From NCBI GenBank assembly GCA_963706285.1, contig CAVPLU010000004.1, positions 256,001 to 320,000 of the forward strand: a DNA stretch of 64,000 bases, written 5' to 3'. Below are positions 1 through 64,000 of the stretch, one piece after another. The notes beneath the pieces are model-generated. The model saw only the letters and a program-made list of their open reading frames with translations. It was not told the origin of the DNA and searched no databases. Within the stretch, counting starts at the first letter, position 1; each line of letters opens with the position of its first letter. Source of the DNA: Candidatus Bathyarchaeota archaeon (lineage in GTDB: Archaea; Thermoproteota; Bathyarchaeia; 40CM-2-53-6). The position numbers and the translations under genes were made by a program.

Positions 1-97
1 AAGACAGCATCTGTCCGAAGGGACGACCTTACGGCAAATAATCTTGGTGTCTATTGACAAGACATTGATCGATGCGTTCGAGTCTGTTCTGCGATAG
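1..97 (+). CDS. C-terminal fragment of a probable macro-domain (ADP-ribose-binding) protein, truncated by window edge
   Basis: Frame from nt 2 reads RQHLSEGTTLRQIILVSIDKTLIDAFESVLR*, resembling the final strand-helix of macro domains. Confidence 0.4.
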   Translation, partial: RQHLSEGTTLRQIILVSIDKTLIDAFESVLR

Positions 98-118
98 CCT
101 TCAGCTCGAGCTTTCCGA

Positions 119-634
119 TTAGATCGTGTCTCTGTAAAGCCTAGCGCCACGATCCCTCGGGACGTGTGGGCGGAGATCCAGTCTAACGTAGCGCCTTCTG
201 ACTTTCTCTCGCAGAACGCTCAGCTCGCATTTTGCAATGAGAAAGTGGGACTCGCACTTGCAGTCTGAGGAGCCTACTCCTTTGGCCAGGACGGCGATAT
301 CAGGATCTTTCAGAAGTGCGGCGTTCACTCTGCATTCTGCTTTGCGTGTCGTTCTCGCGAAGATCAATGAAACCACGTGCACCGAATCCGATGAGAGAAT
401 CCGATCTATGTGCCAGAAGTTCTTCTTTTCTTGACTCAGATGACGTCCTATTCTCCCTTCCAATGAAGTTGAGCCGCGCCCCTGACCAGAACCAGTGTAC
501 AAGTACAACCCTCGCTCAAGGGAGACGGAAAGATGCCTCCCAACTCGAATCCTGCGGCGATCTGTTGAGCGAATGATTAATGTGTAAACGCCTTGGTGGT
601 TTTTGTGAGTAGTGGATCGCTTTCGAGGTCTCAT
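119..634 (-). CDS. GIY-YIG (Uri superfamily, DUF123) nuclease
   Basis: GVYTL...GLYLYTGS, RIGRH, WHID, EC, GSSDCKCESH motifs. Confidence 0.85.
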   Translation of the reverse strand: MRPRKRSTTHKNHQGVYTLIIRSTDRRRIRVGRHLSVSLERGLYLYTGSGQGRGSTSLEGRIGRHLSQEKKNFWHIDRILSSDSVHVVSLIFARTTRKAECRVNAALLKDPDIAVLAKGVGSSDCKCESHFLIAKCELSVLREKVRRRYVRLDLRPHVPRDRGARLYRDTI

Positions 635-929
635 TATAGACCTAGGGCTCCAAACGACCGGCCGGCAAGATGTAGGTGGGGTAGACCTAGTATTAGTTCA
701 ATGCTTCACTTAGTCGTTTGGCGCATTTCATGCAGATGGTTGGCCGTCACGTGCAAATAATGGCACACGAAAAGAATTGAAGAAGTTGGCATCCTATGGT
801 CGATGTCAATTCGAGCGTGGCTCCGCTTCTCCTTCTCCGGGATCTCATCTCAATTGTATGATTCGTCTGGATGATTCATGCGGATCGCCTAAATTCGTTA
901 GACACACTCTCGCCGTCGAGGTGACATGA

Positions 930-1427
930 ATGAAGAAAACAACTACGCTCGTATTGTTGCTGAGTCTGATCGCCTTGACGACAATTGCGCCGTTGCAACA
1001 GGTCGTTGCGGATAACGCTCAAGATCGGCTGCAAGTGGGCGATATGTTTGAGCTTGTCTCCGTCAGAGGCATGGCATACGAACACGCCGCAAACAGAACG
1101 ACTGAGGCAAAGGTATCTCTGAAACTGACTGTGACAGACGTGAACGCGAGCCGAGTCAGATTCAAGATAACGACCGGCGAGATAGCACTCGGCGACCGTG
1201 TCTACGCGGTAACTGACGGTCAAGGAGGGGCTCTCCTACGCAAGTTCGGCTGGATGACACTTCAAGGAGAGGCAAAGCTCGCAAACGGGCAGGTGTTCAA
1301 GCTCCATCTTGACGGTATGCTTCACCTTGAACGGGCCGGCCTCGTGCTCGCCGGACTTACAGGTGGACTGGGCAACGACAACGAGCAAATCCGACTGAGA
1401 ATACTCATGAGACTCTCAAAGAGCTAG
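930..1427 (+). CDS. Hypothetical secreted protein
   Basis: MKK plus hydrophobic signal peptide, beta-rich body, GAGGTG RBS upstream. Confidence 0.65.
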   Translation: MKKTTTLVLLLSLIALTTIAPLQQVVADNAQDRLQVGDMFELVSVRGMAYEHAANRTTEAKVSLKLTVTDVNASRVRFKITTGEIALGDRVYAVTDGQGGALLRKFGWMTLQGEAKLANGQVFKLHLDGMLHLERAGLVLAGLTGGLGNDNEQIRLRILMRLSKS

Positions 1428-1650
1428 CAGTGGAGACCCGACGTCTCAACCCGTAGAACTCCCCACTTTTCTTCAAACCGAACCATGGTTTGCGTGTGAC
1501 CAGAGCTGGTAGGCAGGAACCTTCCACAATTCGGCTTCCGCCGTCGCTATAGGAACGCAACTAAGCCGCGAACGATGGAGGGTTTAACTTCTCTCAAAAC
1601 CTATTTCATCTCATTGAATATTCACGGCTAGTATAGATACAATGGCTTGA

Positions 1651-2763
1651 TTGTGGTGCTGCGATCTGAAAGCATTGATATTGGCTGGGGGATATGCCAC
1701 TAGGCTTCGTCCTCTAAGCTACGCGCTTCCGAAGCTTCTCTTTCCAATCGGCGGCAGACCTGTCCTCGAACAGACAATCGACCATCTCTCATCCTTCGGC
1801 ATTGACGAGATTATTCTGGCTGTGAAGTACCTCGCGAATGAGTTGAGAGAGTACTTTGGGGAAGAGTATCATGGAGTGAAGATCAGATACTCTCTTGAGC
1901 CAAAACCCCTCGGAACAGGTGGGCCGATCGCGTTTGCACGCAAGTACTACGAGAAGGGTCAAACATTGCTTGTCATGAACGGCGACATCTTTGCGGAGAT
2001 CAACTTGGACGCCATGAAAAAGGTACACGAATCTAGTCACGCTCTTGCAACGGTCGCACTGCACGAGGTTGAGGATCCCTCGCGTTTCGGGGTCGTGAGG
2101 CTGGATCAGGATTCGAGGATACTCGAGTTCGTAGAGAAACCAAGACTAATCGACGCTCCGAGCCGGCTGATCAACGCTGGGGCGTATCTTCTCGAGCCAG
2201 GGGCCATCGATCTTATTCCTCAAGGCCGGAAAGTCGTGATCGAACGCGAAATCTTTCCCGCCCTTGCGAACGAGGGGCGACTATTCGGATATGTCCACTC
2301 GGGAAGTTGGTTCGATATCGGGAACATCAACGACTTTCGAATCGCCAACTTCACCTATCTTGAAGACAAAGCTCGCGGCAAGATCATCATTGGAGAAGAC
2401 ACCAGAGTTGCCAAGTCAACAAAGCTAACGCCACCTGCGCTCATAGGCGATCACACCATAGTTGAGAACGGAGCGAGCGTAGGCCCCAGAACGATCATCG
2501 GCCGCCATGTACGTATCGGCGAAAACTCAAGAGTTGTAAACAGCATATTGTTCGATCATGTCGAGGTGGGAAGAGACTCCTCAATCGAAGGAGCTGTAGT
2601 GGCGGACTCGGTTACAATCGGGAATGGGGTTGTTATACAGAAGGAATCGGTAATCTCAAGCCAAGTAACCATTCGTGACAATGTCCGAGTGACAAACGAT
2701 GTGTATATTCACCCATACAAGGAAATCAGTGCAGACATCTTGAAACCGGGGCATGTCGTCTAG
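1651..2763 (+). CDS. NDP-sugar synthase (mannose-1-phosphate guanylyltransferase-like); start uncertain
   Basis: ILAGGYATRLRPL..PK, EPKPLGTGG, NGD, FVEKP, C-terminal hexapeptide repeats. Confidence 0.9.
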   Translation: MWCCDLKALILAGGYATRLRPLSYALPKLLFPIGGRPVLEQTIDHLSSFGIDEIILAVKYLANELREYFGEEYHGVKIRYSLEPKPLGTGGPIAFARKYYEKGQTLLVMNGDIFAEINLDAMKKVHESSHALATVALHEVEDPSRFGVVRLDQDSRILEFVEKPRLIDAPSRLINAGAYLLEPGAIDLIPQGRKVVIEREIFPALANEGRLFGYVHSGSWFDIGNINDFRIANFTYLEDKARGKIIIGEDTRVAKSTKLTPPALIGDHTIVENGASVGPRTIIGRHVRIGENSRVVNSILFDHVEVGRDSSIEGAVVADSVTIGNGVVIQKESVISSQVTIRDNVRVTNDVYIHPYKEISADILKPGHVV

Positions 2764-2764
2764 A

Positions 2765-4159
2765 ATGACTGAAATCTTGGATGAGAGGCGCCTCTTTGGA
2801 ACGAACGGCGTCAGAGGCGTTGTCAACAAGGACCTGACGCTTGAACTGGTTCTTGAGTTGTCGCAAGCTATTGGAGCCTTCTTCAAAGGAGGCAAGATGG
2901 TTGTAGGCTCTGACGGTCGCACGAGCAGCCCAGCTCTTCGGAACTTGGCCATGGGTGGACTTGCCTCAGTCGGATGCAAGGTTCATGATATCGGTCAAGC
3001 TCCAACCCCAATGATTGATTTCTTGACACGGGCTTGGAAAGCAGAAGGAGGAATCGCAGTCACCGCAAGCCACAACCCACCCGAGTACAATGGAATCAAG
3101 ACGATCAAATCAGACGGAGTCGAAACAGACCGAATTGAAGAACTCGAGATCGAGAAGATATACTTCAGCCGATCTTGGAAAAGAGCTGAATGGAACCACG
3201 TGGGCGATATTGTAGAGGAAACAGGAGCCGGGCTCCGCGAATACCTCGATTCCATCAAGAAAGAGGTAGACATCGCGAGAATACGTTCGCGGAATTTGAA
3301 AGTGGCTGTTGACCCAGGCAACGGTGTCTCAGCACTGACAACACCGATCCTCATGTCCGAACTCGGCTGCAAGGTCATTACAATCAACGCTAACGTTGAC
3401 GGAAGGTTCCCGGGAAGATTTTCTGAACCCAGACCAGACACGATCGGATCGCTGATGAGCTTAGTGAAGTCGTCGGATGCTGATTTCGGAGTGGCACTTG
3501 ATGGGGACGGAGACCGTGCCATATTCGTGGACGAGACAGGCGAGGCGCAATGGGGAGACAGAAGCTTTGCATTGGTCGCCGACGACTACCTCTCAACCAA
3601 CCCTGGCCACACGATAGTGACCCCAGTAAGCTGTTCCAGAGCGATCAAGGAGATCGCTGATTCGCGAAACGGGAAAATCGTTTGGACTAGAGTTGGAAGC
3701 GTAGACGTTTCTCATCGAATGATAGATCTGGGAGCCGGTCTTGGCGGGGAAGAGAACGGCGGCATCTTCTACGCACCACACATCCCAGTCCGAGATGGCT
3801 CCATGGCTGCGGCACTCATTGCAAACATAATCGCGAAAACTAGGCAACCGCTCTCTAGACTCCTGTCGCTCTTGCCATCATACCAACTCTACAAAGAGAA
3901 GGTGCCTTGTCCAAATCACTTGAAGCAGCAAGTTCTTGCCACCTTGCGTGAACGTACAAGCAAATACAACCCTGAAACGATCGATGGCGTCAAGGTTATG
4001 TTCGAAGATGGAACCTCCGTACTGTTGCGACCAAGCGGTACAGAACCGATCTTCAGAATCATGGCTGAAGGAAAATCCGAAGGCGCAGCAAGAAACGTGG
4101 CTGATGAGTACAAGTCGATAATCGCGAAGATCATCAAAGAGAAGAACACGGATGCTTGA
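2765..4159 (+). CDS. Phosphoglucosamine mutase / phosphomannomutase
   Basis: LFGTNGVRG, TASHNP, DGDGDR, GEENGG, RPSGTEP. Confidence 0.92.
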   Translation: MTEILDERRLFGTNGVRGVVNKDLTLELVLELSQAIGAFFKGGKMVVGSDGRTSSPALRNLAMGGLASVGCKVHDIGQAPTPMIDFLTRAWKAEGGIAVTASHNPPEYNGIKTIKSDGVETDRIEELEIEKIYFSRSWKRAEWNHVGDIVEETGAGLREYLDSIKKEVDIARIRSRNLKVAVDPGNGVSALTTPILMSELGCKVITINANVDGRFPGRFSEPRPDTIGSLMSLVKSSDADFGVALDGDGDRAIFVDETGEAQWGDRSFALVADDYLSTNPGHTIVTPVSCSRAIKEIADSRNGKIVWTRVGSVDVSHRMIDLGAGLGGEENGGIFYAPHIPVRDGSMAAALIANIIAKTRQPLSRLLSLLPSYQLYKEKVPCPNHLKQQVLATLRERTSKYNPETIDGVKVMFEDGTSVLLRPSGTEPIFRIMAEGKSEGAARNVADEYKSIIAKIIKEKNTDA

Positions 4160-5150
4160 CTATTACGCGGCCGGCATGGCTTTCACGGCCTCCGTGACCG
4201 CTTTTGTAGTCACTTATCTGACGATTCCACCTCTTGCGGCTTTGCTAAAGCGCCGAAGCATAGTAGGGATCGACATTCACAAACTCGACAGACCAAAGAT
4301 TCCTGAAATGTGCGGGCTCTCAGTGATAGCTGGAATTGCAGCGGGTATGCTCTCATTGGAATTACTGGGAGGACCTTCACGAGAGATCGTTGCCTTTCTG
4401 GCAACCGTTCTGATCGCTGGGGCAATCGGTGCCATCGACGATATTAGACCGCTGGGTCCGAAACTGAAACCAGCCTTGACAGCCCTCGCGGCGATCCCAA
4501 TTCTCCTCCTGGGCACTTACAACCCTCACCCTGTCTTCCCGCTAGTCGGCGCTTTCAGACTGACCATCATATACCCAATCCTGATCTTGTTCGCAATTGC
4601 TGTGCCGGCGAACGCGGTTAACATGCTGGATGTCTTCAACGGCTCTATGAGTGGAACTCTCACGATCGTGTCGCTCACACTTGCTGTAGTTCTCGCCGTT
4701 TCAGGCAAGACTACGGCTGTGGGTCTAGCGTTGGCATTATTCGGTTCACTGCTTGCCTTCTATCTGTTCAACCGGTATCCTGCACGTGTCTTCGGGGGAG
4801 ACACAGGAAGCCTAGCTGTCGGAGCCGCGGTCGGAGCGCTTGCCGTGATCGGACGGATCGAACTAGTCACAATCGTCGCCATTGCCCCGTACATAATGAA
4901 CTCATTCTATGGCCTCGCATCGATTGGGCGTCTATATGAAAGACGAGAGATCAAGCCCCGGCCTGTCAAATTGAGGAGCGACGGAATGCTCGAAGCGACC
5001 ACAGACAAGCGTGCCCCAGTCACCCTAACGAGATTGATTCTTGCCGAAGGTCCCATGCGCGAGCAGCAGATTGTCCGTGTCATGTTGCTGCTTACTGTCC
5101 TGTCGTCCGCGATGGCGCTGCTGGCTTCTCTCCTTGTCGGGGTACAATAG
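4152..5150 (+). CDS. Polyprenyl-phosphate GlcNAc-1-phosphate transferase (MraY/AglH/Alg7-like)
   Basis: Multi-TM; DIHK..PEMCG, GAIDD, NAVNMLDVFNG, FNRYPARVFGGDTG. Confidence 0.88.
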   Translation: MLDYYAAGMAFTASVTAFVVTYLTIPPLAALLKRRSIVGIDIHKLDRPKIPEMCGLSVIAGIAAGMLSLELLGGPSREIVAFLATVLIAGAIGAIDDIRPLGPKLKPALTALAAIPILLLGTYNPHPVFPLVGAFRLTIIYPILILFAIAVPANAVNMLDVFNGSMSGTLTIVSLTLAVVLAVSGKTTAVGLALALFGSLLAFYLFNRYPARVFGGDTGSLAVGAAVGALAVIGRIELVTIVAIAPYIMNSFYGLASIGRLYERREIKPRPVKLRSDGMLEATTDKRAPVTLTRLILAEGPMREQQIVRVMLLLTVLSSAMALLASLLVGVQ

Positions 5151-5151
5151 C

Positions 5152-5403
5152 ATGCGGATAGTTGCGCTTGCGTTGTTCGTGATCTTCGTTTGTCTGTCGT
5201 TGATCTTTGGCGTTTTCGTCATCGTCAGATGTGTACTGTATGTCTTGCCCTATTCTGTGACACAGATCCGAATAGTCGTGGATGTTCTGAGAGTACTTCT
5301 TGCTATTGCGTTGGCTTACGTTTGGCTTAGGGTTTGGAAGGCAATTACTGATCTGTACTTCTGGCGATCCGTCGGTGTCATCAAAGGCCGAGGTGGGTCA
5401 TGA
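5152..5403 (+). CDS. Small two-TM hypothetical membrane protein
   Basis: ATG directly after the previous stop; two hydrophobic helices. Confidence 0.55.
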   Translation: MRIVALALFVIFVCLSLIFGVFVIVRCVLYVLPYSVTQIRIVVDVLRVLLAIALAYVWLRVWKAITDLYFWRSVGVIKGRGGS

Positions 5404-6433
5404 TGACGCGTAACGGGTCTTCCATCTTGGCAACTACGCGATCAGCTTTTTTCTTCTGACGAACCGCAAGATTGGGGTCAGCCAAGAACCTGCGCACCGT
5501 GGCGACAACCCTATCAACAGATAGCATCCTCTCGGCAAGCTTGAGCCTGAACAAGGACTTGTCAACGTACGTGGGTTCGGAAGGGTAGCAGCTTATTGTT
5601 GGAACTCCCATCAATGCCGACTCCGCGCTCATGGTTCCCCCTGCACCAATGAAGAACGAACACCGTGAGAGCAACGCGACGCCATCAACAACATTGGGCA
5701 GGACGGAAGCCACGCTGCTCAGCTCCTCTGTCAGCGCTTCAGCTTGCTTCTCATACCGCGGTAGCACGACAACTTGGGCACCTAGCTCTGCAAGCGGCTT
5801 CGCCAGTCGTGTAATGATGCTTTTTCTGGCTGTTGGAGTCTGGAGGTATGATGCGTACTCTTCTTCAGGTCGCAACACGACGATCGGCTTTTCGGTGTTT
5901 ACTCCCTGTATCTCTCTCGGATCCGATCCATGAGAATATTCACGGATCCACACTACGGGATCAAGTGCATTGTACTGAACTACGTCGGTTGAAACTACTG
6001 CATACCGTTTCCATGCGCCCTTGGGAATCACTCTCGGAGCAAATAGCTTTCTCAAAAGGGGAATTGTGAGTCTACAGACCGCCTCGGCGTGCGGGGAATC
6101 GCACATGGAATAGTGAGGGATACGAAGCCCGTACGCTACTCTTGCAGCTTCTGGCGAACAATAGGAGATCGCAATATCGGGAATCCTACTGCCTACGAAT
6201 TCGGCGAGTTCAGTAATCCTCTTTGAACTCTCAACGAGTTTTGCTGATAGATTCCCGCCACCATGCCTACCGATCGCTGTTGCGTTCGTTCCGCGTATCT
6301 GAAGGAGCTGCTCGACCTCTCTATAGCGTCTAGTAGTGACAAAAGTCTCATGCCCGTTTGCTGCAAGTCTAGTGACTAGAACTGAGAACAGATTTGCTTG
6401 TTTCGGTGTCAGTGCATCAATCCAGATCCTCAT
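5381..6433 (-). CDS. DUF354 family protein (GT-B-like)
   Basis: MRIWID..TPKQ, IGRHGG, SPEAARVAYGL, GAGGTMSAESALMGVP. Confidence 0.85.
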   Translation of the reverse strand: MRIWIDALTPKQANLFSVLVTRLAANGHETFVTTRRYREVEQLLQIRGTNATAIGRHGGGNLSAKLVESSKRITELAEFVGSRIPDIAISYCSPEAARVAYGLRIPHYSMCDSPHAEAVCRLTIPLLRKLFAPRVIPKGAWKRYAVVSTDVVQYNALDPVVWIREYSHGSDPREIQGVNTEKPIVVLRPEEEYASYLQTPTARKSIITRLAKPLAELGAQVVVLPRYEKQAEALTEELSSVASVLPNVVDGVALLSRCSFFIGAGGTMSAESALMGVPTISCYPSEPTYVDKSLFRLKLAERMLSVDRVVATVRRFLADPNLAVRQKKKADRVVAKMEDPLRVIMTHLGL

Positions 6434-6584
6434 TGCGAGCTACCTGCTAGATCTGCACAGCGAACTCTTCGTCCCGATAGTAGAACACTTGTCGCAAGAT
6501 AATAACTCACATCCATCCTCTCTAGGAAAAGAGAAATTAACCTAAATACGTGTTTCACACGAGCGTACGCTCCGGTGTTTCTGA

Positions 6585-7967
6585 ATGTCATCCTCCGAGC
6601 TCATGGCCACGAACCCCGATAAGATTCCCATGAAACTGAAGGCGGGACAGTTTACTATCGAGGTGGTGGGACTCGGTTGGATGGGCCTACCTTTGGCCTG
6701 TCTATTCGCCAAAGCCGGTGCACGTGTTATAGGAGCAGATCAGAACTCATCTCTAGTGAAGACCATCAACTCTCGCAAGTCACCGATCAACGAAGATGGA
6801 ATGCCTGAGCTCCTGAGAAAAGTCGTATCCTCCGGCAAGTTCACAGCTACGACGGACACTGCAGATGCGTGTTCCAAGAGCGACGTAATCGCGATTATGG
6901 TGCCAACCCTGATCGATCGACACAAGAGACCGTACTATCAACATGTGGAAGAGGCCTGTATGGAAATCGGAAAGGGAATTCGACCTGGCTCTCTGGTTCT
7001 CTTCCAGAGCACTTGTGGACCAGGAGTGACCGACAGAGTGGTAAAGACAACCATCGAGAAACATTCGGGATTCAAAGCGGGACAGGATTTCGGAATGGCT
7101 TACAGCCCCATCAGAGCAATGGGAGGCCAGGGCCTTGTCGACATGCAGAAGTACGCTCGAGCTGTGGGCGGCATCGATAGGAAGAGTGCTGATGTTGCGA
7201 TCGCGGTTTTGTCTTGCATCGTTGATGGTCAGCTCATCAGAACTCGAGACATCCGCACAGCCGAAGCGTCAAAACTCTTTGAGACCATCTACAGAGACGT
7301 CAGCATAGCTCTAGCAAACGAGTTCGCGATGTTTTGCGAAGGAGCCGGAATCGATTACTTAGAGGCAATGCGTGCAGCCAATTCTCAACCGTATTCCCAC
7401 TTGTTGTCACCTGGAGCCGGCGTCGGCGGGCACTGCCTGCCTGTCTATCCGTATCTTCTCTCGGCTGAATCTGACGGGGGAAAACTGAAGATCCCCATGG
7501 ATTCAAGACGTACGAATGATCAGATGCCTAGTCACGTTATGAGACTCGCAGCTGATGGCTTGAGAACATGCGGCAGGAGCGTAAAGAGATCAAAGTTCAC
7601 AGTACTTGGGATCGCCTACCGACCAAATGTGAAGGAGACAAGATACTCTCCGTCGCTGGAACTTATCGGGTTACTCAAGAGGCGTGGCGGAAGAATCTGT
7701 GTCTATGACCCACTCTATTCTTCTGACGAGTTGAGGAAGATGGGATTTCATTCCGAACCTACCCTCCCTGGAGCCTTGGAGAAAGCTGATTGCGTAATCC
7801 TCACAGTGAGTCACAATGAGTTCAAGTCGATCAAGGGCATTGATCTCGCCGCCAACATGTCAAAGAACGCTGTCGTCGTCGATTGTACGGGGACCCTTGG
7901 GCCGGAAGATATTGAGAAGGTAGGTCTAATCTACAGAGGAGTCGGTAGAGGCGTCTGGTCCAAGTGA
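6585..7967 (+). CDS. Nucleotide-sugar dehydrogenase (UDP-N-acetylmannosamine/glucosamine dehydrogenase family)
   Basis: VVGLGWMGLP, AEASKLFE, PGAGVGGHCLP, GIAYRPNV. Confidence 0.9.
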   Translation: MSSSELMATNPDKIPMKLKAGQFTIEVVGLGWMGLPLACLFAKAGARVIGADQNSSLVKTINSRKSPINEDGMPELLRKVVSSGKFTATTDTADACSKSDVIAIMVPTLIDRHKRPYYQHVEEACMEIGKGIRPGSLVLFQSTCGPGVTDRVVKTTIEKHSGFKAGQDFGMAYSPIRAMGGQGLVDMQKYARAVGGIDRKSADVAIAVLSCIVDGQLIRTRDIRTAEASKLFETIYRDVSIALANEFAMFCEGAGIDYLEAMRAANSQPYSHLLSPGAGVGGHCLPVYPYLLSAESDGGKLKIPMDSRRTNDQMPSHVMRLAADGLRTCGRSVKRSKFTVLGIAYRPNVKETRYSPSLELIGLLKRRGGRICVYDPLYSSDELRKMGFHSEPTLPGALEKADCVILTVSHNEFKSIKGIDLAANMSKNAVVVDCTGTLGPEDIEKVGLIYRGVGRGVWSK

Positions 7968-8030
7968 TGGGGCAAGGATGAACCGATAAACAGAATATCA
8001 CACATGCCATAACTATGAGAGGGAGACTAG

Positions 8031-8300
8031 TTGAAGAAGAGACTGATGGACATACTCGCGTGCCCGATCGACAAGGCGTATCCACTCGAACTTCATGTCT
8101 TTGAGGAGAAAGACGAAATCGTCTCGGGGATGCTCGTTTGCTCCAAATGCAATAGATGGTATCCAATAATAGACGAGATCCCACACATGCTTCCGGATGA
8201 CCTCAGAGAAGAGAAGGAGGATATAGCCTTCCTTCGGAAATGGAAGGAGAAGATCCCTCAGGCAACGCTCTCCGAAGGCAAACCGTTCAAGCTTGCGTAG
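8031..8300 (+). CDS. Trm112 family methyltransferase activator
   Basis: LMDILACPIDK, CSKCNRWYPIIDEIPHMLPDDLR. Confidence 0.9.
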   Translation: MKKRLMDILACPIDKAYPLELHVFEEKDEIVSGMLVCSKCNRWYPIIDEIPHMLPDDLREEKEDIAFLRKWKEKIPQATLSEGKPFKLA

Positions 8301-8315
8301 CTGGACTTCCCGATA

Positions 8316-8331
8316 GATGAAGGTTTTATAG
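8316..8331 (+). promoter_or_regulatory. BRE/TATA promoter of tRNA-Gln
   Basis: GATGAAGG-TTTTATA at 8316-8330, about 25 nt upstream of the inferred leader start (~8355). Confidence 0.6.
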
Positions 8332-8370
8332 CGACATCGTGGTCGGGGTAGTCTTGGCCCGGGGCTCGAT

Positions 8371-8535
8371 AGCCCGGTGGGGGAGCAGTAGGTTGCTCCG
8401 CCGAATGTAGTGGACAAAGGAAACCGTATTCCGTCTAGGCATAGCGGGCTTTGGTTCTCGCTCAACGAGAAGAAACCCGCCGACGGGAGTTCGAATGGTT
8501 CGTCAGAGAACCCGAACATCTCCCCCGGGCTACCA
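8371..8535 (+). tRNA. tRNA-Gln(UUG) with four BHB introns (8381-8405, 8418-8438, 8455-8474, 8496-8518) and encoded CCA
   Basis: Removing the four inserts gives a 76-nt cloverleaf AGCCCGG TG GTGT AGTGGACAA GCAT A GCGGG CTTTGGA CCCGC CGAC GGGAG TTCGAAT CTCCC CCGGGCT A CCA, with the archaeal Gln A1-U72 pair. Each junction forms a 4-bp helix flanked by 3-nt bulges. Confidence 0.93.
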
Positions 8536-8621
8536 TCAACCACCGTCATTAACTTAGAGGTGGTTTCTCATCAGGGCAATCAACGCCCATGACCCACGCC
8601 TTTCCGGCCTCGATGAGAACT

Positions 8622-8666
8622 CTCAAAGTGGCCCCTCTTTCCCGGAAAGCGGCCCCTCTTTGGAGC
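8622..8666 (+). repeat. Dispersed ~45-bp element, copy 1 (two AAAGYGGCCCCTCTTT units, 21-bp period)
   Basis: CTCAAAGTGGCCCCTCTTTCCCGGAAAGCGGCCCCTCTTTGGAGC; near-identical inverted copy at 55322-55367. Confidence 0.8.
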
Positions 8667-8777
8667 ATGTGATCAACCATGGAGGCTCTCCAGCATGATA
8701 GCCTTCATAGGGAGATTTTCCGAGAACGATTTAGCGGAATCGGAAGAAGTCCCTTTGATTGCATCACTAGCGTTTCA

Positions 8778-9566
8778 TCAAAACTGTCCGGCTCCGCATG
8801 ATCTGCAGAATCTGTCCTCTGCAAGAATCAGCGCTCCACACTGCATGCAGTACTTGGTTGCCAACACAGGTGGTTGCATCATGCGTGCTTCTGGTCGGAA
8901 CGGAGAGGTTGCGAGAGCGATCCTTCTGAGCCTGAAGAAGACTATCCATCCTGCAACAACAACTCCGCCGGCAATCATGATGCCCACTAGTGGGCCTGTT
9001 CCAACCAGTCCGTAGTCGAATGTCGTGTGCATGATAACGGCTACACACAGGCCCGTGAGGCCTGAAGCTCTAGCGGATGAGAGTTTTCGGCGTGCGAGGC
9101 CGTATCCGATGATTGAGCCCCAGAGTGCGTGTCCTGGCACGGACAAAATCGCGCGAATAATCCCTAAAGTTGCTCCTTGACTCAACACATACAGCAGGTT
9201 CTCTGGTGCCGCAAATCCTAGACCCGCTATGGCACCATATACTAATCCATCCATCAGTTCGTTGAACTCGCGTGAATTGTACACTGAGATACGAACGGCC
9301 AGATACTTTGACGATTCTTCCACAAGCGATACCACTATCAGGAAATGCAGGAACAAAGCAAGCGGGTCGTTCGATGGTGGAAGAAATAGACTTCCAAGCA
9401 GCTCAGCGATCACTACTGGCACGACAAGGAAGGCGCCTAGAATGAACGTCTTGATGATGAGCTTGCGCGGTTCACGTTCGTACCGATCGCGAGTGTAGAC
9501 GAACCAAGCAAGAAAAACGATAGGAGCAAGGGCAATTCCGATCAGTTCAAGATCCACTTGCCACAC
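8778..9566 (-). CDS. PrsW family intramembrane metalloprotease with C-terminal zinc ribbon
   Basis: DRYEREP, VEESSK, GLGFAAPEN, PGHA, H...D motifs; CMQCG..FCRSCG. Confidence 0.9.
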   Translation of the reverse strand: MWQVDLELIGIALAPIVFLAWFVYTRDRYEREPRKLIIKTFILGAFLVVPVVIAELLGSLFLPPSNDPLALFLHFLIVVSLVEESSKYLAVRISVYNSREFNELMDGLVYGAIAGLGFAAPENLLYVLSQGATLGIIRAILSVPGHALWGSIIGYGLARRKLSSARASGLTGLCVAVIMHTTFDYGLVGTGPLVGIMIAGGVVVAGWIVFFRLRRIALATSPFRPEARMMQPPVLATKYCMQCGALILAEDRFCRSCGAGQF

Positions 9567-9677
9567 CTGTCATGCTAATTCTGTGGGGGTAACCCCCAGT
9601 CTATCCATCATAAGCGTCGCTGGTGCATTCAAGTGGAGTTGAAGAGGACTCAGCCTGAAGGTCGCATTACGGGCTTG

Positions 9678-11309
9678 TCAGCTGGCTTGGGGTGCTTTCA
9701 ATGGTTCTGACGAGACGATCCTTCTATAAAGGTCGTCGCTGAGTTTCCGTCCCGTTTTCTTCTCCCATTCGCTGATTGGCATTCCGTATTCTCTCTGGAC
9801 TTTGTCTCTGTACCATTCTGGGATTACGTTGAATGTGCAGAATGGGATTATGCGCTCGTCTGGCGTAGCGTAGTGGATTGCACAGCGTTTTGCTCTTTCA
9901 ATATCCCAATTGTAGAGGTCCTGGAAATGCATCAGGCCAATGAACAAGCTGTTGTGTTGGAGGACTCCCAGTGCATAGTAGTCGTGTTTGAGAAGTGCGT
10001 CGAACAGTATTCTTGACACGTTGAGTCCCTTCGGGGCCTTGCTCTTGTCCACGAATTTCGTGAAGAGCCTGTAAAGGAGCTTCAGGCCAACTGTGTATCT
10101 GCTGGAACCTTTTCGCAGATCGACGGCTTTCTCATCCAAGTATCCGAAGAATCCGTCCACGTCAACAAAACGGGGCATCGGAATAGTCTTCTCGCCATCT
10201 TGGAATACGTATGTTGCCATGCCGCAAGCGAAATGAGTTGACAACTCGTACTCCCGGTCATGTGTCAAGGCCTCCACAAAGTTGCTGAATGGCATGCATG
10301 ATGGAATTGGATAAAAGTCGTCGCGCGATATCTCCCCTGCGAAGTCCTCCTCTATCTTCATCATGACATCAGGGATAGTGATTCGAAAACGTTCTCTCTC
10401 CCGCTCCGGGACTCGTCCCACAATGGAGATGGGCTGGAAGTTGACCCCTCTAACCGAATCTAGGTTCTTAAGTGCAAATCTGAGAATACTCCCAACATCG
10501 GAATCATTGGTGCCCTTGATGACCGTTGGAACTAGAACGACGCCCACCCCTGCTTTCTTGCAGTTGTCCAAGACTCCAGGGATCTCCCTGTGGTTCTTCG
10601 GGTTCTTCTCGAGTGTCGTGCCGTCATAGCTCAGGTAGATCGTGTTGACACCGGCTTCCCTCACTTTCGCTGCGAGAGTAGGATCCCTCGACAAGTTGAT
10701 GCCATCTGTATTGAGTTGCACGTGGTCAATTCCCTCTTCCCTGCAGATCTTGATGATGTCGAGCAGGTCTTCACGGAGAGTAGGTTCCCCTCCGGTCAGT
10801 TGGATCGCGTTGCAGGGTACTGGTTTCTCATTCGTTAGTGACCTAACCATTGATCGAATCTGATCCAAGGACGGCTCGTAAACGTATCCAGCTTTCTCCG
10901 CGAAGAAGAAGCAGTACCAGCAGTTCAAGTCGCAGCGGTTCGTAAGGACAATGTTTCCAAGTGCGGTGTGACTCGTGTGCAGGTTGCAGAGACCGCAATC
11001 AATTGGACACACAGGGTTTTGTTTGCTGACGAAGGGATTGTCCACTCCCTTTCCGTCGCGTGCATAGCGTTTCGCTCGTTCGTATATGGCGCTGGATCCC
11101 CAGTAGAGTTCGTTGAATTCTCCATGCTTTGCACAGCTCTTGCGAATCCAGATTTTGCCTGCCTGTTCGTACACTTCGGCCTCCAGGATAGCTAGGCATT
11201 CTGGGCATAGGCTCTGCGTTTGGTTGATCAGTGTTACTGGTTGCAAACGAAGGGGGGATTCAGTGGCAGCTTTTGTCAATATCGTGATCTCCCTTCGAGG
11301 AGGGGGCAT
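9678..11309 (-). CDS. tes: Tetraether lipid synthase (Tes/GDGT-MAS, MJ0619-family radical SAM)
   Basis: N-terminal CPEC..C..HG, CPIDCGLCNLH, CDLNCWYC radical SAM motif, HFACG, RCAIHYATPD..IPFC. Confidence 0.8.
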   Translation of the reverse strand: MPPPRREITILTKAATESPLRLQPVTLINQTQSLCPECLAILEAEVYEQAGKIWIRKSCAKHGEFNELYWGSSAIYERAKRYARDGKGVDNPFVSKQNPVCPIDCGLCNLHTSHTALGNIVLTNRCDLNCWYCFFFAEKAGYVYEPSLDQIRSMVRSLTNEKPVPCNAIQLTGGEPTLREDLLDIIKICREEGIDHVQLNTDGINLSRDPTLAAKVREAGVNTIYLSYDGTTLEKNPKNHREIPGVLDNCKKAGVGVVLVPTVIKGTNDSDVGSILRFALKNLDSVRGVNFQPISIVGRVPERERERFRITIPDVMMKIEEDFAGEISRDDFYPIPSCMPFSNFVEALTHDREYELSTHFACGMATYVFQDGEKTIPMPRFVDVDGFFGYLDEKAVDLRKGSSRYTVGLKLLYRLFTKFVDKSKAPKGLNVSRILFDALLKHDYYALGVLQHNSLFIGLMHFQDLYNWDIERAKRCAIHYATPDERIIPFCTFNVIPEWYRDKVQREYGMPISEWEKKTGRKLSDDLYRRIVSSEPLKAPQAS

Positions 11310-11373
11310 TTGTCCTATTTACCCGTTCTGATTAGCGCTCAATGGAACATGCAAGGCACGCTTTTATCATCAG

Positions 11374-13203
11374 GTGGCTCCTGCTAGCGTGATTGAGATG
11401 TCATCAGAACAACGCTTTGTCCCCGATACTTCAGCGATAATTAACGGAAGAATATCTGAGATCATTGAAAGAGGAAATGTGGCGGAAGTAATCATACCGC
11501 ACGCCGCGTTGGATGAACTGCAGGCGCAAGCGTCGAAAGGTAGAGAGGTCGGTCACATCGGTCTCGCTGAATTGAAGAGACTTCGGGCAGTTTGCGAGCA
11601 GAAGAACATCAAGCTCACGTTTATGGGTTCGAGACCTGACCTCGACCAAATCAAGTTGGCAAGGAGCGGCAGACTTGATGCCCTAATCATAGATGTTGCG
11701 AGGAAGGAAAACGCGACTCTTGTGACGGCGGACTATGTGCAAGCTCTCGTGGCAGAAGTGCAGGGCCTCAAGGTGCTTTACTCAGCGCCTCTAGTGAAAA
11801 CGGAGGGGCTCATCTTCGAGAACCTCTTCACGCCTGAGACAGCAAGCGTACATGTGAAGGAGGGGACTTTGCCGCTTGCTAAGCGAGGGAAGCCTGGCAA
11901 GTTCGAGCTCGTAAAGATATCCGACCGACTGACTACCAACGAAGAACTCGAGCAGATCATCAAGCAAATAAATGATGCAGCCCACGTTAGCGACGAAGGA
12001 TTCGTAGAAATCAGCCGCATAGGCGCTTCAGTGATACAGCTGGGCAGGTACAGAATCGCGATTACGAGGCCCCCGTTCTCTGACGGACTGGAAGTCACCA
12101 TCGTGAGACCAGTCGTATCGTTACGTCTCGAAGATTATCGTCTGTCAGAGAAACTGATGGAGCGGCTGAAATCGAAAGCTGAAGGAATCCTTATTGCAGG
12201 ACCTCCTGGGTCAGGCAAGACCACATTCGCATCCTCGCTTGCCGAATTCTATTGGAGTCAGAGCAAGATCGTCAAGACTCTGGAGTCTCCGCGAGACCTC
12301 CAAGTGAGTCCCGAGATTACACAGTACGGTCCGCTAGAGGGTGACTTTGAGAACACGGCTGAGATCTTGCTCCTCGTGAGGCCGGATTATACGGTTTTTG
12401 ATGAGGTTAGAAAGACCAAGGATTTCCAAGTCTTTGCGGATATGCGTCTCGCCGGGGTTGGCATGATAGGAGTCGTGCATGCTACAGACGCCATCGATGC
12501 GGTGCAGCGATTCGTCGGCCGTGTTGAGCTGGGGATGATTCCCCACATAATCGATACGATAATCTTCATCCGATACGGGGAAGTGATCAACGTTTTTTGC
12601 CTCAACCTAGTTGTGCGGGTCCCAAGTGGCATGACCGAAGCCGACCTGGCTCGACCGCTCGTGGAGGTAACGGATTTCGAGACAGGGAAGCTCGAATACG
12701 AGATGTACACCTTCGGTGAAGAGAATGTCATAGTACCCGTTACTGAGGCCGCCCCTCAAGTATCCGGAGCACGCAAACTGGCTGCCGAAAGAGTCCTCCA
12801 AGAGGTCCGTCGATTTGATCCTCAGGCCGAGGTAACATTTGTTTCCGATAACAAAGCCGTTCTGAAAGTAGACAGCGAGTCAATCCCGCTGTTGATCGGG
12901 AAGAAAGGTGTCACGATATCGAAACTCGAAAAATCCCTAGGCATCCATATTGATGTCGAACCGGCGACTCCTACAGGTGGAAACGAAATGCGCTTCAAGA
13001 TTGCTGAGATTGGAAATAGGATCGACTTGGAATTCGACAAGAAGAGCATCGGCCAGGTTGCGAGCGTCTATGTTGACAACGAGTACCTCTTCTCCGCTAC
13101 TGTCGGGAAGAAAAGCCAAATCCGAGTCTCCAAAGAATCCGACCTAGGAAAATCGTTACTGCATGCAATAGTTCGCAAGAAAACGATTAAGATCTTGGCC
13201 TAG
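11374..13203 (+). CDS. PINc/VapC-family ATPase with KH domain (PINA)
   Basis: PDTSAII PIN domain, GPPGSGKT, ESPRDL, DEVRK, LIGKKG KH motif. Confidence 0.9.
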   Translation: MAPASVIEMSSEQRFVPDTSAIINGRISEIIERGNVAEVIIPHAALDELQAQASKGREVGHIGLAELKRLRAVCEQKNIKLTFMGSRPDLDQIKLARSGRLDALIIDVARKENATLVTADYVQALVAEVQGLKVLYSAPLVKTEGLIFENLFTPETASVHVKEGTLPLAKRGKPGKFELVKISDRLTTNEELEQIIKQINDAAHVSDEGFVEISRIGASVIQLGRYRIAITRPPFSDGLEVTIVRPVVSLRLEDYRLSEKLMERLKSKAEGILIAGPPGSGKTTFASSLAEFYWSQSKIVKTLESPRDLQVSPEITQYGPLEGDFENTAEILLLVRPDYTVFDEVRKTKDFQVFADMRLAGVGMIGVVHATDAIDAVQRFVGRVELGMIPHIIDTIIFIRYGEVINVFCLNLVVRVPSGMTEADLARPLVEVTDFETGKLEYEMYTFGEENVIVPVTEAAPQVSGARKLAAERVLQEVRRFDPQAEVTFVSDNKAVLKVDSESIPLLIGKKGVTISKLEKSLGIHIDVEPATPTGGNEMRFKIAEIGNRIDLEFDKKSIGQVASVYVDNEYLFSATVGKKSQIRVSKESDLGKSLLHAIVRKKTIKILA

Positions 13204-13205
13204 AC

Positions 13206-14472
13206 TCAGCGACTGTACTGTTCCAGCTCAATTTTGACCGGCTTCTTCGTCAGCTTGTCAACCAACTGCTCGGTATCTTTCGTGAATTGCACAAGAGACT
13301 CTCTGAGTGTCTCAGTCTTCTCCAAGAGCAGCTTGGATCGACGCTCAAGATCTGTGTTTTGTGCTTGAAGGTTCTTCAGCTCTTGTTTCTTCTGTCTATA
13401 GGTGCGGATGAGTTCGAGACATGTCGGGTCCTGTCAAGTGAGTTCTTCGTTCACCCAGAAGCTTCGTAGCTTCGTGATGTATCCCATCAAGGCTATTCTT
13501 TTCTGCGACATTGTCGATTCTTTCAAGGACCTTCCTCTCCTCGCGCTGCTTTAGCAGAAGCTTCTTCCGTTCTATTGCCTGCTCCATGTTCTTGAGGATC
13601 GATTTCAGTGATGGGTATCCGTCTTCCTCGTGAATGAAGGTCGTGAATGGTCGCTTGAGGTATTCTGATAGTTTGTCTCTGACCTCAGGGGCCATTGGGA
13701 ATTCACCTCTGGCAGCCATCGCTTCCAGCTTTCGCAGAGGTCTCCCCAGACGCCTGAAACCGACGGTTAAGAGGTCTCCGCGAAGTTCTCTCATCCTGCC
13801 ATCGATCTTTCTCAGTTCCGCAATTTCGGGGGTAGCCACAAGTAACTCTATCTGGCGTTCAGCATCGGCGATTTGTGGGCTGATGCTTCCGGCCTCATCT
13901 GTCAGGTGCTTACACTCAGCCATTTGCTTCTGCAACGACTCTTCCAGATCTTGGATCTTCTTCACTCTGGTGTGGGCTTCTTCAATGCCGCGGAGTAAGC
14001 CCCCATCTTTGCTAAAGAGTTCCCATGCTTGCTCTCCAAGCCTACGAAGCCTGTCGATTGAGGCGTTGAGGCTCATCATGTCGAGGATGTAGTACGGGCG
14101 AACCTGTCCGATCCACCTTTCGCGTACCTTGGCTGCATCACTTGAGAGTTTCGTGGTAGCATCGCTGAATTGCTTCAATCCCTCATAGCTGTGAGGGTCA
14201 GCCGATGAATGGGCCGTGAGAAGATCTTGAAGTTCTAAGCACATTCGATTCACGGCACGTGCAGCTTTGTACACGGCTCTGTCGTTTCTTTTCTCAGTGG
14301 AGTCTTTGTCAGACTTCGCTGTGAGATCCAGTGCCACTTCCTTCAGCGAGGAGACTTGTGCCTCGATGTCGGTTTTGTTTTTCTCGATGGCCTTGTTGGC
14401 GTTAGCGATTTGGGTTCTTAACGTGTCTCTGAGCCAGGATTCTAGCTCATCAGGCCTGACAACGTCTTCCAT
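13206..14472 (-). CDS. Coiled-coil hypothetical protein with an apparent +1 frameshift at ~13434
   Basis: The 358-aa ORF continues after removing one base as ..LQDPTCLELIRTYRQKKQELK..KKPVKIELEQYSR* (stop 13206-13208). Confidence 0.65.
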
Positions 14473-14543
14473 TGGTCACCATGGCAATGTATATGAGCAA
14501 AACAATTGCGGTGTAGTCTCGCCCGAATCTAGGCTCGATCCTT

Positions 14544-16251
14544 TCAACGGGCGTCTTCTCGTAACGAGATCAAGCTCGTCTCCACGAGTTCCCGCGCCTT
14601 GTCGATGCGTTTGTTCAAGTCATCAAGCGCTCTCTCGTAAGCTTCTTTCGACATTTTTCCTGAGCGGTACTGAGTCTTGAAGTGTTCTTCGCCTAGTCGG
14701 TTCGCATCGATTTCAGCCTCAGCTTTCTCCATCCGCATGATCATCTCACCGTATCTGACGTGGGACGACTTGAGATCCTCCTTGAGAGGCTGAAGTGCCT
14801 TGGCCAGCTCAGCCATACGATACTCGATAGTCTTACGCCTGCGTCTGTACTCGTGCTTGTTGAGTGCACCTCGAGCAAGATCCTGAGACATCCTGTCTAA
14901 CTCGAGTCTTAATGCAGTTCGGCCGTCGTAGAGTTCCACGAATTGTTTTAGTTTGTCGGAAGGAACAGGGATCTTCAACGTTGCGGGTTTCCGCGTCTTG
15001 GAAACGACAATAACGGCTGCCACTGCTAACTCGACAATGGCAAGCCAAGTCAGAATCAGAGAGCCCGACCAGAATGGAGCGTAGGTGTATTCGAGACTCA
15101 GTCCTAAGTCGGTATATGGCGTGACGTTGGTGAGCGTGTAGTCGAGGCTGCGATGGAGGAATGCCTGTGAGGTCGAGGATGGAGATGGAGAGGCGTTTCT
15201 CACTGCAAAGCCTTCTGGAATGACTATGCTGGTTTCAAGCTTCTCGATCACCCAATCCTTCAAGTTCGAGTAGAGCGAGACCCTGTACTTGTTCATACCC
15301 CACCAGCTTGTCTCCTCCACGTAGGTTGCCGGGTCTAGCTTGTACTTCAGCGTAAAAGTGAACGTGCGATTCGCTTCGATGCCACCTGAATACCTAGGGG
15401 CCACGGAAACGTCAGGGCCATCTTGAGGGGCATCCCAAAGTCGGCCAATTTGATCGTATGCCATAATATCGCTGGAATTCTTGGGAAGTGTAAGTTGGAT
15501 TGTCGAAACGGGGTTGCCCAAGCTCTCGAAGTCGTAGGTTTCGGAGACTTGTATGGATCCGTCCTGATCGAATCTGATCTCTCTTGCTACTTCGGGTACT
15601 CGGACAATGTACTGAGCTGTGGAGGTCATGTTCAGCACGAATGAACTTGTCGTGTATGGTTCTATTGGAGCGAAGGACCCATTGAGACGCAAGTAGCCGC
15701 CCACAGGAGCCTGCGTGAGTTTGAGCCATTCTGGAATCGAGAATGTTGATCCAGTTTCCGCCTTTATTGTCATGTTCTCTGAGATCCCTCTTACTTGAAG
15801 AATCGGAGTTGTTGTGTAATGGAATTGATATCCATGTCGCAACTGGGGTCAGGAGATTTGTATGGACGGATGTTACCGTGAACTTGTAGGTCTCGTCACG
15901 AGCTAGCGCTCGTCCAAAGTTGACCTTGAACCAGTAGGTCCCGCTTGAAGCTTCCAAGTCACGCTCAAGCGTGAGGCCCACGTTGTGATCATCTTGAGCA
16001 CTCAGGTACTTCAAACCTGTCGTCAGGTTTCTCGGAAGACCTATTGGAATTCCCTGCAAGGGAGTTGGAGAATTGTTTCCGACTGTGAAAGTGTCGTTGA
16101 CTGTCAGCAGACCCCAACTCGTGATTTGCGCAACCCTATCCACTTTAACTGTATAGTCTGACGCGGGTTGCGCGGTCACCGCCCAAGGCCCAGCAGTGAG
16201 AATGAAGATGATCATTAGAGCAGCGGCAGAAGCAACTATCTTTTCTCTCAT
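14544..16251 (-). CDS. Ribophorin-I-like type I membrane protein with an apparent +1 frameshift at ~15836
   Basis: Signal peptide; repeated beta-sandwich motifs (VDRVAQITSWG, VAREIRF..G.IQVSETY, LPKNSSDIMAYDQIG, APRY, IVIPEG); single TM; C-terminal coiled coil. ORFs 15412-16251 and 14544-15842 join. Confidence 0.6.
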
Positions 16252-16422
16252 TCTCGGAACCCGTCCTTGCCATTTCTCTTTGAGTGCTCTATCGTGCGCG
16301 AAATTAACGCGACTAGCCCGACTTGGCTTCCACCTCAGTCGGCCATAAATCGCTTTCCACGACTTTTCGGCAACTCAATTGATGATCGCTATTTAAGAAT
16401 GCCGAACTTGTTCAATCTGTTC

Positions 16423-17229
16423 TCACTTTCCCAGCGGGGATCTCACGATTGTAGGAGAGAATGTCCGCCAGTCCGCTGGGGTGTTCTTCAATTTCCTTGC
16501 GGGTATTCCAACATAGATCGAGTGGGAAGGAACATCCTGCATTACGAGAGACTGAGCTCCAATGACGGCACCTTCACCAATCTCAATGGATGGCATAAGC
16601 AATGCGTTTGCGCCAATGCTTGCACCTCGCCGGACTGTTGGGCCGACGAGTTCTGTTTTCTTCTGAGCTACGTACTTATCATTGGTGAAAACAGCGTGCG
16701 GTCCCAGGAAGACTGAATCCTCAATCGTGGAATTAGTGCAAATGTAGCCGCCAGTCTGAATCGAGACCCTTTCACCTATACGACATGATCCGTCTATGAC
16801 AACGCCTGTTCCGATCAGAGTGTTCCTTCCGATCTGAACGTTCTCGCGAACCATCGCGTTGTGTCCGAAGGATACATTGTCACCTATTGAAACGTCGGAG
16901 TAGATGCATGTCCCCGACCTGATGATACAATTATTTCCTATGAGGAGTTGGCGTCTGCTAGGGGCATCATCTACGCTACGTTCATGGCGGATCGATTCGG
17001 TCAGCTCGGTTCTGGATGGAAAACCAAGTACGACATTGGGGCCAACAAAAGAATCCTGTCCAATCTTCGTCGGACCGTACACTATGGCGTTCGGTTCAAT
17101 TCTAACCCTTTCTCCAACCGTCACTTGTCCGAGGAGTTTTGCACCTTGTCCAATGGTACAGCTTGGAGTCAGGGAAGCGGCTTTGTCAACCCAAGCGCCG
17201 CCTTGGACTTGTGGAGTGGTTCTGGTCAA
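16423..17229 (-). CDS. Hexapeptide-repeat (LbH) N-acetyltransferase, sugar-modifying
   Basis: Hexapeptide repeats, VFLGPHAVFTND, GASIGANA, VGIPAR. Confidence 0.85.
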   Translation of the reverse strand: MTRTTPQVQGGAWVDKAASLTPSCTIGQGAKLLGQVTVGERVRIEPNAIVYGPTKIGQDSFVGPNVVLGFPSRTELTESIRHERSVDDAPSRRQLLIGNNCIIRSGTCIYSDVSIGDNVSFGHNAMVRENVQIGRNTLIGTGVVIDGSCRIGERVSIQTGGYICTNSTIEDSVFLGPHAVFTNDKYVAQKKTELVGPTVRRGASIGANALLMPSIEIGEGAVIGAQSLVMQDVPSHSIYVGIPARKLKNTPADWRTFSPTIVRSPLGK

Positions 17230-17312
17230 AGTTCAACCTAGAACAGATGGGATTCTAACGCAAGATATTAGTCTGATTCCGAGGGAACGTCCATAGACAC
17301 GACTGATGACTG

Positions 17313-18704
17313 ATGAGCCAACCGCATCCTTTCATGCCCACCAGTGCTCGTAGAATCAAGGAGGAGATGCTACATGAGCTGGGAGTTCGCAATGTGGAGG
17401 TCCTCTTCGACGACATTCCCGAATCAATTAGGAAAGACTCTACTCTGAACCTGCCTTCGCATCGATCCGAGATGGAAGCCAGGCTAACGGTGGAGGGTCT
17501 GCTGTCGAAGAACCTCTCGACGAGGGAGGTTGTATCTTTCCTAGGGGGAGGAGTCTGGCCTCACTACGTTCCGGCTGCCGTGGACGAAATAGTTTCCCGG
17601 TCTGAATTCCTTACGTCCTACACTCCCTACCAACCGGAGATCTCGCAAGGTATCCTCCAAGCTCTGTTCGAATACCAAAGCATGATCGCGGAGCTGATGG
17701 GGATGGAGTATGCAAACAGCTCACTCTACGACTGGGCAACGGCCCTAGGAGAAGCTGCGAGAATGGCATCTCGCGTAACGGGTCGAGATGAATTCGTCAT
17801 TCCTCACTACGTCCAGCCTGAGAGGATCCAGACTCTGAAGACATTTTGCGAGCCTGCCAGGATACATGTAGTCGAAGTTGATCAGGATAGGCAAACCGGA
17901 GCAATCCTAGACAGCGACCTTCAGAAGAAGGTCGGCTCGAAGACTGCTGGCGTGTACGTTGAGAACCCATCGTACCTCGGCTTCTTTGAAGCCGGAGCGA
18001 AACGAATCGGAGAAATAGCGCACCAGAAAGGGGCCTTGTTCGTTGTCGGTGCCGATCCGATCTCGCTTGGATTGTTCGCGTCGCCCGGCGAGTTGGGCGC
18101 AGATATTGCCATTGGAGAAGGTCAGCCGCTTGGAAATCACATGAACTATGGCGGCCCTCTGCTCGGACTTTTCGCATGCAAGGATGAACGCTTGCTAAGG
18201 CAGATGCCCGGACGCCTGATTGGTGAGACGATAACCAAAGATGGCAGCTCGAAGGCTTTCACGATGGCACTTCAGACAAGAGAACAGCACATCCGGCGTG
18301 AGAGGGCCACCTCGAACATCTGCACGAATGAGGCACTCTGTGCATTGGCCGCTGCAGCATATCTTTCGCTGCTCGGCCCGAGCGGACTTGAGAGACTAGG
18401 CAAGATCATCCTAGACAACTCACACTACGCTATGCAACAACTGAAGGAACTGAAGGGTCTCAAGGTGCCGCTCTTTGAAGCACAACACTTCAAAGAATTC
18501 GTTGTTAGTTTCGAGGGCACAGGCCTTGCAGTCTCAAAAGTCAACGAGGAACTCGCCCGACGAGGCATTCAAGGGGGCATTTGCTTGCCCACTCAATTCC
18601 CCGAGCTCGGCCAATCCGCGCTCTACTGTGTGACCGAATGTCACACGCGCGAGAACATCGACCGACTCAGGACAACGATCGGAGCAATCTTGGAGGAGAG
18701 ATGA
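17313..18704 (+). CDS. gcvPA: Glycine dehydrogenase (decarboxylating) subunit 1
   Basis: SEFLTSYTPYQPEISQG, LQTREQHIRRERATSNICTN. Confidence 0.95.
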   Translation: MSQPHPFMPTSARRIKEEMLHELGVRNVEVLFDDIPESIRKDSTLNLPSHRSEMEARLTVEGLLSKNLSTREVVSFLGGGVWPHYVPAAVDEIVSRSEFLTSYTPYQPEISQGILQALFEYQSMIAELMGMEYANSSLYDWATALGEAARMASRVTGRDEFVIPHYVQPERIQTLKTFCEPARIHVVEVDQDRQTGAILDSDLQKKVGSKTAGVYVENPSYLGFFEAGAKRIGEIAHQKGALFVVGADPISLGLFASPGELGADIAIGEGQPLGNHMNYGGPLLGLFACKDERLLRQMPGRLIGETITKDGSSKAFTMALQTREQHIRRERATSNICTNEALCALAAAAYLSLLGPSGLERLGKIILDNSHYAMQQLKELKGLKVPLFEAQHFKEFVVSFEGTGLAVSKVNEELARRGIQGGICLPTQFPELGQSALYCVTECHTRENIDRLRTTIGAILEER

Positions 18705-20198
18705 TGACATTCAAACAGGCTCAATGGAATGAACCTCTCATCATCGAAAGATCTAGGGAAGGAATTGTGGGATTCTCTCTCCCAACCTGTGAAGAACTCG
18801 CCGTTCATGTTCCCGTCGAGCTCCTCCGCAAGAAACGTCCTAAGCTTCCAGAGGTGGCTGAGACTGATGTCATCCGTCACTATGTTCGATTGTCGCAAAT
18901 GAACTACGGTGTAGACCTTGGGATCTACCCGCTCGGGAGTTGCACGATGAAGTACAACCCGAAGGTGCTCGACAAGCTCGCAGCAAGCACAAAGATCCAG
19001 GACCTACATCCTTTGCAGGATGCTGCAACAGTGCAGGGCATTCTGAGAATACTTCACGAACTTTCTGAATGGCTTGCCGAAATAGTTGGGTTGCACAAAG
19101 TCTCCCTGCAGCCAGCCGCAGGCGCACACGGCGGAATTTGCTGGTGCAATGATCATCAGAGCCTTTCATAGACAAAACGGAGATCTGGAGAAGAGAGACG
19201 AGGTCATCGTTCCCGACTCGGCACATGGAACGAATCCGGCGAGCGCGACAATGGCGGGCTTCAAGGTTGTGGAGGTGCCTTCCAATCGGGATGGATGTGT
19301 GGATATCGATGCCCTTCGTGCCTCGCTCTCTGACAGAACGGCCGGCTTGATGCTCACGAACCCGAACACACTCGGAATATTCGAATCGGAGATCCTCGAG
19401 ATCGCCAGACTCGTCCACGAGGCCGGTGGTCTGCTCTATTATGATGGTGCAAACCTAAACGCGATGCTCGGAAAGGCCAAACCTGGACGAATGGGCTTTG
19501 ACATTGTACACATCAACATCCACAAGACGTTCGGCACTCCTCACGGGGGCGGAGGGCCTGGTTCAGGCCCGATTGCAGTCACCAAGGAGCTTGATGGATT
19601 CCTCCCCGTTCCCACCGTAGAGCAAGATCGTGACAGGTACTACTTGGACTTCAATCGGCCTAAGAGTATTGGAAAGATTCGAAGTTTCTGGGGAAACTCA
19701 TCAGTGCTGCTTCGTGCCTATGCGTACATCTTGATGATGGGACGCGAGGGACTTGAGGAAGTTGCTGAAGTCTCTGTTCTCAACGCAAACTACTTGGCAA
19801 AGAAATTGAGCCAAGTGCGTGGGTACGAATTGCCGTTCCCACACAGAGTCAGGAAACACGAGTTCGTTCTCAGCGCTGCCAAAATGACACATGAGACGGG
19901 CGTCACCGCTGCGCACCTCTCGAAGAGACTGCTTGATTTCGGAATTCACGCCCCCACAATCTACTTCCCACTGATTGTTGATGAAGCTATGATGATTGAA
20001 CCGACTGAAACGGTGAGCAAACAGGAACTGGACGGATTCATCACGGCCTTCTCGAAGGCAAGCGATGAAGCGTACACGAATCCCGATCTTGTGAAAGACT
20101 CTCCGAAGAACACGGCCGTTACCAGGATCGATGAAGTGAGAGCCTCCCATCCCAAGACCATGCAGCTGACATGGAAGCAGAAAGCGCAAACGATCTGA
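18701..20198 (+). CDS. gcvPB: Glycine dehydrogenase subunit 2 with an apparent +1 frameshift at 19133-19134
   Basis: YPLGSCTMKYNP; conserved QPAAGAHGE restored by deleting one G; HKTFGTPHGGGGPG PLP motif. Confidence 0.92.
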
Positions 20199-20253
20199 GA
20201 AACGCAATTCTTTTCCTAGAGTTTGAATTCTACTCCAGACTGCCGGATATCTC

Positions 20254-20541
20254 ATGAAAGTCACGGTCAAATTCTTCGCGCTTGTAAGAGAACTCACAGG
20301 CAAGAGGGAGGAGGTCGTTGATTTGGACGACCAGGCGACGGTTCGAACTCTGCTGAGCAAGCTTGTGGAGGAATACGGCGTTAAGTTTCGCGATTACATA
20401 TTCGACCCTGTATCCAAGGAACCAAGAGGGCACTTGCAGTTTCTTATGGATGGGCGCAATGTTGCGCTTATGCAGGGCCTTGAAACGATTCTGAAAGAAG
20501 GGGCGAGTCTTGCGATCCTGCCTCCGGTGGGCGGGGGCTAG
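20254..20541 (+). CDS. MoaD/ThiS/SAMP ubiquitin-like protein
   Basis: VKFFA..RE, C-terminal ILPPVGGG. Confidence 0.9.
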   Translation: MKVTVKFFALVRELTGKREEVVDLDDQATVRTLLSKLVEEYGVKFRDYIFDPVSKEPRGHLQFLMDGRNVALMQGLETILKEGASLAILPPVGGG

Positions 20542-20653
20542 AAGCTAAGCAAGATGAGGTGAACATCTGAGCCCTTGTTGAGCTCAGATTGTGAAGGACA
20601 TGCTATTTCTGCGATGAAGAGCGTCTTTGGGAGTAGCATGGTCGGTCATGTAA

Positions 20654-20674
20654 TTCAATTGTATTTCAATTGTA
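20654..20674. promoter_or_regulatory. Tandem TTCAATTGTA repeat (11-bp period) just upstream of the TATA box of the ftsZ-like gene
   Basis: TTCAATTGTA at 20654-20663 and 20665-20674, followed by CTATATAAG at ~20685-20693. Confidence 0.45.
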
Positions 20675-20756
20675 ATACGTAACGCTATATAAGTCTCGTT
20701 CGATACTTGCATCACTCCGCAGCCAATCGCCCAGACAGATTCGGAGCCCTCTCAAC

Positions 20757-21836
20757 ATGGTTGTCAATCAAGCCCTCTCGTGCTTACCTCAACTCTACTC
20801 AAGATTCCCTCGCGTCTCAATCATAGGAGTTGGCAACGATGCAAACCACATTGTCAGCCAGATATTCGAGCAGGGAGGCTCAGGTGCCCAGTGCATATCA
20901 GTCGACACCGACAGCGCCAGCCTCGAAGATATCTACTCGCACGAGAAAGTGCTCATTGCAGAACATCCTGCTTCTGATACAGGATTTCCCAGCGATCGCG
21001 AAACCGGACAAGAAACCATCCAAGAGTGCACGAGCCTCATTACTCCACTGGTCATCGGCGCGGACGTCACGTTCATAATCGTTGGAACTGCCGATATAGC
21101 CAAACTTAGCATAGCATCGGCCACTGCAAGCGTGGCCCGAAAAATCGGGGCCGTAACGGTTGGATTGGCGATAATCCCGCCGGATTCGCAAAGAGATGAC
21201 GGGTTCATCGCTCCTCACGGACTTGCGCAAATGCGAAAAAGCTGCCACACCCTGGCGATTGTTGACACCGGCCGCTCAGAGCGACTCCTAGGATACACAC
21301 GCGAACTGAATGGCGATTTGTCGGAGAAGTTGACCATCGATATCGTATCGGGCCTATCTCAAGCTCTTGCATGCCCCAGTACCGTAAACATTGAACTCCC
21401 AGCGTTCCGAGAGCTGATGATGCATGGCGGAATCGCTCATGCGGGAATCGCCCACTCCTCCTCTGCCCTGAGAATAGAGGAAGCAACCCTGGGAGCTCTA
21501 AGAGGCCCCTTGCTCTATGACCAGATCACACGATACCGCGGCGCCCTCATTAACGTACGTGGCGACTCAAGCCTCACAATCGAGGAGGCTGAGAGAGCTG
21601 CCCAACTCATCACAGAGCGAGCAGGATGGAATGTGCCTGTCGTAATGGGAACTTTTGTCGATGAATCGTGGTATGAGGGATGCCAAGTTTCGCTCCTCCT
21701 AACGGGAGGCGTCTATCCGTACATCCCAGGCGGATACAGGAGAGTGCCCCTAGAAATGTATGAAATGGAACCAGACGGAGAAGATGAAACCCCCGTAAAC
21801 CTTGAGTTAGATCTGGATCAGTTGGAAGAGACTTAG
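20757..21836 (+). CDS. Divergent FtsZ/tubulin-family protein lacking the GGGTGTG motif
   Basis: IIGVG, VDTD, GADVTFI, ARKIGAVTV, PSTVNIE, GALINVRG, TIEEAE; acidic C-tail LDLDQLE. Confidence 0.75.
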   Translation: MVVNQALSCLPQLYSRFPRVSIIGVGNDANHIVSQIFEQGGSGAQCISVDTDSASLEDIYSHEKVLIAEHPASDTGFPSDRETGQETIQECTSLITPLVIGADVTFIIVGTADIAKLSIASATASVARKIGAVTVGLAIIPPDSQRDDGFIAPHGLAQMRKSCHTLAIVDTGRSERLLGYTRELNGDLSEKLTIDIVSGLSQALACPSTVNIELPAFRELMMHGGIAHAGIAHSSSALRIEEATLGALRGPLLYDQITRYRGALINVRGDSSLTIEEAERAAQLITERAGWNVPVVMGTFVDESWYEGCQVSLLLTGGVYPYIPGGYRRVPLEMYEMEPDGEDETPVNLELDLDQLEET

Positions 21837-21954
21837 AAGCGTCTACTTCCATCTTTTCGTGGATCTTAGACAACTCATTACTCATAATGGGCTACTTACG
21901 GTTCGAGGGGCTTTGGGTGCCACTCAGCAGCGAAAACAGGGATCATACTTTTTG

Positions 21955-22461
21955 TCAGGTGTAGTCCCCGAGGTAGACATCCAACTGTTTTGATCTACCG
22001 TCAACTTCTCTTCTATTGATCCAAGGCTCCTTCACTAATTCGGCAAGGTGCTTCTGGAAGTCTTTGAGCACTATATGCAAGAGTTTGAGCTCATCTCCCC
22101 CAACGCCCATCGGGGAATCAACTTGCTTGCGCAGAGAGCAAAGCATACTATAGTCTTGATTCTGAATATCTGACTTGATCTGTGGTCTTTTGGCAATCTG
22201 ATCTCTCTCGTAACATTCAATCGCTTCCAGGAACAATTCCCTGTTGTACTTGACTACTTCAGGAGATAAGACACCCAAATGTTTCACACATAAAAGAGAT
22301 GGAGTCCTAGCTCTTGATTCTTTCGCGAGAGGGGTGAGTTCATCGTCACCCTCGTTCGGGGGCTGTTGGGCGCTTCCTACAATGAGGATCGTTTCTGTTA
22401 CGGCATAGTCGCCAACTAACCCACCGTCCGTCGTCACAAGGCCCCTCCGGACACCTCCCAC
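21955..22461 (-). CDS. Hypothetical protein (start uncertain)
   Basis: ORF only; no recognisable motif. Confidence 0.35.
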   Translation of the reverse strand: MGGVRRGLVTTDGGLVGDYAVTETILIVGSAQQPPNEGDDELTPLAKESRARTPSLLCVKHLGVLSPEVVKYNRELFLEAIECYERDQIAKRPQIKSDIQNQDYSMLCSLRKQVDSPMGVGGDELKLLHIVLKDFQKHLAELVKEPWINRREVDGRSKQLDVYLGDYT

Positions 22462-22591
22462 GCACCAAAAATAGGCTCAAAATGGGTGGTTTTGTGTCTC
22501 TCATGTGCGGCGGTATTATGAATTTGTGGGAGGTTAGGGGTGGCTGTGTGTGGGGGCATTATCAAGTCTAGGGGTGTGTATGTATGTAGGT

Positions 22592-22903
22592 TCAGTTGGC
22601 TCTTTGCAGGATCTCGTTTGATATTTCTTCTCTGGTCTTGCCTTCTGTGGTGATTCCAAGTTTCTTGGCAGTCGTAACTAGGACATCGTCGGAGCTTGTC
22701 TCGGGTGAAGTTGGTGCTGGTGTCCTCGGGGCGCCTTGACCTGATGCTGGTTCTTCGATAGGATTTGTAAGCTGTTTGTAAGCGGCGTCAAATTCTCTTT
22801 TTGCCCGGCCGATGGTTCTTGCAAGATCAGGTATCTTGTTTCCCCCCCAGAATAAGAGGCCGATGAAGACGCCTGCAATTACTATCCATTCCCACCAATC
22901 CAT
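22592..22903 (-). CDS. tatA: Twin-arginine translocase TatA/E
   Basis: EWIVI..LLFWGGNKIPDLARTIGRAKREF; archaeal tail AKKLGITTEGKTREEI. Confidence 0.9.
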   Translation of the reverse strand: MDWWEWIVIAGVFIGLLFWGGNKIPDLARTIGRAKREFDAAYKQLTNPIEEPASGQGAPRTPAPTSPETSSDDVLVTTAKKLGITTEGKTREEISNEILQRAN

Positions 22904-23093
22904 TGATAATTGGCCTCGGTCCGATCGTAAACCAATTGTATGCTTAAACGGCTTTTCACTTAAACCAAATCTCTTGTATGTTCATTGTCTCTTAACTAGG
23001 GCAGCAGCATGCGGAACACTAATAGAACATCAGTCGCCGCCTATGGGAAACGCTAAGAATTGGCTATAGCTGCAACATGTTAGGTGGCTGACT

Positions 23094-23354
23094 ATGATGG
23101 AGATAAAGGGTAAGTGGATTGTTGTCGATAATGACGTCTATCAGCGGCTCAAAGACCTTGGCGAGAAAGGTGAAACGTTCAACGACATCATACGTAGACT
23201 CTTAGAGACCTACGAACCACGGGCCGCCCCCAAAGAAGAGAGAACGTCTGGCGTTAACACCAAACCTGACGATCCCAATGCAAGCAAGCGATGGAGCGAC
23301 GCTAAAGAAATGAGCGAACACCGATGGGAACGGCAGGCGAGGGACCCCCCTTAA
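23094..23354 (+). CDS. VapB-like antitoxin / small DNA-binding protein
   Basis: IVVDNDVYQRLKDL...GETFNDIIRRLLE. Confidence 0.7.
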   Translation: MMEIKGKWIVVDNDVYQRLKDLGEKGETFNDIIRRLLETYEPRAAPKEERTSGVNTKPDDPNASKRWSDAKEMSEHRWERQARDPP

Positions 23355-23511
23355 CCGTAAACAGAAGCTTCACACCAAACAGAACGCGGAGCACCACATT
23401 AACAGTGGTAGAGGGAACACCTACATGATACAGGGAACCACAAAGAGAGGTAGCATAAGAAGAAAAGTGGAAGCGTAGCGTACCCACACACAACCCCCAT
23501 CAACCATTCCC

Positions 23512-24144
23512 TTAACCACGTCTAAGTTTCCTTCCGACCTTGAGAAGTTTCTTGCCAAATGAGGTCGGTCCACCCGCAGGCTGAACAGATCCTGTTCTTA
23601 TTGCGCAGAGAATGTCATCAACGCTTCTTGAGTTGCTGTCAACCAGAGTGTAGGCATCGCCTACTGTCTCGGGAATATGCGCGTCGCTTCCTGCAACCAT
23701 TGGCAGACCAATCTGTTTCGCCACTCGTTCAGCCAATCTCTTGTTGAGATGGAAGAACAGGGCGTCGGAATTGATTGTTTCGATCGCTTCAGGTCTGGAC
23801 ATTAGTTTGAGCGGATCAACACATGGAGATATCGGGTCGAAAGGATGTGGAATTATGGCGACTCCTCCGACGGCATGGATCAGTGCAATCGTCTCGTCCG
23901 CTGTTCTTCCTTTTGCAATTGGATCGGATATCCCAAGTCCAATGATGTGTCCTTGTCGTGTTGACACCTCGATTCCTGGTAGGATGATCGTTTCTGAACT
24001 GCTTACTTCGGTGAGCGAATCGTGATTAGTGATGGCCACGCCGTCAAGGCCTTTCTCCCGTAGGATCATTGGGAGTTGTTCCGGGTCCACGAACGAATCG
24101 TCTGACCCAGTTGTGTGTACGTGAAGGTCGATCTTGAGTCTCAT
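23512..24144 (-). CDS. PHP-domain metallohydrolase
   Basis: DLHVHT, AITNHD, GIEVST..GH, PHPF, GSDAH. Confidence 0.9.
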   Translation of the reverse strand: MRLKIDLHVHTTGSDDSFVDPEQLPMILREKGLDGVAITNHDSLTEVSSSETIILPGIEVSTRQGHIIGLGISDPIAKGRTADETIALIHAVGGVAIIPHPFDPISPCVDPLKLMSRPEAIETINSDALFFHLNKRLAERVAKQIGLPMVAGSDAHIPETVGDAYTLVDSNSRSVDDILCAIRTGSVQPAGGPTSFGKKLLKVGRKLRRG

Positions 24145-24160
24145 TGGAGAGGGCCCTATC

Positions 24161-25843
24161 TCATTGAACGCTTTGGATGCGAATGCTGATTTGATCGTCA
24201 GAGATCTTCTTGAACAACGGTACGGGATCGCCTATTACGTGGCCTTCACGTAGAAGTATCTCGCCAGCCTCTTCCCAACGCCTCTTGGAAACGCCATTCT
24301 GTAAACCAAGCTGTGCCCAGATTGAATCGGCCGTCGTGGGAAGGAAAGGTGCAAGCAATACCGCCAGGGATCTCACCAATTGTGCGCATATGAACATCGT
24401 CGTGCGAGCGCTTACAACCTCTCGCTTGATTGAATGCCATGGTTCACTTTCGCTGAGGTAGAGATTCCCATCCCGAGCAAGGTCGATCACCGCGGATAGG
24501 CCTTCTCTCAGCTTGCACTGATCAAGTTCCGCACTCGCTTTCCTGGGCGCTCCCTGAAGCTTCGCTAGGATCGCCTTGTCGCGTTCGTTGAATTCGCCTG
24601 GTGAAGGGATTGTGCCTGAGAAGTTGTTCTTGATGAAGGTCAGGGTTCTGTGGACGAAGTTGCCGAGTACGTCGTTCAGGTCTGCGTTCACTCGTGCTTG
24701 GAAATCCTTCCAAGTGAAGTTGGCGTCCTTCGTTTCAGGTCTAATCGCGATCAGAAGATACCTCCAGTAGTCGGCTGGTGCAACTTGTAGCGCCTCGTCC
24801 ATCCAGACTCCGATTCGGTGACTCTTCGAGAACTTCTTGTTGTCAAAGAGTATGAACTCGGTCGAAGACACTTGCCACGGCAATACGTACGGGTCCTTCG
24901 TCGCCATGAGTAAAGCTGGAAAGATTATTGTGTGAAATGGGATGTTGTCTTTTCCAATGAAGTGTACGTTTTTCGTTTCTTTGTCGAACCAGAACGTTTT
25001 CCAGTCGTCAGGTCTCCCGTTTTTCTCGGCCCATTCCACAGCCGCCGAGACGTATCCGAGAACTGCTTCTAACCAGACATAGATCGTCTTCTCTTCTGCG
25101 CCTGGGAAAGGTGCTGGAATCCCCCACTTGTTATCGCGTGTAAGAGCTCTTGGGCGTAATCCTTCCTGTAGCCATCGTTTCGAGAAGTTGCGTGCGTTGT
25201 CCGGGAGTCCAGTGCTGGAGTCGATGTAATTGGTCAATGAATCAGAGAACTTGGGCAGGTCAAAGAACCAATGCTTTGAGGGCTTGATAGTCGGGGTTGT
25301 GCCGCAAAAGGCGCAACGGGGTGATTTCAATTCTAGCGGGTCGAGGACTCTGCCGCAGCTGTCGCATTGGTCCCCTCTCGCATTGTCCTTGCCGCAGTGA
25401 GGGCATATCCCCTCGACGAATCTGTCCGGTAGAAAGCGCTCGCATTTGGGACAGAATGGGAGATTGACGGTTTCGCTGTATATGAAACCATTATCGTAGA
25501 CTTTTCGGTAGAATTCTTGAACGTATCTCTTGTGCACAGGGTTCTCAGTTCTAGTGTAGTTACTGAAGTGGATCTGATACTTGTCCAGTAGGTCGCATAT
25601 GGCGGCATGGTATTCGTCTGTGAGTTGTTTGGGAGGCACTCCCTTCTTGATCGCCTCAACCTCAATTGGAGTCCCATGCTCGTCGGATCCCGTGACAGAG
25701 ATAACATCTTCGCCTTTAAGCGACAGATATCTTGAGAAAACGTCCGCGGACAGAAGATGGATAAACGTACCAAGGTGTGGAAGTGTATTCACGTACGGCC
25801 ATGCCGAACATACTATCCACTTGCCCAATCCATGTTCCTCCAC
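24161..25843 (-). CDS. metG: Methionine-tRNA ligase
   Basis: SAWPYVN..HLGT, GSDEHG, Zn knuckles, GKDNIPFH, KFSKS. Confidence 0.95.
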   Translation of the reverse strand: MEEHGLGKWIVCSAWPYVNTLPHLGTFIHLLSADVFSRYLSLKGEDVISVTGSDEHGTPIEVEAIKKGVPPKQLTDEYHAAICDLLDKYQIHFSNYTRTENPVHKRYVQEFYRKVYDNGFIYSETVNLPFCPKCERFLPDRFVEGICPHCGKDNARGDQCDSCGRVLDPLELKSPRCAFCGTTPTIKPSKHWFFDLPKFSDSLTNYIDSSTGLPDNARNFSKRWLQEGLRPRALTRDNKWGIPAPFPGAEEKTIYVWLEAVLGYVSAAVEWAEKNGRPDDWKTFWFDKETKNVHFIGKDNIPFHTIIFPALLMATKDPYVLPWQVSSTEFILFDNKKFSKSHRIGVWMDEALQVAPADYWRYLLIAIRPETKDANFTWKDFQARVNADLNDVLGNFVHRTLTFIKNNFSGTIPSPGEFNERDKAILAKLQGAPRKASAELDQCKLREGLSAVIDLARDGNLYLSESEPWHSIKREVVSARTTMFICAQLVRSLAVLLAPFLPTTADSIWAQLGLQNGVSKRRWEEAGEILLREGHVIGDPVPLFKKISDDQISIRIQSVQ

Positions 25844-26033
25844 GTTAAGCCGTTGATTCGATCACAGGCCCTGCAAGACTGCTGGCAAGACGCGAGCTGG
25901 CAGGTGCCCAGAATTGCCCCTCCAAAGGCTTGAAAGCGCATACGCAACCTTCCGAATAGATTAACATTATCAGTCAATGCAAATGGGAATGAAGAAATAG
26001 CGCACAGACAATGTGCTCCCGAGGAACGACACG

Positions 26034-26444
26034 ATGAGCGACGAGTATACAAAGCTGCTCGACAGTGCGATGGAGAAGATCCCTAAGAGAACCTCTTCCG
26101 GCGAGAGGTTTGAGCTGCCGTCAATCCAAGGAGTCAGGATGGGTAGCAGAACCATCATCCAGAATTTCAAGGAAATCGCCGACCGTATGAACCGAGATCC
26201 GCTCCATCTTCTGAAGTTCCTTTCAAAAGAACTCGCGACCGCTGGGACAACGGATGGAACACGCGCAATCTTGAAAGGCGTATTCAAGGTGGAGTCAATG
26301 AGGAGGCTATTGGAGATCTACACGCAAAGATTCGTAATCTGCCCAGTCTGCAAGAGACCTGACACAAAAATGGTCAGAGAGAAGGGGCGCACATTCCTCA
26401 CATGTGAGGCCTGCGGTGCAAGATCACCAATATCCACAACTTGA
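26034..26444 (+). CDS. Translation initiation factor aIF2 beta
   Basis: RFELP, TIIQNF, KELATAG, CPVCKRPDT..CEACGA. Confidence 0.93.
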   Translation: MSDEYTKLLDSAMEKIPKRTSSGERFELPSIQGVRMGSRTIIQNFKEIADRMNRDPLHLLKFLSKELATAGTTDGTRAILKGVFKVESMRRLLEIYTQRFVICPVCKRPDTKMVREKGRTFLTCEACGARSPISTT

Positions 26445-26457
26445 GAAGTGTAGGACC

Positions 26458-26754
26458 GTGGAGGTCCATCTTAGAATTATTAATGAAAAGCGCGGAATGC
26501 TGGTCGCCGTCTGTGATTCTGGGCTACTGGGCGAAACGTTCAGACAAGGTAGGATGAAGCTCGAAGTGAGCACCGAATTCTATGGAGGCTCATTATGCTC
26601 GGTCGACAGGGCTATGGAGGTGCTTGCCGAAGCAGATGTTGCTAATCTTGTTGGCAAGGCGACGATCAAGGCAGCCGTCGATAAAGGCCTGGTAGACCCT
26701 CAGGCAGTGATCTACTTCGGCCCGGTCCCCCATGTACAGATCGTGAGGCTGTAG
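26458..26754 (+). CDS. DUF424 family protein
   Basis: LVAVCDSGLLG, EFYGG, ANLVG, VPHVQI. Confidence 0.85.
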   Translation: MEVHLRIINEKRGMLVAVCDSGLLGETFRQGRMKLEVSTEFYGGSLCSVDRAMEVLAEADVANLVGKATIKAAVDKGLVDPQAVIYFGPVPHVQIVRL

Positions 26755-26831
26755 GACCGAACTCGCCTGAGTGTATTCTTTTAATGTGACCTGTAGGTTA
26801 CACGAAGTCTGCGAGCTTTGAGAGTGGGCTG

Positions 26832-27137
26832 TTGGGTAAGAAGAAAGTTCTCAGTGAAGGCCAACTTCGCGAAATGGTGACCCCTGGCCAGGGTCAAATG
26901 TTCGGTGTTGTGATGCAGATGCTTGGTTACGATAGACTCCTTGTCAAGTGTGCAGATGGGCATGAGAGGGTGTGTCGAATCAGAGGCAAGATGAAGAGAC
27001 GCGTCTGGATAAAAATGGGAGACGTAGTCCTTGTCGCACCTTGGGACTTCCAGTTTGAGACTCGCGGAGACATCCTCTGGAGGTACACTGAAGCCCAAGC
27101 CCAGATACTGCGGCAAAAAGGCCAGCTTGTAATGTAA
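26832..27137 (+). CDS. Translation initiation factor aIF1A
   Basis: CADGHERVCRIRGKMKRRVWI..GDVVLVAPW..RGDILWRY. Confidence 0.95.
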   Translation: MGKKKVLSEGQLREMVTPGQGQMFGVVMQMLGYDRLLVKCADGHERVCRIRGKMKRRVWIKMGDVVLVAPWDFQFETRGDILWRYTEAQAQILRQKGQLVM

Positions 27138-27157
27138 GCGTTTACTGGTGCCTGTCT

Positions 27158-27958
27158 GTGGCGTGGTCGAGGACCGAAGGACGGCTGAGGCTAAGACAGG
27201 CCCGGTATGAAACTACTCGCTTGATGAGAGATAAGAGAAGTGAAGAGCTGGAAGCGCTAGAACAGGTTTTCGATAAGTCTACGCTTATGGTAATCTATCA
27301 TATGCTCGACACCGGCAAATTGTCCAAGATCTCAGGCGCCGTTAGGTCAGGCAAGGAAGCGAAAGTCTATTGGGGCATTGGCCCCAAGAAGAATGAGATC
27401 GCCATCAAGATCTACTTGACCTTGTCTGCTGAGTTCAAGAAAGGCAGGCTCGCATATATTGAAGGAGACCCGAGATTCGAGAGGACGCGCACCGACACGC
27501 GATCGCTCGTCTACCTCTGGGCTCAGAAGGAATTCAGGAACCTCAAACAGGCTCATGAGGCAAAGGTGCGAGTTCCGAAGCCTATTGCAGTGGTGAAGAA
27601 TGTCCTGCTCATGGATTTCATAGGCAGTAAAGGCGAGCCAGCTCCACTGCTTAGGGAAAACGTTTCGAAGAACCCTAAGAGGATCTACAGGGAGCTCATC
27701 TCGTATATTCGGCTTCTATATCAGAAGGCTGAGTTGGTTCACGGGGACCTGAGTGAGTACAACATAATGGTTTGGCGCGGGCATCCTGTCATATTCGATG
27801 TTTCACAAGCGGTTGACACTGAGCACCCAATTGCGAACCGATTACTTATGAGGGACATATTGAACTTAAACCGCTACTTCCACCAAATCGGGGTGGAAAC
27901 TGAAGACGAAAGTGACATCTACGATCAGGTGGTGAAAACAACTGTCGACCAAGACTAG
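27158..27958 (+). CDS. rio1: RIO1 serine protein kinase
   Basis: SGKEAKVY, AIKIY, WAQKEFRNL, LVHGDLSEYN, FDVSQAV. Confidence 0.93.
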   Translation: MAWSRTEGRLRLRQARYETTRLMRDKRSEELEALEQVFDKSTLMVIYHMLDTGKLSKISGAVRSGKEAKVYWGIGPKKNEIAIKIYLTLSAEFKKGRLAYIEGDPRFERTRTDTRSLVYLWAQKEFRNLKQAHEAKVRVPKPIAVVKNVLLMDFIGSKGEPAPLLRENVSKNPKRIYRELISYIRLLYQKAELVHGDLSEYNIMVWRGHPVIFDVSQAVDTEHPIANRLLMRDILNLNRYFHQIGVETEDESDIYDQVVKTTVDQD

Positions 27959-27962
27959 TACG

Positions 27963-28514
27963 ATGATTCCTCACGACAGAATAGGCGTCGTGCTCGGCCG
28001 CGAAGGAGCCACAAAAACCGATATCGAGAAAATGTTCAAGGTCAAACTGAATATCAACAGCGAGTCAGGAACAATCGAAGTTACCCCCTCCGACGACAAC
28101 ACTGACCCATCAACCATACTGCGTGCAAAAGATGTAGTGACAGCCGTCGGAAGAGGATTCTCCCCTGAACGCGCAATGACGCTGGTCGACGACGACATGG
28201 TCCTTGACCTAATCGACCTCCGCGAACTCTTCGGGAAGAATGAGAGCGATATTAACCGCATCAAAGGCAGAGTCATCGGCAGCGAAGGAAAGATGAGGCG
28301 ACTCCTCGAAGAAATGACAGACGCCAAAGTCTCCGTCTACGGATCCACAATATCGATGATCGGAGAGTTCGAAGCCGTTTCCGCTGCAAGACAGGCAATC
28401 GAGATGCTGATCAAAGGAAAACAGCACTCGACCGTGTACAAATTCCTTAGAAAGACTAAGACCGAGAGCAAGAGAAGAAAGACATTGGAGCTGTGGGAGA
28501 CGCCCCCCAAATGA
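27963..28514 (+). CDS. KH-domain rRNA processing protein (Dim2/Pno1-like)
   Basis: RIGVVLG, GRGFSPE, RIKGRVIG..GK, G.QH..VY. Confidence 0.9.
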   Translation: MIPHDRIGVVLGREGATKTDIEKMFKVKLNINSESGTIEVTPSDDNTDPSTILRAKDVVTAVGRGFSPERAMTLVDDDMVLDLIDLRELFGKNESDINRIKGRVIGSEGKMRRLLEEMTDAKVSVYGSTISMIGEFEAVSAARQAIEMLIKGKQHSTVYKFLRKTKTESKRRKTLELWETPPK

Positions 28515-28575
28515 GCATTCCAGCTTCGACAAACGGTTTGGGAATGAAAGCAGTCCTCACCTGTGGAATCTCACG

Positions 28576-30150
28576 ATGAAAGCAGCTGAGGTTTTTCAAG
28601 AGATCTCCCCCGCTGACTTTTTCTACAGAAACCGAGACATCGCCGGATTCACTAACCCGACGCGTGCGATCTATTCGACAATTCGGGAACTTATCGAGAA
28701 CTCCCTCGATGCGTGCGAGGTGCACGGCATAACCCCGGATGTCTACATGAGGATCTCACACGAATCCGGGCCAGCCGAAGGTGTCGGAGTCTATCGCATC
28801 AGGGTCGCAGACAACGGAATAGGTGTGCCATCAAAACTCATACCTTCAGCCTTCGGCCAAGTCCTATTCGGGTCAAAGTACAAGCTCAGACAGACGCGTG
28901 GACAGTTTGGCTTAGGCGGCAAAATGGCCATACTATACGGACAAATCACCACGCACTCAGAAGCAATCGTGATCTCAAGCACTGGACCAACCAAGATACA
29001 CGAGCTCAGACTCCGAATCGATATCCAACGCAACCAACCAGAAAAGATCAAAGAGATCACACATCCGAACCCCGATCGTTGGCATGGCACTGTAGTCGAG
29101 TTCTCAACAGAAGCGGACTATACGCGAGCAATGCCGAAAATTCTAGACTATCTCCAAGAGACCGCGATAGTCGCACCATATGCCAACCTCACCTTTGTTG
29201 ACCCCAGAGGTAGACTCTACAAATTCGAGCGTGCGACAACTCAGATGCCTGATCCTCCCAAAGAGACCACTCTCCACCCCCACGGCGTCGATGTAGAGAC
29301 TATGAAACGCATCATTGAGGTAACACAAGCCCGGTCACTTCATGTATTCATGAAAACGCATTTCCAGAGAGTAGGAGACACGACAGCTCGCAGGTTTCTA
29401 GAATTCGTAGGTATACCAGGCAAGAAGAACCCCAAGAAGATGACAAACGAGGAGACCGTCGCGCTCGTGACAGCGATGAAGAATTTTGAGGACTTCCTGC
29501 CTCCTGACTCAAGTTGTCTGTCACCGCTGGGCGAAGAGCTATTGAACGCAGGGATCAAGAAAGAGTTGGCTCCAGAGTACGTGGAGGTCTATCAGCGGAA
29601 ACCCTCCGCCTACTCAGGCTTCCCATTCATTGTAGAGGTTGGAATCGCATACGGTGGCAAAATCCCGAACACCGGCGGGATAGTACTCTACCGATTCGCG
29701 AACAAGATACCGCTCCTCTTCGATGAGGCAAGCGATGTTTCGTGGAAAGTGGTCAACTCGCTGGTTGACTGGCGACACTACAAGGTCCTGCCTGACATGC
29801 CCATTGCCGTTTTTGTTCACCTGTGCTCCACAAAGGTCCCCTACAAGACAGTTGGGAAGGAATTCATCGCCGACCGACCCGATGTCGAGAGAGAAATCTT
29901 AAACGCTCTACGAGAGGTCGCAAGACGCCTCTCCGTTTTCCTTTCGCGAAAGCACACAATCGAGCGACAGAAGAGGCGTCTGGATGTCTTTGAGAAGTAT
30001 CTGCCCAAGATAGCTTTGTTCTCTACGAAGCTGGCTGGAAAGAAGAAAGAACCTGATGTTAAGCCACTACTCAAGAGTGTATTGAGGTATGAAAAAGAAG
30101 GAGAAGAAGAAAGCAGCGGAGAAACGAGCAAAGAAGACCGGGCTGATTAA
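28576..30150 (+). CDS. top6B: DNA topoisomerase VI subunit B
   Basis: ELIENSLDA, DNGIG, QTRGQFGLG, RFANKIPL. Confidence 0.96.
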   Translation: MKAAEVFQEISPADFFYRNRDIAGFTNPTRAIYSTIRELIENSLDACEVHGITPDVYMRISHESGPAEGVGVYRIRVADNGIGVPSKLIPSAFGQVLFGSKYKLRQTRGQFGLGGKMAILYGQITTHSEAIVISSTGPTKIHELRLRIDIQRNQPEKIKEITHPNPDRWHGTVVEFSTEADYTRAMPKILDYLQETAIVAPYANLTFVDPRGRLYKFERATTQMPDPPKETTLHPHGVDVETMKRIIEVTQARSLHVFMKTHFQRVGDTTARRFLEFVGIPGKKNPKKMTNEETVALVTAMKNFEDFLPPDSSCLSPLGEELLNAGIKKELAPEYVEVYQRKPSAYSGFPFIVEVGIAYGGKIPNTGGIVLYRFANKIPLLFDEASDVSWKVVNSLVDWRHYKVLPDMPIAVFVHLCSTKVPYKTVGKEFIADRPDVEREILNALREVARRLSVFLSRKHTIERQKRRLDVFEKYLPKIALFSTKLAGKKKEPDVKPLLKSVLRYEKEGEEESSGETSKEDRAD

Positions 30151-31216
30151 AGAAAAGAAGGCAAAGGTCCTCTCAGCCCTTACTGGACTTGGTGACAAAC
30201 TGTACAACCAAATGGTCCACCGACAATTCCCATCAATAGAAATGCCGAATCGATCCATCCACAACATACAATACGACCAGAAACTTAGACAATACATACT
30301 TGGAGAGAAGGCGGTCAAGCGCAGTTCAAGAAACATCAAGCACATTCGGCCTTTGACTCAGCTAGTATGGACGGCATCCTTTGTCGATGAACTCAGAGGA
30401 CAAGATAGAACATCAACACTAAGAGACGTTTTCTATTCCGCGCAAGCCTACGCGATGAATTTCACAGATCAGACCGAAAGTGACAACATCATCACAGACC
30501 TCGAAACCGTCATAGGACATTCTCGAGAGGACTTCAGCGTCTTCCCAGAAGAACGATCAGCGATCTTCGGAAACCTCGTGGTAGAGTACACTGTGCCCGG
30601 CTATGAGGGCAAGACATTGAATCTCTCCTCGCACCCAGACGGAATGATGATAGGCCCCGCCCTAACGAACGCGGAGTTCGTTGAATGCAAAGCCGACAAA
30701 ATCATCGCCATAGAAAAGGGCGGCCTCTTCACCCGCTTCGTCGAAGAGAAAGTCCACGACAAACACAAAGCGATCTTGGTCCATACCGCGGGACAGGCAC
30801 CAAGAGCGACACGATCTCTCATACGACGACTAAGTCGAGAACTGGACCTGCCCGTTTACATATTCTGCGATGCTGACCCTTGGGGAATGCACATCGCCAT
30901 GGTCATAATCTCAGGATCAGCAAACGCTGCGCACCTACGCGATCTTAATACTCCCGACGCGAAGTGGGCTGGAGTCTGGGCGTCAGACATTGTCGACTAC
31001 GATTTGCCCAGCGACAAACTGACTGATCTAGACATAAAAAGACTGTACGAACTTCAGAAGGATCCACGCTACAATAGTAAGCTCTGGAAGAGAGAGATTG
31101 AGACGTTTCTGAAAATCAAGAAAAAGGCGGAACAGGAAGCGTTCAGCCGGTATGGTCTTGCCTACATTGTAGACAAGTACCTTCCGGCCAAACTAAAGGA
31201 GATGGACGAGTACTAG
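30089..31216 (+). CDS. top6A: DNA topoisomerase VI subunit A (start uncertain)
   Basis: STLRDVFY, IEKGG TOPRIM, DADPWG, KAEQEA. Confidence 0.95.
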   Translation: MKKKEKKKAAEKRAKKTGLIKEKKAKVLSALTGLGDKLYNQMVHRQFPSIEMPNRSIHNIQYDQKLRQYILGEKAVKRSSRNIKHIRPLTQLVWTASFVDELRGQDRTSTLRDVFYSAQAYAMNFTDQTESDNIITDLETVIGHSREDFSVFPEERSAIFGNLVVEYTVPGYEGKTLNLSSHPDGMMIGPALTNAEFVECKADKIIAIEKGGLFTRFVEEKVHDKHKAILVHTAGQAPRATRSLIRRLSRELDLPVYIFCDADPWGMHIAMVIISGSANAAHLRDLNTPDAKWAGVWASDIVDYDLPSDKLTDLDIKRLYELQKDPRYNSKLWKREIETFLKIKKKAEQEAFSRYGLAYIVDKYLPAKLKEMDEY

Positions 31217-31251
31217 ACATACGCGAGAGGCTGCCGCTAACGCTGAGTCCT

Positions 31252-31341
31252 CTACGCGGTCTTTTCGGGAACGGTTCTTCCGGGTGGCTGTTTCTTCTCC
31301 TCTTTCTTCTTGGCTTTCTTAACCATCTTGAATGAGCCCAT
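31252..31341 (-). CDS. Possible small Lys-rich peptide (29 aa)
   Basis: MGSFKMVKKAKKKEEKKQPPGRTVPEKTA*; TATA-like ATATAAG about 35 nt upstream. Confidence 0.3.
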   Translation of the reverse strand: MGSFKMVKKAKKKEEKKQPPGRTVPEKTA

Positions 31342-31402
31342 TTGGCATCTACACCCTAGATTTAGCAGAGGTACCTTATATGCAATAAGGTTTAGCGCAA
31401 GT

Positions 31403-31873
31403 TCAGATCCTGGCTAGAGCATCCTTGACCTCGTCGTAGTTGGGCTCCTTACCTGGGTCCTCGCTGATCCACCTATAACGCACCACGCCCTTGTCATCAA
31501 GGATGAAAACGGATCGCTTGGCAGCAGTATACCCTTTCAGTCCAGCAAAATCTTCATGGAAGACATTGAACTTCCTGACGGTTTCTCTGCCATAGTCGCT
31601 CAGGATGGGGAACTGCAGCTTGTTTGCTTCTGAGAACGCCTTGTTCGTGAAAGGATCATTGACGCTTATGGCGACTACCTGAGCGTTCAGTCTGTTCAGT
31701 GTTTGCATCGAGTCTCTGAAGGCGCACATTTCTCGCGTGCAAGGGTTTGTGAAGGCACCGGGAAAGAACGCGATAACGGTCTTCTTTCCAATGAAATCCT
31801 TCAGGGCCTGTTGTTTCCTATCTTGGTCATGTAGCTGGAAGTCAGGCGGCTTCTGTCCTATCTCAACTGACAT
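31403..31873 (-). CDS. Peroxiredoxin (BCP/PrxQ type)
   Basis: FFPGAFTNPCTREMC, RSVFILD. Confidence 0.92.
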   Translation of the reverse strand: MSVEIGQKPPDFQLHDQDRKQQALKDFIGKKTVIAFFPGAFTNPCTREMCAFRDSMQTLNRLNAQVVAISVNDPFTNKAFSEANKLQFPILSDYGRETVRKFNVFHEDFAGLKGYTAAKRSVFILDDKGVVRYRWISEDPGKEPNYDEVKDALARI

Positions 31874-32059
31874 GGCTGAACAATCCGATCACTGTGCAAG
31901 GAGTGCACTGGGAGTTAATCGTTGCCCAGATTCGAACAATGACGCAATGAGAGGGCGTAGAGTCCCAAATCCAGTGCGGCTTACGATAGGCCATGGCGAC
32001 TTGACAATAGGTAAATCTGACCCGCATGAAACAAGGACTCTGGTGGAGAGCGAGTTCTG

Positions 32060-33088
32060 ATGAAGGCGGTGGTCTTTCACGAGCATGGAGGAATCGACAA
32101 ACTCAGATACGAAGACCGACCGGAGCCTGTGGTGCGGGACAATGAGGTCCTAGTCCGGGTGAAGGCTTGTGCGCTCAATCATCTTGACATCTGGGCTCGA
32201 GTAGGCCTTCCGGGCATCCAGATTCCCCTGCCTCACATCTCAGGGAACGACATTTGCGGTGAGGTCGTAAGCACAGGCAGACTGGTGACGCGAGCACGTT
32301 CAGGGGACGCTGTAATTGTCTCCCCTGGTCTCAGTTGCGGTGCGTGCGAGTATTGCCTCTCGGGACGAGACAACATGTGCCGATCCTACAAGATCATAGG
32401 GTATCTTACAGATGGCGGATACGCTGAACTAGTGAGCGTACCAGAAGTCAACATCATTCCCAAACCAGAGTGGCTGAAACCTGAGGAAGCCGCCGCGATC
32501 CCACTCGTCTTCATGACCGCCTGGCATATGCTCGTCACTAGAGCTGGGATTTCTCCAGGAGAATACGTCCTGGTTCTTGGGGCGGGAAGCGGTGTTGGCA
32601 GCGCTGCGATCCAGATAGCTAAGCTCTCGGGAGCGCGTGTGATCGCGACGGCGGGAAGTGAAGAAAAACTGAATCTCGCCAAGACGCTGGGAGCCGACGA
32701 ACTCATCAACCACAATGAACAGGATATCGCGACAGAAGCGAGAAGAATAACCGAAAAACGAGGCGTCGATGTTGTCTTCGAGCATATAGGCTCAGCGACT
32801 TGGGAGAAGAGCATCAAAGCGCTAGCCGTCGGAGGCAGACTCGTCACGTGCGGAGCCACAACCGGCTACGTGGGACAGACAGACATACGATACGTGTACA
32901 GCAGGCAACTGTCAATTCTAGGATCATACATGGCCAGCAAAGCAGAACTCCTCAAAGTGATTGAGTTAGTGAGACAGCGGCGACTCAAACCCGTTGTCGA
33001 TAGAGTCTATCCACTAGCCGAAGCGGCGAGAGCACAGGAACGAATGGAGAAAAGAGAACACTTCGGCAAGATTGTCCTACAACCGTAG
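32060..33088 (+). CDS. Zn-binding alcohol dehydrogenase / quinone oxidoreductase family
   Basis: LNHLD, CGACEYC..DNMC, GAGSGVG, GKIVL. Confidence 0.9.
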   Translation: MKAVVFHEHGGIDKLRYEDRPEPVVRDNEVLVRVKACALNHLDIWARVGLPGIQIPLPHISGNDICGEVVSTGRLVTRARSGDAVIVSPGLSCGACEYCLSGRDNMCRSYKIIGYLTDGGYAELVSVPEVNIIPKPEWLKPEEAAAIPLVFMTAWHMLVTRAGISPGEYVLVLGAGSGVGSAAIQIAKLSGARVIATAGSEEKLNLAKTLGADELINHNEQDIATEARRITEKRGVDVVFEHIGSATWEKSIKALAVGGRLVTCGATTGYVGQTDIRYVYSRQLSILGSYMASKAELLKVIELVRQRRLKPVVDRVYPLAEAARAQERMEKREHFGKIVLQP

Positions 33089-33241
33089 AACCAAGACCTC
33101 ATTCGGCGTCTCGGAGGAATGCAGTTACGCATAACGCCCAACGGCGCAAGGTCAATGATGCGTGTTCGACAGAAACTCGCTTTCAATTTGACCCAATGGA
33201 ACCCGAAGCAGGTATTCAATGATTAGGATCAAGATTGTCCT

Positions 33242-34567
33242 CTAGCGTTGAGGAATGCGACGGCGAGGAGTATAGATGGCCAGCATCCCTTTCCAGACTT
33301 CCTCGTATGCGTGACTCATCGTCTCTATGAGCGAGCGACTATTTGTCCAAAACCCTGCATCATCGCCGGTTTCCAAGTTGTCATCGTCCGGAATGCGTTG
33401 ATAGTAGAGCAGGTTATCATGGTCAGCTATTACGATACGAGCAGGCCCTATCGCTTCTGAGTGCCTGAGTTCGGCGACTGGCAGGAGCATTCTCGCACTT
33501 CGCGTGGTCTCCTTCGTAATAGGTGCGATTATTCGTATCCGAACATTTCTCTTATGGAGCATACCTAGGTCCTCAAGCCGATGATCTGCAAGGATCTCGA
33601 TTCCCTTCATCGTCGTCCAGAAATCGACGGTCTCTCGACAATTCTTCAGCATCTCAGACAGCTTGTGCCGGACTTCAACCCTGCCTTTCAAGATCGTCAA
33701 TTCCTCTTCGGTCTTCCCGGCCTTGATCGCTTCGAGCCGAGCCAATGCAGGGGTTGCGCTGCTCCAGATCTCGTTGAAGTACGCGCGAAGGCTCCGCACA
33801 AACGAGCGACTACTTATCCACGACGACACCTGTTCCGACCCGCGTCCGGCACCTTCCTCGATGCCCCCCATTCTGAAAAGGGCCTCCGCATCGTCAATGA
33901 TTGATACTCTCGGGATTGGTCTCTGATCCAGATCCAAGTGCCTGAATCCGATCAGGTTCTGAAATGGCTCCACGAATCGTGCGGTGGAAGTGTTGATGTC
34001 TGTGATCACTCGGACCTTGCGTCCCCGTTTCGCCAGCATTGACAAAGTGCCGAGCCCCACACGGCCGTTTCCTCCAGCAAGATCTGAAGCCTCCATAATC
34101 AAATCGATCTGGAGCTTCGAGTTCTCGCACATGAAAAGCAGCTTCTGCCCTATCCTTGCTCGTCCTTCAATGACCTGAAACCTCTCAAACTCTGGAGTTC
34201 CAATCTCAATGCCAATGCTCTCGAACGTACGCTCAAGAATGCCACTTCGCTCTTCTAGCACTGCAAGCCGGTTCTTCCGTTCTGCAATGAGTAATTCGAG
34301 ACATCGCGAGAAGGGGGCAGCTTGGAATCTGACCGGTTGTTCCAGACTGGACTCAACTAGGCCCCTGCGTTGCAGGTTTCTGAGGGTTCGGTAGGTTTCC
34401 GTCCGGTTTAGTTTAAGCGATCGTGCAACAATACTTGCTCTTTCAACACCGCGCTTCGCGAGAAAGGTAACAACCTTGGCCTCGTTCTTGCTCAATCCGT
34501 ACTCGGTGAGTTGGTCGACGATTTCCTCCATCGTTCGAGCGGTGTGGTGATCGAGGCTCATTATCAC
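33242..34567 (-). CDS. TrmB-family transcriptional regulator with duplicated effector domains
   Basis: YGLSKNEAKV, HTH RTETYRTLRNLQRRGLV, two repeats ending F/YxExW. Confidence 0.85.
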   Translation of the reverse strand: MIMSLDHHTARTMEEIVDQLTEYGLSKNEAKVVTFLAKRGVERASIVARSLKLNRTETYRTLRNLQRRGLVESSLEQPVRFQAAPFSRCLELLIAERKNRLAVLEERSGILERTFESIGIEIGTPEFERFQVIEGRARIGQKLLFMCENSKLQIDLIMEASDLAGGNGRVGLGTLSMLAKRGRKVRVITDINTSTARFVEPFQNLIGFRHLDLDQRPIPRVSIIDDAEALFRMGGIEEGAGRGSEQVSSWISSRSFVRSLRAYFNEIWSSATPALARLEAIKAGKTEEELTILKGRVEVRHKLSEMLKNCRETVDFWTTMKGIEILADHRLEDLGMLHKRNVRIRIIAPITKETTRSARMLLPVAELRHSEAIGPARIVIADHDNLLYYQRIPDDDNLETGDDAGFWTNSRSLIETMSHAYEEVWKGMLAIYTPRRRIPQR

Positions 34568-34649
34568 GCTGGATCCTGTCTGTTACAAGACAGACACGCT
34601 ATCGAATATAAGAAGCCCGCAGACAGTTCAGATGCTAGGTGCAAACAAC

Positions 34650-34988
34650 ATGCCGATCGACCCGGAATTTATGAAACTGCCAGCAACTCAGAATCACCTA
34701 GGTCACGAAGTGCGAGGCACGATTCAGCCGCCAAGAAAGCTCGGAATCCATGGCATGACTGTTGCAGTGGACTTTGATGTCTGCGTTGCAGACGGAACCT
34801 GCATCTCAGTCTGCCCGGTGAACGTTTTCGAGTGGTTTGCGACGCCAGACTGCGAGACCCCAAACGCGAGCGGACGAGCGATCCTGGCCGCCAAGAAAGC
34901 GGACCCGGCGAGAGAGAATGATTGTATCTTCTGCCGCGCATGCGAGATCCAATGTCCCGTGACCGCGATCAAGATTACAGAACCATAA
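34650..34988 (+). CDS. zfx: Zinc-containing dicluster ferredoxin (Sulfolobales Zfx-type)
   Basis: MPIDP..H.GH..LGIHG N-terminal Zn extension; CVADGTC..VCP and CIFCRAC..QCP. Confidence 0.85.
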   Translation: MPIDPEFMKLPATQNHLGHEVRGTIQPPRKLGIHGMTVAVDFDVCVADGTCISVCPVNVFEWFATPDCETPNASGRAILAAKKADPARENDCIFCRACEIQCPVTAIKITEP

Positions 34989-35132
34989 CTGCCAATACCG
35001 GTGCAGTCGTAGTCACCACTCTGTCCTTTCTTTTTGCGCGCACACGGTCCAACTGTGCCAAGGGACCACTGCCACAGGGTAGTAAGGCAAAAATCAGCGC
35101 CCCTATCTCTAGGGTCAGGAGTCGGCGATTAG

Positions 35133-35792
35133 GTGCAGTTCTCTTCGACCTTCCCAACGTTCTTGGCAACAGTGGTGATCGTCACCGCTTCCGGGGCTCT
35201 CATGCCCGGGCCGCTCTTCGCAGCTAACCTGCTGCAGGGGACTAGAGGTGGAGCCAAGTCTGGTTTCATGATCTCAGTCGGACACATGATCGTAGAACTT
35301 CCGCTTGTCATGCTGATAGGTGTGGGCATCTCAAACCTGCTGAATCTTCCAGGCTTCTCCACGATCGTCGGTTTAGTCGGAGGATCCGCTTTGATACTTT
35401 TCGGAGCGTTCCAGATTAGAGATGTGACACGTAGCTCCTTCAACATTGAACCGGCTAAGGATGCCAAATTGCACAAGAGGTCATTGATGCTCGGCGTTGG
35501 GCTAACCGGGCTAAACCCGTTCTTCATCGTGTGGTGGCTAACGGTTGGCTTAGGACTCGTAGTTCAAGCAGTAGAGCTCGGTGCACTTCTAGGCGTCTTC
35601 ATAATGTACATCTCGCACGTATGGATGGACTACGCTTGGCTGACTGGCACTGCATACCTCTCAGCCAGAGGCAAGACACTACTCAAGGCGAGAGGATACA
35701 GACTACTGCTCGCCGGGTTAGCTCTGCTCCTTGTATACTTTGGAATAGGATTTGTTGCACGTGCCATATTCCAAATCAACATATTGCCATGA
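35133..35792 (+). CDS. LysE family transporter
   Basis: SGALMPGP, GHMIVE, LNPFFIVWW. Confidence 0.88.
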   Translation: MQFSSTFPTFLATVVIVTASGALMPGPLFAANLLQGTRGGAKSGFMISVGHMIVELPLVMLIGVGISNLLNLPGFSTIVGLVGGSALILFGAFQIRDVTRSSFNIEPAKDAKLHKRSLMLGVGLTGLNPFFIVWWLTVGLGLVVQAVELGALLGVFIMYISHVWMDYAWLTGTAYLSARGKTLLKARGYRLLLAGLALLLVYFGIGFVARAIFQINILP

Positions 35793-35932
35793 AATCTGAA
35801 TGCCAAACGTGCAACGCACGAAGCCTATGGCAGAAGAATGTTACAGTAGACTTCTCATCAAGAACAATCGTCCGACAATTGAAATCAATACCGGATCTGC
35901 GAGCGATCTACGGCCTTTGGAACGCTCGATTC

Positions 35933-36508
35933 CTATTCTAGTTCCGGTGCAATGGTCTCTGTCGATGTCGTCGTGAACACATCATTTCCTAAATGAAGTA
36001 AGGGCTTGAATCGCTTGAGGTCATACACACCCTTGAATGCTTCTTTTTCAGCGTAGGCTGTCAATACATCGCCTATGACGAGAACATGATCGCCTCTCGG
36101 TATCATCTCTCTGACCCTGCATTCCACGTGAGCCACGCACTCATTGATGATTGGAGCGCCAACTCTCTTCGCCTTTCCAACGGTCAAACCGGTTTCTTTG
36201 AACTTATCTACGTCCTTTCCGGATTTGCGCCCGCAGTAGAGCACCTGATGCACCAAGTCGAACCCTGGAATGTTGACGACAAATTCAGCCGCTTGCTCCA
36301 GCAGCTTGTATGAGTGGCGCTCCTTCCTGATTGAGAAGACCAGCATTGGCGGGTTCAGGCTAACCGGCATGATCCATGCTATCGCCAAAGCGTTGGGTGG
36401 ACCGTTCTTTCCTTGACAAGTGACAAGAGTCGAAGTGAATGGACTCAAGAGTCGAGAAAATTCACCAAGTGGAACATCTATTGACGACATCGTAACGCAG
36501 CTCTTCAA
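35933..36508 (-). CDS. Flavin reductase family protein
   Basis: SLNPP, EFVVNIP, CGRKSG..VDKF, GDH. Confidence 0.9.
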   Translation of the reverse strand: MKSCVTMSSIDVPLGEFSRLLSPFTSTLVTCQGKNGPPNALAIAWIMPVSLNPPMLVFSIRKERHSYKLLEQAAEFVVNIPGFDLVHQVLYCGRKSGKDVDKFKETGLTVGKAKRVGAPIINECVAHVECRVREMIPRGDHVLVIGDVLTAYAEKEAFKGVYDLKRFKPLLHLGNDVFTTTSTETIAPELE

Positions 36509-36874
36509 CTAGGGTTTCTTGTTCATCTTCGCTCGCGCTTTGGTCAATCGCTTTGCGAGCACGGTCAGTTTGGCAAGTGGAAATGGTCGCTGAGTCGTCA
36601 CCAGAATGAAGCCGTCTTCTAGGTAGAGGATCATCACGATCAGTTTCTGATGGACGAGAATTGAATACTCTGAGGCACCGAAAAACACCGCTCTTGTTTC
36701 CGCAGATTCACGAGCGATGAGTTGCGAAATCAATTCGGGGGTCTTCTCAAGAGGCTCAATAGGTTCGATTTCAGCACGCATTCCCCCTTCAAGTATTCTT
36801 CCCTCGCCGTCGACAACTGCTGCAAACCTGACCCTCTTGTCGAACCGCATCGCAGACTCGTAGACCCCGACCAA
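36509..36874 (-). CDS. Roadblock/profilin-like small protein
   Basis: VRFAAVVDGEGRILEGGMR pattern typical of TACK roadblock-like proteins. Confidence 0.55.
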   Translation of the reverse strand: MVGVYESAMRFDKRVRFAAVVDGEGRILEGGMRAEIEPIEPLEKTPELISQLIARESAETRAVFFGASEYSILVHQKLIVMILYLEDGFILVTTQRPFPLAKLTVLAKRLTKARAKMNKKP

Positions 36875-36938
36875 TCGAAACGCCTTGTCAACCCGCTATG
36901 TTCGCAAGGTAAAACAGTTGTGGAATAACAGGAGTGCC

Positions 36939-37472
36939 TTAGTTCCTGGCGAAGTTTTCGGGAGTCTGATTCTCGAAGAGTCCGCGATAGTGACCCGTTC
37001 CAATCGTTCTCTGAAGAATGAGTTGGCAGACTGCAGTATGCGGAAATATCTCAAGCGGAGATGGACCAAAGTTGCTTAACTCGAGAACCTGATGATTCGA
37101 TATACCCGGCTGCACAAAACTCGCAGAAATGTGAACTAGCAATCCCAGTCTTGAGAACCGGCTGCGCCCTTCGAGCCACCCGCACACGTTGTCTGGCAGT
37201 GTCACCTTCTCTTCAGTTATGCCCAGGACAGTCTCGCTGGGACTTAGTTGGATCCCCGACCCACGTGGAACGCGAATCCCCCGGGTTGCCCTCCTAAAGT
37301 CGGTCAGGTCGGTAACTGGAAGAACCTTGTGCGGCGACTGAAAAACTCGAAACGCATTCGCTAGGTGCAAGTCGATTGAGGCAGCTCTGACGCAACTTGA
37401 CCGGAACGGTTCAATCTTGACCTTTCGAGCTTTGATTTCCCGTAGAATCTCACTTCTCGCCAGAACACTCAC
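36939..37472 (-). CDS. dcd: dCTP deaminase
   Basis: ASIDL, EGRSRFSRLGL, LELSN, CQL; GTG start at 37472 with GAGGT RBS. Confidence 0.92.
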   Translation of the reverse strand: MSVLARSEILREIKARKVKIEPFRSSCVRAASIDLHLANAFRVFQSPHKVLPVTDLTDFRRATRGIRVPRGSGIQLSPSETVLGITEEKVTLPDNVCGWLEGRSRFSRLGLLVHISASFVQPGISNHQVLELSNFGPSPLEIFPHTAVCQLILQRTIGTGHYRGLFENQTPENFARN

Positions 37473-37541
37473 ACATGATACCTCTAATTGAAAGCCCGCT
37501 TGAGCCACTGATGGCAGTAGGGCTATTTCAAACAAGCGCGG

Positions 37542-37763
37542 TTGTGGGCGAATTTGGTTGCGTTTGATAATCGCGCAGTTAGAAAAGCAATCCTTAGCCT
37601 GACGCAGGCAGAGGCGAAGAGGTTTGGTGTTGGAAAGAGCACACTACATTATCTGAGGAAGCACGCGAGAGAAGAGAAACCATTCAGAATCTACAACGCA
37701 CGTCCTGTTGAAACTGAACAGCTGACCTATTCTCTCTCGTCGTTCAATATGAATTGCATTTAA
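37542..37763 (+). pseudogene. C-terminal HTH remnant of an archaeal Cas1-solo-type protein
   Basis: DNRAVRKAILSLTQAEAKRFGVGKSTLHYLRKHAREEKPFRIY resembles, from memory, the C-terminal extension of stand-alone archaeal Cas1; no catalytic domain upstream. Confidence 0.55.
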
Positions 37764-37854
37764 CGCCAATCTCAGGATCGTAGTGTAGTGTCGATTGCTT
37801 TTACCTGCAATCAGCCTAAGTAGATGAATATCAAGAGTTATTCTTCGAAGAAGA

Positions 37855-38041
37855 ATGAAAAGAATAAACATTGAGGTTCCAGATGATGTTGGCATGCGCG
37901 TATTGAAGGATGCTTGCGTCAGCTGAGGGCAAAGGATTCTACGAATGGCTCAAAGATGACCTCACTCAGATATGCCCTGACGAACGAACGCTTCTCGAAA
38001 TGCTCAGGACGTCAGAAATGATCGTACTCGCTACGCGGTGA
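37855..38041 (+). pseudogene. Degenerate ribbon-helix-helix protein
   Basis: MKRINIEVPDDV start, then frame-switched (HA)VLK-MLASAEGKGFYEWLKD. Confidence 0.3.
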
Positions 38042-39274
38042 GAGTAGCATATTCAACACGGCTACTGGTAAGACAAATTCAAGAAACCGCGTCTAGCGTT
38101 GATGTCTGAGACGAGAAGGGTTTAAGCAAGAAGCCGAATGACTCACCCGTGAGCAGTGCTGGACAACTATAGCGGCGAACGAAGAGCAACGTGCAGGACT
38201 TAACTCTCGTAGAATGGGACGAAGATCGAGAAAACCAAGATGGCGAATCTACAAGAGCAGACGCCTGATGCGCATGGTCGATACAGAGAAGTATACAAAG
38301 AAACCATCCGACGAGATAGTGAAAATTCGCTGAAGCTATAGCGGCAACAACTTCGAAGCGAGATCGGATCGCTGTCCACACTTCTGTCGGATGTCCTTGC
38401 TGTCGATAGAAGAATCTATCTGAATCTTGTCAGGAGACTGTGTTACCGACGTCGTGAGTAGGACACAGCGAAATCACTGAGATATTGAATCATGAAGGTG
38501 ATTGCTCGGCAGTGTCTGCACCGTCGTCCCTCGCGGAGTCATAACATGCTCGAATCTTCGCGGTTTTCTGAAAACTCGCCACAGCGGTTCGACGCAACCT
38601 GCCGTTTATTCGAAGTTGTTCGGATCGACTAACGACTAGCTCGCGAGAACTCGAAGCGGAACATTTGCGTTTCAGCGGATAACTGGACCCGAGCAAACGC
38701 AATCCTGAACCGGCAATAATCCGTCAAGATGAGACGGCTACGAGACATGAGGAGTCTTATCCGTTGACAAGACTCAGCCGAAGTCTGGCGCGTTGGGATT
38801 ATGTTGCTCGAACGAGACTGCGTGTATGACCGCCTAAGTTCGCGAAGATACGCTGTCGAATCTGACTGACGGGATATCACGCGCAACAGGAACAGGGCTG
38901 CGACAAGCTTCTGTTGACTACGACAAGCTTCAATCGTTGTCATGGAGTTCGGGCCGATCGTGTCTCAGTTCTGAAGGAGTCTCGGAACCGTTACCGGAGT
39001 CCGTCATTTTCGGCAAAGCTCGCGAATGGCAAGATACGTCCAAAGATCTCGGTGAGGTAACGTTTGACAAAGACCACTTGTTTGGGGGACTTCGATACTT
39101 CCTCGAACGAAAGCGAGATCTTCGACGCGCCCGAAGATGTCGCAACAGAACTGCGGAAGTACTTTGTCTGATCTATCTTTGTTGCACGAAGAGAGCGATT
39201 GGATTATTCAGGAAAGGAGATAAACCCGCGGATCTGACATCGTGCTCCTCTCTGGCATATGAGGCATCGGAAGC

Positions 39275-40474
39275 TTGACGGCGAAGAACATTACATCGAA
39301 GACAGAGTTGCCTAAAGAACTTGGAATGAAGAATGTTGCTAATCTTGGCATCGTGAGTATGTTCACGGACATCTCAACGGAGATGATCTTAGGCATCCTG
39401 CCTATCTTTGTAATTACTCAACTCGGCGCGACAAAGGAATTGCTTGGCCTAATGGAAGGCACGGCAGATTTCCTCAACTACATGTTTCGTGTATTCTCAG
39501 GAGCAATGTCCGATCGACTCGGTCGCCGAAAACCGCTAGTGTTCCTTGGCTACGGGCTTTCGACGCTCGCCAAACCTCTCTTCGCTCTTGTGACGAGTTG
39601 GAGCGGCGCGTTCGTCGTAAGACTAGCCGACAGAACCGGGAAGGGCATCCGAACATCACCACGTGACGCACTCATCAGCGAATCCGTAAAAGAGGCAAAG
39701 AGCGGAACAGCGTTTGGGCTCCATCGTTCCGCTGACCAAGTCGGAGCCGTCGTAGGCCCGATCCTCGCCTTTATGCTCGTGCCATTGTTCGGATTCAAGG
39801 GAATTTTCTGGATTTCGCTGATTCCGGGTGCATTGTCGCTGATCGTTCTCATATTCTTCGTTCAAGATCGAATAAGACCGAAGAATTCCACACCAATATT
39901 CAAGAACGCTGGGAACGTTCTCACGAGGAGATTCAAAATCTTCCTGGTAGTGATGGGCATCTTCGCGCTTGGTGCCTACAACTTCTCATTCGTGTTGGTG
40001 GAGGCGAGCACTCTGGGCGTTTCGAACGATACCATTGCCTTGGTCTATGCTACCTTGAATGTGGCTACGATCGTAGTGGGATTCCCATCAGGCATACTTT
40101 CCGACAGATTTGGAAAGGATAAGATTCTGGTAGTGGGTTTCGGGGTCTTCTTTGTCGCTTCCCTAGCAGGGGCAATGGCAACCGAAGGTGTCTTGCTGGC
40201 GTTTGGAATCGCCTTCATATATGGTGCGTATATCGGAATCTCAGAGACTCTACAGCGAGCTCTGGTTCCGTCATTCGTCTCGCCCGAGTTGAAGGGAACG
40301 GCATACAGTATCTACTATCTCGTGATCGGCACGGGCTCGTTGGTGGCGAACCTCATATTCGGAGTACTCTCGGATCATTTTTCGATGAGCACGGCGTTTA
40401 CTTACAGCCTCATCACATCTTCGGCGGGAATTCTAGGCATGCTTGCTTTCATCATCTTGAAACCAAAGAGGTAA
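39275..40474 (+). CDS. MFS transporter
   Basis: DISTEM, SDRLGRRK, DRTGKGIRTSPRDALI. Confidence 0.92.
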   Translation: MTAKNITSKTELPKELGMKNVANLGIVSMFTDISTEMILGILPIFVITQLGATKELLGLMEGTADFLNYMFRVFSGAMSDRLGRRKPLVFLGYGLSTLAKPLFALVTSWSGAFVVRLADRTGKGIRTSPRDALISESVKEAKSGTAFGLHRSADQVGAVVGPILAFMLVPLFGFKGIFWISLIPGALSLIVLIFFVQDRIRPKNSTPIFKNAGNVLTRRFKIFLVVMGIFALGAYNFSFVLVEASTLGVSNDTIALVYATLNVATIVVGFPSGILSDRFGKDKILVVGFGVFFVASLAGAMATEGVLLAFGIAFIYGAYIGISETLQRALVPSFVSPELKGTAYSIYYLVIGTGSLVANLIFGVLSDHFSMSTAFTYSLITSSAGILGMLAFIILKPKR

Positions 40475-40540
40475 TTTCGCGGATCAATTCGTTAAGAAGA
40501 GTCCTCGAAACCATGTAATCATGACCCCTCAACACTGAAG

Positions 40541-41719
40541 GTGATGCAAATGGATCCCGCAGAGCGCGTAGATCGCACTTACATTGTAGATTTGCTGAAG
40601 GAGTTGGTGGCAACCAACAGTGTGAATCCATCTGTTGGCAGGGGCCCCGGCGAGTCCGCCATTGCCAGCCTCCTCTCTGATCGACTTGACTCCATTGGCG
40701 GTCTAGAGGTTCGAACACAGCCTGTTGCCGACGAGAGAAGCAATGTTATCGCGACTATGAAGGGTTCAGGCGGCGGACGAAGTCTGATGCTGAACGGCCA
40801 TATGGACACCGTCGGCATTGACGGGATGATCATTCAACCATTCACGCCATCGATTCAGGAAGGCCTGCTACGTGGGAGAGGTGCGTGTGATATGAAAGGC
40901 GCACTTGCAGCCATGATCGGTGCGCTGAAATCCATAATGGATTCTGGAATGAGACTACGTGGAGATGTTGTCTTCAGCGCTGTGGTTGATGAAGAGTACA
41001 AGAGTGCCGGGACCAGGAAACTCATCCAAGAGTACAGGACCGACGCGGCTATTGTCGGTGAACCCACGGCTATGAAAGTGGCGACAGCTCACAAAGGGTT
41101 CGCTTGGATCGAGATCGAAGTCAAAGGGAAAGCGGCCCATGGATCAGTCCCTGAAAAAGGAGTAGACGCCATCGCCCACGCCACAAAGATCGTATCAGAG
41201 ATGGACAAACTGCAACAGAAACTCAATGGCAAAGTGCACCCGCTTCTGGGAAGCCCCAAAATTCACACTTCAACAATACAAGGCGGCACTGACTGGAGCA
41301 TAATCCCCGAACGCTGCACTCTTAGACTTGAGAGACGAACGCTCCCAGGAGAGACGATAACCTCCGTAATGGGAGAGATCGAAGACATCTTCAAGATCAT
41401 CAAACAAGAGAATTCTCAATTTAACGCCACGGCCAGAAGCCCATACGACATGCCCCCTCTTGAAACGCCCGAGACGGCACAGATCGTGCAGCTAACACAG
41501 CAAGCTCTTGCCGAAAAGACGGGGACGAGAGGACCTGTGATCGGGGTCCCGTATTGGACCGATGCCGCACTCCTGTCCACGCTGGGCTCAATACCCACCT
41601 GTCTATTCGGGCCCGGAGACATTGGCGTGGCACACTCAGCTGACGAGTACATCAGCCTTGAAGATGTATTGAACTCAGCTCGAGTCTACAGCGCCGTCAT
41701 CCAGAGGTACTGTTCCTAG
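40541..41719 (+). CDS. ArgE/DapE family M20 deacylase
   Basis: NGHMDTV, GRGACDMKG, DEE, GEPT, AHSADE. Confidence 0.92.
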   Translation: MMQMDPAERVDRTYIVDLLKELVATNSVNPSVGRGPGESAIASLLSDRLDSIGGLEVRTQPVADERSNVIATMKGSGGGRSLMLNGHMDTVGIDGMIIQPFTPSIQEGLLRGRGACDMKGALAAMIGALKSIMDSGMRLRGDVVFSAVVDEEYKSAGTRKLIQEYRTDAAIVGEPTAMKVATAHKGFAWIEIEVKGKAAHGSVPEKGVDAIAHATKIVSEMDKLQQKLNGKVHPLLGSPKIHTSTIQGGTDWSIIPERCTLRLERRTLPGETITSVMGEIEDIFKIIKQENSQFNATARSPYDMPPLETPETAQIVQLTQQALAEKTGTRGPVIGVPYWTDAALLSTLGSIPTCLFGPGDIGVAHSADEYISLEDVLNSARVYSAVIQRYCS

Positions 41720-41796
41720 TTTTTCGGCAATTTGAAGGGTATTGTAAGCCATACATGGCAATGCGGTAGCGGTCAACTGAACTTCAACCACGTCTT

Positions 41797-42180
41797 ATGA
41801 TTACTTCTTTGATCGCAAAGACAGACGCCGATTACTTGCTATTTGTCAGGCACCAGTCTGAAACTCTCATTTCTACTGCCATAGACACAATGAAGCGATG
41901 GGCCATGATGAAAAGGGATGATCACTCGCACAGGGCAACACGTCATAGGAGCACACGTCAAGGTTTTGAGAAGACTCTTCACAACCCATGCCCAAGCTGC
42001 GGAAGTCCCGAGTTAGCCGTCTATTTTGAGTCAGGCAGCCCACGGAAGGTAGGAGCACTATGCTACTCCTGCGGTACTGTGGGTTTCTTCGCTCGAAAGA
42101 ACTTCTTTCAGCTAGGTAGGATATCTCTAAGGAACGAGCCACGACTTGCTCAACGACGCCGTAGGCGCACAAGTCACTAG
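41797..42180 (+). CDS. Small zinc-ribbon protein (start probably later, ~41889-41905)
   Basis: CPSCG..CYSCG. Confidence 0.45.
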   Translation: MITSLIAKTDADYLLFVRHQSETLISTAIDTMKRWAMMKRDDHSHRATRHRSTRQGFEKTLHNPCPSCGSPELAVYFESGSPRKVGALCYSCGTVGFFARKNFFQLGRISLRNEPRLAQRRRRRTSH

Positions 42181-42380
42181 TCGATGCGTCTCGCTACTGA
42201 GGCCGGGTTGGAAATGCGGTTCAGGAAGCAGCGGTCGATCCGGCTACGTAGTTTTGTTCTTAGAATCCCAACGCGAGTGATAGGCTGGTTGGAAGAAGAA
42301 TGGCGGCCGGTTTCTGGCGTAGGTTCCGGTACACTTCTAAGGTGAGTCAATCTAGCTGAGCACTCGTTCGAAGGATCTGA

Positions 42381-42818
42381 TTGGTGATGTCGGCTAACGA
42401 TCGGCTCATAGCAAAGATCCTAGGAGCACGGATAATTGCTGTGGTCGGTTTGTCTAAAGACCCTGCGAAACCGAGCCATGGTGTCGCAAGCTATTTGCAG
42501 TCTCATGGCTACCGAATCGTACCCATCAATCCAACAATTGACGAAGCTCTGGGTGAAAAAGCATACAAGTCCTTACTTGATCTTCCTGAAGAACTCAAAC
42601 GTCAGATCGATGTCGTGGACATCTTCCGGCGAGCTGAGGATGTTATGCCCATTGTCGAACAAGCCATCGAACTGCACAATAGTTACGGGCATCCCGTTGC
42701 CGTGTGGATGCAATTGGGAATAGTGAATGAAGACGCAGCGAGGAAGGCGAGGGCTGCGGGTCTCGACGTAATTATGGATCACTGCATGAAGATTGAGCAC
42801 GGAAGGTTAGTTCTGTAG
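42381..42818 (+). CDS. CoA-binding protein (YccU-like)
   Basis: IAVVGLS, PINP, DVVDIFR, WMQLGI, DHCMKIEH. Confidence 0.92.
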   Translation: MVMSANDRLIAKILGARIIAVVGLSKDPAKPSHGVASYLQSHGYRIVPINPTIDEALGEKAYKSLLDLPEELKRQIDVVDIFRRAEDVMPIVEQAIELHNSYGHPVAVWMQLGIVNEDAARKARAAGLDVIMDHCMKIEHGRLVL

Positions 42819-43063
42819 AACTAGACTGATGTCTTGAATTCTTGTCCGTGTAGTTCTCATAGTGTGCACAAATCAACAAACTACGGTCCAGAATACGGTA
42901 ACTCTCACGATAGCTCTGGTCCATTAAGTTGGGTAGAGACCATTTGATGGAAGCATGTAACCCGTCCTTCTCGAAGACAGCGCTTGAGGATACTGAAGAG
43001 AGTCGGTGGCAAAGCTCGCTAGAAAACGGACCTGAGGGGATCTCCTAGACCCTTTTTCGCTAT

Positions 43064-43297
43064 CTACTGTTTTGGCTTGAATGGCCAGCATCTTCTGGAG
43101 TGCAGATAGTAGATTTCCAGAACGCCCGCCAGGTTGATGAAGGTGAATATTATGAACCATGCTTTTTCCCCGTTCTTGGCTGAGAACCAGAGACCGATGA
43201 TCTTCCAAAACGACGACCAGATGGCCAGAGGAATCAATATGGCGATCAACGATAGTAGACTCGTCGGAAAGATCTGAAGAGGAGCCGCATACAACAC
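43064..43297 (-). CDS. Small membrane protein (DUF5652-like)
   Basis: WSSFWKIIGLWFSAKN..KAWFI..INLAGVLEIYY. Confidence 0.7.
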   Translation of the reverse strand: MLYAAPLQIFPTSLLSLIAILIPLAIWSSFWKIIGLWFSAKNGEKAWFIIFTFINLAGVLEIYYLHSRRCWPFKPKQ

Positions 43298-43443
43298 TTC
43301 AACGCCCTCACGAAGAGTCTATGATCAATTCTGACTTGTAAGGCGTTCTCTATCGTCCCGTGCGCAGCCACGCATATGGTACCGGCTTCGTTGCGGCTAC
43401 ACTAGGCAACATTCGCAAGTCAACACTTCACTGAACACCTGAG

Positions 43444-43989
43444 CTAGTGAATCCTGACTCCCCGTCCAGGACCCGATTTCTGTGGCACGTCTATTCCGAT
43501 GTTCTCTGCTAGGCGCCGGACTTCGTCTTCGTCGAGCCACATCACCTTCAAGTATTCAAAAATCTCATCGTCAGACATCCCGAGCCGGCGTGCTTCTTTC
43601 ACTGCGTGTCTATATGCATCCAGCTCGGTCGGGCGCTCAAAATACTCGTAGCTTTCGTCGAAAAGCTGTTTTCCTTCCCTGAACTGTTTGACGTGAACTA
43701 GTTCGTGAATTACATCTAGATAGATGCTTCTTCGGTCTCCTTCCTTTAGGTAACTTGCGCTAACTATCAAGTGACCGTCTTCGTCACTTACCCCCATGTA
43801 GCCAATTCGAGCGCTGAAGAATTCCACCTTGAGCTCCGAAAGGACCTTGTCCGTCGTGTTCCCAAAGATCTCCCGAACCGCCGGAACCTTCTCGAATCCT
43901 TTGAAATAATCTAAGAAGTCGTACTTGACGATTGGGACCTCTCCTGGAACTACCACGTTAGGCAACTCGAACGAATCCTTCTTGGGCAT
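43444..43989 (-). CDS. Hypothetical protein with HExxH motif (putative metallopeptidase fold)
   Basis: IHELVHVKQ..ERPTELDAY. Confidence 0.7.
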   Translation of the reverse strand: MPKKDSFELPNVVVPGEVPIVKYDFLDYFKGFEKVPAVREIFGNTTDKVLSELKVEFFSARIGYMGVSDEDGHLIVSASYLKEGDRRSIYLDVIHELVHVKQFREGKQLFDESYEYFERPTELDAYRHAVKEARRLGMSDDEIFEYLKVMWLDEDEVRRLAENIGIDVPQKSGPGRGVRIH

Positions 43990-44579
43990 CTGTTCATTTC
44001 AGCCTCGAATCTTAAGCAGTTGATCGCCATCTCTGATCGACTAGGCCTATAGACTCTTATTGATTTTCCCAGGTTTTCCCTTTCTATTCGATCCGCTAGC
44101 GGAATCCTGCGAAGTTGTTGAGTCTCTGCGATTTGGAGTTCAGATTTACCTCGCGATTCCTATGCCTTTCGGCTCATAGTGGCCGCCTCTAGACTTGAGC
44201 GGTCATGAGGATAAAGTAAGTTTTGGGCTAGCTGAGGTCTCTCGTCAAATGGGTCGTGTGAAAGAGCGTGCGCTTCTTCGTTTACTTGCCCTCTTCATTT
44301 GATAATACCCATCGACGCCTCTGTAGTAGTCTTCCATGATGATAAGGTGTCGTTAGGCAGGATTATTGCTGTGTGACTCACACGCGTCAACGTGAGTTAC
44401 ATAATCGTGCCTTGTGATTCCAGTATGTGACTAGTCTGCATTGTTTGTAGGGATCACTATCGGACAAGCCTTGGAGTCCAGCGCGGAGAAGTCTTAGGGG
44501 TCCTCCCCTCGCATCGTTAAACGAGTCAGTGCGTACATGTACACAGGAGGGTAGTAGCCTTTCTCAATATGCTCATGGC

Positions 44580-44852
44580 TCAAAGCGCGGGATTGATCGC
44601 TTCCATCGTGTCCTTGGATGACACGACCGGGACGATCTCGAAATCAACGAGATCATGCCACTGGATCACCCATTGCTGAAACTTCTTGGTGTCATCACAT
44701 TCCATGAGCTGGAAGCAACGATCGAAGTTTGCTTCGATCCAGCTAGCGACGTACTTCAGGCCATCTGGCATCATCCGTCCATGCTCTCGAGAGCGACGAT
44801 ACACAGCGAGAGCATCTTTGTTCTTGAACTTCTCAATCACCATGAAAAGCAT
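44580..44852 (-). CDS. DUF3303 family protein
   Basis: MLFMVIEKF, GRMMPDGL, RCFQLME, W.DLVDFEIVPV. Confidence 0.8.
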   Translation of the reverse strand: MLFMVIEKFKNKDALAVYRRSREHGRMMPDGLKYVASWIEANFDRCFQLMECDDTKKFQQWVIQWHDLVDFEIVPVVSSKDTMEAINPAL

Positions 44853-45078
44853 AACATTTCCCTTCTGTCGTATTCACTTGTATCTATATTGCGTTTCTTG
44901 TCGGCGCATCTTCCTACTTTCTGTAACCCTCCTAGTTCGTTCAATCATAGTTGACCTATGATGGTGGGTCTGTGTTTGAGCAGAACCGGATCTCTTTCGA
45001 AGTTCGATTCCTGACGACAGCTAGAAATGCTCCGACAAGGACCGCGCCATAGGAGACAAGCGCAAGACGATTGTTCGA

Positions 45079-45750
45079 CTAGACATACAAGCCAACGAAG
45101 ACGATGATCGTTATCACGGTTGAGACGACTGCTCCAGCCAATGCTTGCGAGATCGTGTGAGCGCCCAACTTGACCCTGGCCCAAAACATTACAATCGTAA
45201 ACAGATAGACAACCAACATCCCCCTTCCGAGCACCAACCAAAATGCGGTGGCCATACCTGCAATCGCCGCGACGTGGGCGCTGATCTTCCACGCAAAAGT
45301 GATCAGCATCATTGCGGCCCCGACGCAGAGATATGCCACCGAAAGCACGAACATGATCTCATTGCTAGTCGCCCAAAAGACCGTCGCACCCACTGCATAA
45401 GCGAAGACACTGATGACATAGATGGAACTGCGTTTGTTCTTGTCCGATATGTCTAGATCGGTTCGTCCGGTTCTCACGCTGTAGGCAACCGGAATCAATG
45501 GCCCAATGCACAGAATTAGAATACCAAACAACGCCGAAAGTCCAGGACTCGTAACAGGTCCAACTCCGTTAGGAGAGAACCAGGAGAAGACAATCGATTC
45601 GATCGCGGCAATGCTGAATGGAGTCAGAACCGCAGAATAGACCTCAGCCGCTCGCCTATCAGACTTCATGGTAACGTTTCCTTCGGTCGCTCTCTTGCTG
45701 ATTATGCGCATCCTCTCGATAGTGCGACTGTCTCTCTCCGCGCAGACCAT
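45079..45750 (-). CDS. PAP2-like membrane protein
   Basis: WKISAH, WARVKLGAHTISQ. Confidence 0.75.
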   Translation of the reverse strand: MVCAERDSRTIERMRIISKRATEGNVTMKSDRRAAEVYSAVLTPFSIAAIESIVFSWFSPNGVGPVTSPGLSALFGILILCIGPLIPVAYSVRTGRTDLDISDKNKRSSIYVISVFAYAVGATVFWATSNEIMFVLSVAYLCVGAAMMLITFAWKISAHVAAIAGMATAFWLVLGRGMLVVYLFTIVMFWARVKLGAHTISQALAGAVVSTVITIIVFVGLYV

Positions 45751-45982
45751 AAGGCTCGCACAAGAACGTTGCGACGATCAGGTAATCTCACAGATCTTGT
45801 GGGGGCGACTATTTCATGGCAGATAATCAGGGATCTCAATGATCGTGTGCGAGTCTGTCAGTTGAGGTTACAGCTGTTGCCAGTCTGACTCGACCGATTG
45901 ACCAGTGTTTACCTGAAGAGTTCGTTTGTAGAGGTCTAATCCCCTGAATGGATGCGTCGCAGAGGTATCGTAGCCATGCCGT

Positions 45983-47446
45983 CTAGGAAGCAGTTGTCCG
46001 AGCCTTGATTTCGTGTCCTCGCAGGGTCGAAACAAACATTCCGACTACTGTAATGACTGCTGCAACAAGGAATGCTCGTCCCATGCCGGTCACGAAACCG
46101 ATCGATTCGTTTGGGGTGAGTGTGGTATATCCGCCGCTGATAATACCGGAGACAACTTGGTACGGGATAGCTGTGGTAATTATGTATGCTACGAGACCGA
46201 TGCTTACCACATTTCCCGTATTGAATAGAGTTGCCCTGACAGCTGATGCGACGCCGCGCCGTTGAGCGGGGACGGATCCCATGATGGAGCTCATGTTTGG
46301 CGACACAAAGAGCCCCAGTCCCACCCCGACTACTATGAGAATGATCTCGATCTGGACTAACGGAGTTGTAGTGGTCATTAGAAATGCGAGAGCAACGTAA
46401 CCGATGGTGCCCACTCCCATTCCCAAAGTGGCAAACACGCGTGTGCCGTATCGGTCAGAAAGTCTACCGCTTATGGGACCTGTACCCACGAAGGCCAAGT
46501 CTAACGGGAGGAAGAGAAGCCCAGCTGTGAGCGGGTCATAACCACGAATGAGTTGGAAGTAAAGAATTACTATCAGGCTTAGAGACCCAAAACCAAGCGA
46601 ATACAAGAGTTGAGTAAGGTTTCCGGCTGAGAAAAGGCGTATCTTGAAAAGCCGCATATCGAGGAGCGGCTCAGATTTTCGTGGCTCGTAGTAGAGGAAC
46701 AATGCAAAAGTTACCAAACTGATCGAGTACAGTATTACGGATTCGGTGTTGTCGATTGCCGCCATTGTTGCGAGGCTTATTGCCAGTAGAAGCGATGTCA
46801 GAGAGGTCGTGAATAAGCAGAGCCCCACGTAATCGAGCCCTGCATGCTTCTCCGTCTGGGTAGCCTCACGAAGACGAAGGTGGGCCCATAGGGTGCCAAA
46901 GATTCCAATGGGAAGGTTTATCGCAAAAATATATCGCCACCCGGCAGCGACGATCAGGGTTCCACCTACTGTCAATCCAAGAACTGCACCCAGTACGAAC
47001 GCGATCTGATTGAACCCAAGGGCAAAGCCAAGCTCCGCGAGTGGTGTCGCATCAGTGACCAGTGCAATACTATTAGCAATCAGCATCGCACCTCCAAGTC
47101 CTTGAATAACCCGGAAGATCACAAGCTGCCATCCTGTTTGCGAAAGAACACATAACCCAGAACCCAGTGTGAAGACTGCGAAGCCGAGATTGTAGACCTT
47201 CACCCTGCCAAAAATGTCGCTAAATCGTCCCAGAAACAGCAGACCAATCGTTATCGCAATCTGGTAGCCTTGAGTCACCCATAGCAGTGTCTCAAGGTCT
47301 GCGCGAAGCGATTCCGCGATCGTTGGAAGCCCAATCAGAACTATACGCGTGTCCAGGCCGGCCATGAAAACGCCGACCGTCGTTACTGAAAGGACGACCC
47401 AGCGATACTGCACCGTAAACGACACAAACTGGCCAAACCAGTTCAC
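45983..47446 (-). CDS. MFS transporter, DHA2 (14-TM) family
   Basis: LDTRIV..LP, GRFSDIFGR, FRVIQGLG, WRYIFAINLPIG, PLLDMRLF. Confidence 0.92.
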   Translation of the reverse strand: MNWFGQFVSFTVQYRWVVLSVTTVGVFMAGLDTRIVLIGLPTIAESLRADLETLLWVTQGYQIAITIGLLFLGRFSDIFGRVKVYNLGFAVFTLGSGLCVLSQTGWQLVIFRVIQGLGGAMLIANSIALVTDATPLAELGFALGFNQIAFVLGAVLGLTVGGTLIVAAGWRYIFAINLPIGIFGTLWAHLRLREATQTEKHAGLDYVGLCLFTTSLTSLLLAISLATMAAIDNTESVILYSISLVTFALFLYYEPRKSEPLLDMRLFKIRLFSAGNLTQLLYSLGFGSLSLIVILYFQLIRGYDPLTAGLLFLPLDLAFVGTGPISGRLSDRYGTRVFATLGMGVGTIGYVALAFLMTTTTPLVQIEIILIVVGVGLGLFVSPNMSSIMGSVPAQRRGVASAVRATLFNTGNVVSIGLVAYIITTAIPYQVVSGIISGGYTTLTPNESIGFVTGMGRAFLVAAVITVVGMFVSTLRGHEIKARTTAS

Positions 47447-47527
47447 TGCAACAAATAGTTATCGAAGTTTTTTCTTTCCCTACTACATGAGCTGATGTAT
47501 GATCTACTCTTCAACTGGTTGACGCTT

Positions 47528-48319
47528 TCATTTCAGTCTGGCGAGGTCGGCATGTTGGCGCCAGAAACCGTAACCGGCGCTGACGCATCCGAAGAATAGT
47601 AGGAGATCCATCGGGTGCCCATCATAGTAAAGGCCTGTAACGCTTAGAATGGCGTAGACCAAATCGCCGATGGCTAGAAGCGCGGCCCCAAGCGCCATGA
47701 ATGCGAATGGCTTTTCGAAGATGCCTGCCCTGAATGCAATGAAGAGGGCTAGGGTCAAGAGAACGAATGCCACGTCCAGTGTTGGGTATAGGGCTGTCAC
47801 GAACGCCTCGATCGGACTGTAAAGATCGCTTACAGAGGCGGGGATAAGAAAGACAATGATGAGCATGTACAAGGCGAAGCCTACCGAGGCCACAGTCAAC
47901 CATCCCGCCGTTCTGATCTCTCGGCCGAAGAGTCGAAGCATCCCCATTGCGCCGACAATCCAGGCCGGATACGAAAGGAGGTAGAAAACGTCAGCGATCG
48001 AAATATACGGCAGTCCAGTTCCCGCAACGAAGTACGCGTATGTGTAGATTGACAAGCCCAACGCCCAGGTCAGAAGACCCAGCGCATACCCAAGGGAGAT
48101 GTTGGCCATCTTCGAACGTCCCAACTTCAGATAAGTGCCGATGCCGACCAACGAAGCGGTTCCCATGTATGCTATCAATCCCCAATTAGCAAACAATGCT
48201 AACCCCTCAGTTCCTTGTGCGAATGCGTAGACCGCCACTGATACCATGCAAGCCGCAACAGCCAGGTATTCTCCGCCACGCATCCGGTTCAATTCACTCA
48301 CCTCGGGGTAATTCGGCAC
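47528..48319 (-). CDS. Multi-TM membrane protein resembling the membrane sensor module of signalling proteins
   Basis: PYISIADVFYLLSYP, YPTLDV, GDLVY..Y.GHP.D. Confidence 0.65.
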   Translation of the reverse strand: MPNYPEVSELNRMRGGEYLAVAACMVSVAVYAFAQGTEGLALFANWGLIAYMGTASLVGIGTYLKLGRSKMANISLGYALGLLTWALGLSIYTYAYFVAGTGLPYISIADVFYLLSYPAWIVGAMGMLRLFGREIRTAGWLTVASVGFALYMLIIVFLIPASVSDLYSPIEAFVTALYPTLDVAFVLLTLALFIAFRAGIFEKPFAFMALGAALLAIGDLVYAILSVTGLYYDGHPMDLLLFFGCVSAGYGFWRQHADLARLK

Positions 48320-48774
48320 TTCATCAAGTTCTTACGCTCGTCGTAGGTGACTTGTTCAATCTTGAACTCCTTGCCAAGAAGCTCACTGAATACGCCGCAC
48401 CAGTACGAGAAGAGAAGAGACTTGGCGGCGCCAGTAGTCCGTTTCACGCATGGGTTTAGAATCTCTAGATCGATAGGCCCAGGAAGACTTTCAGGCAATG
48501 TCACGCTTACTGCACCAACGCCTGAAAGGGTCTCCGCATCAGCTGACATATTGACTATTTCCTGGATCGGTGCCCCGGGCATCTTCTCACGCATGTTTAC
48601 CACATCGGCTTTTCCTTGGCGAGACTCGTGCTGATTCATCACGACTTCGGCAACCTTGGGTCCCAATATGAGATCGAGGTTGTTGCAGAGCCCTTGCACA
48701 TCAACGGCTGTGTGACGCTGCCCCATTATGTGCAGTTCGCCTTTCGCCTTGTCCCAAAGAGGCCTCTCGTTCAA
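48298..48774 (-). CDS. V4R-like small ligand-binding protein
   Basis: G.L.IMGQR, SGVG, YWCGVFSELLG, CRI. Confidence 0.55.
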   Translation of the reverse strand: MNERPLWDKAKGELHIMGQRHTAVDVQGLCNNLDLILGPKVAEVVMNQHESRQGKADVVNMREKMPGAPIQEIVNMSADAETLSGVGAVSVTLPESLPGPIDLEILNPCVKRTTGAAKSLLFSYWCGVFSELLGKEFKIEQVTYDERKNLMKCRITPR

Positions 48775-49025
48775 TCGTAGGCCAACTCTCCTGCCACTTG
48801 CTTCAATTCAGCCTTAAGCATGGCGTGATGCATGAGAGCAAACTTGTGAATCTTGTTCGATTCAAGATGCCATATTGAGCTGGAAAAGATCACAGGCAGC
48901 GCACGCGCATCGTCAGATAGGTTCGTCCATCCGTCTAATGTTGAGAATAGAAGAGGTTCTTGGTCCCGGCTTTTCTGTAGCTTAAATTAGCAATCAGCGG
49001 GTAACTGTGGCGAGTTCGATCTAGC

Positions 49026-50075
49026 ATGCGCGTAATCGACCTGAGAAGCGACACGGTAACGCTTCCCACAGAGGAGATGCTTGAAGCGATCAGGACCGCC
49101 GAACTCGGCGACGATGTCTACGGAGAAGACCCAACCGTCAACCGTCTTGAAGAACTTGCGGCCAAAAAGATGGGCAAGGAAGCGGCTCTTTTGGTGACGA
49201 GCGGAACGCAGGCCAACTTGGTCAGTGTGATGAGTCAGACTAAACGAGGAGACGAGATTGTTCTGGAGGCTGAGGCTCACCTGTACTACTATGAGGTCGG
49301 CGCATTTTCGGCACTTGGCGGACTCGTACCACGCCTCGTTGCGGGGCACATGGGCGTCATGACTCCGCAGGAGATCGAGGCTGCGCTTAGACCGCCAAAT
49401 ATTCACTTTCCCCCGACGAGCCTGATCTGTGTCGAGAACACTCACAACCGCGCCGGAGGCACCGTTTGGTCACCATCTCAGATGAGGGCGGTCTATGATT
49501 TCGCGAAGACACGTGGCTTGAATATTCACTTGGACGGCGCGAGGATATTCAACGCCGCCATTGCACAGAATACCGATGTGCGCGAGTTTACGCGCTACGT
49601 GGACTCATTGATGTTCTGCCTCTCCAAAGGCCTGAGCGCTCCGATTGGATCGCTTGTAGTGGGAAGTCGAGAATTTGTCGACCGCGCGAGACGAATCCGC
49701 AAAATGCTCGGCGGAGGCATGAGACAGGCTGGCATAATCGCGGCTGCTGGAATAGTCGCGATTGAGAAGATGGTTGACCGTCTCAAAGACGATCATGAAA
49801 ACGCGAAGCTCCTTGCGAAGGGGCTCTCGAAGATCGACGGAATAACGCTCGACCTTGACCGTGTTCAAACAAACATCGTCTTCTACGATGTCAACAGCCT
49901 GCAAATCGGCGCGAATGAATGGGTCGCCAGAATTGGCGAATTAGGTGTGAAAGCGGGCGCGGTGGACGGCAGACGTGTCAGGATGGTTACCCATAGAGGC
50001 ATCGAAAAAGAAGACATTGAATACTCTCTAGAAGTGGCTGAGAAAGTTGCGAGAGAGATAAGGAAGAAACGATAG
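49026..50075 (+). CDS. ltaE: Low-specificity L-threonine aldolase
   Basis: IDLRSDTVT, GDDVYGEDP, ENTHN, HLDGARIFNA, CLSKGL. Confidence 0.95.
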   Translation: MRVIDLRSDTVTLPTEEMLEAIRTAELGDDVYGEDPTVNRLEELAAKKMGKEAALLVTSGTQANLVSVMSQTKRGDEIVLEAEAHLYYYEVGAFSALGGLVPRLVAGHMGVMTPQEIEAALRPPNIHFPPTSLICVENTHNRAGGTVWSPSQMRAVYDFAKTRGLNIHLDGARIFNAAIAQNTDVREFTRYVDSLMFCLSKGLSAPIGSLVVGSREFVDRARRIRKMLGGGMRQAGIIAAAGIVAIEKMVDRLKDDHENAKLLAKGLSKIDGITLDLDRVQTNIVFYDVNSLQIGANEWVARIGELGVKAGAVDGRRVRMVTHRGIEKEDIEYSLEVAEKVAREIRKKR

Positions 50076-50097
50076 CGAAAGCATTCGGTTAACGTTT

Positions 50098-51948
50098 CTA
50101 GTCTGGGATGGCGGCGTGTGTAGTCACTAGAGAATCCGGCAGTACTTCTTTGAACCAGTCAGGGATGAACCGCCAACACTTGCTGGCAAGTCTCTGGAAG
50201 CTTCCATCGACAATGTAGAATCGTGCCCTATCATCCTCCGCTCTTACAGCTCGGCCGTAGGCTTGAATGACTTCCAGCATGGCTTGATTGCTGTACCATT
50301 GCTGGCGCCCTATATCGAGCCGTCTCTTGACTCGCTTGTCACCCAAGTCGGGGAATGGTACTTTGAGGAGGATCTGTGCGTCGCACACGTCATACTTCCA
50401 GTCTTGCCCCTCGTTGAAGGCAACTGAAACGAATACTTTACCGTGCGACTCCATCCATTCCCTCAGCCTCTCCTCGCGATCTCTTCTACCGTGGATGATC
50501 AATCTCTCTTTGAGATCTTCAGGCAGGTTGTCGAACAAAGTTCTCTGATGGTCGTAGCTGTGGCAATGTATCGCTACATTGCCTCTCTCCTCTCTCAGTA
50601 TCTCCTCCACGGCCCGAATCGCTTTGGGCATGTTCTTCTCCCACCCAACCCTAGAGAGTGGGCCCACTGTCCGATCAATCACAGGACGATTCTCCTCAGG
50701 GAATGTGCTTGGGATTTGAGGAAGAACGGAGATCTCGTCTTCTTTAAGCGCGTCCAACAATCCGGTCAACTCAACGTACTCCTTCGGATTCAATATCGTG
50801 GCCGATGAGATGATGAAGTGTTCAGCGCGTTTCCATAACAGCTCCTTCATGAACTCTCTCGCGAAGAGCGGCTGCACTAATAGTTGATCGCCCTTGACCT
50901 GCCATACCCACTCTGATTTCGATGATTTGTAAAGTTGGTATGCTTCGAGGTATCGTCCAATCCGTTCCAAATCCTCCGCCTGAATGACTGAGAGCCCTGT
51001 GTTCTCAGCGATCTTACGTGCCTGCTCGAGCTGAGCCTTTAGACTCAACTCGATGGTTTCTAACAGTTCGCTAAGTTGCTTCTCGTTCTTGACTTGTCGC
51101 AGATGCGGAACAACCTTGCCATAGACTTCGTGCGGGATCGTGAATGGCGTCACATTCACAGACACGTGATTGAGGCATTCTTCTTCGATGTTGTGAGCTT
51201 CATCAAGCACAAGTAGCGTTCTCGTTCCAAGGTAGCTTTCACTGTGACCTTCCGTCTGGCCTTCAGCTACTAGGTAAGCGAAACTCAGCAGCACGCTTGG
51301 AGACTTGATGGCCTTTGCTTTCTGTTTCCAGTATGGGCATGTTTCGAAACGTTCTTTGCACTCGTAGCCTTCAGTCACGCATCTGCCAAGGTTGACTCCC
51401 ATCTGTGAAACATGATAGCATGCGTAATTTCTGCGCCCCTTGATCTCGACAAATCTGTCTCTCAGAGATGGGTCTCTAAGCATTTGATCTATCAGCGCCA
51501 GTTGAGGGGTTGCATAGAATGAACGCGTGACGGATGTGAACGAAGAGTTCACGTACGATTTGCCGAAACCGGTTGGAGCTGTAAGAATCACGCACTTCTT
51601 TCCAGAGTTGAATGCTTCAACGATGCGTTCCACGGTCTTCTTCTGATACGGTCGCAGTGAACTGCTTGGGAAGCGTTTGAGGACCTCACGAGTCGTCAGC
51701 TCCTTCGGTTGCATCATGGGGTTCATGAGACGATTTCGAGTGACTTGCCTCGGCTCTTGGGAAGTTCTCTCTCTGAAGATTCGTCGTCTTGGAGTTAGCA
51801 CATACTCGGATTGCTCGATGTGGAATTGGCAATGCAGCTGATCACAGTTTGCGCAACCACGAGCTCCAACACGAAATGTGGCAGGCCAGCCATTCGTCTC
51901 AGCGTACTCGCAACGTATCAGGTCAGGCTCTTCGATAATACTGGGCAT
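50098..51948 (-). CDS. DinG/Rad3-like SF2 helicase
   Basis: APTGFGKS, KGRRNYAC, DEAH, SSAT, KVPFP, QAYGRAVR..DD. Confidence 0.88.
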   Translation of the reverse strand: MPSIIEEPDLIRCEYAETNGWPATFRVGARGCANCDQLHCQFHIEQSEYVLTPRRRIFRERTSQEPRQVTRNRLMNPMMQPKELTTREVLKRFPSSSLRPYQKKTVERIVEAFNSGKKCVILTAPTGFGKSYVNSSFTSVTRSFYATPQLALIDQMLRDPSLRDRFVEIKGRRNYACYHVSQMGVNLGRCVTEGYECKERFETCPYWKQKAKAIKSPSVLLSFAYLVAEGQTEGHSESYLGTRTLLVLDEAHNIEEECLNHVSVNVTPFTIPHEVYGKVVPHLRQVKNEKQLSELLETIELSLKAQLEQARKIAENTGLSVIQAEDLERIGRYLEAYQLYKSSKSEWVWQVKGDQLLVQPLFAREFMKELLWKRAEHFIISSATILNPKEYVELTGLLDALKEDEISVLPQIPSTFPEENRPVIDRTVGPLSRVGWEKNMPKAIRAVEEILREERGNVAIHCHSYDHQRTLFDNLPEDLKERLIIHGRRDREERLREWMESHGKVFVSVAFNEGQDWKYDVCDAQILLKVPFPDLGDKRVKRRLDIGRQQWYSNQAMLEVIQAYGRAVRAEDDRARFYIVDGSFQRLASKCWRFIPDWFKEVLPDSLVTTHAAIPD

Positions 51949-52129
51949 GTTGAAGCGTCTCCAACAGATCGCTTTCTAGGACTAATATGTTTCGAACAAT
52001 CCTCACGAATGAGTAGACCAGTCCTTTCTTGCAGTCGTTGCGGATATTGAGAGTCGTTTGGTGAATCCTGAGAATCTACGTCATTCTAAATACAGTGCCT
52101 TTGGCTTGTGTTAAGCAGGGTAACAGACA

Positions 52130-52636
52130 ATGGTCAAGAAAGCGATGTTCATGGAAGGACAGATTCCGAAAGGCGGCGTCTGCATTTCCAGCTTCATCGT
52201 CGCCGAAAAGGATGGAGCGATTCTGGCCGGGAAGATGAGTAATCCTGAGATCTGGGTGGAAAGATTCCTAGTGGGTAGCGCTTTTGCGCCCAAGTACGCG
52301 GCTTCAGGAAAGTGGATGCTGCCAGCGTCGCACCTGAAGTTCGGCGAATCCCCTGACGAATCAGCCCATAGAATCATGCGAGACCAACTGCTCGTTGAAG
52401 TGCAAGATCTCAAACTTGCAGGAATCCAATCGCATCTTTCAGGAGAACCTACAGATCTTGAGAATAATCACTGGGATTTGTGTCTCATCTATAAGGCAAC
52501 GATCCCCGAGCCTTCAAGCGTGCCCAAATGGTTTTCCGAACTTCGATACATTCCAGTCAAGAATCTGAACCCAAGTGATTTCACGCGTGGTCACGGAGAC
52601 ATCCTAGAACGGCTAGGGCTCATAGGGAACCAATGA
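52130..52636 (+). CDS. NUDIX hydrolase (degenerate Nudix box)
   Basis: WMLPASHLKFGESPDESAHR. Confidence 0.75.
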   Translation: MVKKAMFMEGQIPKGGVCISSFIVAEKDGAILAGKMSNPEIWVERFLVGSAFAPKYAASGKWMLPASHLKFGESPDESAHRIMRDQLLVEVQDLKLAGIQSHLSGEPTDLENNHWDLCLIYKATIPEPSSVPKWFSELRYIPVKNLNPSDFTRGHGDILERLGLIGNQ

Positions 52637-52688
52637 AATAATCGATCACAAATCAACATATCCACGGTCGTCAAAAAACAACCGACTG

Positions 52689-54464
52689 CTAATGACGGAC
52701 GCGTTTTGATAGCAGCTGTGAGATTTCTGCGGGCACTGACGTAGGTGCAAGACAGGTCTTTCCAACGCATACATAGGCACGAGGTTCTTGCTCTGCAGAA
52801 TAACCAAGTCGGCTCATACGTTCCCTGTCAGTGTCAGGATCGAGCGGAACGATCAGTTTCCTAGGATCGTACACTCGAATGCTTGCATTGAGAAGCTCAG
52901 TGGTCAACCGCTCTTTTCTTGACCCGACTATTACGATCCGCGTTGGCTCGTTAAGGAAGAGATCAACTGCTAAGGCGTAAGTCGACGCGACGATGCCGTA
53001 TTTCGAATACTCTTCAGCCTGAGCCTCAAGCGTGGTCTTGGCTCTTTGACGATATGTTTCTTCGCCCGTGGCATGATGAAGTCTCGTTAGAAGCATGGCT
53101 GCGGAGCTGTTCTCGTCAAGCGGCTTCTCAGTTCGTTTCAGGTATCCAGGCAAGTCGGGATTAGGCGGAGAGTCATAATAGCCTCCGTTCTTGGTGTCAA
53201 GAAGTTGTTCGTCAAGATGACGGACTATCGCTTCCGCACGTTCCAGATATTTCACATCCCCTGTCGATTGGTATGCGTGAAGTAGTGCCTCGGCGAATTC
53301 GATCTGATCAGCGAGCAGACCCTGAAGCTGTGGTGTTCCATCTGACAAGCAGTGGTACATCGCAGGGTTTCTCTCATCATAGAGTTGGTTGAGGAGTCTA
53401 TTGATCGTCTTTAGAGCGAACTCTGTCAGTGTGGCGTCTTCGAGTAGCGGAGCCGTTTCTAGATACGCTCTTGTCATCAACCCGTTCCAATTTGTGTAGA
53501 TCGTTCTATCCACTCGCGGTTTATCCGAATTGACTCGCTCACTCTTTGGGAGTCTGTAGTAATTCTCGTCTGCGTCTTGACTTCCATAGAAGCCTCCTGC
53601 AGTCTGGTCGCTAAGCGTCAAATTCACGTACTGCACAATTTCTCCTGCCAGTCTTCGATACGCGTCTCTTCCTGTTGCTTGGTACGCGTGGAGGTACATT
53701 GAAAGAAGCTTTGCATTGTCCTCACACATTTTCTCGTAGTGTGGCGTCGTCCAGTCGCGAGTCGTCGAATACCGGAAGAAGCCGCCCTCCTCATGGTCGT
53801 AAATTCCTCCTCCGGCCATGCGGTCAAGTGTCTTGGTAACAATAGTCAGCAGTCCTTTATCGCCCGTGTTCCAGTGTTGAGTTAGAGCCAACTCTAGCGA
53901 GTCGGTTTGTGGGAATTTTGGGCTATCGCCAAAACCACCATACACTGAATCGAAACTCGCCACTACCAAGCCTAAGATGTCGTCGGTAATAGCGTGCGAG
54001 ATTTGAGTTGCCCCTGGACTCTTGACTGGCTCAGGTATGATGTCTGGGATCTCGGGCTGGCCATGGAGGTAGTGCTCTCTGACATTCCGGAGCATTTCTT
54101 TCATCTGGTCAGGAGGTATGTACGTTCCTCCGGTGATGACTCTGCCCTCTGAATTGAGGAAGGCTGTTGTGGGCCAGCCACCCATGTTGTATCTCCTGTT
54201 GATGTCAGGTCGCTTGTCATTGTCGACTCTGATTGGGACAAAGTATTGGTTGACGGACTGTATCACTTCTGGATCCGAGTAGGTTGTATGATCTTGGACG
54301 TGGCACCAATGACACCAAACAGCACTGATAGCTAGCAGTATCGGCTTCTTCTCAGACTCTGCTTTCTCGAACGCTTCAGTGCTCCACTCGAGCCACTGAA
54401 TTCTGCTATTGAGCGATTTCGACAAGGAGAGAGTCAGCGATTCGATTCGCGATCCGCTGTGCAA
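52689..54464 (-). CDS. Thioredoxin-domain protein (YyaL/SSP411, DUF255)
   Basis: WCHWCHV, RPDI, GGWPTT, GGFG..PKFP, PHYEKM. Confidence 0.92.
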   Translation of the reverse strand: MHSGSRIESLTLSLSKSLNSRIQWLEWSTEAFEKAESEKKPILLAISAVWCHWCHVQDHTTYSDPEVIQSVNQYFVPIRVDNDKRPDINRRYNMGGWPTTAFLNSEGRVITGGTYIPPDQMKEMLRNVREHYLHGQPEIPDIIPEPVKSPGATQISHAITDDILGLVVASFDSVYGGFGDSPKFPQTDSLELALTQHWNTGDKGLLTIVTKTLDRMAGGGIYDHEEGGFFRYSTTRDWTTPHYEKMCEDNAKLLSMYLHAYQATGRDAYRRLAGEIVQYVNLTLSDQTAGGFYGSQDADENYYRLPKSERVNSDKPRVDRTIYTNWNGLMTRAYLETAPLLEDATLTEFALKTINRLLNQLYDERNPAMYHCLSDGTPQLQGLLADQIEFAEALLHAYQSTGDVKYLERAEAIVRHLDEQLLDTKNGGYYDSPPNPDLPGYLKRTEKPLDENSSAAMLLTRLHHATGEETYRQRAKTTLEAQAEEYSKYGIVASTYALAVDLFLNEPTRIVIVGSRKERLTTELLNASIRVYDPRKLIVPLDPDTDRERMSRLGYSAEQEPRAYVCVGKTCLAPTSVPAEISQLLSKRVRH

Positions 54465-54551
54465 TATAAGGCTCGTGCCTCACATCCTGGTCAGGCGCTA
54501 ATTTCGTTTTTTTGAGCCTCATGGTGGATACTGAATATTTCCAGTTCAGTT

Positions 54552-55259
54552 CTACGTGGTCTCTTCCTGCCGACTGGAAGAAGAAGCCACGGACACTCCA
54601 TGCAGGCACGTTGAGTCGCCGGACAGTTCTTTTTCGATATCTCCAAAGACCTCCCTTGCCCTTTCAATCGTTTTCTGAGACGCTCGATCTTTCTCACTTT
54701 TCAAGAAATCAGCAAGTTCTCGATGTGTTCGTAGCAGATCGTTCCTTCTGTTCTGCTCATCCAAGGGTTTGTCACCTTGAAGTTTCACGTCTCCTTCCGC
54801 GAAACCTTCTGCGAAGTACCAGTCTTTGAACCAGGTGCATCCTGATTTCCAAAGCAGGTATCCGATCTGAGTGGCTGGCGGTGGGTACCCGCGTTCCAGA
54901 CCCTCTCTTGTCTCTTCATGATTATGGTAGACCACCATGAAGTGAGCGCCTGCTGGTAGAAGGCTCGAAAGAGTAGCGAATAGTCTCTTGTCCAATCCTC
55001 TCTCAGAGAGGCTCAAAGTCCCAGATTGGCCGAACGATGCATGATCGAAGTAGTAGATGTCGATCCAAGGCTTGTAGAACTCTCCTCTTCCAGAGAAATA
55101 CTTGCCTCGTACGACGGACTCTTGAGAAACCTCACCATCGATGGTCCTCAAATAGCATTCAAAGTTCGTTTCTTCTTTGAACCGCCCTGGAGTGATATTG
55201 GCTAACTGGATGAGGAAGCCATCCAATTCCATGCCCGTCGATGATGGTGATGGAACCAT
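54552..55259 (-). CDS. DUF1122 family protein
   Basis: FSGRG..YKPW, GCTWFKDWYFAEG..EG..KLQG.KP. Confidence 0.8.
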   Translation of the reverse strand: MVPSPSSTGMELDGFLIQLANITPGRFKEETNFECYLRTIDGEVSQESVVRGKYFSGRGEFYKPWIDIYYFDHASFGQSGTLSLSERGLDKRLFATLSSLLPAGAHFMVVYHNHEETREGLERGYPPPATQIGYLLWKSGCTWFKDWYFAEGFAEGDVKLQGDKPLDEQNRRNDLLRTHRELADFLKSEKDRASQKTIERAREVFGDIEKELSGDSTCLHGVSVASSSSRQEETT

Positions 55260-55321
55260 TTCCAGACATCAGGGCCACTCAGCTAACAATCGAGCTTCGA
55301 TTGCACGTTATGCACGATCCA

Positions 55322-55367
55322 GCTCCAAAGAGGTGCCGCTCTCCGGGAAAGAGGTGCCGCTTTTGAG
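55322..55367 (-). repeat. Dispersed ~45-bp element, copy 2 (inverted relative to 8622-8666)
   Basis: Reverse complement is CTCAAAAGCGGCACCTCTTTCCCGGAGAGCGGCACCTCTTTGGAGC. Confidence 0.8.
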
Positions 55368-55537
55368 GGGTCGGGGAGGATCTCCACGACGCCATCGCTC
55401 TATCTGACGTGTCAGAAGCGGTGCGATGACTAAATCACCGGGGAACGGCCCACTGGGGGGACTTCGCCTATTCTTACTTGCTGGACTTTGATCGAGATGG
55501 GAAGCGTCATAGCTTGATAATTTGCAGGGCTGCATTG

Positions 55538-56650
55538 CTAAGTACTGAGAAGTTCGTGCAGCCTCTTGATGGCCTTGTTCTTCTCGTTCTCTGCAACATT
55601 CGCCTTTTCGGTCGCATTCTGGATGATCTCGATCGTATGGTGGTAGGTTCTCCTGTCCACTGGATACGGTATCCCGTCTTTGCCTCCATGGGCAAAACTA
55701 TACCTTGCCGGGTCCTTCCACGATGGCGCGGTCCCGTAGACCAGTTCGGAGACCAGCGCTAGAGCTCTGATGGCTTTCGGTCCAACGCCTCTAATCGCGA
55801 CCAGCTCCTCGTAATTGCTGGGTTGGAACTCGTATGCTCTGCGAAGTGCCTCAATCGTTGTCTTAGATAGTCCTGCTATGGAGTGCTGAGTCGGCATGAT
55901 GAGAGTCAGCATTCCTTGGTGATCTGGCAGATACTGATCGATAGACGCTTGCTCTGCTTCTCGAGTGAGACCTCGAAGGTGGTCTGGGTTGTCTCGAACA
56001 AGATCGAGGCTGACTTTTCTTGATTCTTCGCTATCCCGAGCGGTCATGTCAAGCACAGATTCTCCTCGACGATCGCTCGCGATGCCTGTGTGAGGTTCCT
56101 CAACGAAACTGCTTACCCCGTCAGATAGCCAGTGGTAGCGTCGGGCCAATCGTTCCTGCATCCCTTGCTGAACAACCGCCCAATCCCCCTCCTCGCTGAG
56201 TATGAAGACGTGGTGATAGAGCTGGTATCCGTCCTGCACGCAACTATTGTCGACTTTAGCTGCCATCCGGCTCGCGTATTTTAGCGACTCAACCTGATGA
56301 GAAGATAGTGAGAACACGTTCGCGAGGTCTTCAATCTCGTCCTGTGTACGTCTTGAGACTCTCCCTTTCCCGCCACATACTGCGATGCCAAAATCATCCG
56401 GCTTAATGCCTTCTTTCAGTGCTCCGCATACTGTGGTGGTTAGTCCTGATGAATGCCAGTCGAAACCGAGCGTACATCCAAAAGCTTGGAAGAAGAATGG
56501 GTCGCTGATTCTTCGGAGAAACTCCTGTCTCCCGTACTCTTGCACGATCAGTTTGGATATGGCTGCGCCTAGATGCTTCATTTCTCGGAAAAGCCAAGGC
56601 GGGCATCTGCCAGGGTGGAGAGGAAGCTGAGCTAGGCCGACTCTGCTCAT
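55538..56650 (-). CDS. DUF763 family protein
   Basis: LPLH.G.CPPWL, GFDWHSSG, AKVD...QDGYQLYHH, FAHGGKDG.PYPV. Confidence 0.9.
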   Translation of the reverse strand: MSRVGLAQLPLHPGRCPPWLFREMKHLGAAISKLIVQEYGRQEFLRRISDPFFFQAFGCTLGFDWHSSGLTTTVCGALKEGIKPDDFGIAVCGGKGRVSRRTQDEIEDLANVFSLSSHQVESLKYASRMAAKVDNSCVQDGYQLYHHVFILSEEGDWAVVQQGMQERLARRYHWLSDGVSSFVEEPHTGIASDRRGESVLDMTARDSEESRKVSLDLVRDNPDHLRGLTREAEQASIDQYLPDHQGMLTLIMPTQHSIAGLSKTTIEALRRAYEFQPSNYEELVAIRGVGPKAIRALALVSELVYGTAPSWKDPARYSFAHGGKDGIPYPVDRRTYHHTIEIIQNATEKANVAENEKNKAIKRLHELLST

Positions 56651-56771
56651 GGCGTTGCATAGTTCAGTGTTCGCCTAGATTAATCATAGAAGGCCTCGCA
56701 TGACACAAAGCTCAACATAGAGGTAGGTTGAACTCCAGCACGCCTTACAAGCGATCCAAGGTTGGAATCGT

Positions 56772-57650
56772 GTGCGAATCGGTTCAAGCATCGTGCTGAT
56801 CATTGGAATTATCGCCGTTTCAGCTGCATCGATTCTAATTCGCAACGCGCAGACCCAGGCGCCTTCACTAGTCATTGCAGCCTACCGCTTGGCGATCGCG
56901 TCGCTCGTGGTTGTGCCTGTAGCCCTGTGGCGCAACCAGAACGAGTTGCATAGGCTCCGTGCAAAGGAGTGGATCCTAATGATTATCGCTGGTGTATTCC
57001 TTGCACTTCACTTTGCGACATGGGTTACTTCGCTTGAGTACACATCAGTGACGAGTTCAGTTGTGCTGGTCACTACCTCGCCGTTATGGGTTGCCTTGGT
57101 GTCATGGATTATTCTCCGCGAAAGACTGACGCGCCCAATAATCTTCGGATTGATCGTGGCGGTCGTCGGCGGTTTCATCATAGGTTTGGGCGATACAACG
57201 CAAGGATCCAGAAGTGCTCCGCTGCTTGGCGATTCTCTAGCACTTCTCGGCGCTTTCATGGTGACGGGCTACTGGCTGATCGGCAGGCGCATACGCAGCT
57301 CGCAGTCACTGACGTCATACGTAGCGATCGTCTACGGTACAGCCGCCGTAGTCTTGCTCATGATGGTTGGAGCAGCACATCAATCGCTGGCAGGCTATGA
57401 TCCGGTCATCTACCTGTGGTTGGTATTACTTGCGCTGGTCCCTCAACTGATTGGTCATTCATCATTCAATTGGGCGCTCGCGCGTCTACCGGCCGTATCA
57501 GTGGCTGTTGCTACACTGGGCGAACCAATTGGAGCCTCTATCTTAGCATACTTTCTGCTCGGAGAAGCGCCAACAACGCTTACCATGCTAGGCGCCGTGT
57601 TAGTCCTTACCGGTATTGCGTTGACTCTACGCGCTCAACCAAACGCCTGA
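56772..57650 (+). CDS. DMT/EamA family transporter
   Basis: About 10 TM; FLALHFATW, GD.LAL, QLIGH, GEP. Confidence 0.9.
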   Translation: MRIGSSIVLIIGIIAVSAASILIRNAQTQAPSLVIAAYRLAIASLVVVPVALWRNQNELHRLRAKEWILMIIAGVFLALHFATWVTSLEYTSVTSSVVLVTTSPLWVALVSWIILRERLTRPIIFGLIVAVVGGFIIGLGDTTQGSRSAPLLGDSLALLGAFMVTGYWLIGRRIRSSQSLTSYVAIVYGTAAVVLLMMVGAAHQSLAGYDPVIYLWLVLLALVPQLIGHSSFNWALARLPAVSVAVATLGEPIGASILAYFLLGEAPTTLTMLGAVLVLTGIALTLRAQPNA

Positions 57651-57730
57651 ACCGGCTACGAATCAAATAACCCGCTGAAAGAGAATCAAGTGAGGGAAGG
57701 TTGAACATTCGTAGTGGGAGAATGTCTAGT

Positions 57731-57893
57731 TGGCGCCGCCGGAAGGATTCGAACCTCTAGTCGCGCCCGCGCGCTTCGACCAACGGGTCGCTGCCATGTG
57801 GCTAACAGCTTCAGCCTCAATCTTCTCGATTGAGTCCGCTGCTCTGCCACTGAGCTATCGTCTATGATCAAAGGATTGATCGTAAACGGCGGC
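57731..57893 (-). tRNA. tRNA-Asn(GUU) with four BHB introns (57885-57857, 57835-57810, 57802-57789, 57775-57757) and encoded CCA
   Basis: Removing the inserts gives a 75-nt cloverleaf GCCGCCG TA GCTC AGTGGCA GAGC A GCGGG CTGTTAA CCCGT TGGTC GAAGG TTCGAAT CCTTC CGGCGGC G CCA; BHB geometry at each junction. Confidence 0.92.
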
Positions 57894-57932
57894 TCTATTC
57901 GGCGGCACCGATTTCACGGAGCCTCAAGCCGC

Positions 57933-57949
57933 TTATTTAAGAGTTCATC
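57933..57949 (-). promoter_or_regulatory. BRE/TATA promoter of tRNA-Asn
   Basis: GATGAACTC-TTAAATAA on the minus strand, about 23 nt upstream of the inferred leader start (~57909). Confidence 0.6.
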
Positions 57950-58236
57950 GTCGACCGAATCCAGACCAAACTCATCAAAAACCGAATTGGGTGACATTCC
58001 GTTCTACCGTAGATCCAAAGAGCTCACGCTCGAGCCGAAGTGGTTGTTGGATAAGGACGGTTGCAGACCTATGATCTTGATTTCACAGATCAGCGATGAA
58101 TTGCTCGACTTCCTAATGGCGAGAGATCGACTAGCCTAACCCTCAATGCAATCATTCTTAACTGCGCTCAAGTCGGAAGAGTTCGCTTCATTACTCAATG
58201 CGAAAGCTCCTGGACTGAGACCGGGAGACTATTCTG

Positions 58237-58552
58237 CTAGCTTGATCCAGACGGCGTCTGTTTTGACCGTCGGATGTTTTGAATTTCTACTGCCAGGCTC
58301 TTCAGCACATTCGATCTAGTTTTGTCTCCTCGCTTGACCACAACATCAGCCGGTCTTCTCCCACCAGCGATAAGGGAGCGCCGAGTGCGGGGAGGGCTGC
58401 GGGTCGTACGATAGTTTCCTTGCCGCTTGCTCCAATTCATCAACTCGGGGCGCTTGAACTGAGTGAGATTTTGCGAGGCTCCTTCCTTGAGATCTGGATT
58501 TTGTCGAGTCGAGCGCTGCGGGCCAGACTACCATCTTTCCGTTCTGTTTCAA
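58237..58552 (-). CDS. srp19: Signal recognition particle protein SRP19 with an apparent +1 frameshift at ~58347
   Basis: VWPAALDSTKSRSQGR..P.RWWEKTG; deleting one G gives KTGYVVVKRG..; follows rps8e as is usual in archaea. Confidence 0.85.
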
Positions 58553-58606
58553 CCCGTGGACACTCCGCTCTCGTTGGATGCCTCGCGAGTTCAGCCGAGA
58601 AACGAT

Positions 58607-59002
58607 CTAGGCTTGGGCCTTCTGGGTAAGAATTGCGTTGACAACGCCGTGTTGTCCTGGTCGTGAGGTCACACGGGCTTGCCCCAAGGGAGTCTCGAGT
58701 ATGGCGCCTTTCGTTATCACGCCTCGACGTTGATAGTCAACATTGGCTGGGTTCTTGACAACGCTCTTGATCTCGGTCTTCTCTGTCTTCCCAGTTGCTG
58801 GGTCTGTCACGTTTGCGAATTTGGTTGCGAGCACGCTAAGTTTGGTCGTGCCGCCACGTCCTCGTTTCGCTACTATTCGAGGTTCGCCTATCACGGTCGC
58901 TGCGGGGTCGCTGCCCATCTCGTATGCACGCTTACCTCGGAAGATCTTTCTTCGTCCTCCGGAAGGTTTGCGTTTGTGTAGGTCACCATGCCATTGAGGC
59001 AA
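58607..59002 (-). CDS. rps8e: 30S ribosomal protein S8e
   Basis: RKPSGG, GRGG, NPAN..RRGVITKGA, VTSRPGQHGVVNA. Confidence 0.96.
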   Translation of the reverse strand: MPQWHGDLHKRKPSGGRRKIFRGKRAYEMGSDPAATVIGEPRIVAKRGRGGTTKLSVLATKFANVTDPATGKTEKTEIKSVVKNPANVDYQRRGVITKGAILETPLGQARVTSRPGQHGVVNAILTQKAQA

Positions 59003-59182
59003 TTCAGGGTACGCTCCAAACTAAGACGCGTGCACACCTCTCAGCACGGCATATAAGAATTGCTTGCTCTGGCATGACACCGTTTCGGCGAGAGCCTGAC
59101 CGTTTCCAAAGAGTTTGTGCTATCGGCGGGGGCAGCCGTGCTTCCGTTGTCGCCTGACACGTGGTGATGGATCGAACGTAAC

Positions 59183-59368
59183 TCATCCTCTGGCCACGTA
59201 GCATTTGTCACATGTTCGAATTGCTTCGACGTAGTCCATGTAGGGGCCTCTAGTTGATGTGCCCACGTATCGAATACAATTGAAGCAGACTGATTTCTCG
59301 CAGAATCTGCATTTCGCCCATTTTCGCTCCTCATCCTCACGTAGGAGTAGCGCCCGCATGTAGCGCAC
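59183..59368 (-). CDS. Small Cys-rich zinc-finger protein
   Basis: CRFC..VCFNC..TCDKC. Confidence 0.55.
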   Translation of the reverse strand: MRYMRALLLREDEERKWAKCRFCEKSVCFNCIRYVGTSTRGPYMDYVEAIRTCDKCYVARG

Positions 59369-59426
59369 TTGAGATCAGAAGTCCTCTCTTCGTCGAATCA
59401 TGACTATGCTTCTCCCTCGTGTTCGC

Positions 59427-59826
59427 TTAGAGGTCCAGAGGCAGTTTGCCTACGGCCTTTGCGAGGTCGGCTGCGGTGAAGACTCCGATCGGCTTTCCAT
59501 CACTCACGACTACAAGTCGTCTCACCTTCATCTCGGCCATGATTCGTGCGGCTTCTTTGACATCCGTGGTTGCTGCGACGGTGATCAATGGTGACGATGC
59601 GTAGGCCCGAACTGTAACCGCGGTCAGGTCTCTTCTTTTCCGGAACAACTCTTGACAATAGATCACGTTCGGTGAAGATTGCGTTAACAACTCCTTTGGA
59701 TGACACCAGAATGCTCCCGACGTGCTTCTCTCCCATAAGCTTGCAGGCGTCAGCTACTGACGTTTCCGAGTCCACGGTCAGCGGAGGTTGACTCATGAAG
59801 TCTCTGACTACGACCAACTCTTTCAC
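59427..59826 (-). CDS. CBS-pair protein with an apparent +1 frameshift at ~59633
   Basis: VRDFMS..IFTERDLLSRVV joins RDLTAVTVRAYASSPLITV..GVFTAADL. Confidence 0.82.
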
Positions 59827-59884
59827 AGGTATAGAGTTTCTACTGCTTACGGATAAGTTCTCATGCCGTAACGGTAATTGAATG

Positions 59885-60559
59885 TTAGTTAGTGGTGGCG
59901 TTCGTCTCCGCGGGCGTTGCCACGTTCACGTCCGTTTCTTCCTGTGGAGGGTTGTTTGCATGCGCTTCCTGCGGCTGAGCTGGCGGGGCTCCTCCCGGTT
60001 GAACGGACTTGACATCTTCCATTATCTTCTGAATCTGTTTCTTCATGAGTCGGGAATCCTGACTGAGGTTAAAGTAATCGCAGAAGCTTGGGGTCGTTGT
60101 AAGGACTTTTGATCTACCAAGCTTTTCCTCTGAGATCAATCCCATGTCTCGAAGTTGTTTAACGTGCCCGTAGGCTAGGTTGCCTCTGACCTTCACAACA
60201 TGTGACTGGGCCACGGGTTGGCGTAGAGCGATGTAGGAAAGCGTCTTGAGGGGGCCAGGAGTTAGAAGTTGCCTCGTTGCCAGACGTTTCACACTTTTCG
60301 AGTATTCTGGTTTCAGCTGCATGACGTATCGGCCGTCAGATAGTTCAAGAACCTCGAGCGCTCCCGAGTCCTGTGCATACTTCTCTTTCAGCTCTGCCGC
60401 AAGCTTGCGTATTTTGTCCTCTGAGCGCATGTTGAGAATTGATCCTAAGACGCCAACGTCGAGAGGCTTGCCAGTTACATACAATGCGGCCTCGATCATT
60501 GAGATCTGAGTCTTTGTGCGTTCGTCTGCACTTTTTTCGATCTGCTGGGTCTCAGACAA
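59885..60559 (-). CDS. scpB: SMC-Scp complex subunit ScpB (start uncertain)
   Basis: IEAALYVTGKP, LKTLSYIALRQPV, RG..AY.HVK.L, TTPSF.DYF. Confidence 0.92.
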   Translation of the reverse strand: MSETQQIEKSADERTKTQISMIEAALYVTGKPLDVGVLGSILNMRSEDKIRKLAAELKEKYAQDSGALEVLELSDGRYVMQLKPEYSKSVKRLATRQLLTPGPLKTLSYIALRQPVAQSHVVKVRGNLAYGHVKQLRDMGLISEEKLGRSKVLTTTPSFCDYFNLSQDSRLMKKQIQKIMEDVKSVQPGGAPPAQPQEAHANNPPQEETDVNVATPAETNATTN

Positions 60560-61223
60560 TTGCAGGCGCAACCTCCGGTAGGCTGATGAGTATGTCACCC
60601 CGGTCTTCTTTCTGGCTCAAGTTCACCTTGTTCTGCATAACTAGAAAGAGGAGCATGATGAAGGTCCTAACAGCATCCAGCAGCGAAGAGTCCTTGGTGA
60701 GTTGCAGGAATGAGAGCGTGGCTTCTGGGCTAGCTTTTCGTAGAAGTGTGGCGTAGAATACCTCGATGTTCTTCTCGATATTAGCGAGGAACTCATCCAT
60801 TTGTTCAAGTATCTCTGGTGGACTGAGCAGGCTCTTTCTCTCAGCGAGAGCTAGGCTCTCACGTTTCAGCACTTCCTCAAGCACTGAGAGAACTTGTTCG
60901 ATGGAAGTTGCGGTGTATTCGAATCGAATAGGGAACGGGAGCGGTGGCGGAACCTCCTCGTTGGGTCTCGGAATCGGAGGCTTCGGTGGTTCCTCCATCT
61001 TGAGCACGAGCTCAGACTTCATTCTGTGGATCATTGAAGATGATAGGAGAGCGGTTCCTGAGGCAGAGAAGTCGATGAAACCTTGTTTCTTCATCTCTGC
61101 TAGGAAGGTGTTGAGTAGGTATGTGATGTTCACATCCCATGGTTTGATGCGATGTAGCTTAAGCAGGTCGAAGAGAATCATGTATGGAGGTCGCAGCCAG
61201 AATGGCTTCTCGGTTATGTCCAT
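60552..61223 (-). CDS. scpA: Kleisin ScpA
   Basis: IKPWDVNI, SGTALL, RTFIMLLFL..KVNLSQ..GDI. Confidence 0.88.
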   Translation of the reverse strand: MDITEKPFWLRPPYMILFDLLKLHRIKPWDVNITYLLNTFLAEMKKQGFIDFSASGTALLSSSMIHRMKSELVLKMEEPPKPPIPRPNEEVPPPLPFPIRFEYTATSIEQVLSVLEEVLKRESLALAERKSLLSPPEILEQMDEFLANIEKNIEVFYATLLRKASPEATLSFLQLTKDSSLLDAVRTFIMLLFLVMQNKVNLSQKEDRGDILISLPEVAPAIV

Positions 61224-64000
61224 TAGGCCTTCACCTCAGCCATCGGCATCTCCACAATCTGCGAGACCCCCTCCTGGATGAAGACGCCGTAGACTCTGTT
61301 TCCTCTAGATATCGCAGTGTCTTTCAGTGACACGACCAGGAACTGTGATCCCTTCGATCGCTCGCGGAGCAATTCGGCGAGTCTCTGCGAGTTGACCACG
61401 TCCATGTGAGCGTCGATCTCGTCGAACATGTAGAATGGCATGGGGTGTATTGCCTGAAGTGCTAGCAAGAAGCAGACCGTGCTGACTGATTTCTCCCCGC
61501 CGCTTGCGCTGCTGATTGTCATCATAGATTTGCCCGGGAATTCGAGCATGACGTCGACTCCGCCTTTGAATGGGTCCTCAGGGACCTCAAGTATCATTTT
61601 GCCTCTTCCCGTGCCCGTGACCTTGGTAAAGATCTCTTGGAACGTTGCGTCGACTTGGTTGAATGCCCGCATGAACATGTCGTACTTCTTCTTGTCAAGT
61701 TCGTTCATGAATTCAATGATCGAGTGTCTTTCCTTCTCGATCTCGTAGATTCTCGTCGCTAGCTGTTTGTAGTTGCTCTTCTGATCCTCATATTGGTTGA
61801 CCGCGAGCGCGTTGACTGCTCCGATTCGTTCAAGTTCTCGCTTGAGGGCGTTCAGTGAAGTTTCTATTGATGTAAGTTCTTTAGGATCTACTTCGGCGAG
61901 CTCATTGTACCCTAGCTGCTTGATCTCGCTCCAGAAAAGCGAGGCACGCATTTCTTTCTCTTTCACTGAGGAGTTGAGATCTGCGACTTCCCGATTCAGC
62001 GGTTCAAGTTGATTGATGATCTTCATCAGTTGGGTTTCGAGGCTCTTGAGGGTCTGCTCAAACTCGCTCCGTTTTGCCTTAGCGGAGCTTACGTTCCTCT
62101 GAATCTCATCTCTCTGTTCTTTGAGACCATTTATGGTCGCAACATGGTCGGCCATGGTTTGGTTTGATGTTTCGATCTTTGACTGTATCTCCACGGTTTG
62201 TTTCTCGATCGATGCGATCTGAGCTTTCATTTGGTCTTGGTTCTGTTCGAATGTTGAAATGTAGGTTTCCAATGCAGCGATCTTGGATTCGAGTTCCAGT
62301 TTTTTCTGAAGTAGTGTGTTCACTTCATCATACAGGATTGCGTGTGTGCTCTCCAGTCTGGCTAGTTCGTCGGATTTTGCCTTGAGCAGATGAGATGATT
62401 TATCTTTCATGAGTAGGTCGAGCTTGTTCTGGAGGCCCTGTCTTCCTTCCTGCGACGAGTGGAGACTGGACTTTTCATGTTCGATGTCTTCGCCGAACGT
62501 TGCGACGCGTTTGTCGGAGTTTTCAATGGCCTTTATGGTTCGCTCGAGGTCATGTCCTATTGTGGTGGCTTCTCGTTCCATCGCTTCGATTAGGTTCTTG
62601 CTCGCTGACTTGCTCTCGTTTAGGTTCAGGATCTCCTCTCTGAGTCTCTCAAGGTCTTTCTTGCAACGTTCTAAGAGGTCCTCTAATGATGTGACCGCGG
62701 ATGCCACGTCTGCAAGAGTTGATTCCTTAGGTGCGAATCTTCTGGCGTCCAGTGGCTCACGGTAGTATCCGATCTCCATGCCTCCTCCTGGCTCGTACAG
62801 GTCACCCGCAATCGACACTGCTCGACATCCTTCAAGCGAGACCAGAAATGCGGCCCTTTGGTTTGCGGTGAGTATCGTGTCACCAAAGACGAAGTTGATT
62901 GCATGATCGAATGGCCCTAAGGGCTCGATGAAGTCCTCGATCTTGCCAAGTATGCCCTCGATCTGCGTGGGAGGCTCGATCTTGCTCGTAGGATAGAGAT
63001 TCTCGATGGGGATCAGTTTGACGCGTCCTAGTTTTGTTCTCTTGAGGCTTTCTATGCATGCAATTGCGCTTTCGATGTTCTTGACGGCGATTGATTTCAT
63101 CCATCCTGCTGAAGCCGCCTCGATAGCTTTGCGATGTTCTTCTCTGAATTGGATCAAGTCACATAGGCGTCCGTAGACGCCAGCGATGGCGCCTGACTGG
63201 CCCATCTCCTCGATCAGCTGGAGCGCGGAGTCATCGGATGCCATGGCCTCGGCTACGGTCTTCTGAGTTTCGACTTCCGCTAGGGTGAGTCTTGCTTTCT
63301 TTGAGACCTCTGCTGCATGAGCTACCTCTACTTCCTTCTCGACCTCAACCTTTGTGTACTCGGCGAGGTTTGCTTCGATCGTATCGAGCCTCGACTGTTC
63401 TTGTGCGAGAAGCTTCGCAAGCTCTTCGACTCTACTCTTGATGCTCGTTGATAGTTCTTCAAGTTCTATTCGTCTTGACTTTAGTGTCTGGATATGGCCT
63501 TCTAGAAGCGTGATCTTTGAACTGCTTCCTTTTGCCTCTGCATCGATCTCAATGAGTTGGCTCGTGAGTGCGCTGATCTGTTCGTCTACTACGTTTGCCT
63601 CGCCTGATTCCTCTCCAATCTTCTTTCTGAACTCTGCAATGGATGCTGAGAAAACTTCTCGTTCCTTTCGCTTGGCATCGAGAACGGTAGTGAGCTCCGA
63701 AAATCTGCCTCTGCAATCGGCTAGATTCGAGTCGGATTGTGCGACCGACTGAACTGCTTGGTCCATGCGCTTCTCGAGATCAGCTTTCTGGAGTTGGAGC
63801 GATCGTATGGTTTCCTTGGATGATTCGATCTCAGCCTTCAAACCTGCAACGTTTGCATTGACATCTCCGATGGCGCGTTCGATCCTGAAAAGCTCACTGC
63901 TGCCCCTGTCAACAACGGTCTCCTCGTAGCTCTGCCGATCCAACTCGATCTTTTGTCTTTGTTTCGAGATCTCGTCTTTCTTGGCTTTGGTCTGTTCAAT
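61223..64000 (-). CDS. smc: Chromosome segregation protein SMC (5' end beyond window)
   Basis: Coiled coils, hinge GVYG..GRVKLIP..GG, SGGEKS signature, FDEIDAHMD Walker B; frame open to 64000. Confidence 0.95.
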   Translation of the reverse strand: MEQTKAKKDEISKQRQKIELDRQSYEETVVDRGSSELFRIERAIGDVNANVAGLKAEIESSKETIRSLQLQKADLEKRMDQAVQSVAQSDSNLADCRGRFSELTTVLDAKRKEREVFSASIAEFRKKIGEESGEANVVDEQISALTSQLIEIDAEAKGSSSKITLLEGHIQTLKSRRIELEELSTSIKSRVEELAKLLAQEQSRLDTIEANLAEYTKVEVEKEVEVAHAAEVSKKARLTLAEVETQKTVAEAMASDDSALQLIEEMGQSGAIAGVYGRLCDLIQFREEHRKAIEAASAGWMKSIAVKNIESAIACIESLKRTKLGRVKLIPIENLYPTSKIEPPTQIEGILGKIEDFIEPLGPFDHAINFVFGDTILTANQRAAFLVSLEGCRAVSIAGDLYEPGGGMEIGYYREPLDARRFAPKESTLADVASAVTSLEDLLERCKKDLERLREEILNLNESKSASKNLIEAMEREATTIGHDLERTIKAIENSDKRVATFGEDIEHEKSSLHSSQEGRQGLQNKLDLLMKDKSSHLLKAKSDELARLESTHAILYDEVNTLLQKKLELESKIAALETYISTFEQNQDQMKAQIASIEKQTVEIQSKIETSNQTMADHVATINGLKEQRDEIQRNVSSAKAKRSEFEQTLKSLETQLMKIINQLEPLNREVADLNSSVKEKEMRASLFWSEIKQLGYNELAEVDPKELTSIETSLNALKRELERIGAVNALAVNQYEDQKSNYKQLATRIYEIEKERHSIIEFMNELDKKKYDMFMRAFNQVDATFQEIFTKVTGTGRGKMILEVPEDPFKGGVDVMLEFPGKSMMTISSASGGEKSVSTVCFLLALQAIHPMPFYMFDEIDAHMDVVNSQRLAELLRERSKGSQFLVVSLKDTAISRGNRVYGVFIQEGVSQIVEMPMAEVKA

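Follow-up and report, generated by a model that had tools for sequence, protein, structure and literature searches.

Leader copies of the acceptor 5' strand in tRNA genes of Bathyarchaeia with acceptor-adjacent introns, and their possible role as folding decoys

Introduction

How can a tRNA precursor present the splice site of an intron when that splice site and the acceptor stem lay claim to the same nucleotides? This question is raised by a tRNA-Gln(UUG) gene in a stretch of 64,000 nucleotides from the genome of a Candidatus Bathyarchaeota archaeon (assembly GCA_963706285.1, contig CAVPLU010000004.1, positions 256,001 to 320,000 of the forward strand; hereafter, the window, from the first letter of which all positions in the window are counted). 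The first intron of this gene lies close to the acceptor stem, and a short leader upstream of the gene nearly repeats the 5' strand of that stem.

Non-canonical and multiple BHB introns have been described in archaeal tRNAs, with Thermoproteales as an example, in the accessible part of one article (PMC4090602), and the accessible part of a preprint reports as many as five introns per gene in Asgard tRNA families (10.64898/2026.10.13.758758). How precursors with acceptor-adjacent introns, the BHB of which is incompatible with the cloverleaf, are folded is left unexplained in the literature that we searched. The conserved leader sequence treated here may offer a concrete and testable answer to this question. 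We describe its anatomy, its specificity for its own tRNA, its association with 5'-proximal introns, its conservation, its position relative to the promoter, and its thermodynamic plausibility.

Results and discussion

The tRNA-Gln gene and its first intron

Inspection of the sequence, a scan for BHB motifs, and ARAGORN together assigned a four-intron tRNA-Gln(UUG) gene to positions 8371-8532 of the plus strand (Table 1). The tRNA starts at 8371 with AGCCCGGTG and ends with CCGGGCTA (8525-8532), which consists of the acceptor 3' strand and the discriminator; an encoded CCA follows at 8533-8535. When the four introns were taken out, 73 nucleotides and the CCA remained, and ARAGORN called this product tRNA-Gln(ttg) with a regular cloverleaf. 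That is, removal of intron 1 together with the other three introns restores the cloverleaf. All five exons are collinear within 8371-8535, and the gene is neither split nor permuted.

The BHB scan gave intron 1 a central helix of 4 bp, in which 8375-8378 (CGGT) pair with 8400-8403 (GCCG) with one G.U pair. The two bulges, GG|G and AA|T, are 3 nt each and lie on opposite strands. The motif belongs to the class HBh', with an inner helix of 7 bp and an outer helix with the 3' exon of only 1 bp. Since the central helix takes C5-U8, the BHB of intron 1 is incompatible with the acceptor pairs 5-68 to 7-66. Among orthologues, the intron helices of this gene show compensated changes, and the arms of intron 1 are conserved while its loop is variable; in one orthologue (L007), substitutions are located within intron 2.

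Cleavage of intron 1 by the splicing endonuclease and ligation of its exons in vivo are predicted from the sequence. A search for RNA runs containing the locus found none. In contigs assembled from four runs (close strains), the tRNA-Gln gene occurred in its unspliced form only, and no joints were found. ARAGORN, and Rfam at its gathering thresholds, reported no tRNA in the unspliced window. For the whole genome, ARAGORN with its intron option made 26 calls, part of which were wrong, and there were 31 matches to RF00005.

Table 1. Positions of the two tRNA genes of the window and of their upstream elements
Feature	Position	Strand	Remarks
TATA-like box TTTTATAG, tRNA-Gln promoter	8324..8331	+	kept in 7/7 full-length orthologues of the genus
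Conserved block CTCGGGGTAG between TATA-like box and predicted start	8342..8351	+	kept in the 7 orthologues of the genus; neighbors variable
GGCCCGG, near-copy of acceptor AGCCCGG (putative decoy)	8356..8362	+	7/7 pairing with 8525-8531; U8355 and G8363-G8364 can extend it
Spacer GGCT and loop CGAT	8363..8370	+	GGCT pairs with A1-C4 (8371-8374) in the minimum-energy structure
tRNA-Gln exon 1, positions 1-10	8371..8380	+	8375-8378 form the 5' strand of the intron 1 BHB central helix
tRNA-Gln intron 1, 10/11, 25 nt	8381..8405	+	BHB scan; inner helix GGAGCA/TGCTCC; GCCG at 8400-8403 pairs with C5-U8
tRNA-Gln exon 2, positions 11-21	8406..8417	+	gene model via ARAGORN
tRNA-Gln intron 2, 21/22, 21 nt	8418..8438	+	BHB candidate; sole choice yielding a normal D arm
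tRNA-Gln exon 3, positions 22-37, anticodon TTG	8439..8454	+	gene model via ARAGORN
tRNA-Gln intron 3, canonical 37/38, 20 nt	8455..8474	+	BHB scan and gene model
tRNA-Gln exon 4, positions 38-59	8475..8495	+	gene model via ARAGORN
tRNA-Gln intron 4, 59/60, 23 nt	8496..8518	+	hBHBh' candidate; inner helix 5 bp, outer helix 5 bp
tRNA-Gln exon 5, positions 60-73, and encoded CCA	8519..8535	+	acceptor 3' strand 8525-8531; discriminator A8532
tRNA-Asn(GUU), four introns	57734..57893	-	recursive splicing, then ARAGORN
tRNA-Asn intron 8/9	57885-57857	-	
tRNA-Asn intron 30/31	57835-57810	-	
tRNA-Asn intron 37/38	57802-57789	-	
tRNA-Asn intron 50/51	57775-57757	-	
GCCGCCG (putative decoy)	57900..57906	-	exact copy of the tRNA-Asn acceptor 5' strand
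TATA-like box CTTAAATA of tRNA-Asn	57934..57941	-	27 nt to the start of the copy

The leader and its predicted pairing

The leader of the tRNA-Gln gene, at 8355-8370, reads TGGCCCGG-GGCT-CGAT. Its UGGCCCGG can pair with CCGGGCUA at the acceptor 3' end through 8 bp, including one G.U pair (8356 with 8531), and G8363 and G8364 could lengthen this helix to 10 bp by pairing with C8524 and C8523. Both the leader sequence and the 8-bp pairing were found to be as the original prediction had described them. That prediction had also proposed that GGCU closes a hairpin with A1-C4 and leaves C5-U8 free for the CGGU/GCCG helix, and this arrangement agrees with the BHB scan and with the minimum-energy structure calculated by RNAfold for 8356-8535. 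In that structure, 8356-8362 pair with 8525-8531, 8363-8366 pair with 8371-8374, and 8375-8380 pair with the 3' part of intron 1, so that the helix of the leader GGCT with A1-C4 adjoins the central helix of intron 1. The calculated energy was -81.0 kcal/mol with the leader and -72.8 kcal/mol without it, and the fold returned to the ordinary acceptor stem of tRNA-Gln when the leader was removed. In the ensemble, the copy pairs with the 3' strand with a probability of 0.98, and the probability of the BHB central helix is 0.51 with the leader versus 0.00 without it.

When the transcript was instead started at 8343, the leader folded on itself in RNAfold and the normal acceptor stem formed. The predicted switch of tRNA-Gln therefore hinges on the transcription start. 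A TATA box and a start near 8355 had both been proposed for this gene. The box is present at 8324-8331, whereas the start near 8355 is a probable one, deduced from the position of the promoter. The distance from the box to the start of the copy is 24 nt, which equals the usual distance from the box to +1 in the ordinary tRNA genes of this genome.

The window contains a second tRNA gene with a leader copy of its own acceptor strand, as had been predicted. This gene, for tRNA-Asn(GUU), lies on the minus strand, and its copy, GCCGCCG at 57906-57900, is exact. The 8/9 intron of tRNA-Asn has a relaxed BHB, with three of four central pairs, and uses C3-C6.

A direct repeat of the acceptor strand could also be read in another way. 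If the upstream copy were the real first exon, the stretch between the two copies would belong to an additional intron; splicing from one direct repeat to the other gives an identical product, and the sequence by itself cannot place the splice. A weak BHB-like candidate exists at 8352-8369. However, this candidate needs G.U pairs at positions that vary among orthologues and ends one base before +1, and we rejected it as a route for removal of the leader, no valid BHB ending at -1/+1. Furthermore, the upstream copy is followed not by the universal U8 but by G in Gln and by A or G in Asn, Cys, and Arg, the copy of Gln would yield G1.U72 and lose G10, and the downstream copy with intron 1 already gives a tRNA that ARAGORN accepts. 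We therefore regard an upstream first exon as highly improbable.

Association with the position of the first intron

We searched the tRNA genes of this genome with a finder based on a 7-bp acceptor seed with at most two G.U pairs and a T arm that has either no interruption or a single BHB intron. For gene finding, a relaxed BHB rule took the place of four out of four central pairs. A T-arm search in which any gap was allowed proved too noisy and was dropped. The finder recognizes 40 tRNA genes, which is less than the full set, because genes without a 7-bp acceptor stem and a recognizable T arm are missed. A leader match was defined as pairing at 7 of 7 positions, with at most two G.U pairs and an offset of 5-30.

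Eight genes have their first intron at or before 10/11, and in seven of these a leader heptamer, at an offset of 6-20, pairs at 7/7 positions with the gene's own 3' strand. In contrast, among the 32 genes without interruption up to and including position 15, only one carries such a heptamer (Fisher p = 3e-6). The eight genes are those for Gln, Asn, Arg-CCG, Cys, Met, a Ser-like tRNA (C13:147535, for which the gene model was parsed by hand only), a Pro-like tRNA (C3:165727, in which the first intron alone was placed), and C13:56558. The last is the early-intron gene without a copy, and it possibly has an intron inside the acceptor stem. The uninterrupted gene with a copy is C3:155344, in which the copy belongs to a tandem GCGGCC. 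A paralogous tRNA-Gln gene on another contig (C12) has an identical acceptor stem and possesses neither the 10/11 intron nor the copy.

The original prediction had held that leader copies in two unrelated tRNAs argue against chance, and the numbers bear this out. Leaders match their own tRNA in 8 of 40 genes, whereas in the same genes neither the 3' flank nor the region from -62 to -31 gave a single match (0 of 40 for each). Acceptor strands rich in CCGG are partly self-complementary, and 52 of 1474 pairs of leaders with the 3' strands of other tRNAs cross-match, as one would expect if a G+C-rich, partly palindromic heptamer recurred by chance. Nevertheless, the two flank controls, together with the difference among relatives described below (90 of 106 against 0 of 54), already contradict chance, the probability of which we consider practically negligible.

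The genome also contains two paralogues of the EndA family, which we take to fit the heteromeric type of splicing endonuclease with broad specificity, and an archaeal RNase P RNA.

Leader copies in related genomes

We searched seven tRNA families in 40 genomes of the same order and classed each gene by whether or not the mature 5' sequence of its family is uninterrupted. Loci L138-L167 had been picked by the pattern itself and were excluded from all counts. In 20 of 196 loci (8 Gln, 6 Arg, 3 Cys, and 3 Pro-like) the finder gave no tRNA end, and these were left uncounted. An automatic classifier of intact and proximal genes mis-filed four Gln genes and could not place 47 of 146 entries; its counts were not used.

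The results are listed in Table 2. In total, 106 interrupted genes were found, of which 90 carry the copy at 7/7 positions, 7 at 6/7, and 9 have no copy; the copy was found in none of the 54 uninterrupted genes of the seven families. These counts are of genes and overstate the number of independent events, because kin are not independent. In a further 16 uninterrupted tRNAs of other kinds located in the same loci, the copy was likewise found in 0 of 16. Within several families, and also within single genomes, the copy and the intron come and go together.

Table 2. Leader copies in interrupted and uninterrupted genes of seven tRNA families (counts of genes, 40 relatives)
Family	Interrupted genes	Uninterrupted genes with copy	Remarks
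Gln	10/10 at 7/7	0/12	genera g1, g11, g13 (three families); same 10/11 site
Asn	27/30 at 7/7, 3 at 6/7	none found	12 genera
Arg	7/10 at 7/7, 3 at 6/7	0/3	
Cys	19/19 at 7/7	0/7	five genera
Met	12/12 at 7/7	0/4	
Ser-like	13/21 at 7/7, 1 at 6/7, 7 without	0/9	
Pro-like	2/4 at 7/7, 2 without	0/19	

The expectation that Gln orthologues with the 10/11 intron keep the leader complement held in every case, and the complement was found in no uninterrupted Gln gene. The wider claim of a general solution was also upheld across the seven families, although the solution is not universal, as the copy-less and 6/7 genes show. The 9 copy-less genes among the 106 mean that early introns can persist without the leader copy. 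They consist of 7 Ser-like genes (genera g2, g3, and g5) and 2 Pro-like genes, and the Ser-like ones have a different conserved leader hairpin, GACCTGAAsGCGGG.

In each family the copy matches the acceptor strand of its own tRNA; the copies are GGCCCGG, GCCGCCG, GGGCGGG, GCCGGGG, GGGCCC(G), GCCGGGA, and GGGGCTG. Two of them are not identical to the strand, and in these the differences preserve pairing as G.U. The acceptor stems are invariant within every family, so that there is no covariation within families to score. The pairwise identity of the copy itself is conditioned on its detection and thus biased; an unbiased measure is the proportion of orthologues in which the copy is retained. The surroundings of the copy are far less constant. 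In Asn genes the spacer varies in length from 5 to 15 nt and in sequence as well, and in the 10 nt upstream of the copy the pairwise identity is 0.29-0.59. Among the seven full-length tRNA-Gln orthologues of the genus, GGCCCGG is unchanged in 7/7, the spacer is partly variable, and variation is also found in the intron loops, in the 3' flank, and between the TATA box and the leader.

Promoter geometry

For most of this genome's ordinary tRNA genes, the best TATA-like box ends 22-29 nt before +1, so that their leaders comprise no more than a few nucleotides. Where a copy is present, 21-27 nt separate the end of the box from the copy, except for one outlier of 16 nt with a low-scoring box (C3-:165727). 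In the genes that carry a copy, the distance from the TATA box to +1 is 28-40 nt, and the leader is about 13-21 nt long and includes the conserved heptamer, unlike an ordinary leader processed by RNase P. Because the distance from the TATA box to the copy equals the ordinary distance from the TATA box to +1, the copy is expected to come first in the transcript.

This geometry bears on two other explanations. One is that the copy is a promoter or initiator element at the level of DNA, or is untranscribed. The copy does start at the predicted transcription start, and the gap of just 21-22 nt in the Arg, Cys, and Met genes could allow transcription to begin within the copy. However, the sequence is specific to each family and always that of the own acceptor strand, unlike a shared promoter element, and ordinary tRNA genes lack the copy. 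We consider a promoter element very unlikely.

The other is that the copy is a functionless footprint of the duplication or rearrangement that made the 5'-proximal intron or moved the promoter. With respect to the TATA box, it occupies precisely the place of the mature 5' end of an ordinary gene, which would fit a displaced ancestral 5' end, and the copies of Met and C3:155344 are simple tandem repeats. A footprint without function would hardly account for the retention of the heptamer in 27/30 Asn, 19/19 Cys, and 10/10 Gln genes from different families of the order while the spacer and the upstream 10 nt diverge, nor for copies that respect the limits of the acceptor strand and for substitutions that keep G.U pairing. 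An origin by duplication is, moreover, compatible with later selection. As an explanation for the copies, a functionless footprint seems to us quite unlikely.

Between the TATA box and the predicted start of the tRNA-Gln gene, the block CTCGGGGTAG (Table 1) is conserved in the genus, and its conservation is absent in genus g11. As a separate observation, GGTAG in this block would, only if transcribed, be able to pair with CTACC at 8530-8534.

Predicted folding and the decoy model

We calculated partition functions, with and without the native leader, for the seven early-intron genes that carry a copy. In six of them, the probability that the copy is paired with the 3' strand is about 1. The probability of the acceptor stem was 0.83-1.0 without the leader and fell to 0 with the native leader in all seven genes. 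The probability of the BHB central helix, which was 0.00 without the leader, rose to 0.51 in Gln, 0.81 in Met, 0.99 in the Ser-like gene, and 0.97 in the Pro-like gene. The partition functions predicted no central helix for Asn and Cys, each of which has three of four central pairs, and neither the central helix nor the helix of the copy for Arg.

From these results we think it fairly probable that the leader of pre-tRNAs with a first intron at 7/8 to 10/11 acts in cis as a decoy, which copies the 5' strand of the own acceptor stem and aids folding of the splice site. The observation itself is confirmed, and this interpretation is supported by the comparative and thermodynamic evidence. The mechanism may be pictured as follows. 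The decoy would be the 7-nt copy, lying at the extreme 5' end of the primary transcript. For the splicing endonuclease to act at the first intron, a BHB is needed; one strand of the central helix of this BHB would have to come from acceptor positions 2-8, and this central helix and the 7-bp, G+C-rich acceptor stem would be mutually exclusive. By occupying the acceptor 3' strand, the decoy would keep the true 5' strand available for the BHB of the first intron. Cleavage and ligation would then remove the intron partner of the true 5' strand, which would displace the decoy, and the cloverleaf would form. The leader of 13-21 nt, then single-stranded, would be removed, presumably by RNase P. Transcription of the copy, its pairing in vivo, its effect on splicing, and this order of processing are what we infer from the data above.

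The same pairing might serve a different purpose, namely to mask the acceptor end from RNase P, from the CCA and 3'-end enzymes, and from aminoacylation until the precursor is spliced. The leader would then be a lock on the order of processing or on quality control. The probability of 0 for the acceptor stem in 7/7 genes with the leader fits such a lock, as do the genes without a predicted central helix (Asn, Cys, and Arg), in two of which, Asn and Cys, the decoy helix still forms; an RNase P RNA is also present in the genome. On the other hand, introns are present in almost all tRNA genes of this genome, yet the copy is tied to an intron at or before 10/11 (7/8 versus 1/32). A general lock would not depend on the position of the intron and is therefore disfavored. 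Masking overlaps with the decoy model, and both may hold, but as the purpose of the leader we consider it unlikely.

More tentatively, and with rather less confidence than in the decoy model, we propose that the decoy is a general cis-acting RNA chaperone that licenses acceptor-adjacent introns, with splicing, strand exchange, and action of RNase P in this order. It may also record the origin of the intron by duplication or displacement of the 5' exon, and it may also act in further archaea rich in introns, Thermoproteales and Asgard archaea among them.

If the decoy model is correct, promoter position, leader length, and intron position would be tied into one design, with an obligatory order of processing as its prediction, and the decoy would constrain where introns can be gained and kept. 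In annotation, it could serve as a sequence signature of tRNA genes that, like those of the window, wholly escape ARAGORN and Rfam.

Comparison with known systems

Among known devices, the complementary leaders and trailers of split and permuted tRNAs come closest. Leader-trailer helices are described for the split and permuted tRNA genes of Nanoarchaeum equitans, Staphylothermus, Thermofilum pendens, and Cyanidioschyzon merolae in the accessible parts of three articles (PMC4090602, PMC3218864, PMC4033280). As in those genes, a sequence outside the tRNA would pair so that a BHB forms in a disrupted precursor, and their leaders, according to the same parts of the same articles, are also G+C-rich and selected to pair (PMC4090602, PMC3218864, PMC4033280). 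There, however, the leader pairs with the trailer of the other part, builds the BHB, and is cut by the endonuclease (same articles, accessible parts). The gene with a decoy leader is contiguous; its leader would pair with the acceptor 3' strand of the mature tRNA, mostly outside the BHB, and must be removed at +1.

The present genes resemble the known multi-intron tRNAs, as far as the accessible parts of the texts describe them, in having introns in the D arm, in the T loop, and near the acceptor stem, in having hBHBh' or relaxed motifs, and in being missed by standard finders (PMC4090602, 10.64898/2026.10.13.758758). Those parts are silent on the leaders of cis-spliced genes (PMC4090602, 10.64898/2026.10.13.758758), and the word "leader" is absent from the accessible part of the preprint (10.64898/2026.10.13.758758); the present lineage is Bathyarchaeia. 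In the literature that our full-text search covered, no leader that copies the acceptor strand is described for cis-spliced tRNA genes, although earlier notes, for example in supplements, could exist.

In attenuators and riboswitches, which rely on mutually exclusive helices, a segment located upstream vies for one strand of a helix farther downstream and thereby chooses between two folds. The decoy would differ from them in that the outcome is a choice in the processing of a tRNA precursor and not termination, and in that neither a ligand nor a ribosome takes part. In the flanks of archaeal rRNA, long-range pairing of the 5' and 3' sides offers a BHB to the same endonuclease, according to the accessible part of one article (PMC7714728). 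Those flanks pair with each other and hold the cleavage sites, whereas the 5' flank that forms the decoy would pair with part of the mature RNA and is itself no cleavage site.

Range of the pattern

We propose the class "acceptor-strand decoy leader" for genes that have, as judged from their sequences, a leader heptamer pairing at 7/7 positions with the own 3' strand together with a first-intron BHB on the acceptor 5' strand. The Gln and Asn genes of the window and 90 of the 106 interrupted genes of the relatives would belong to it.

The pattern GCCGCCG N{4,20} GCCGCCGT was searched in 401 genomes of the class. This search gives a rough range only, since the reversed control is confounded, many leaders having a T before the copy. 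Outside the order, the matches were mostly of the kind seen in coding repeats. Inside it, matches were present in 51 of the 58 genomes of the own family and in most families of the order.

Genes departing from the association between acceptor copy and intron

The acceptor copy, a leader heptamer repeating the tRNA's own acceptor 5' strand, goes with a first intron between 7/8 and 10/11. Seven Ser-like tRNA genes from relatives in genera g2, g3 and g5 (loci L201, L202, L203, L208, L209, L211 and L212) have the 8/9 intron and lack the copy. Their leaders have in common the sequence GACCTGAAsGCGGG, a predicted hairpin. It may be another answer to the problem that the copy would solve, or it may have nothing to do with it.

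In the source genome, two related tRNA genes, on contigs C3 and C13, possess the same acceptor 3' strand, CGGCCGC. The 5' end of the C3 gene is uninterrupted, yet a tandem GCGGCC lies immediately upstream of it. The leader of the C13 gene is without a copy, and the TATA box is just 24 nt from +1; this gene may possess an intron within the acceptor stem.

Gene starts and processing machinery

Among 40 tRNA genes recognised in the source genome, most encode CCA. The ordinary ones appear to be nearly leaderless: in most of them, 22-29 nt separate the end of the TATA-like box from the mature 5' end. The genome also contains a full-length archaeal RNase P RNA (183.7 bits) and two EndA-family genes, the open frames of which are 200 and 181 aa.

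Downstream of its TATA box and ahead of its predicted start, tRNA-Gln has a block that the 7 orthologues of the genus keep, amid adjoining bases that vary. Its GGTAG is complementary to CTACC at 8530-8534, which takes in the CC of CCA. The block itself is probably not transcribed.

The tRNA-Gln and tRNA-Asn genes

Both tRNA genes of the window listed in the table have four introns, and neither was detected by ARAGORN or by Rfam at gathering thresholds. In tRNA-Asn, the 30/31 intron splits the outer helix of the BHB (the splicing motif) of the 37/38 intron, which suggests that these two introns are removed in a set order.

The second tRNA-Gln gene, on contig C12, is 93% identical to the window gene over the 3' half and roughly 100 nt of the flank downstream. 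The two genes differ in the 5' half, the leader and the promoter region, and the C12 gene has no 10/11 intron.

Two other contigs each carry a repeat of the final 14 nt of the window tRNA-Gln together with about 140 nt of its 3' flank. These repeats may be att-like remnants of an element integrated at tRNA-Gln. Downstream of tRNA-Gln, a stretch of about 90 nt has at least 13 further copies in the genome (78-95% identity) and is a dispersed short repeat.

Coordinates of the features (contigs of the source genome unless the window is named)
Feature	Position	Strand	Remark
tRNA-Gln	window 8371-8535	+	introns 10/11, 21/22, 37/38, 59/60
tRNA-Asn	window 57893-57731	-	introns 8/9, 30/31, 37/38, 50/51
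Block CTCGGGGTAG	window 8342-8351		
Second tRNA-Gln	C12:127304-127611		
CGGCCGC gene	C3:155198-155350	-	
CGGCCGC gene	C13:56558-56725	+	
tRNA-Gln 3' end and flank	window 8519-8675		
Repeat of 8519-8675	C3:122514-122669		94% identity
Repeat of 8519-8675	C18:10422-10573		81% identity
Short repeat	window about 8590-8680		
Two EndA-family genes and RNase P RNA	C12:149004-149243, C6:75200-75433, C4:378576-378861

Follow-up and report, generated by a model that had tools for sequence, protein, structure and literature searches.

According to the available part of the tRNAscan-SE 2.0 report (2021, PMC8450103), three introns are the maximum for an archaeal tRNA gene, and the record is 71 introns distributed over 46 genes, in Pyrobaculum calidifontis. 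In three Asgard genomes, introns are present in 92-95% of the tRNA genes (10.1101/2023.11.21.568159, accessible part), and three Asgard families reach 2.2 intervening sequences per gene, with up to five, many of these introns being located in the D-arm and missed by the annotator (bioRxiv 10.64898/2026.10.13.758758, October 2026, accessible text). In the extracts available, cleavage of non-canonical introns has been linked to the (alpha-beta)2 and epsilon2 types of the splicing endonuclease EndA (PMC5829648; PMC4090602), and introns of the eukaryote Cyanidioschyzon merolae are described as being removed stepwise, in an order following the stability of their BHB motifs (PMC3728597).

For Bathyarchaeia, full-text searches of the literature yielded no report of multi-intron tRNA genes (supplementary tables could list some), and the word stem 'Bathyarchae' is absent from the text of the October 2026 preprint. 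The locus considered here lies within the window, i.e. the whole stretch of 64,000 nucleotides that was analysed, and belongs to a Bathyarchaeia archaeon. It is very probably a real tRNA-Asn(GUU) gene interrupted by four BHB introns, and the single functional gene of this organism for that tRNA. Its exon/intron anatomy, the geometry of its BHB motifs, its conservation and covariation, its uniqueness in the assembly and the presence of the corresponding enzymes are established. This is a known kind of gene in a lineage for which no record was found, in a genome whose level of tRNA interruption equals the highest described for Asgard archaea and exceeds the highest described for Thermoproteales.

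The host assembly is a metagenome bin of 2.13 Mb in 21 contigs (51% G+C, 89% complete, 7.5% contaminated). The closest loci of the ribosomal S8e gene neighbouring tRNA-Asn belong to Candidatus Bathyarchaeia bins from soil, peat and wetland, and the public runs containing sequence of the window are mostly labelled as wetland or peat metagenomes.

Anatomy of the tRNA-Asn(GUU) locus

The locus (57893-57731, minus strand) is composed of five exons and four introns, and joining the exons by script gives 75 nt, including the encoded CCA (72 nt without it). The spliced product is called tRNA-Asn(gtt) by ARAGORN, with a perfect cloverleaf in which all 21 stem pairs are formed (7/7 in the acceptor, 4/4 in the D, 5/5 in the anticodon and 5/5 in the T stem), followed by G73 and the encoded CCA. 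It harbors the hallmarks of an RF00005-type cloverleaf, namely U8, A14, GG in the D-loop, U33 and a T-loop of the form G-T-T-C-R-A ... C. The G73 discriminator is an Asn identity element, and with the anticodon GTT (57806-57804) it marks the predicted product as a tRNA-Asn.

All parts of the gene are read on the minus strand. Exon 1 (57886-57893, 8 nt) covers tRNA positions 1-8, that is the 5' acceptor strand and U8, and none of its eight columns is variable in the genus. Intron 1 (57857-57885, 29 nt, site 8/9), which combines a long internal helix with one C-A mismatch in its central helix, separates it from exon 2 (57836-57856, 21 nt), which spans positions 9-30 (D arm, position 26 and the first four nucleotides of the anticodon stem) and varies at 1/21 columns in the genus. 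Intron 2 (57810-57835, 26 nt, site 30/31) has a perfect 4-bp central helix and a 7-bp internal helix, and precedes exon 3 (57803-57809), the 7 nt of which correspond to positions 31-37 including the anticodon GUU. Intron 3 (57789-57802, 14 nt) occupies the canonical site 37/38, its 4-bp central helix containing one G-U pair and its inner part extending barely beyond the loop. Exon 4 (57776-57788, 13 nt; positions 38-50) is invariant in the genus, as is exon 3. Finally, intron 4 (57757-57775, 19 nt, site 50/51), with all four pairs of its central helix formed, interrupts the T stem and is followed by exon 5 (57731-57756, 26 nt), which comprises positions 51-73 and the encoded CCA (57733-57731), with 2/26 columns variable in the genus.

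Before splicing, nothing of this is visible to standard tools: ARAGORN, applied to the 64-kb window as unspliced DNA, detects no tRNA, nor does the window contain any Rfam match at gathering thresholds, including RF00005 at the tRNA-Asn locus, where a score below threshold is expected because of the 88 nt of insertions. The original prediction, made from the sequence, had placed four introns of 29, 26, 14 and 19 nt in a 75-nt tRNA-Asn with G73; its exon coordinates, intron lengths, sites and motifs all hold under scripted joining, ARAGORN and BHB scoring, the length counting the encoded CCA, and the C-A mismatch that it had described in the intron 1 helix reappears as a score of 3/4.

These scores come from a scorer developed in this analysis, in which the BHB is taken as a 4-bp central helix between two 3-nt bulges holding the splice sites. 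The central helix is formed at 3/4 in intron 1 (inner score 6, outer 4) and at 4/4 in intron 2 (inner 7), intron 3 (inner 1) and intron 4 (inner 4, outer 3). All four introns display the 3-4-3 geometry of archaeal BHB introns, and the orthologs keep it; introns 1 and 3, the former with its C-A mismatch and the latter with almost no inner helix, are to be read from their sequences as relaxed forms of the motif.

Other types of interrupted gene were considered. Self-splicing group I or group II introns are built around a catalytic RNA core that runs to hundreds of nucleotides, and the introns here measure 14-29 nt in a window free of Rfam matches. A split or permuted tRNA gene does not correspond to five exons that are collinear within 163 nt of one strand. 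Small open reading frames of the plus strand that overlap or flank the locus (57864-58139, 57416-57670 and 58279-58629) have no Pfam match and were treated as unsupported.

Orthologous loci and the position of the junctions

BLAST of the Asn locus against 30 relatives detected it in all nine other genomes of the same genus, each of which carries an interrupted Asn gene, and partially across the family and the order. When the mature tRNA-Asn was aligned to 20 orthologous loci with intron jumps allowed, four introns were found in nine loci (seven of the ten genus members and two genomes of other genera in the family), three in eight, and two in three, these last loci having kept only the 8/9 and 30/31 introns. 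A further 19 named Bathyarchaeia loci, obtained via the neighbouring S8e gene, comprise one with four introns, 13 with three and five with two; for the other 61 of the 80 loci reached through S8e, no Asn alignment could be used, which confines this scoring to the order of the host.

The four introns differ in their distribution. Those at 8/9 and 30/31 are present in all 39 loci (20 + 19), the one at 37/38 is missing in 3/20 and 5/19 loci, and the one at 50/51 is restricted to seven of the ten same-genus genomes and two genomes of other genera, with a precise gap in three genus members. By this pattern, the 8/9 and 30/31 introns are old, the canonical one comes and goes, and the 50/51 intron, the patchiest, is the youngest. 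As some close relatives carry the latter and others have an exact gap in its place, it is a useful case for the evolution of BHB introns. It occurs in three genera and is precisely missing within two of them, a distribution that would imply either several exact losses or a lateral replacement of the gene.

Conservation follows the exon boundaries. In the alignment of the ten genus sequences, variable columns amount to 3/75 in exons and 35/92 in introns, and all 65 of the 65 columns of the flank past CCA are variable, which marks the 3' end of the gene. In the 39 loci, which come from several families, the exon sequences show little or no change, in contrast with the divergent introns and flanks. 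The BHB helices are also maintained: in the ten genus sequences, 94.7% of the cells are paired, and displacing the partners by 1-3 columns lowers this figure to 26-40%. Double-sided changes are seen in five pairs, all of them in the internal helices of introns 1 and 2 (pairs 4-6 of the internal helix for the compensatory changes of intron 2). In a shuffle control, the observed number of double-sided changes is reached in 17/500 replicates, a modest result, and the covariation score is equalled in 5/500. Covariation is seen in introns 1 and 2; introns 3 and 4 have helices that are invariant in the genus, so that covariation is uninformative for them. In the 20 loci, bulges and central helices are fixed and internal helices interchange A-U, G-U and G-C pairs and their reverses, and the C-A mismatch of intron 1 is present in all ten genus members. 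Read by eye, intron 4 in the two other genera has a different 3' strand of the central helix that still pairs.

A gene that is real and spliced could nevertheless be cut differently from what the BHB motifs indicate, at some junctions or by another route, for example with intron 1 in another register or cut late, or with an HBh' or BHL substrate in place of the full hBHBh'. Thermodynamics leans that way: minimum-energy folds pick other registers for introns 1-3, only intron 4 adopting the expected central helix when the introns are folded singly in a spliced context, and folding of the whole precursor does not reproduce the BHBs. Energy mostly misses these motifs and was left out as support for the BHB reading. 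In addition, introns 1 and 2 have their junctions in short direct repeats, so several equivalent cut pairs yield an identical product, and some exon nucleotides that pair in the outer helix of intron 2 are also needed for the central helix of intron 3, so that these two helices overlap and compete. Against these points, intron 1 ends without T in some relatives, which permits only a cut at 8/9, and the 3-4-3 geometry of introns 1 and 2 is retained in all 20 loci; moreover, the mature product is the same under both readings. Divergent junctions are thus unlikely, and cleavage at the four BHB motifs is the preferred reading.

Standing of the gene and tRNA census of the host genome

Another question is whether this locus is the working gene. 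Because the bin is 89% complete and six of the 46 tRNA species to be expected were not recovered from it, the interrupted locus might be a decaying, non-functional tRNA-like relic, with a working tRNA-Asn encoded on a copy absent from the assembly. What speaks against such a relic, and makes it very improbable, is first the near-invariance of the exons over 39 loci of several families amid diverging introns and flanks, and the interrupted state of the gene in 9/9 other genomes of the genus. A BRE/TATA-like block (57933-57948, minus strand, with a TATA-like octamer at 57940-57933, ~40-55 nt before G1) is also nearly invariant in the ten same-genus loci, while the sequence farther upstream varies (53/92 upstream columns overall); by its position and composition it is a putative archaeal promoter of the pre-tRNA-Asn. 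BLAST of the mature sequence against the host assembly finds only the exons of this locus, with no second or uninterrupted tRNA-Asn; an uninterrupted gene, with the present copy left unprocessed, would have contradicted the original prediction. Lastly, all 43 tRNA loci recovered in the genome are interrupted, making interruption the norm in this host. Public transcript data are neutral on expression: four RNA-labelled runs have contigs over the S8e gene only (58564-59000, minus strand) and none over tRNA-Asn. The S8e contigs, from soil or freshwater runs, cover that gene at 95-100% identity, which hints weakly at transcription by close relatives in these samples.

The 43 loci were obtained with a splice-graph tRNA finder, which starts from T-loop seeds, extends them arm by arm under cloverleaf constraints, BHB jumps being allowed on the way, and submits the spliced product to ARAGORN. 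BHB-like candidates are frequent (0.14 per position at score >=9), hence the need for a decoy control. The reversed genome contains as many of them as the real one (580,266 vs 580,047), and low-scoring solutions abound in both, with 1,376 in the real genome and 1,134 in the decoy. The two part at high scores: a first pass on the real genome returned 40 solutions at rank >=18, among which the tRNA-Asn locus has a cloverleaf score of 22/22 and a rank of 21.5, whereas the decoy gave none at rank >=18 or cloverleaf score >=21 (best rank 16.7), nor any at score >=20 in the most permissive pass (23 seeds run, 4 timed out). The idea that such abundant candidates allow any region to be 'spliced' into a cloverleaf by chance, to which the candidate density and the many low-scoring solutions lend some appeal, is already refuted by the decoy and by the conservation of the locus in orthologs, and its probability is negligible.

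The union of three finder passes gives a census of 43 loci, each confirmed by ARAGORN after splicing. They represent 38 anticodons or, counting three distinct CAU genes, 40 of the 46 species to be expected. No locus was recovered for Arg-UCU, Asp-GUC, Glu-UUC, Leu-UAA, Leu-CAA and Pro-GGG. CCA was required in the search with weak BHBs, so CCA-less tRNA genes with weak motifs may be missed (weak jumps without the CCA rule covered ~7% of the genome), and 18 seeds of the real genome timed out in pass 2 and 7 in pass 3. Two regions with a full-length Rfam tRNA match yielded no census entry. The one at C3:165487-165603 (region 165400-165800) is Pro(GGG)-like, with four or more introns, two of which exceed 30 nt, and several paths tie; the other (C4:191214-191342, region 191150-191400) has a good acceptor and T arm, no consistent anticodon arm and no finder solution. 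Three census loci are duplicates on small contigs: C1 and C20 repeat tRNA genes of large contigs with identical introns (Arg-UCG on the one hand, Thr-GGU and a CAU gene on the other), which is consistent with the estimated contamination of 7.5% or with the presence of a second strain among the binned contigs.

The 43 loci hold 101 introns of 12-65 nt (median 21), i.e. a mean of 2.35 per gene. One intron is present in eight loci, two in 19, three in ten, four in five (Asn, Phe(GAA), Gln(UUG), Gln(CUG) and Arg(CCU)), and five in a single locus, tRNA-Trp. The commonest sites are 37/38 (26 introns), 30/31 (11), 29/30 (8), 59/60 (7) and the D-loop, and 50/51 occurs only once among the 101 introns, in Asn. 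The genome-wide fragmentation of tRNA genes anticipated by the original prediction is borne out, none of the 43 loci being intron-free and only 8/43 having a single intron, where a majority of intron-less or single-intron genes would have contradicted it. Its expectation of three or more introns in most tRNAs went too far (16/43 loci, two being the commonest number), and its expectation of 'missing' tRNAs in standard annotation proved right: the Rfam tRNA model gives 23 matches in the host genome, nearly all longer than a plain tRNA, of which 16 are above cut-off, for at least 43 loci. With its intron option, ARAGORN calls Phe(gaa) at the Val(GAC) and Thr(GGU) loci, Pyl(cta) at Pro(UGG), and Trp(cca) at Arg(UCG) and Gly(UCC), mislabelling them because it can model only one intron.

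Several of these genes deserve mention. The other tRNA of the window, tRNA-Gln(UUG) (8371-8532, plus strand; C4:264371-264532), has a 22/22 cloverleaf, an encoded CCA and introns of 25, 21, 20 and 23 nt at 10/11, at the end of the D-loop/22, at 37/38 and at 59/60. Both tRNAs of the window are therefore four-intron genes with just the canonical 37/38 site in common, as had been claimed. The 59/60 intron of tRNA-Gln(UUG) is 95.7% identical to its counterpart in tRNA-Gln(CUG) on contig C12; in an all-against-all BLAST of the 101 introns, conducted with regard to intron transposition, sharing was found only among Gln isoacceptors, among Ala isoacceptors and between duplicate contigs. tRNA-Trp(CCA) (C13:120380-120597, minus strand) carries its five introns at 10/11, 28/29, 37/38, in the variable loop and at 59/60, and in 18 well-aligned orthologous loci, the exons of which are invariant, five introns are present in ten, four in four and three in four. 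The canonical intron of tRNA-Trp (57-68 nt) is strongly conserved, with C/D-box-like motifs, and may be the guide RNA that other archaea carry in the intron of tRNA-Trp. A tRNA(CAU) at C4:386124-386265 (minus strand) shows an apparent intron of 30 nt at 71/72, only two nucleotides ahead of the discriminator; its removal gives a perfect acceptor stem and CCA (BHB score 12).

Splicing enzymes, proposed processing and known systems

The host genome encodes two PF01974 genes, a 186-aa alpha subunit of EndA on contig C12 and a 174-aa beta subunit on contig C6. Full-length alignments of the alpha subunit to catalytic chains from S. tokodaii, A. pernix and P. aerophilum have E values of 4e-40 to 4e-31. 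The alpha subunit retains the Tyr, His and Lys of the aligned motifs, and the beta subunit has His and Arg in place of the Tyr and His of M. jannaschii. The Crenarchaea-specific extra loop corresponds to D34-A46 in P. aerophilum (PMC2724299, accessible part), and the loop stretch of the alpha subunit aligns without gap to S. tokodaii and with one gap to A. pernix, with no deletion. By these alignments, the enzyme classifies as a two-subunit (alpha-beta)2 EndA of the crenarchaeal type with the extra loop, one of the outcomes that the original prediction had foreseen, and the combination of an alpha subunit, a degenerate beta subunit and the loop region is consistent with the broad specificity that it had proposed. 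The ligase RtcB is present in two adjacent frames (C4:105729-107043, minus strand; model positions 1-243 and 236-426). As one intact frame is found in 8/12 relatives searched, the break is probably an assembly frameshift, although relative G002 is split likewise.

With these enzymes, a processing pathway can be proposed for tRNA-Asn. Transcription from the conserved BRE/TATA-like element would give a precursor of ~180 nt, in which the (alpha-beta)2 endonuclease would cut each intron in the two 3-nt bulges beside the 4-bp helix. RtcB would ligate the five exons, and trimming of the ends would release the 72-nt tRNA with its genome-encoded CCA. The BHB of intron 1 would draw on the 5' acceptor strand, that of intron 2 on the last part of the D stem and the first part of the anticodon stem, and that of intron 4 on the variable loop and T stem. 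Since the four motifs and the cloverleaf cannot all form at one time, the introns are probably removed in steps or by way of relaxed motifs. Five exons, down to 7 nt in length, with competing BHBs make this gene a demanding substrate for studies of splicing order.

How far such interruption extends in Bathyarchaeia can be approached by the number of RF00005 matches per genome, taken as a proxy in 101 genomes that are >=85% complete, the upper figure of 43 meaning at least 43. The nine genomes of the host's family have 10-15 matches each, the 17 genomes of other families of its order 11-29, and the 75 genomes of other orders of the class from 17 to at least 43, with at least 25 in 62/75 and none at 15 or fewer. 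The low counts indicate that heavy tRNA interruption is concentrated in the order of the host, and most of all in its family. On balance, this soil and peat order of Bathyarchaeia, above all the host's family, seems to constitute a third hotspot of tRNA interruption, beside Thermoproteales and some Asgard archaea.

If true, the coexistence of old, order-wide introns (Asn 8/9 and 30/31) with young introns that are polymorphic in the genus (50/51) provides a series for the study of intron gain and loss. Genome-bin quality standards count tRNAs, and the tRNA counts by which Bathyarchaeia bins are graded would then be systematically too low: bins would be under-graded when finders miss such genes, and codon/tRNA inferences would be wrong for an abundant sediment and soil group.

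The closest described systems each share part of these features. As in Thermoproteales such as Pyrobaculum calidifontis and Thermofilum, with which it is united in a wider group (Thermoproteota/TACK), the host has several short BHB introns per gene, at the canonical and many non-canonical sites, and a two-subunit EndA with the Crenarchaea-specific loop. Unlike them, it has 101 introns in 43 loci (2.35), no intron-free locus recovered, and genes with four or five introns, in a lineage of mesophilic soil/peat Bathyarchaeia. Its unrelated tRNA genes share no introns, in contrast with the intron transposition in Thermoproteales that is cited in the accessible text of bioRxiv 10.64898/2026.10.13.758758. 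The nuclear tRNA genes of Cyanidioschyzon merolae likewise have ectopic and multiple BHB-type introns, there up to three in the part available of PMC3728597; some genes of this eukaryote are permuted, whereas the host exons are collinear, with no permutation seen. In Asgard archaea, as far as the accessible texts describe them, nearly every tRNA gene is interrupted as well, at ~2.2 per gene and up to five, many weak-motif D-arm introns are overlooked by standard tools, and the habitat is also wetland soil. The phylum is different, and the most frequent non-canonical sites of the host are 30/31, 29/30, 59/60 and the D-loop. Four and five introns per gene in Bathyarchaeia suggest that this extreme state of tRNA genes arose more than once.

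Follow-up and report, generated by a model that had tools for sequence, protein, structure and literature searches.

The element described here has its nearest known counterparts in split and permuted tRNAs, whose flanks are complementary. In the split tRNAs of Nanoarchaeum equitans and the tri-split tRNAs of Caldivirga, the flanks pair, build the BHB motif for the archaeal splicing endonuclease, and hold the pieces together until ligation (PMC4090602; PMC4033280). The leader and trailer of permuted tRNAs, found in Cyanidioschyzon merolae and Thermofilum pendens, pair to form a BHB for the splicing machinery (PMC4090602), and in the available text of both articles leaders are mentioned only for these split and permuted forms (PMC4090602; PMC4033280). 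The tRNAs of Thermoproteales and Asgard archaea contain multiple short non-canonical introns with strict or relaxed BHB motifs, and most of their genes are interrupted (bioRxiv 10.64898/2026.10.13.758758). The word "leader" has no occurrence in the main text of this preprint, which treats its few acceptor-stem cases in summary form in a supplementary note, and the way in which a pre-tRNA refolds so that an acceptor-adjacent intron presents a BHB is addressed neither in that main text nor in the available text of the two articles (bioRxiv 10.64898/2026.10.13.758758; PMC4090602; PMC4033280).

The genome considered here, a Candidatus Bathyarchaeota assembly of 2.13 Mb with 51% GC and 21 contigs (GCA_963706285.1), resembles those of Thermoproteales and Asgard archaea in that its tRNAs carry multiple short non-canonical BHB introns. 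No helix of a tRNA is more stable than the acceptor stem, which hides bases that the BHB of an adjacent intron needs. In the tRNA-Asn(GTT) gene of this genome, as in split tRNAs, flanking sequence that is not part of the tRNA, namely the leader, is predicted to pair and help build the BHB. The split tRNAs, as far as the available text describes them, consist of two transcripts with mutually complementary flanks unrelated to the tRNA, whereas tRNA-Asn is one contiguous gene with one promoter and a single transcript, and its leader carries a copy of a mature strand that is complementary to the mature 3' acceptor strand and not to the trailer. The BHB of permuted tRNAs, as described in the same text, removes the flanks and circularises the RNA, whereas here the leader would survive the BHB cut and need later removal. 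Pre-rRNA leaders are known to pair transiently with mature rRNA to guide its folding and are then removed; they share with the present case the temporary alternative helix with a mature segment, but belong to another RNA and another enzyme system. To our knowledge, no leader is on record that copies a mature strand and thereby drives it off its pairing partner. Leader bases in outer helices may already have been noted in the 2003 survey by Marck and Grosjean, which reportedly treats the BHB motifs of 18 archaea. Full-text searches of the main texts of openly accessible papers turned up nothing that describes an acceptor-strand copy in a leader. The reading preferred here, with a probability of roughly 60%, is that the leader copy is a functional, selected cis-element that serves as a stand-in acceptor strand and aids splicing near the acceptor stem.

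The tRNA-Asn gene lies on the minus strand of the window, by which the whole stretch of 64,000 nucleotides analysed is meant. In unspliced form it gave no tRNA call by ARAGORN under default settings (0 in the whole window) and no Rfam tRNA match at the locus. Four introns of 29, 26, 14, and 19 nt with BHB boundaries were located in it by a BHB boundary scan, and after their in-silico removal ARAGORN calls a 75-nt tRNA-Asn(GTT) at 57893..57731 (-) (Table 1); Arg(CCG) and Cys(GCA), of 78 and 76 nt, were also called only after splicing. The original prediction held that the leader contains an exact duplicate of tRNA nt 1-7 able to form 10 bp with the 3' end of the gene, and the sequence confirms it: nt 1-7 are repeated without a difference in the 16-nt leader directly ahead of the gene, and GGTGCCGCCG can pair over 10 positions, one of them G-U, with CGGCGGCGCC from the 3' end, which reads CGGCGGC-G-CCA (57741..57731, 163 nt past G1). 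Pairing of the leader with G73-C74-C75 is not general, being confined to the own genus and two genomes from a single further family. The encoded CCA of tRNA-Asn is conserved, while the trailer diverges, and its TATA box CTTAAATA is unchanged in 10 of 10 same-genus orthologues. The T-stem intron is missing from three of these 10 orthologues, which indicates that it was gained or lost recently.

Table 1. Positions in the window of the parts of the tRNA-Asn(GTT) gene and of the leader copy ahead of the initiator-type tRNA-Met gene.
Feature	Position	Strand	Remarks
TATA box CTTAAATA	57934..57941	-	Best promoter-motif site, score 9.5; 27 nt ahead of the leader copy
Putative 5' leader, GGT-GCCGCCG-AATAGA	57894..57909	-	Start placed by TATA spacing
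Leader copy of nt 1-7, GCCGCCG; proposed stand-in strand	57900..57906	-	Predicted paired with the 3' strand, P = 0.99
Spacer AATAGA	57894..57899	-	G-2 and A-1 lengthen the BHB outer helix
Exon 1, nt 1-8, GCCGCCG-T	57886..57893	-	Invariant among orthologues
Intron 1 at 8/9, 29 nt	57857..57885	-	Relaxed BHB; central helix 3/4, outer helix 4 bp
Exon 2, nt 9 to ~30	57836..57856	-	D arm and 5' side of the anticodon stem
Intron 2 at ~30/31, 26 nt	57810..57835	-	Strict BHB; central helix 4/4, inner helix 7 bp
Exon 3	57803..57809	-	Final base of the 5' side of the anticodon stem, then CT-GTT-A
Intron 3 at canonical 37/38, 14 nt	57789..57802	-	Read from the sequence; confirmed by the spliced product
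Exon 4, nt 38 to ~50	57776..57788	-	From the spliced-product call
Intron 4 in the T stem, 19 nt	57757..57775	-	Strict BHB; central helix 4/4, inner helix 4 bp, outer helix 3 bp
Exon 5	57731..57756	-	Remaining T arm, CGGCGGC (57741..57735), G73, encoded CCA
Leader copy GGCCCGG of initiator-type tRNA-Met (gene 8371-8535, intron 10/11)	8356..8362	+	

A BHB was taken to consist of a 4-bp helix between two 3-nt bulges, with further helices at its flanks and cuts behind the second base of the bulge, and the 8/9 site of tRNA-Asn has this architecture in relaxed form. Its central helix joins nt 3-6 to GACG near the 3' end of the intron by three pairs out of four plus a C5.A mismatch, its bulges are G7-U8-U and A-U-A9, and its outer helix of 4 bp sets leader G-2 and A-1 together with G1 and C2 against G10-C13. 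These are, to the base, the helices that had been proposed for the site beforehand. For the 37/38 intron of the same gene, a complete outer helix is possible only once intron 2 is gone.

Folding with RNAfold agreed with the expectation that the leader shifts the 3' strand to the copy and that truncation restores the acceptor stem. With the leader present, pairing of the copy with the 3' strand reached P >= 0.99 in four of the five genes with valid scores (Asn, Cys, Ser, and the gene at C4:348195), the true acceptor stem being at 0.00; when the leader was cut back to -2, the true acceptor rose to P 0.80-1.00 in those four, and the BHB central helix stood at 0.00. The values for a sixth gene, C3:165727, which had been given an incorrect 3' end, are left out. 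The fifth gene, Arg, folds ambiguously because a GGGC repeat permits a shifted register. With the leader, the central helix was predicted at P 0.99 for Ser and 0.81 for C4:348195; it was not predicted by RNAfold for Asn, Cys, and Arg (P 0.00-0.01), where a register-shifted hairpin is preferred. In the minimum-energy fold of Asn, the outer helix is present and such a hairpin replaces the relaxed BHB. A control with shuffled copies was erratic, because GC-rich 10-mers retain pairing with the 3' end even when shuffled, and leader truncation was relied on.

The spacing of promoters places the probable transcript start just upstream of the copy. The distance from the end of the TATA box to G1 has a median of 26 nt in 31 ordinary genes, with clear boxes at 20-30 nt and one at 43; in the four copy-bearing genes with a clear box, the distance from the end of the box to the copy is 27, 27, 28, and, in the initiator gene, 25 nt. 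The orthologues, read by eye, have comparable TATA-to-copy spacing. The automatic TATA search was weak or wrong at many genes, and only high-scoring sites were used; the conserved TATA box of the initiator gene, TTTTATAG, was missed by this search and was read by eye. The TATA-to-copy distance equals the ordinary distance from TATA to G1, and transcription would therefore start a few bases upstream of the copy, which for tRNA-Asn points to a position near 57909. Contigs from four public RNA runs, one of which contributed nothing at the locus, are uninformative on starts: one metatranscriptome contig over 57727-57823 is unspliced and runs on into the flank of a relative, another, from a doubtful "RNA" run, covers 57876-57951 and passes the TATA box upstream as DNA would, and no joints, spliced forms, or transcript starts or ends were seen in such contigs at the locus.

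The relation between the copy and the position of the intron was assessed in a census of the tRNA genes of this genome, assembled from a T-arm-anchored finder, a CCA-anchored finder, and Infernal hits and scored by coordinates. The census has 42 rows, two of which belong to a duplicated contig, and is incomplete and blind to genes with introns inside nt 1-7. Each gene was scored by the highest identity that any 7-mer of its 40-nt leader has with its own nt 1-7; this score was 7/7 in six genes, 6/7 in three, and at most 5/7 in 33; an exact 7-mer is expected by chance within 40 nt upstream of ~0.2% of genes (34 positions / 4^7). An intron between nt 7 and 12 is present in nine of the 42 genes, and eight of the nine carry a copy of their own acceptor strand (five exact, three at 6/7), against one of the 33 whose first ~15 bases are uninterrupted, so that the genome-wide specificity anticipated for such duplicates was found at a threshold of 6/7. 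The nine introns lie at 8/9 in Asn, Cys, Ser-TGA, and the tRNA with acceptor GCCGAGG, which is the sole one without a copy, at 9/10 in Arg-CCG and C4:348195, at 7/8 in C3:165727, at 10/11 in the initiator-type Met (window 8371-8535, plus strand), and at ~11 in C13:120597. Together with the predicted folding, this specificity supports the proposal that the leader may take the 3' acceptor strand and free nt 1-8. A genome-wide scan for a repeat, its complement, and NCCA returned 14 hits, five of them tRNA genes and nine others. Nine tRNA genes with different acceptors each match their own copy at 6/7 or better, which implies that the copy originated repeatedly and independently. The one copy among the 33 belongs to the gene at C3:155195-155350 (-), whose acceptor is GCGGCCG and whose only intron lies in the D loop; it is six nt long (GCGGCC) and adjoins G1. 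This copy is kept in three of three close orthologues and is absent from a paralogue and a distant orthologue, both with the D-loop intron, and from four intron-less orthologues.

The window contains a second instance in the initiator-type tRNA-Met gene, which has A1-U72 and several introns, one of them in the T loop. Its leader copy pairs with the 3' strand at seven of seven positions by way of G.U72, and its TATA box ends 25 nt upstream. The paralogue at C12:127304-127468 has the T-loop intron in common with it and has neither the 10/11 intron nor the copy.

Conservation was followed in 41 genomes of the same order, this one included, and all 37 with a match to the tRNA-Asn gene were inspected. 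The 8/9 intron, 19-33 nt long, and the leader copy are present in all 37; the copy is exact in 34 and differs at base 7 alone in three, so that its bases 1-6 are invariant across at least 10 families. The spacer of 5-15 nt, in contrast, has unrelated sequences, and the intron loops have diverged as well. The central helix of the 8/9 BHB is complete (4/4, GGCG) in 14 orthologues and relaxed (3/4, GACG, with the C.A mismatch) in 23. An outer helix of at least 3 bp, which needs leader position -1, can be formed in 37/37, and 31 allow at least 4 bp; every orthologue has at position -1 a purine that could pair with U12, and position -2 is G in 31/37. Because the outer helix needs the -1 base, the leader would still be attached when the 8/9 intron is cut. 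When 185,579 species genomes were scanned for the pattern of copy, gap, GCCGCCGT, gap, and D arm, 93 stretches matched, and among the 80 matches listed most are labelled Bathyarchaeota or Bathyarchaeia; the other matches listed are mostly bacterial, many from high-GC groups, and were taken as chance.

Orthologues that differ in the presence of the intron were compared in six tRNA families. All 37 Asn genes have the 8/9 intron (34 copies exact, three at 6/7, none absent), and no intron-less orthologue was found. For Cys (8/9), the copy is exact in all 19 intron-bearing genes and present in 0/7 without the intron. Arg-CCG (9/10) has seven exact copies and three differing at base 7, with none lacking, against 0/3 in intron-less genes. 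The initiator Met (10/11) has one exact copy, AGCCCGG, and seven at 6/7, all GGCCCGG with G.U opposite U72, and none lacking, against 0/4 without the intron, among them the paralogue in this genome. In Ser-TGA (8/9), the intron is accompanied by 11 exact copies, one at 6/7, and seven absences, against 0/8 without it; the seven copy-less genomes (L197, L198, L199, L204, L205, L207, and L208) come from three genera. A search for substitute pairing in these copy-less Ser-TGA leaders found nothing convincing. The tRNA with acceptor GCCGAGG (8/9) has, with the intron, one exact copy, one at 6/7, and six absences, all six from the own genus with this genome included, and without the intron a copy in four of five genes (two exact, two at 6/7). 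A single genus contains four states of this tRNA: the intron with a copy, only an exact copy, only a 6/7 copy, and neither of the two. The totals are 73 exact, 15 at 6/7, and 13 without a copy among 101 intron-bearing gene-genome pairs, and two, two, and 23, respectively, among 27 intron-less pairs; such pairs come from related genomes and are not independent samples, and no P value was calculated across them. The weight lies in the agreement of six gene families and in the repeated origin of the copy. The exceptions show that the leader copy is not indispensable but would help, and that it can outlive the intron. The copy-less Ser-TGA leaders contain a conserved motif, GACCTGAA-(N)-GCGGG, in place of the copy.

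The substitutions within the copies follow the pairing. In intron-bearing genes, one class lies at base 7, where the stand-in helix has its inner end: T or C for G in three Asn genes, A for G in three Arg genes, A for G in GGGGCCA, C for A in Ser, and A for G in the copy GCCGAG+A. The remaining changes there are G.U-compatible, namely A1 to G opposite U72 in the initiator Met and C6 to T opposite G67, and the sole internal change that does not pair (GCCCAGG) precedes an intron-less gene. If copy bases 1-6 pair with nt 67-72, changes should be restricted to base 7 or to G.U, as seen here; a duplicate in neutral decay would not have such a pattern. Co-variation of acceptor and copy within one gene family was not seen, and the case for pairing therefore rests on identity, on the G.U-compatible changes, and on the comparison across families.

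A short tandem duplication of the gene start is the likely mutational source of the copy, because some copies have a spacer of 0 or overlap the gene. The copy could also be regarded as a by-product of mutation, either of a tandem duplication of the GC-rich gene start or of the event that brought the intron, tolerated and without a role. Copies that abut the gene or overlap it by one base do look like fresh tandem duplications, copies also precede intron-less genes, some 8/9 introns manage without one, and the upstream copy lies at the distance from the TATA box that is ordinary for a gene start. Such an origin does not account, however, for the invariance of Asn copy bases 1-6 in 37 genomes of at least 10 families against a diverged intron and neighbouring spacer, for the limitation of changes in intron-bearing genes to base 7 or G.U-compatible ones, for the occurrence of the lone internal non-pairing change in a gene without the intron, or for the ratio of eight of nine against one of 33 within one genome, which makes a roleless duplicate quite unlikely. 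The ordinary spacing from the TATA box to the upstream copy, and the ability of the 3' strand to pair with either copy, could also mean that the gene model is wrong, the upstream copy being the true mature 5' strand and the downstream one intronic. This is hardly credible: base 7 of the upstream copy varies (T or C in three Asn genes, A in three Arg genes) and would break pair 7:66, whereas the downstream copy is invariant, and no conserved U8 follows the upstream copy. No BHB was found that would excise the spacer with the downstream copy, a cut that used the upstream copy would give A8 or G8, and the orthologues in L005 and L010 show that the 3' splice site lies ahead of A9, which makes the downstream copy the source of U8.

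The same pairing evidence that favours an aid to splicing would also apply to a role in quality control or processing order, in which the copy, by pairing with the 3' strand, masks the acceptor end and CCA of the unspliced pre-tRNA from RNase P, the synthetase, and nucleases. Within the own genus the pairing does reach G73-C74-C75 (10 bp), the CCA is encoded in the gene, and the outer helix uses leader bases, so early cleavage by RNase P would damage the BHB. Yet the extension across CCA is not conserved beyond the genus, and tRNAs of the same genome with introns elsewhere, in the D loop, anticodon, or T arm, would need such protection too, while 32 of 33 are without a copy; masking as the main role is considered unlikely.

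If the copy acts as a stand-in acceptor strand in splicing, as preferred here, its sequence identity, its specificity for introns from 7/8 to ~11/12, its conservation, and its predicted pairing fit a simple series of steps. Transcription would begin a few bases upstream of the copy and include the leader, and in the cell the copy would pair with the 3' acceptor strand (nt 66/67-72) into a stand-in acceptor stem. The freed nt 1-8 could then form the BHB for the splicing endonuclease jointly with one or two bases from the end of the leader, nt 10-13, and the intron's 3' portion. From cleavage to ligation, pairing of the copy with the 3' strand would tether the short 5' exon, which consists of the leader and 8 nt, to the tRNA body, so that the copy might aid cleavage or ligation. 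After splicing, the true strand would replace the copy, and the leader would be removed, presumably by RNase P. For tRNA-Asn spliced in silico, with its 10-bp pairing, the copy-paired form is still the favoured one, at -50.3 against -37.8 kcal/mol (a difference of ~12) with P(true acceptor) = 0.00, which speaks against this series of steps; these are values that are nearest-neighbour energies only, free of tertiary contacts and proteins. A bolder formulation, whose chances are put slightly short of even, treats these pre-tRNAs as programmed strand-exchange devices in which the stand-in strand licenses introns in the otherwise forbidden stretch beside the acceptor stem, from 7/8 to 11/12, and tethers the 8-nt exon, with splicing, strand swap, and RNase P cleavage in that order, at least nine independent origins in one lineage, and decay of the copy after intron loss.

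Should the stand-in role hold, a conserved, gene-specific strand would be a simple built-in answer to the refolding that a BHB next to the acceptor stem demands. It would also be direct evidence that splicing precedes 5' maturation for acceptor-proximal introns, and a natural case in which strand displacement within one molecule decides the sequence of RNA processing steps. Regarding the processing machinery, an archaeal RNase P RNA is encoded at C4:378576-378861 (score 183.7 bits, cut-off 84), and there are two EndA paralogues with PF01974 above the cut-off, at C12:149004-149243 (-) and C6:75200-75433 (-), in frames of 200 and 181 aa. The two paralogues suggest a two-subunit enzyme, probably of the kind known for a broad substrate range.

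Programs that search for tRNA genes overlook almost all of those here, and the leader copy would offer them a new signal. Nearly all tRNA genes found in this genome are interrupted, which is why standard finders fail on it; Infernal places 16 above the cut-off genome-wide, and ARAGORN with the intron option mislabels many genes. The CCA end is encoded in most of the tRNA genes. Two of them, at C4:222230 and C4:230678, recur with near-identical flanks on the short contig C20, which fits the figure of 7.5% contamination or strain duplication given for the assembly.
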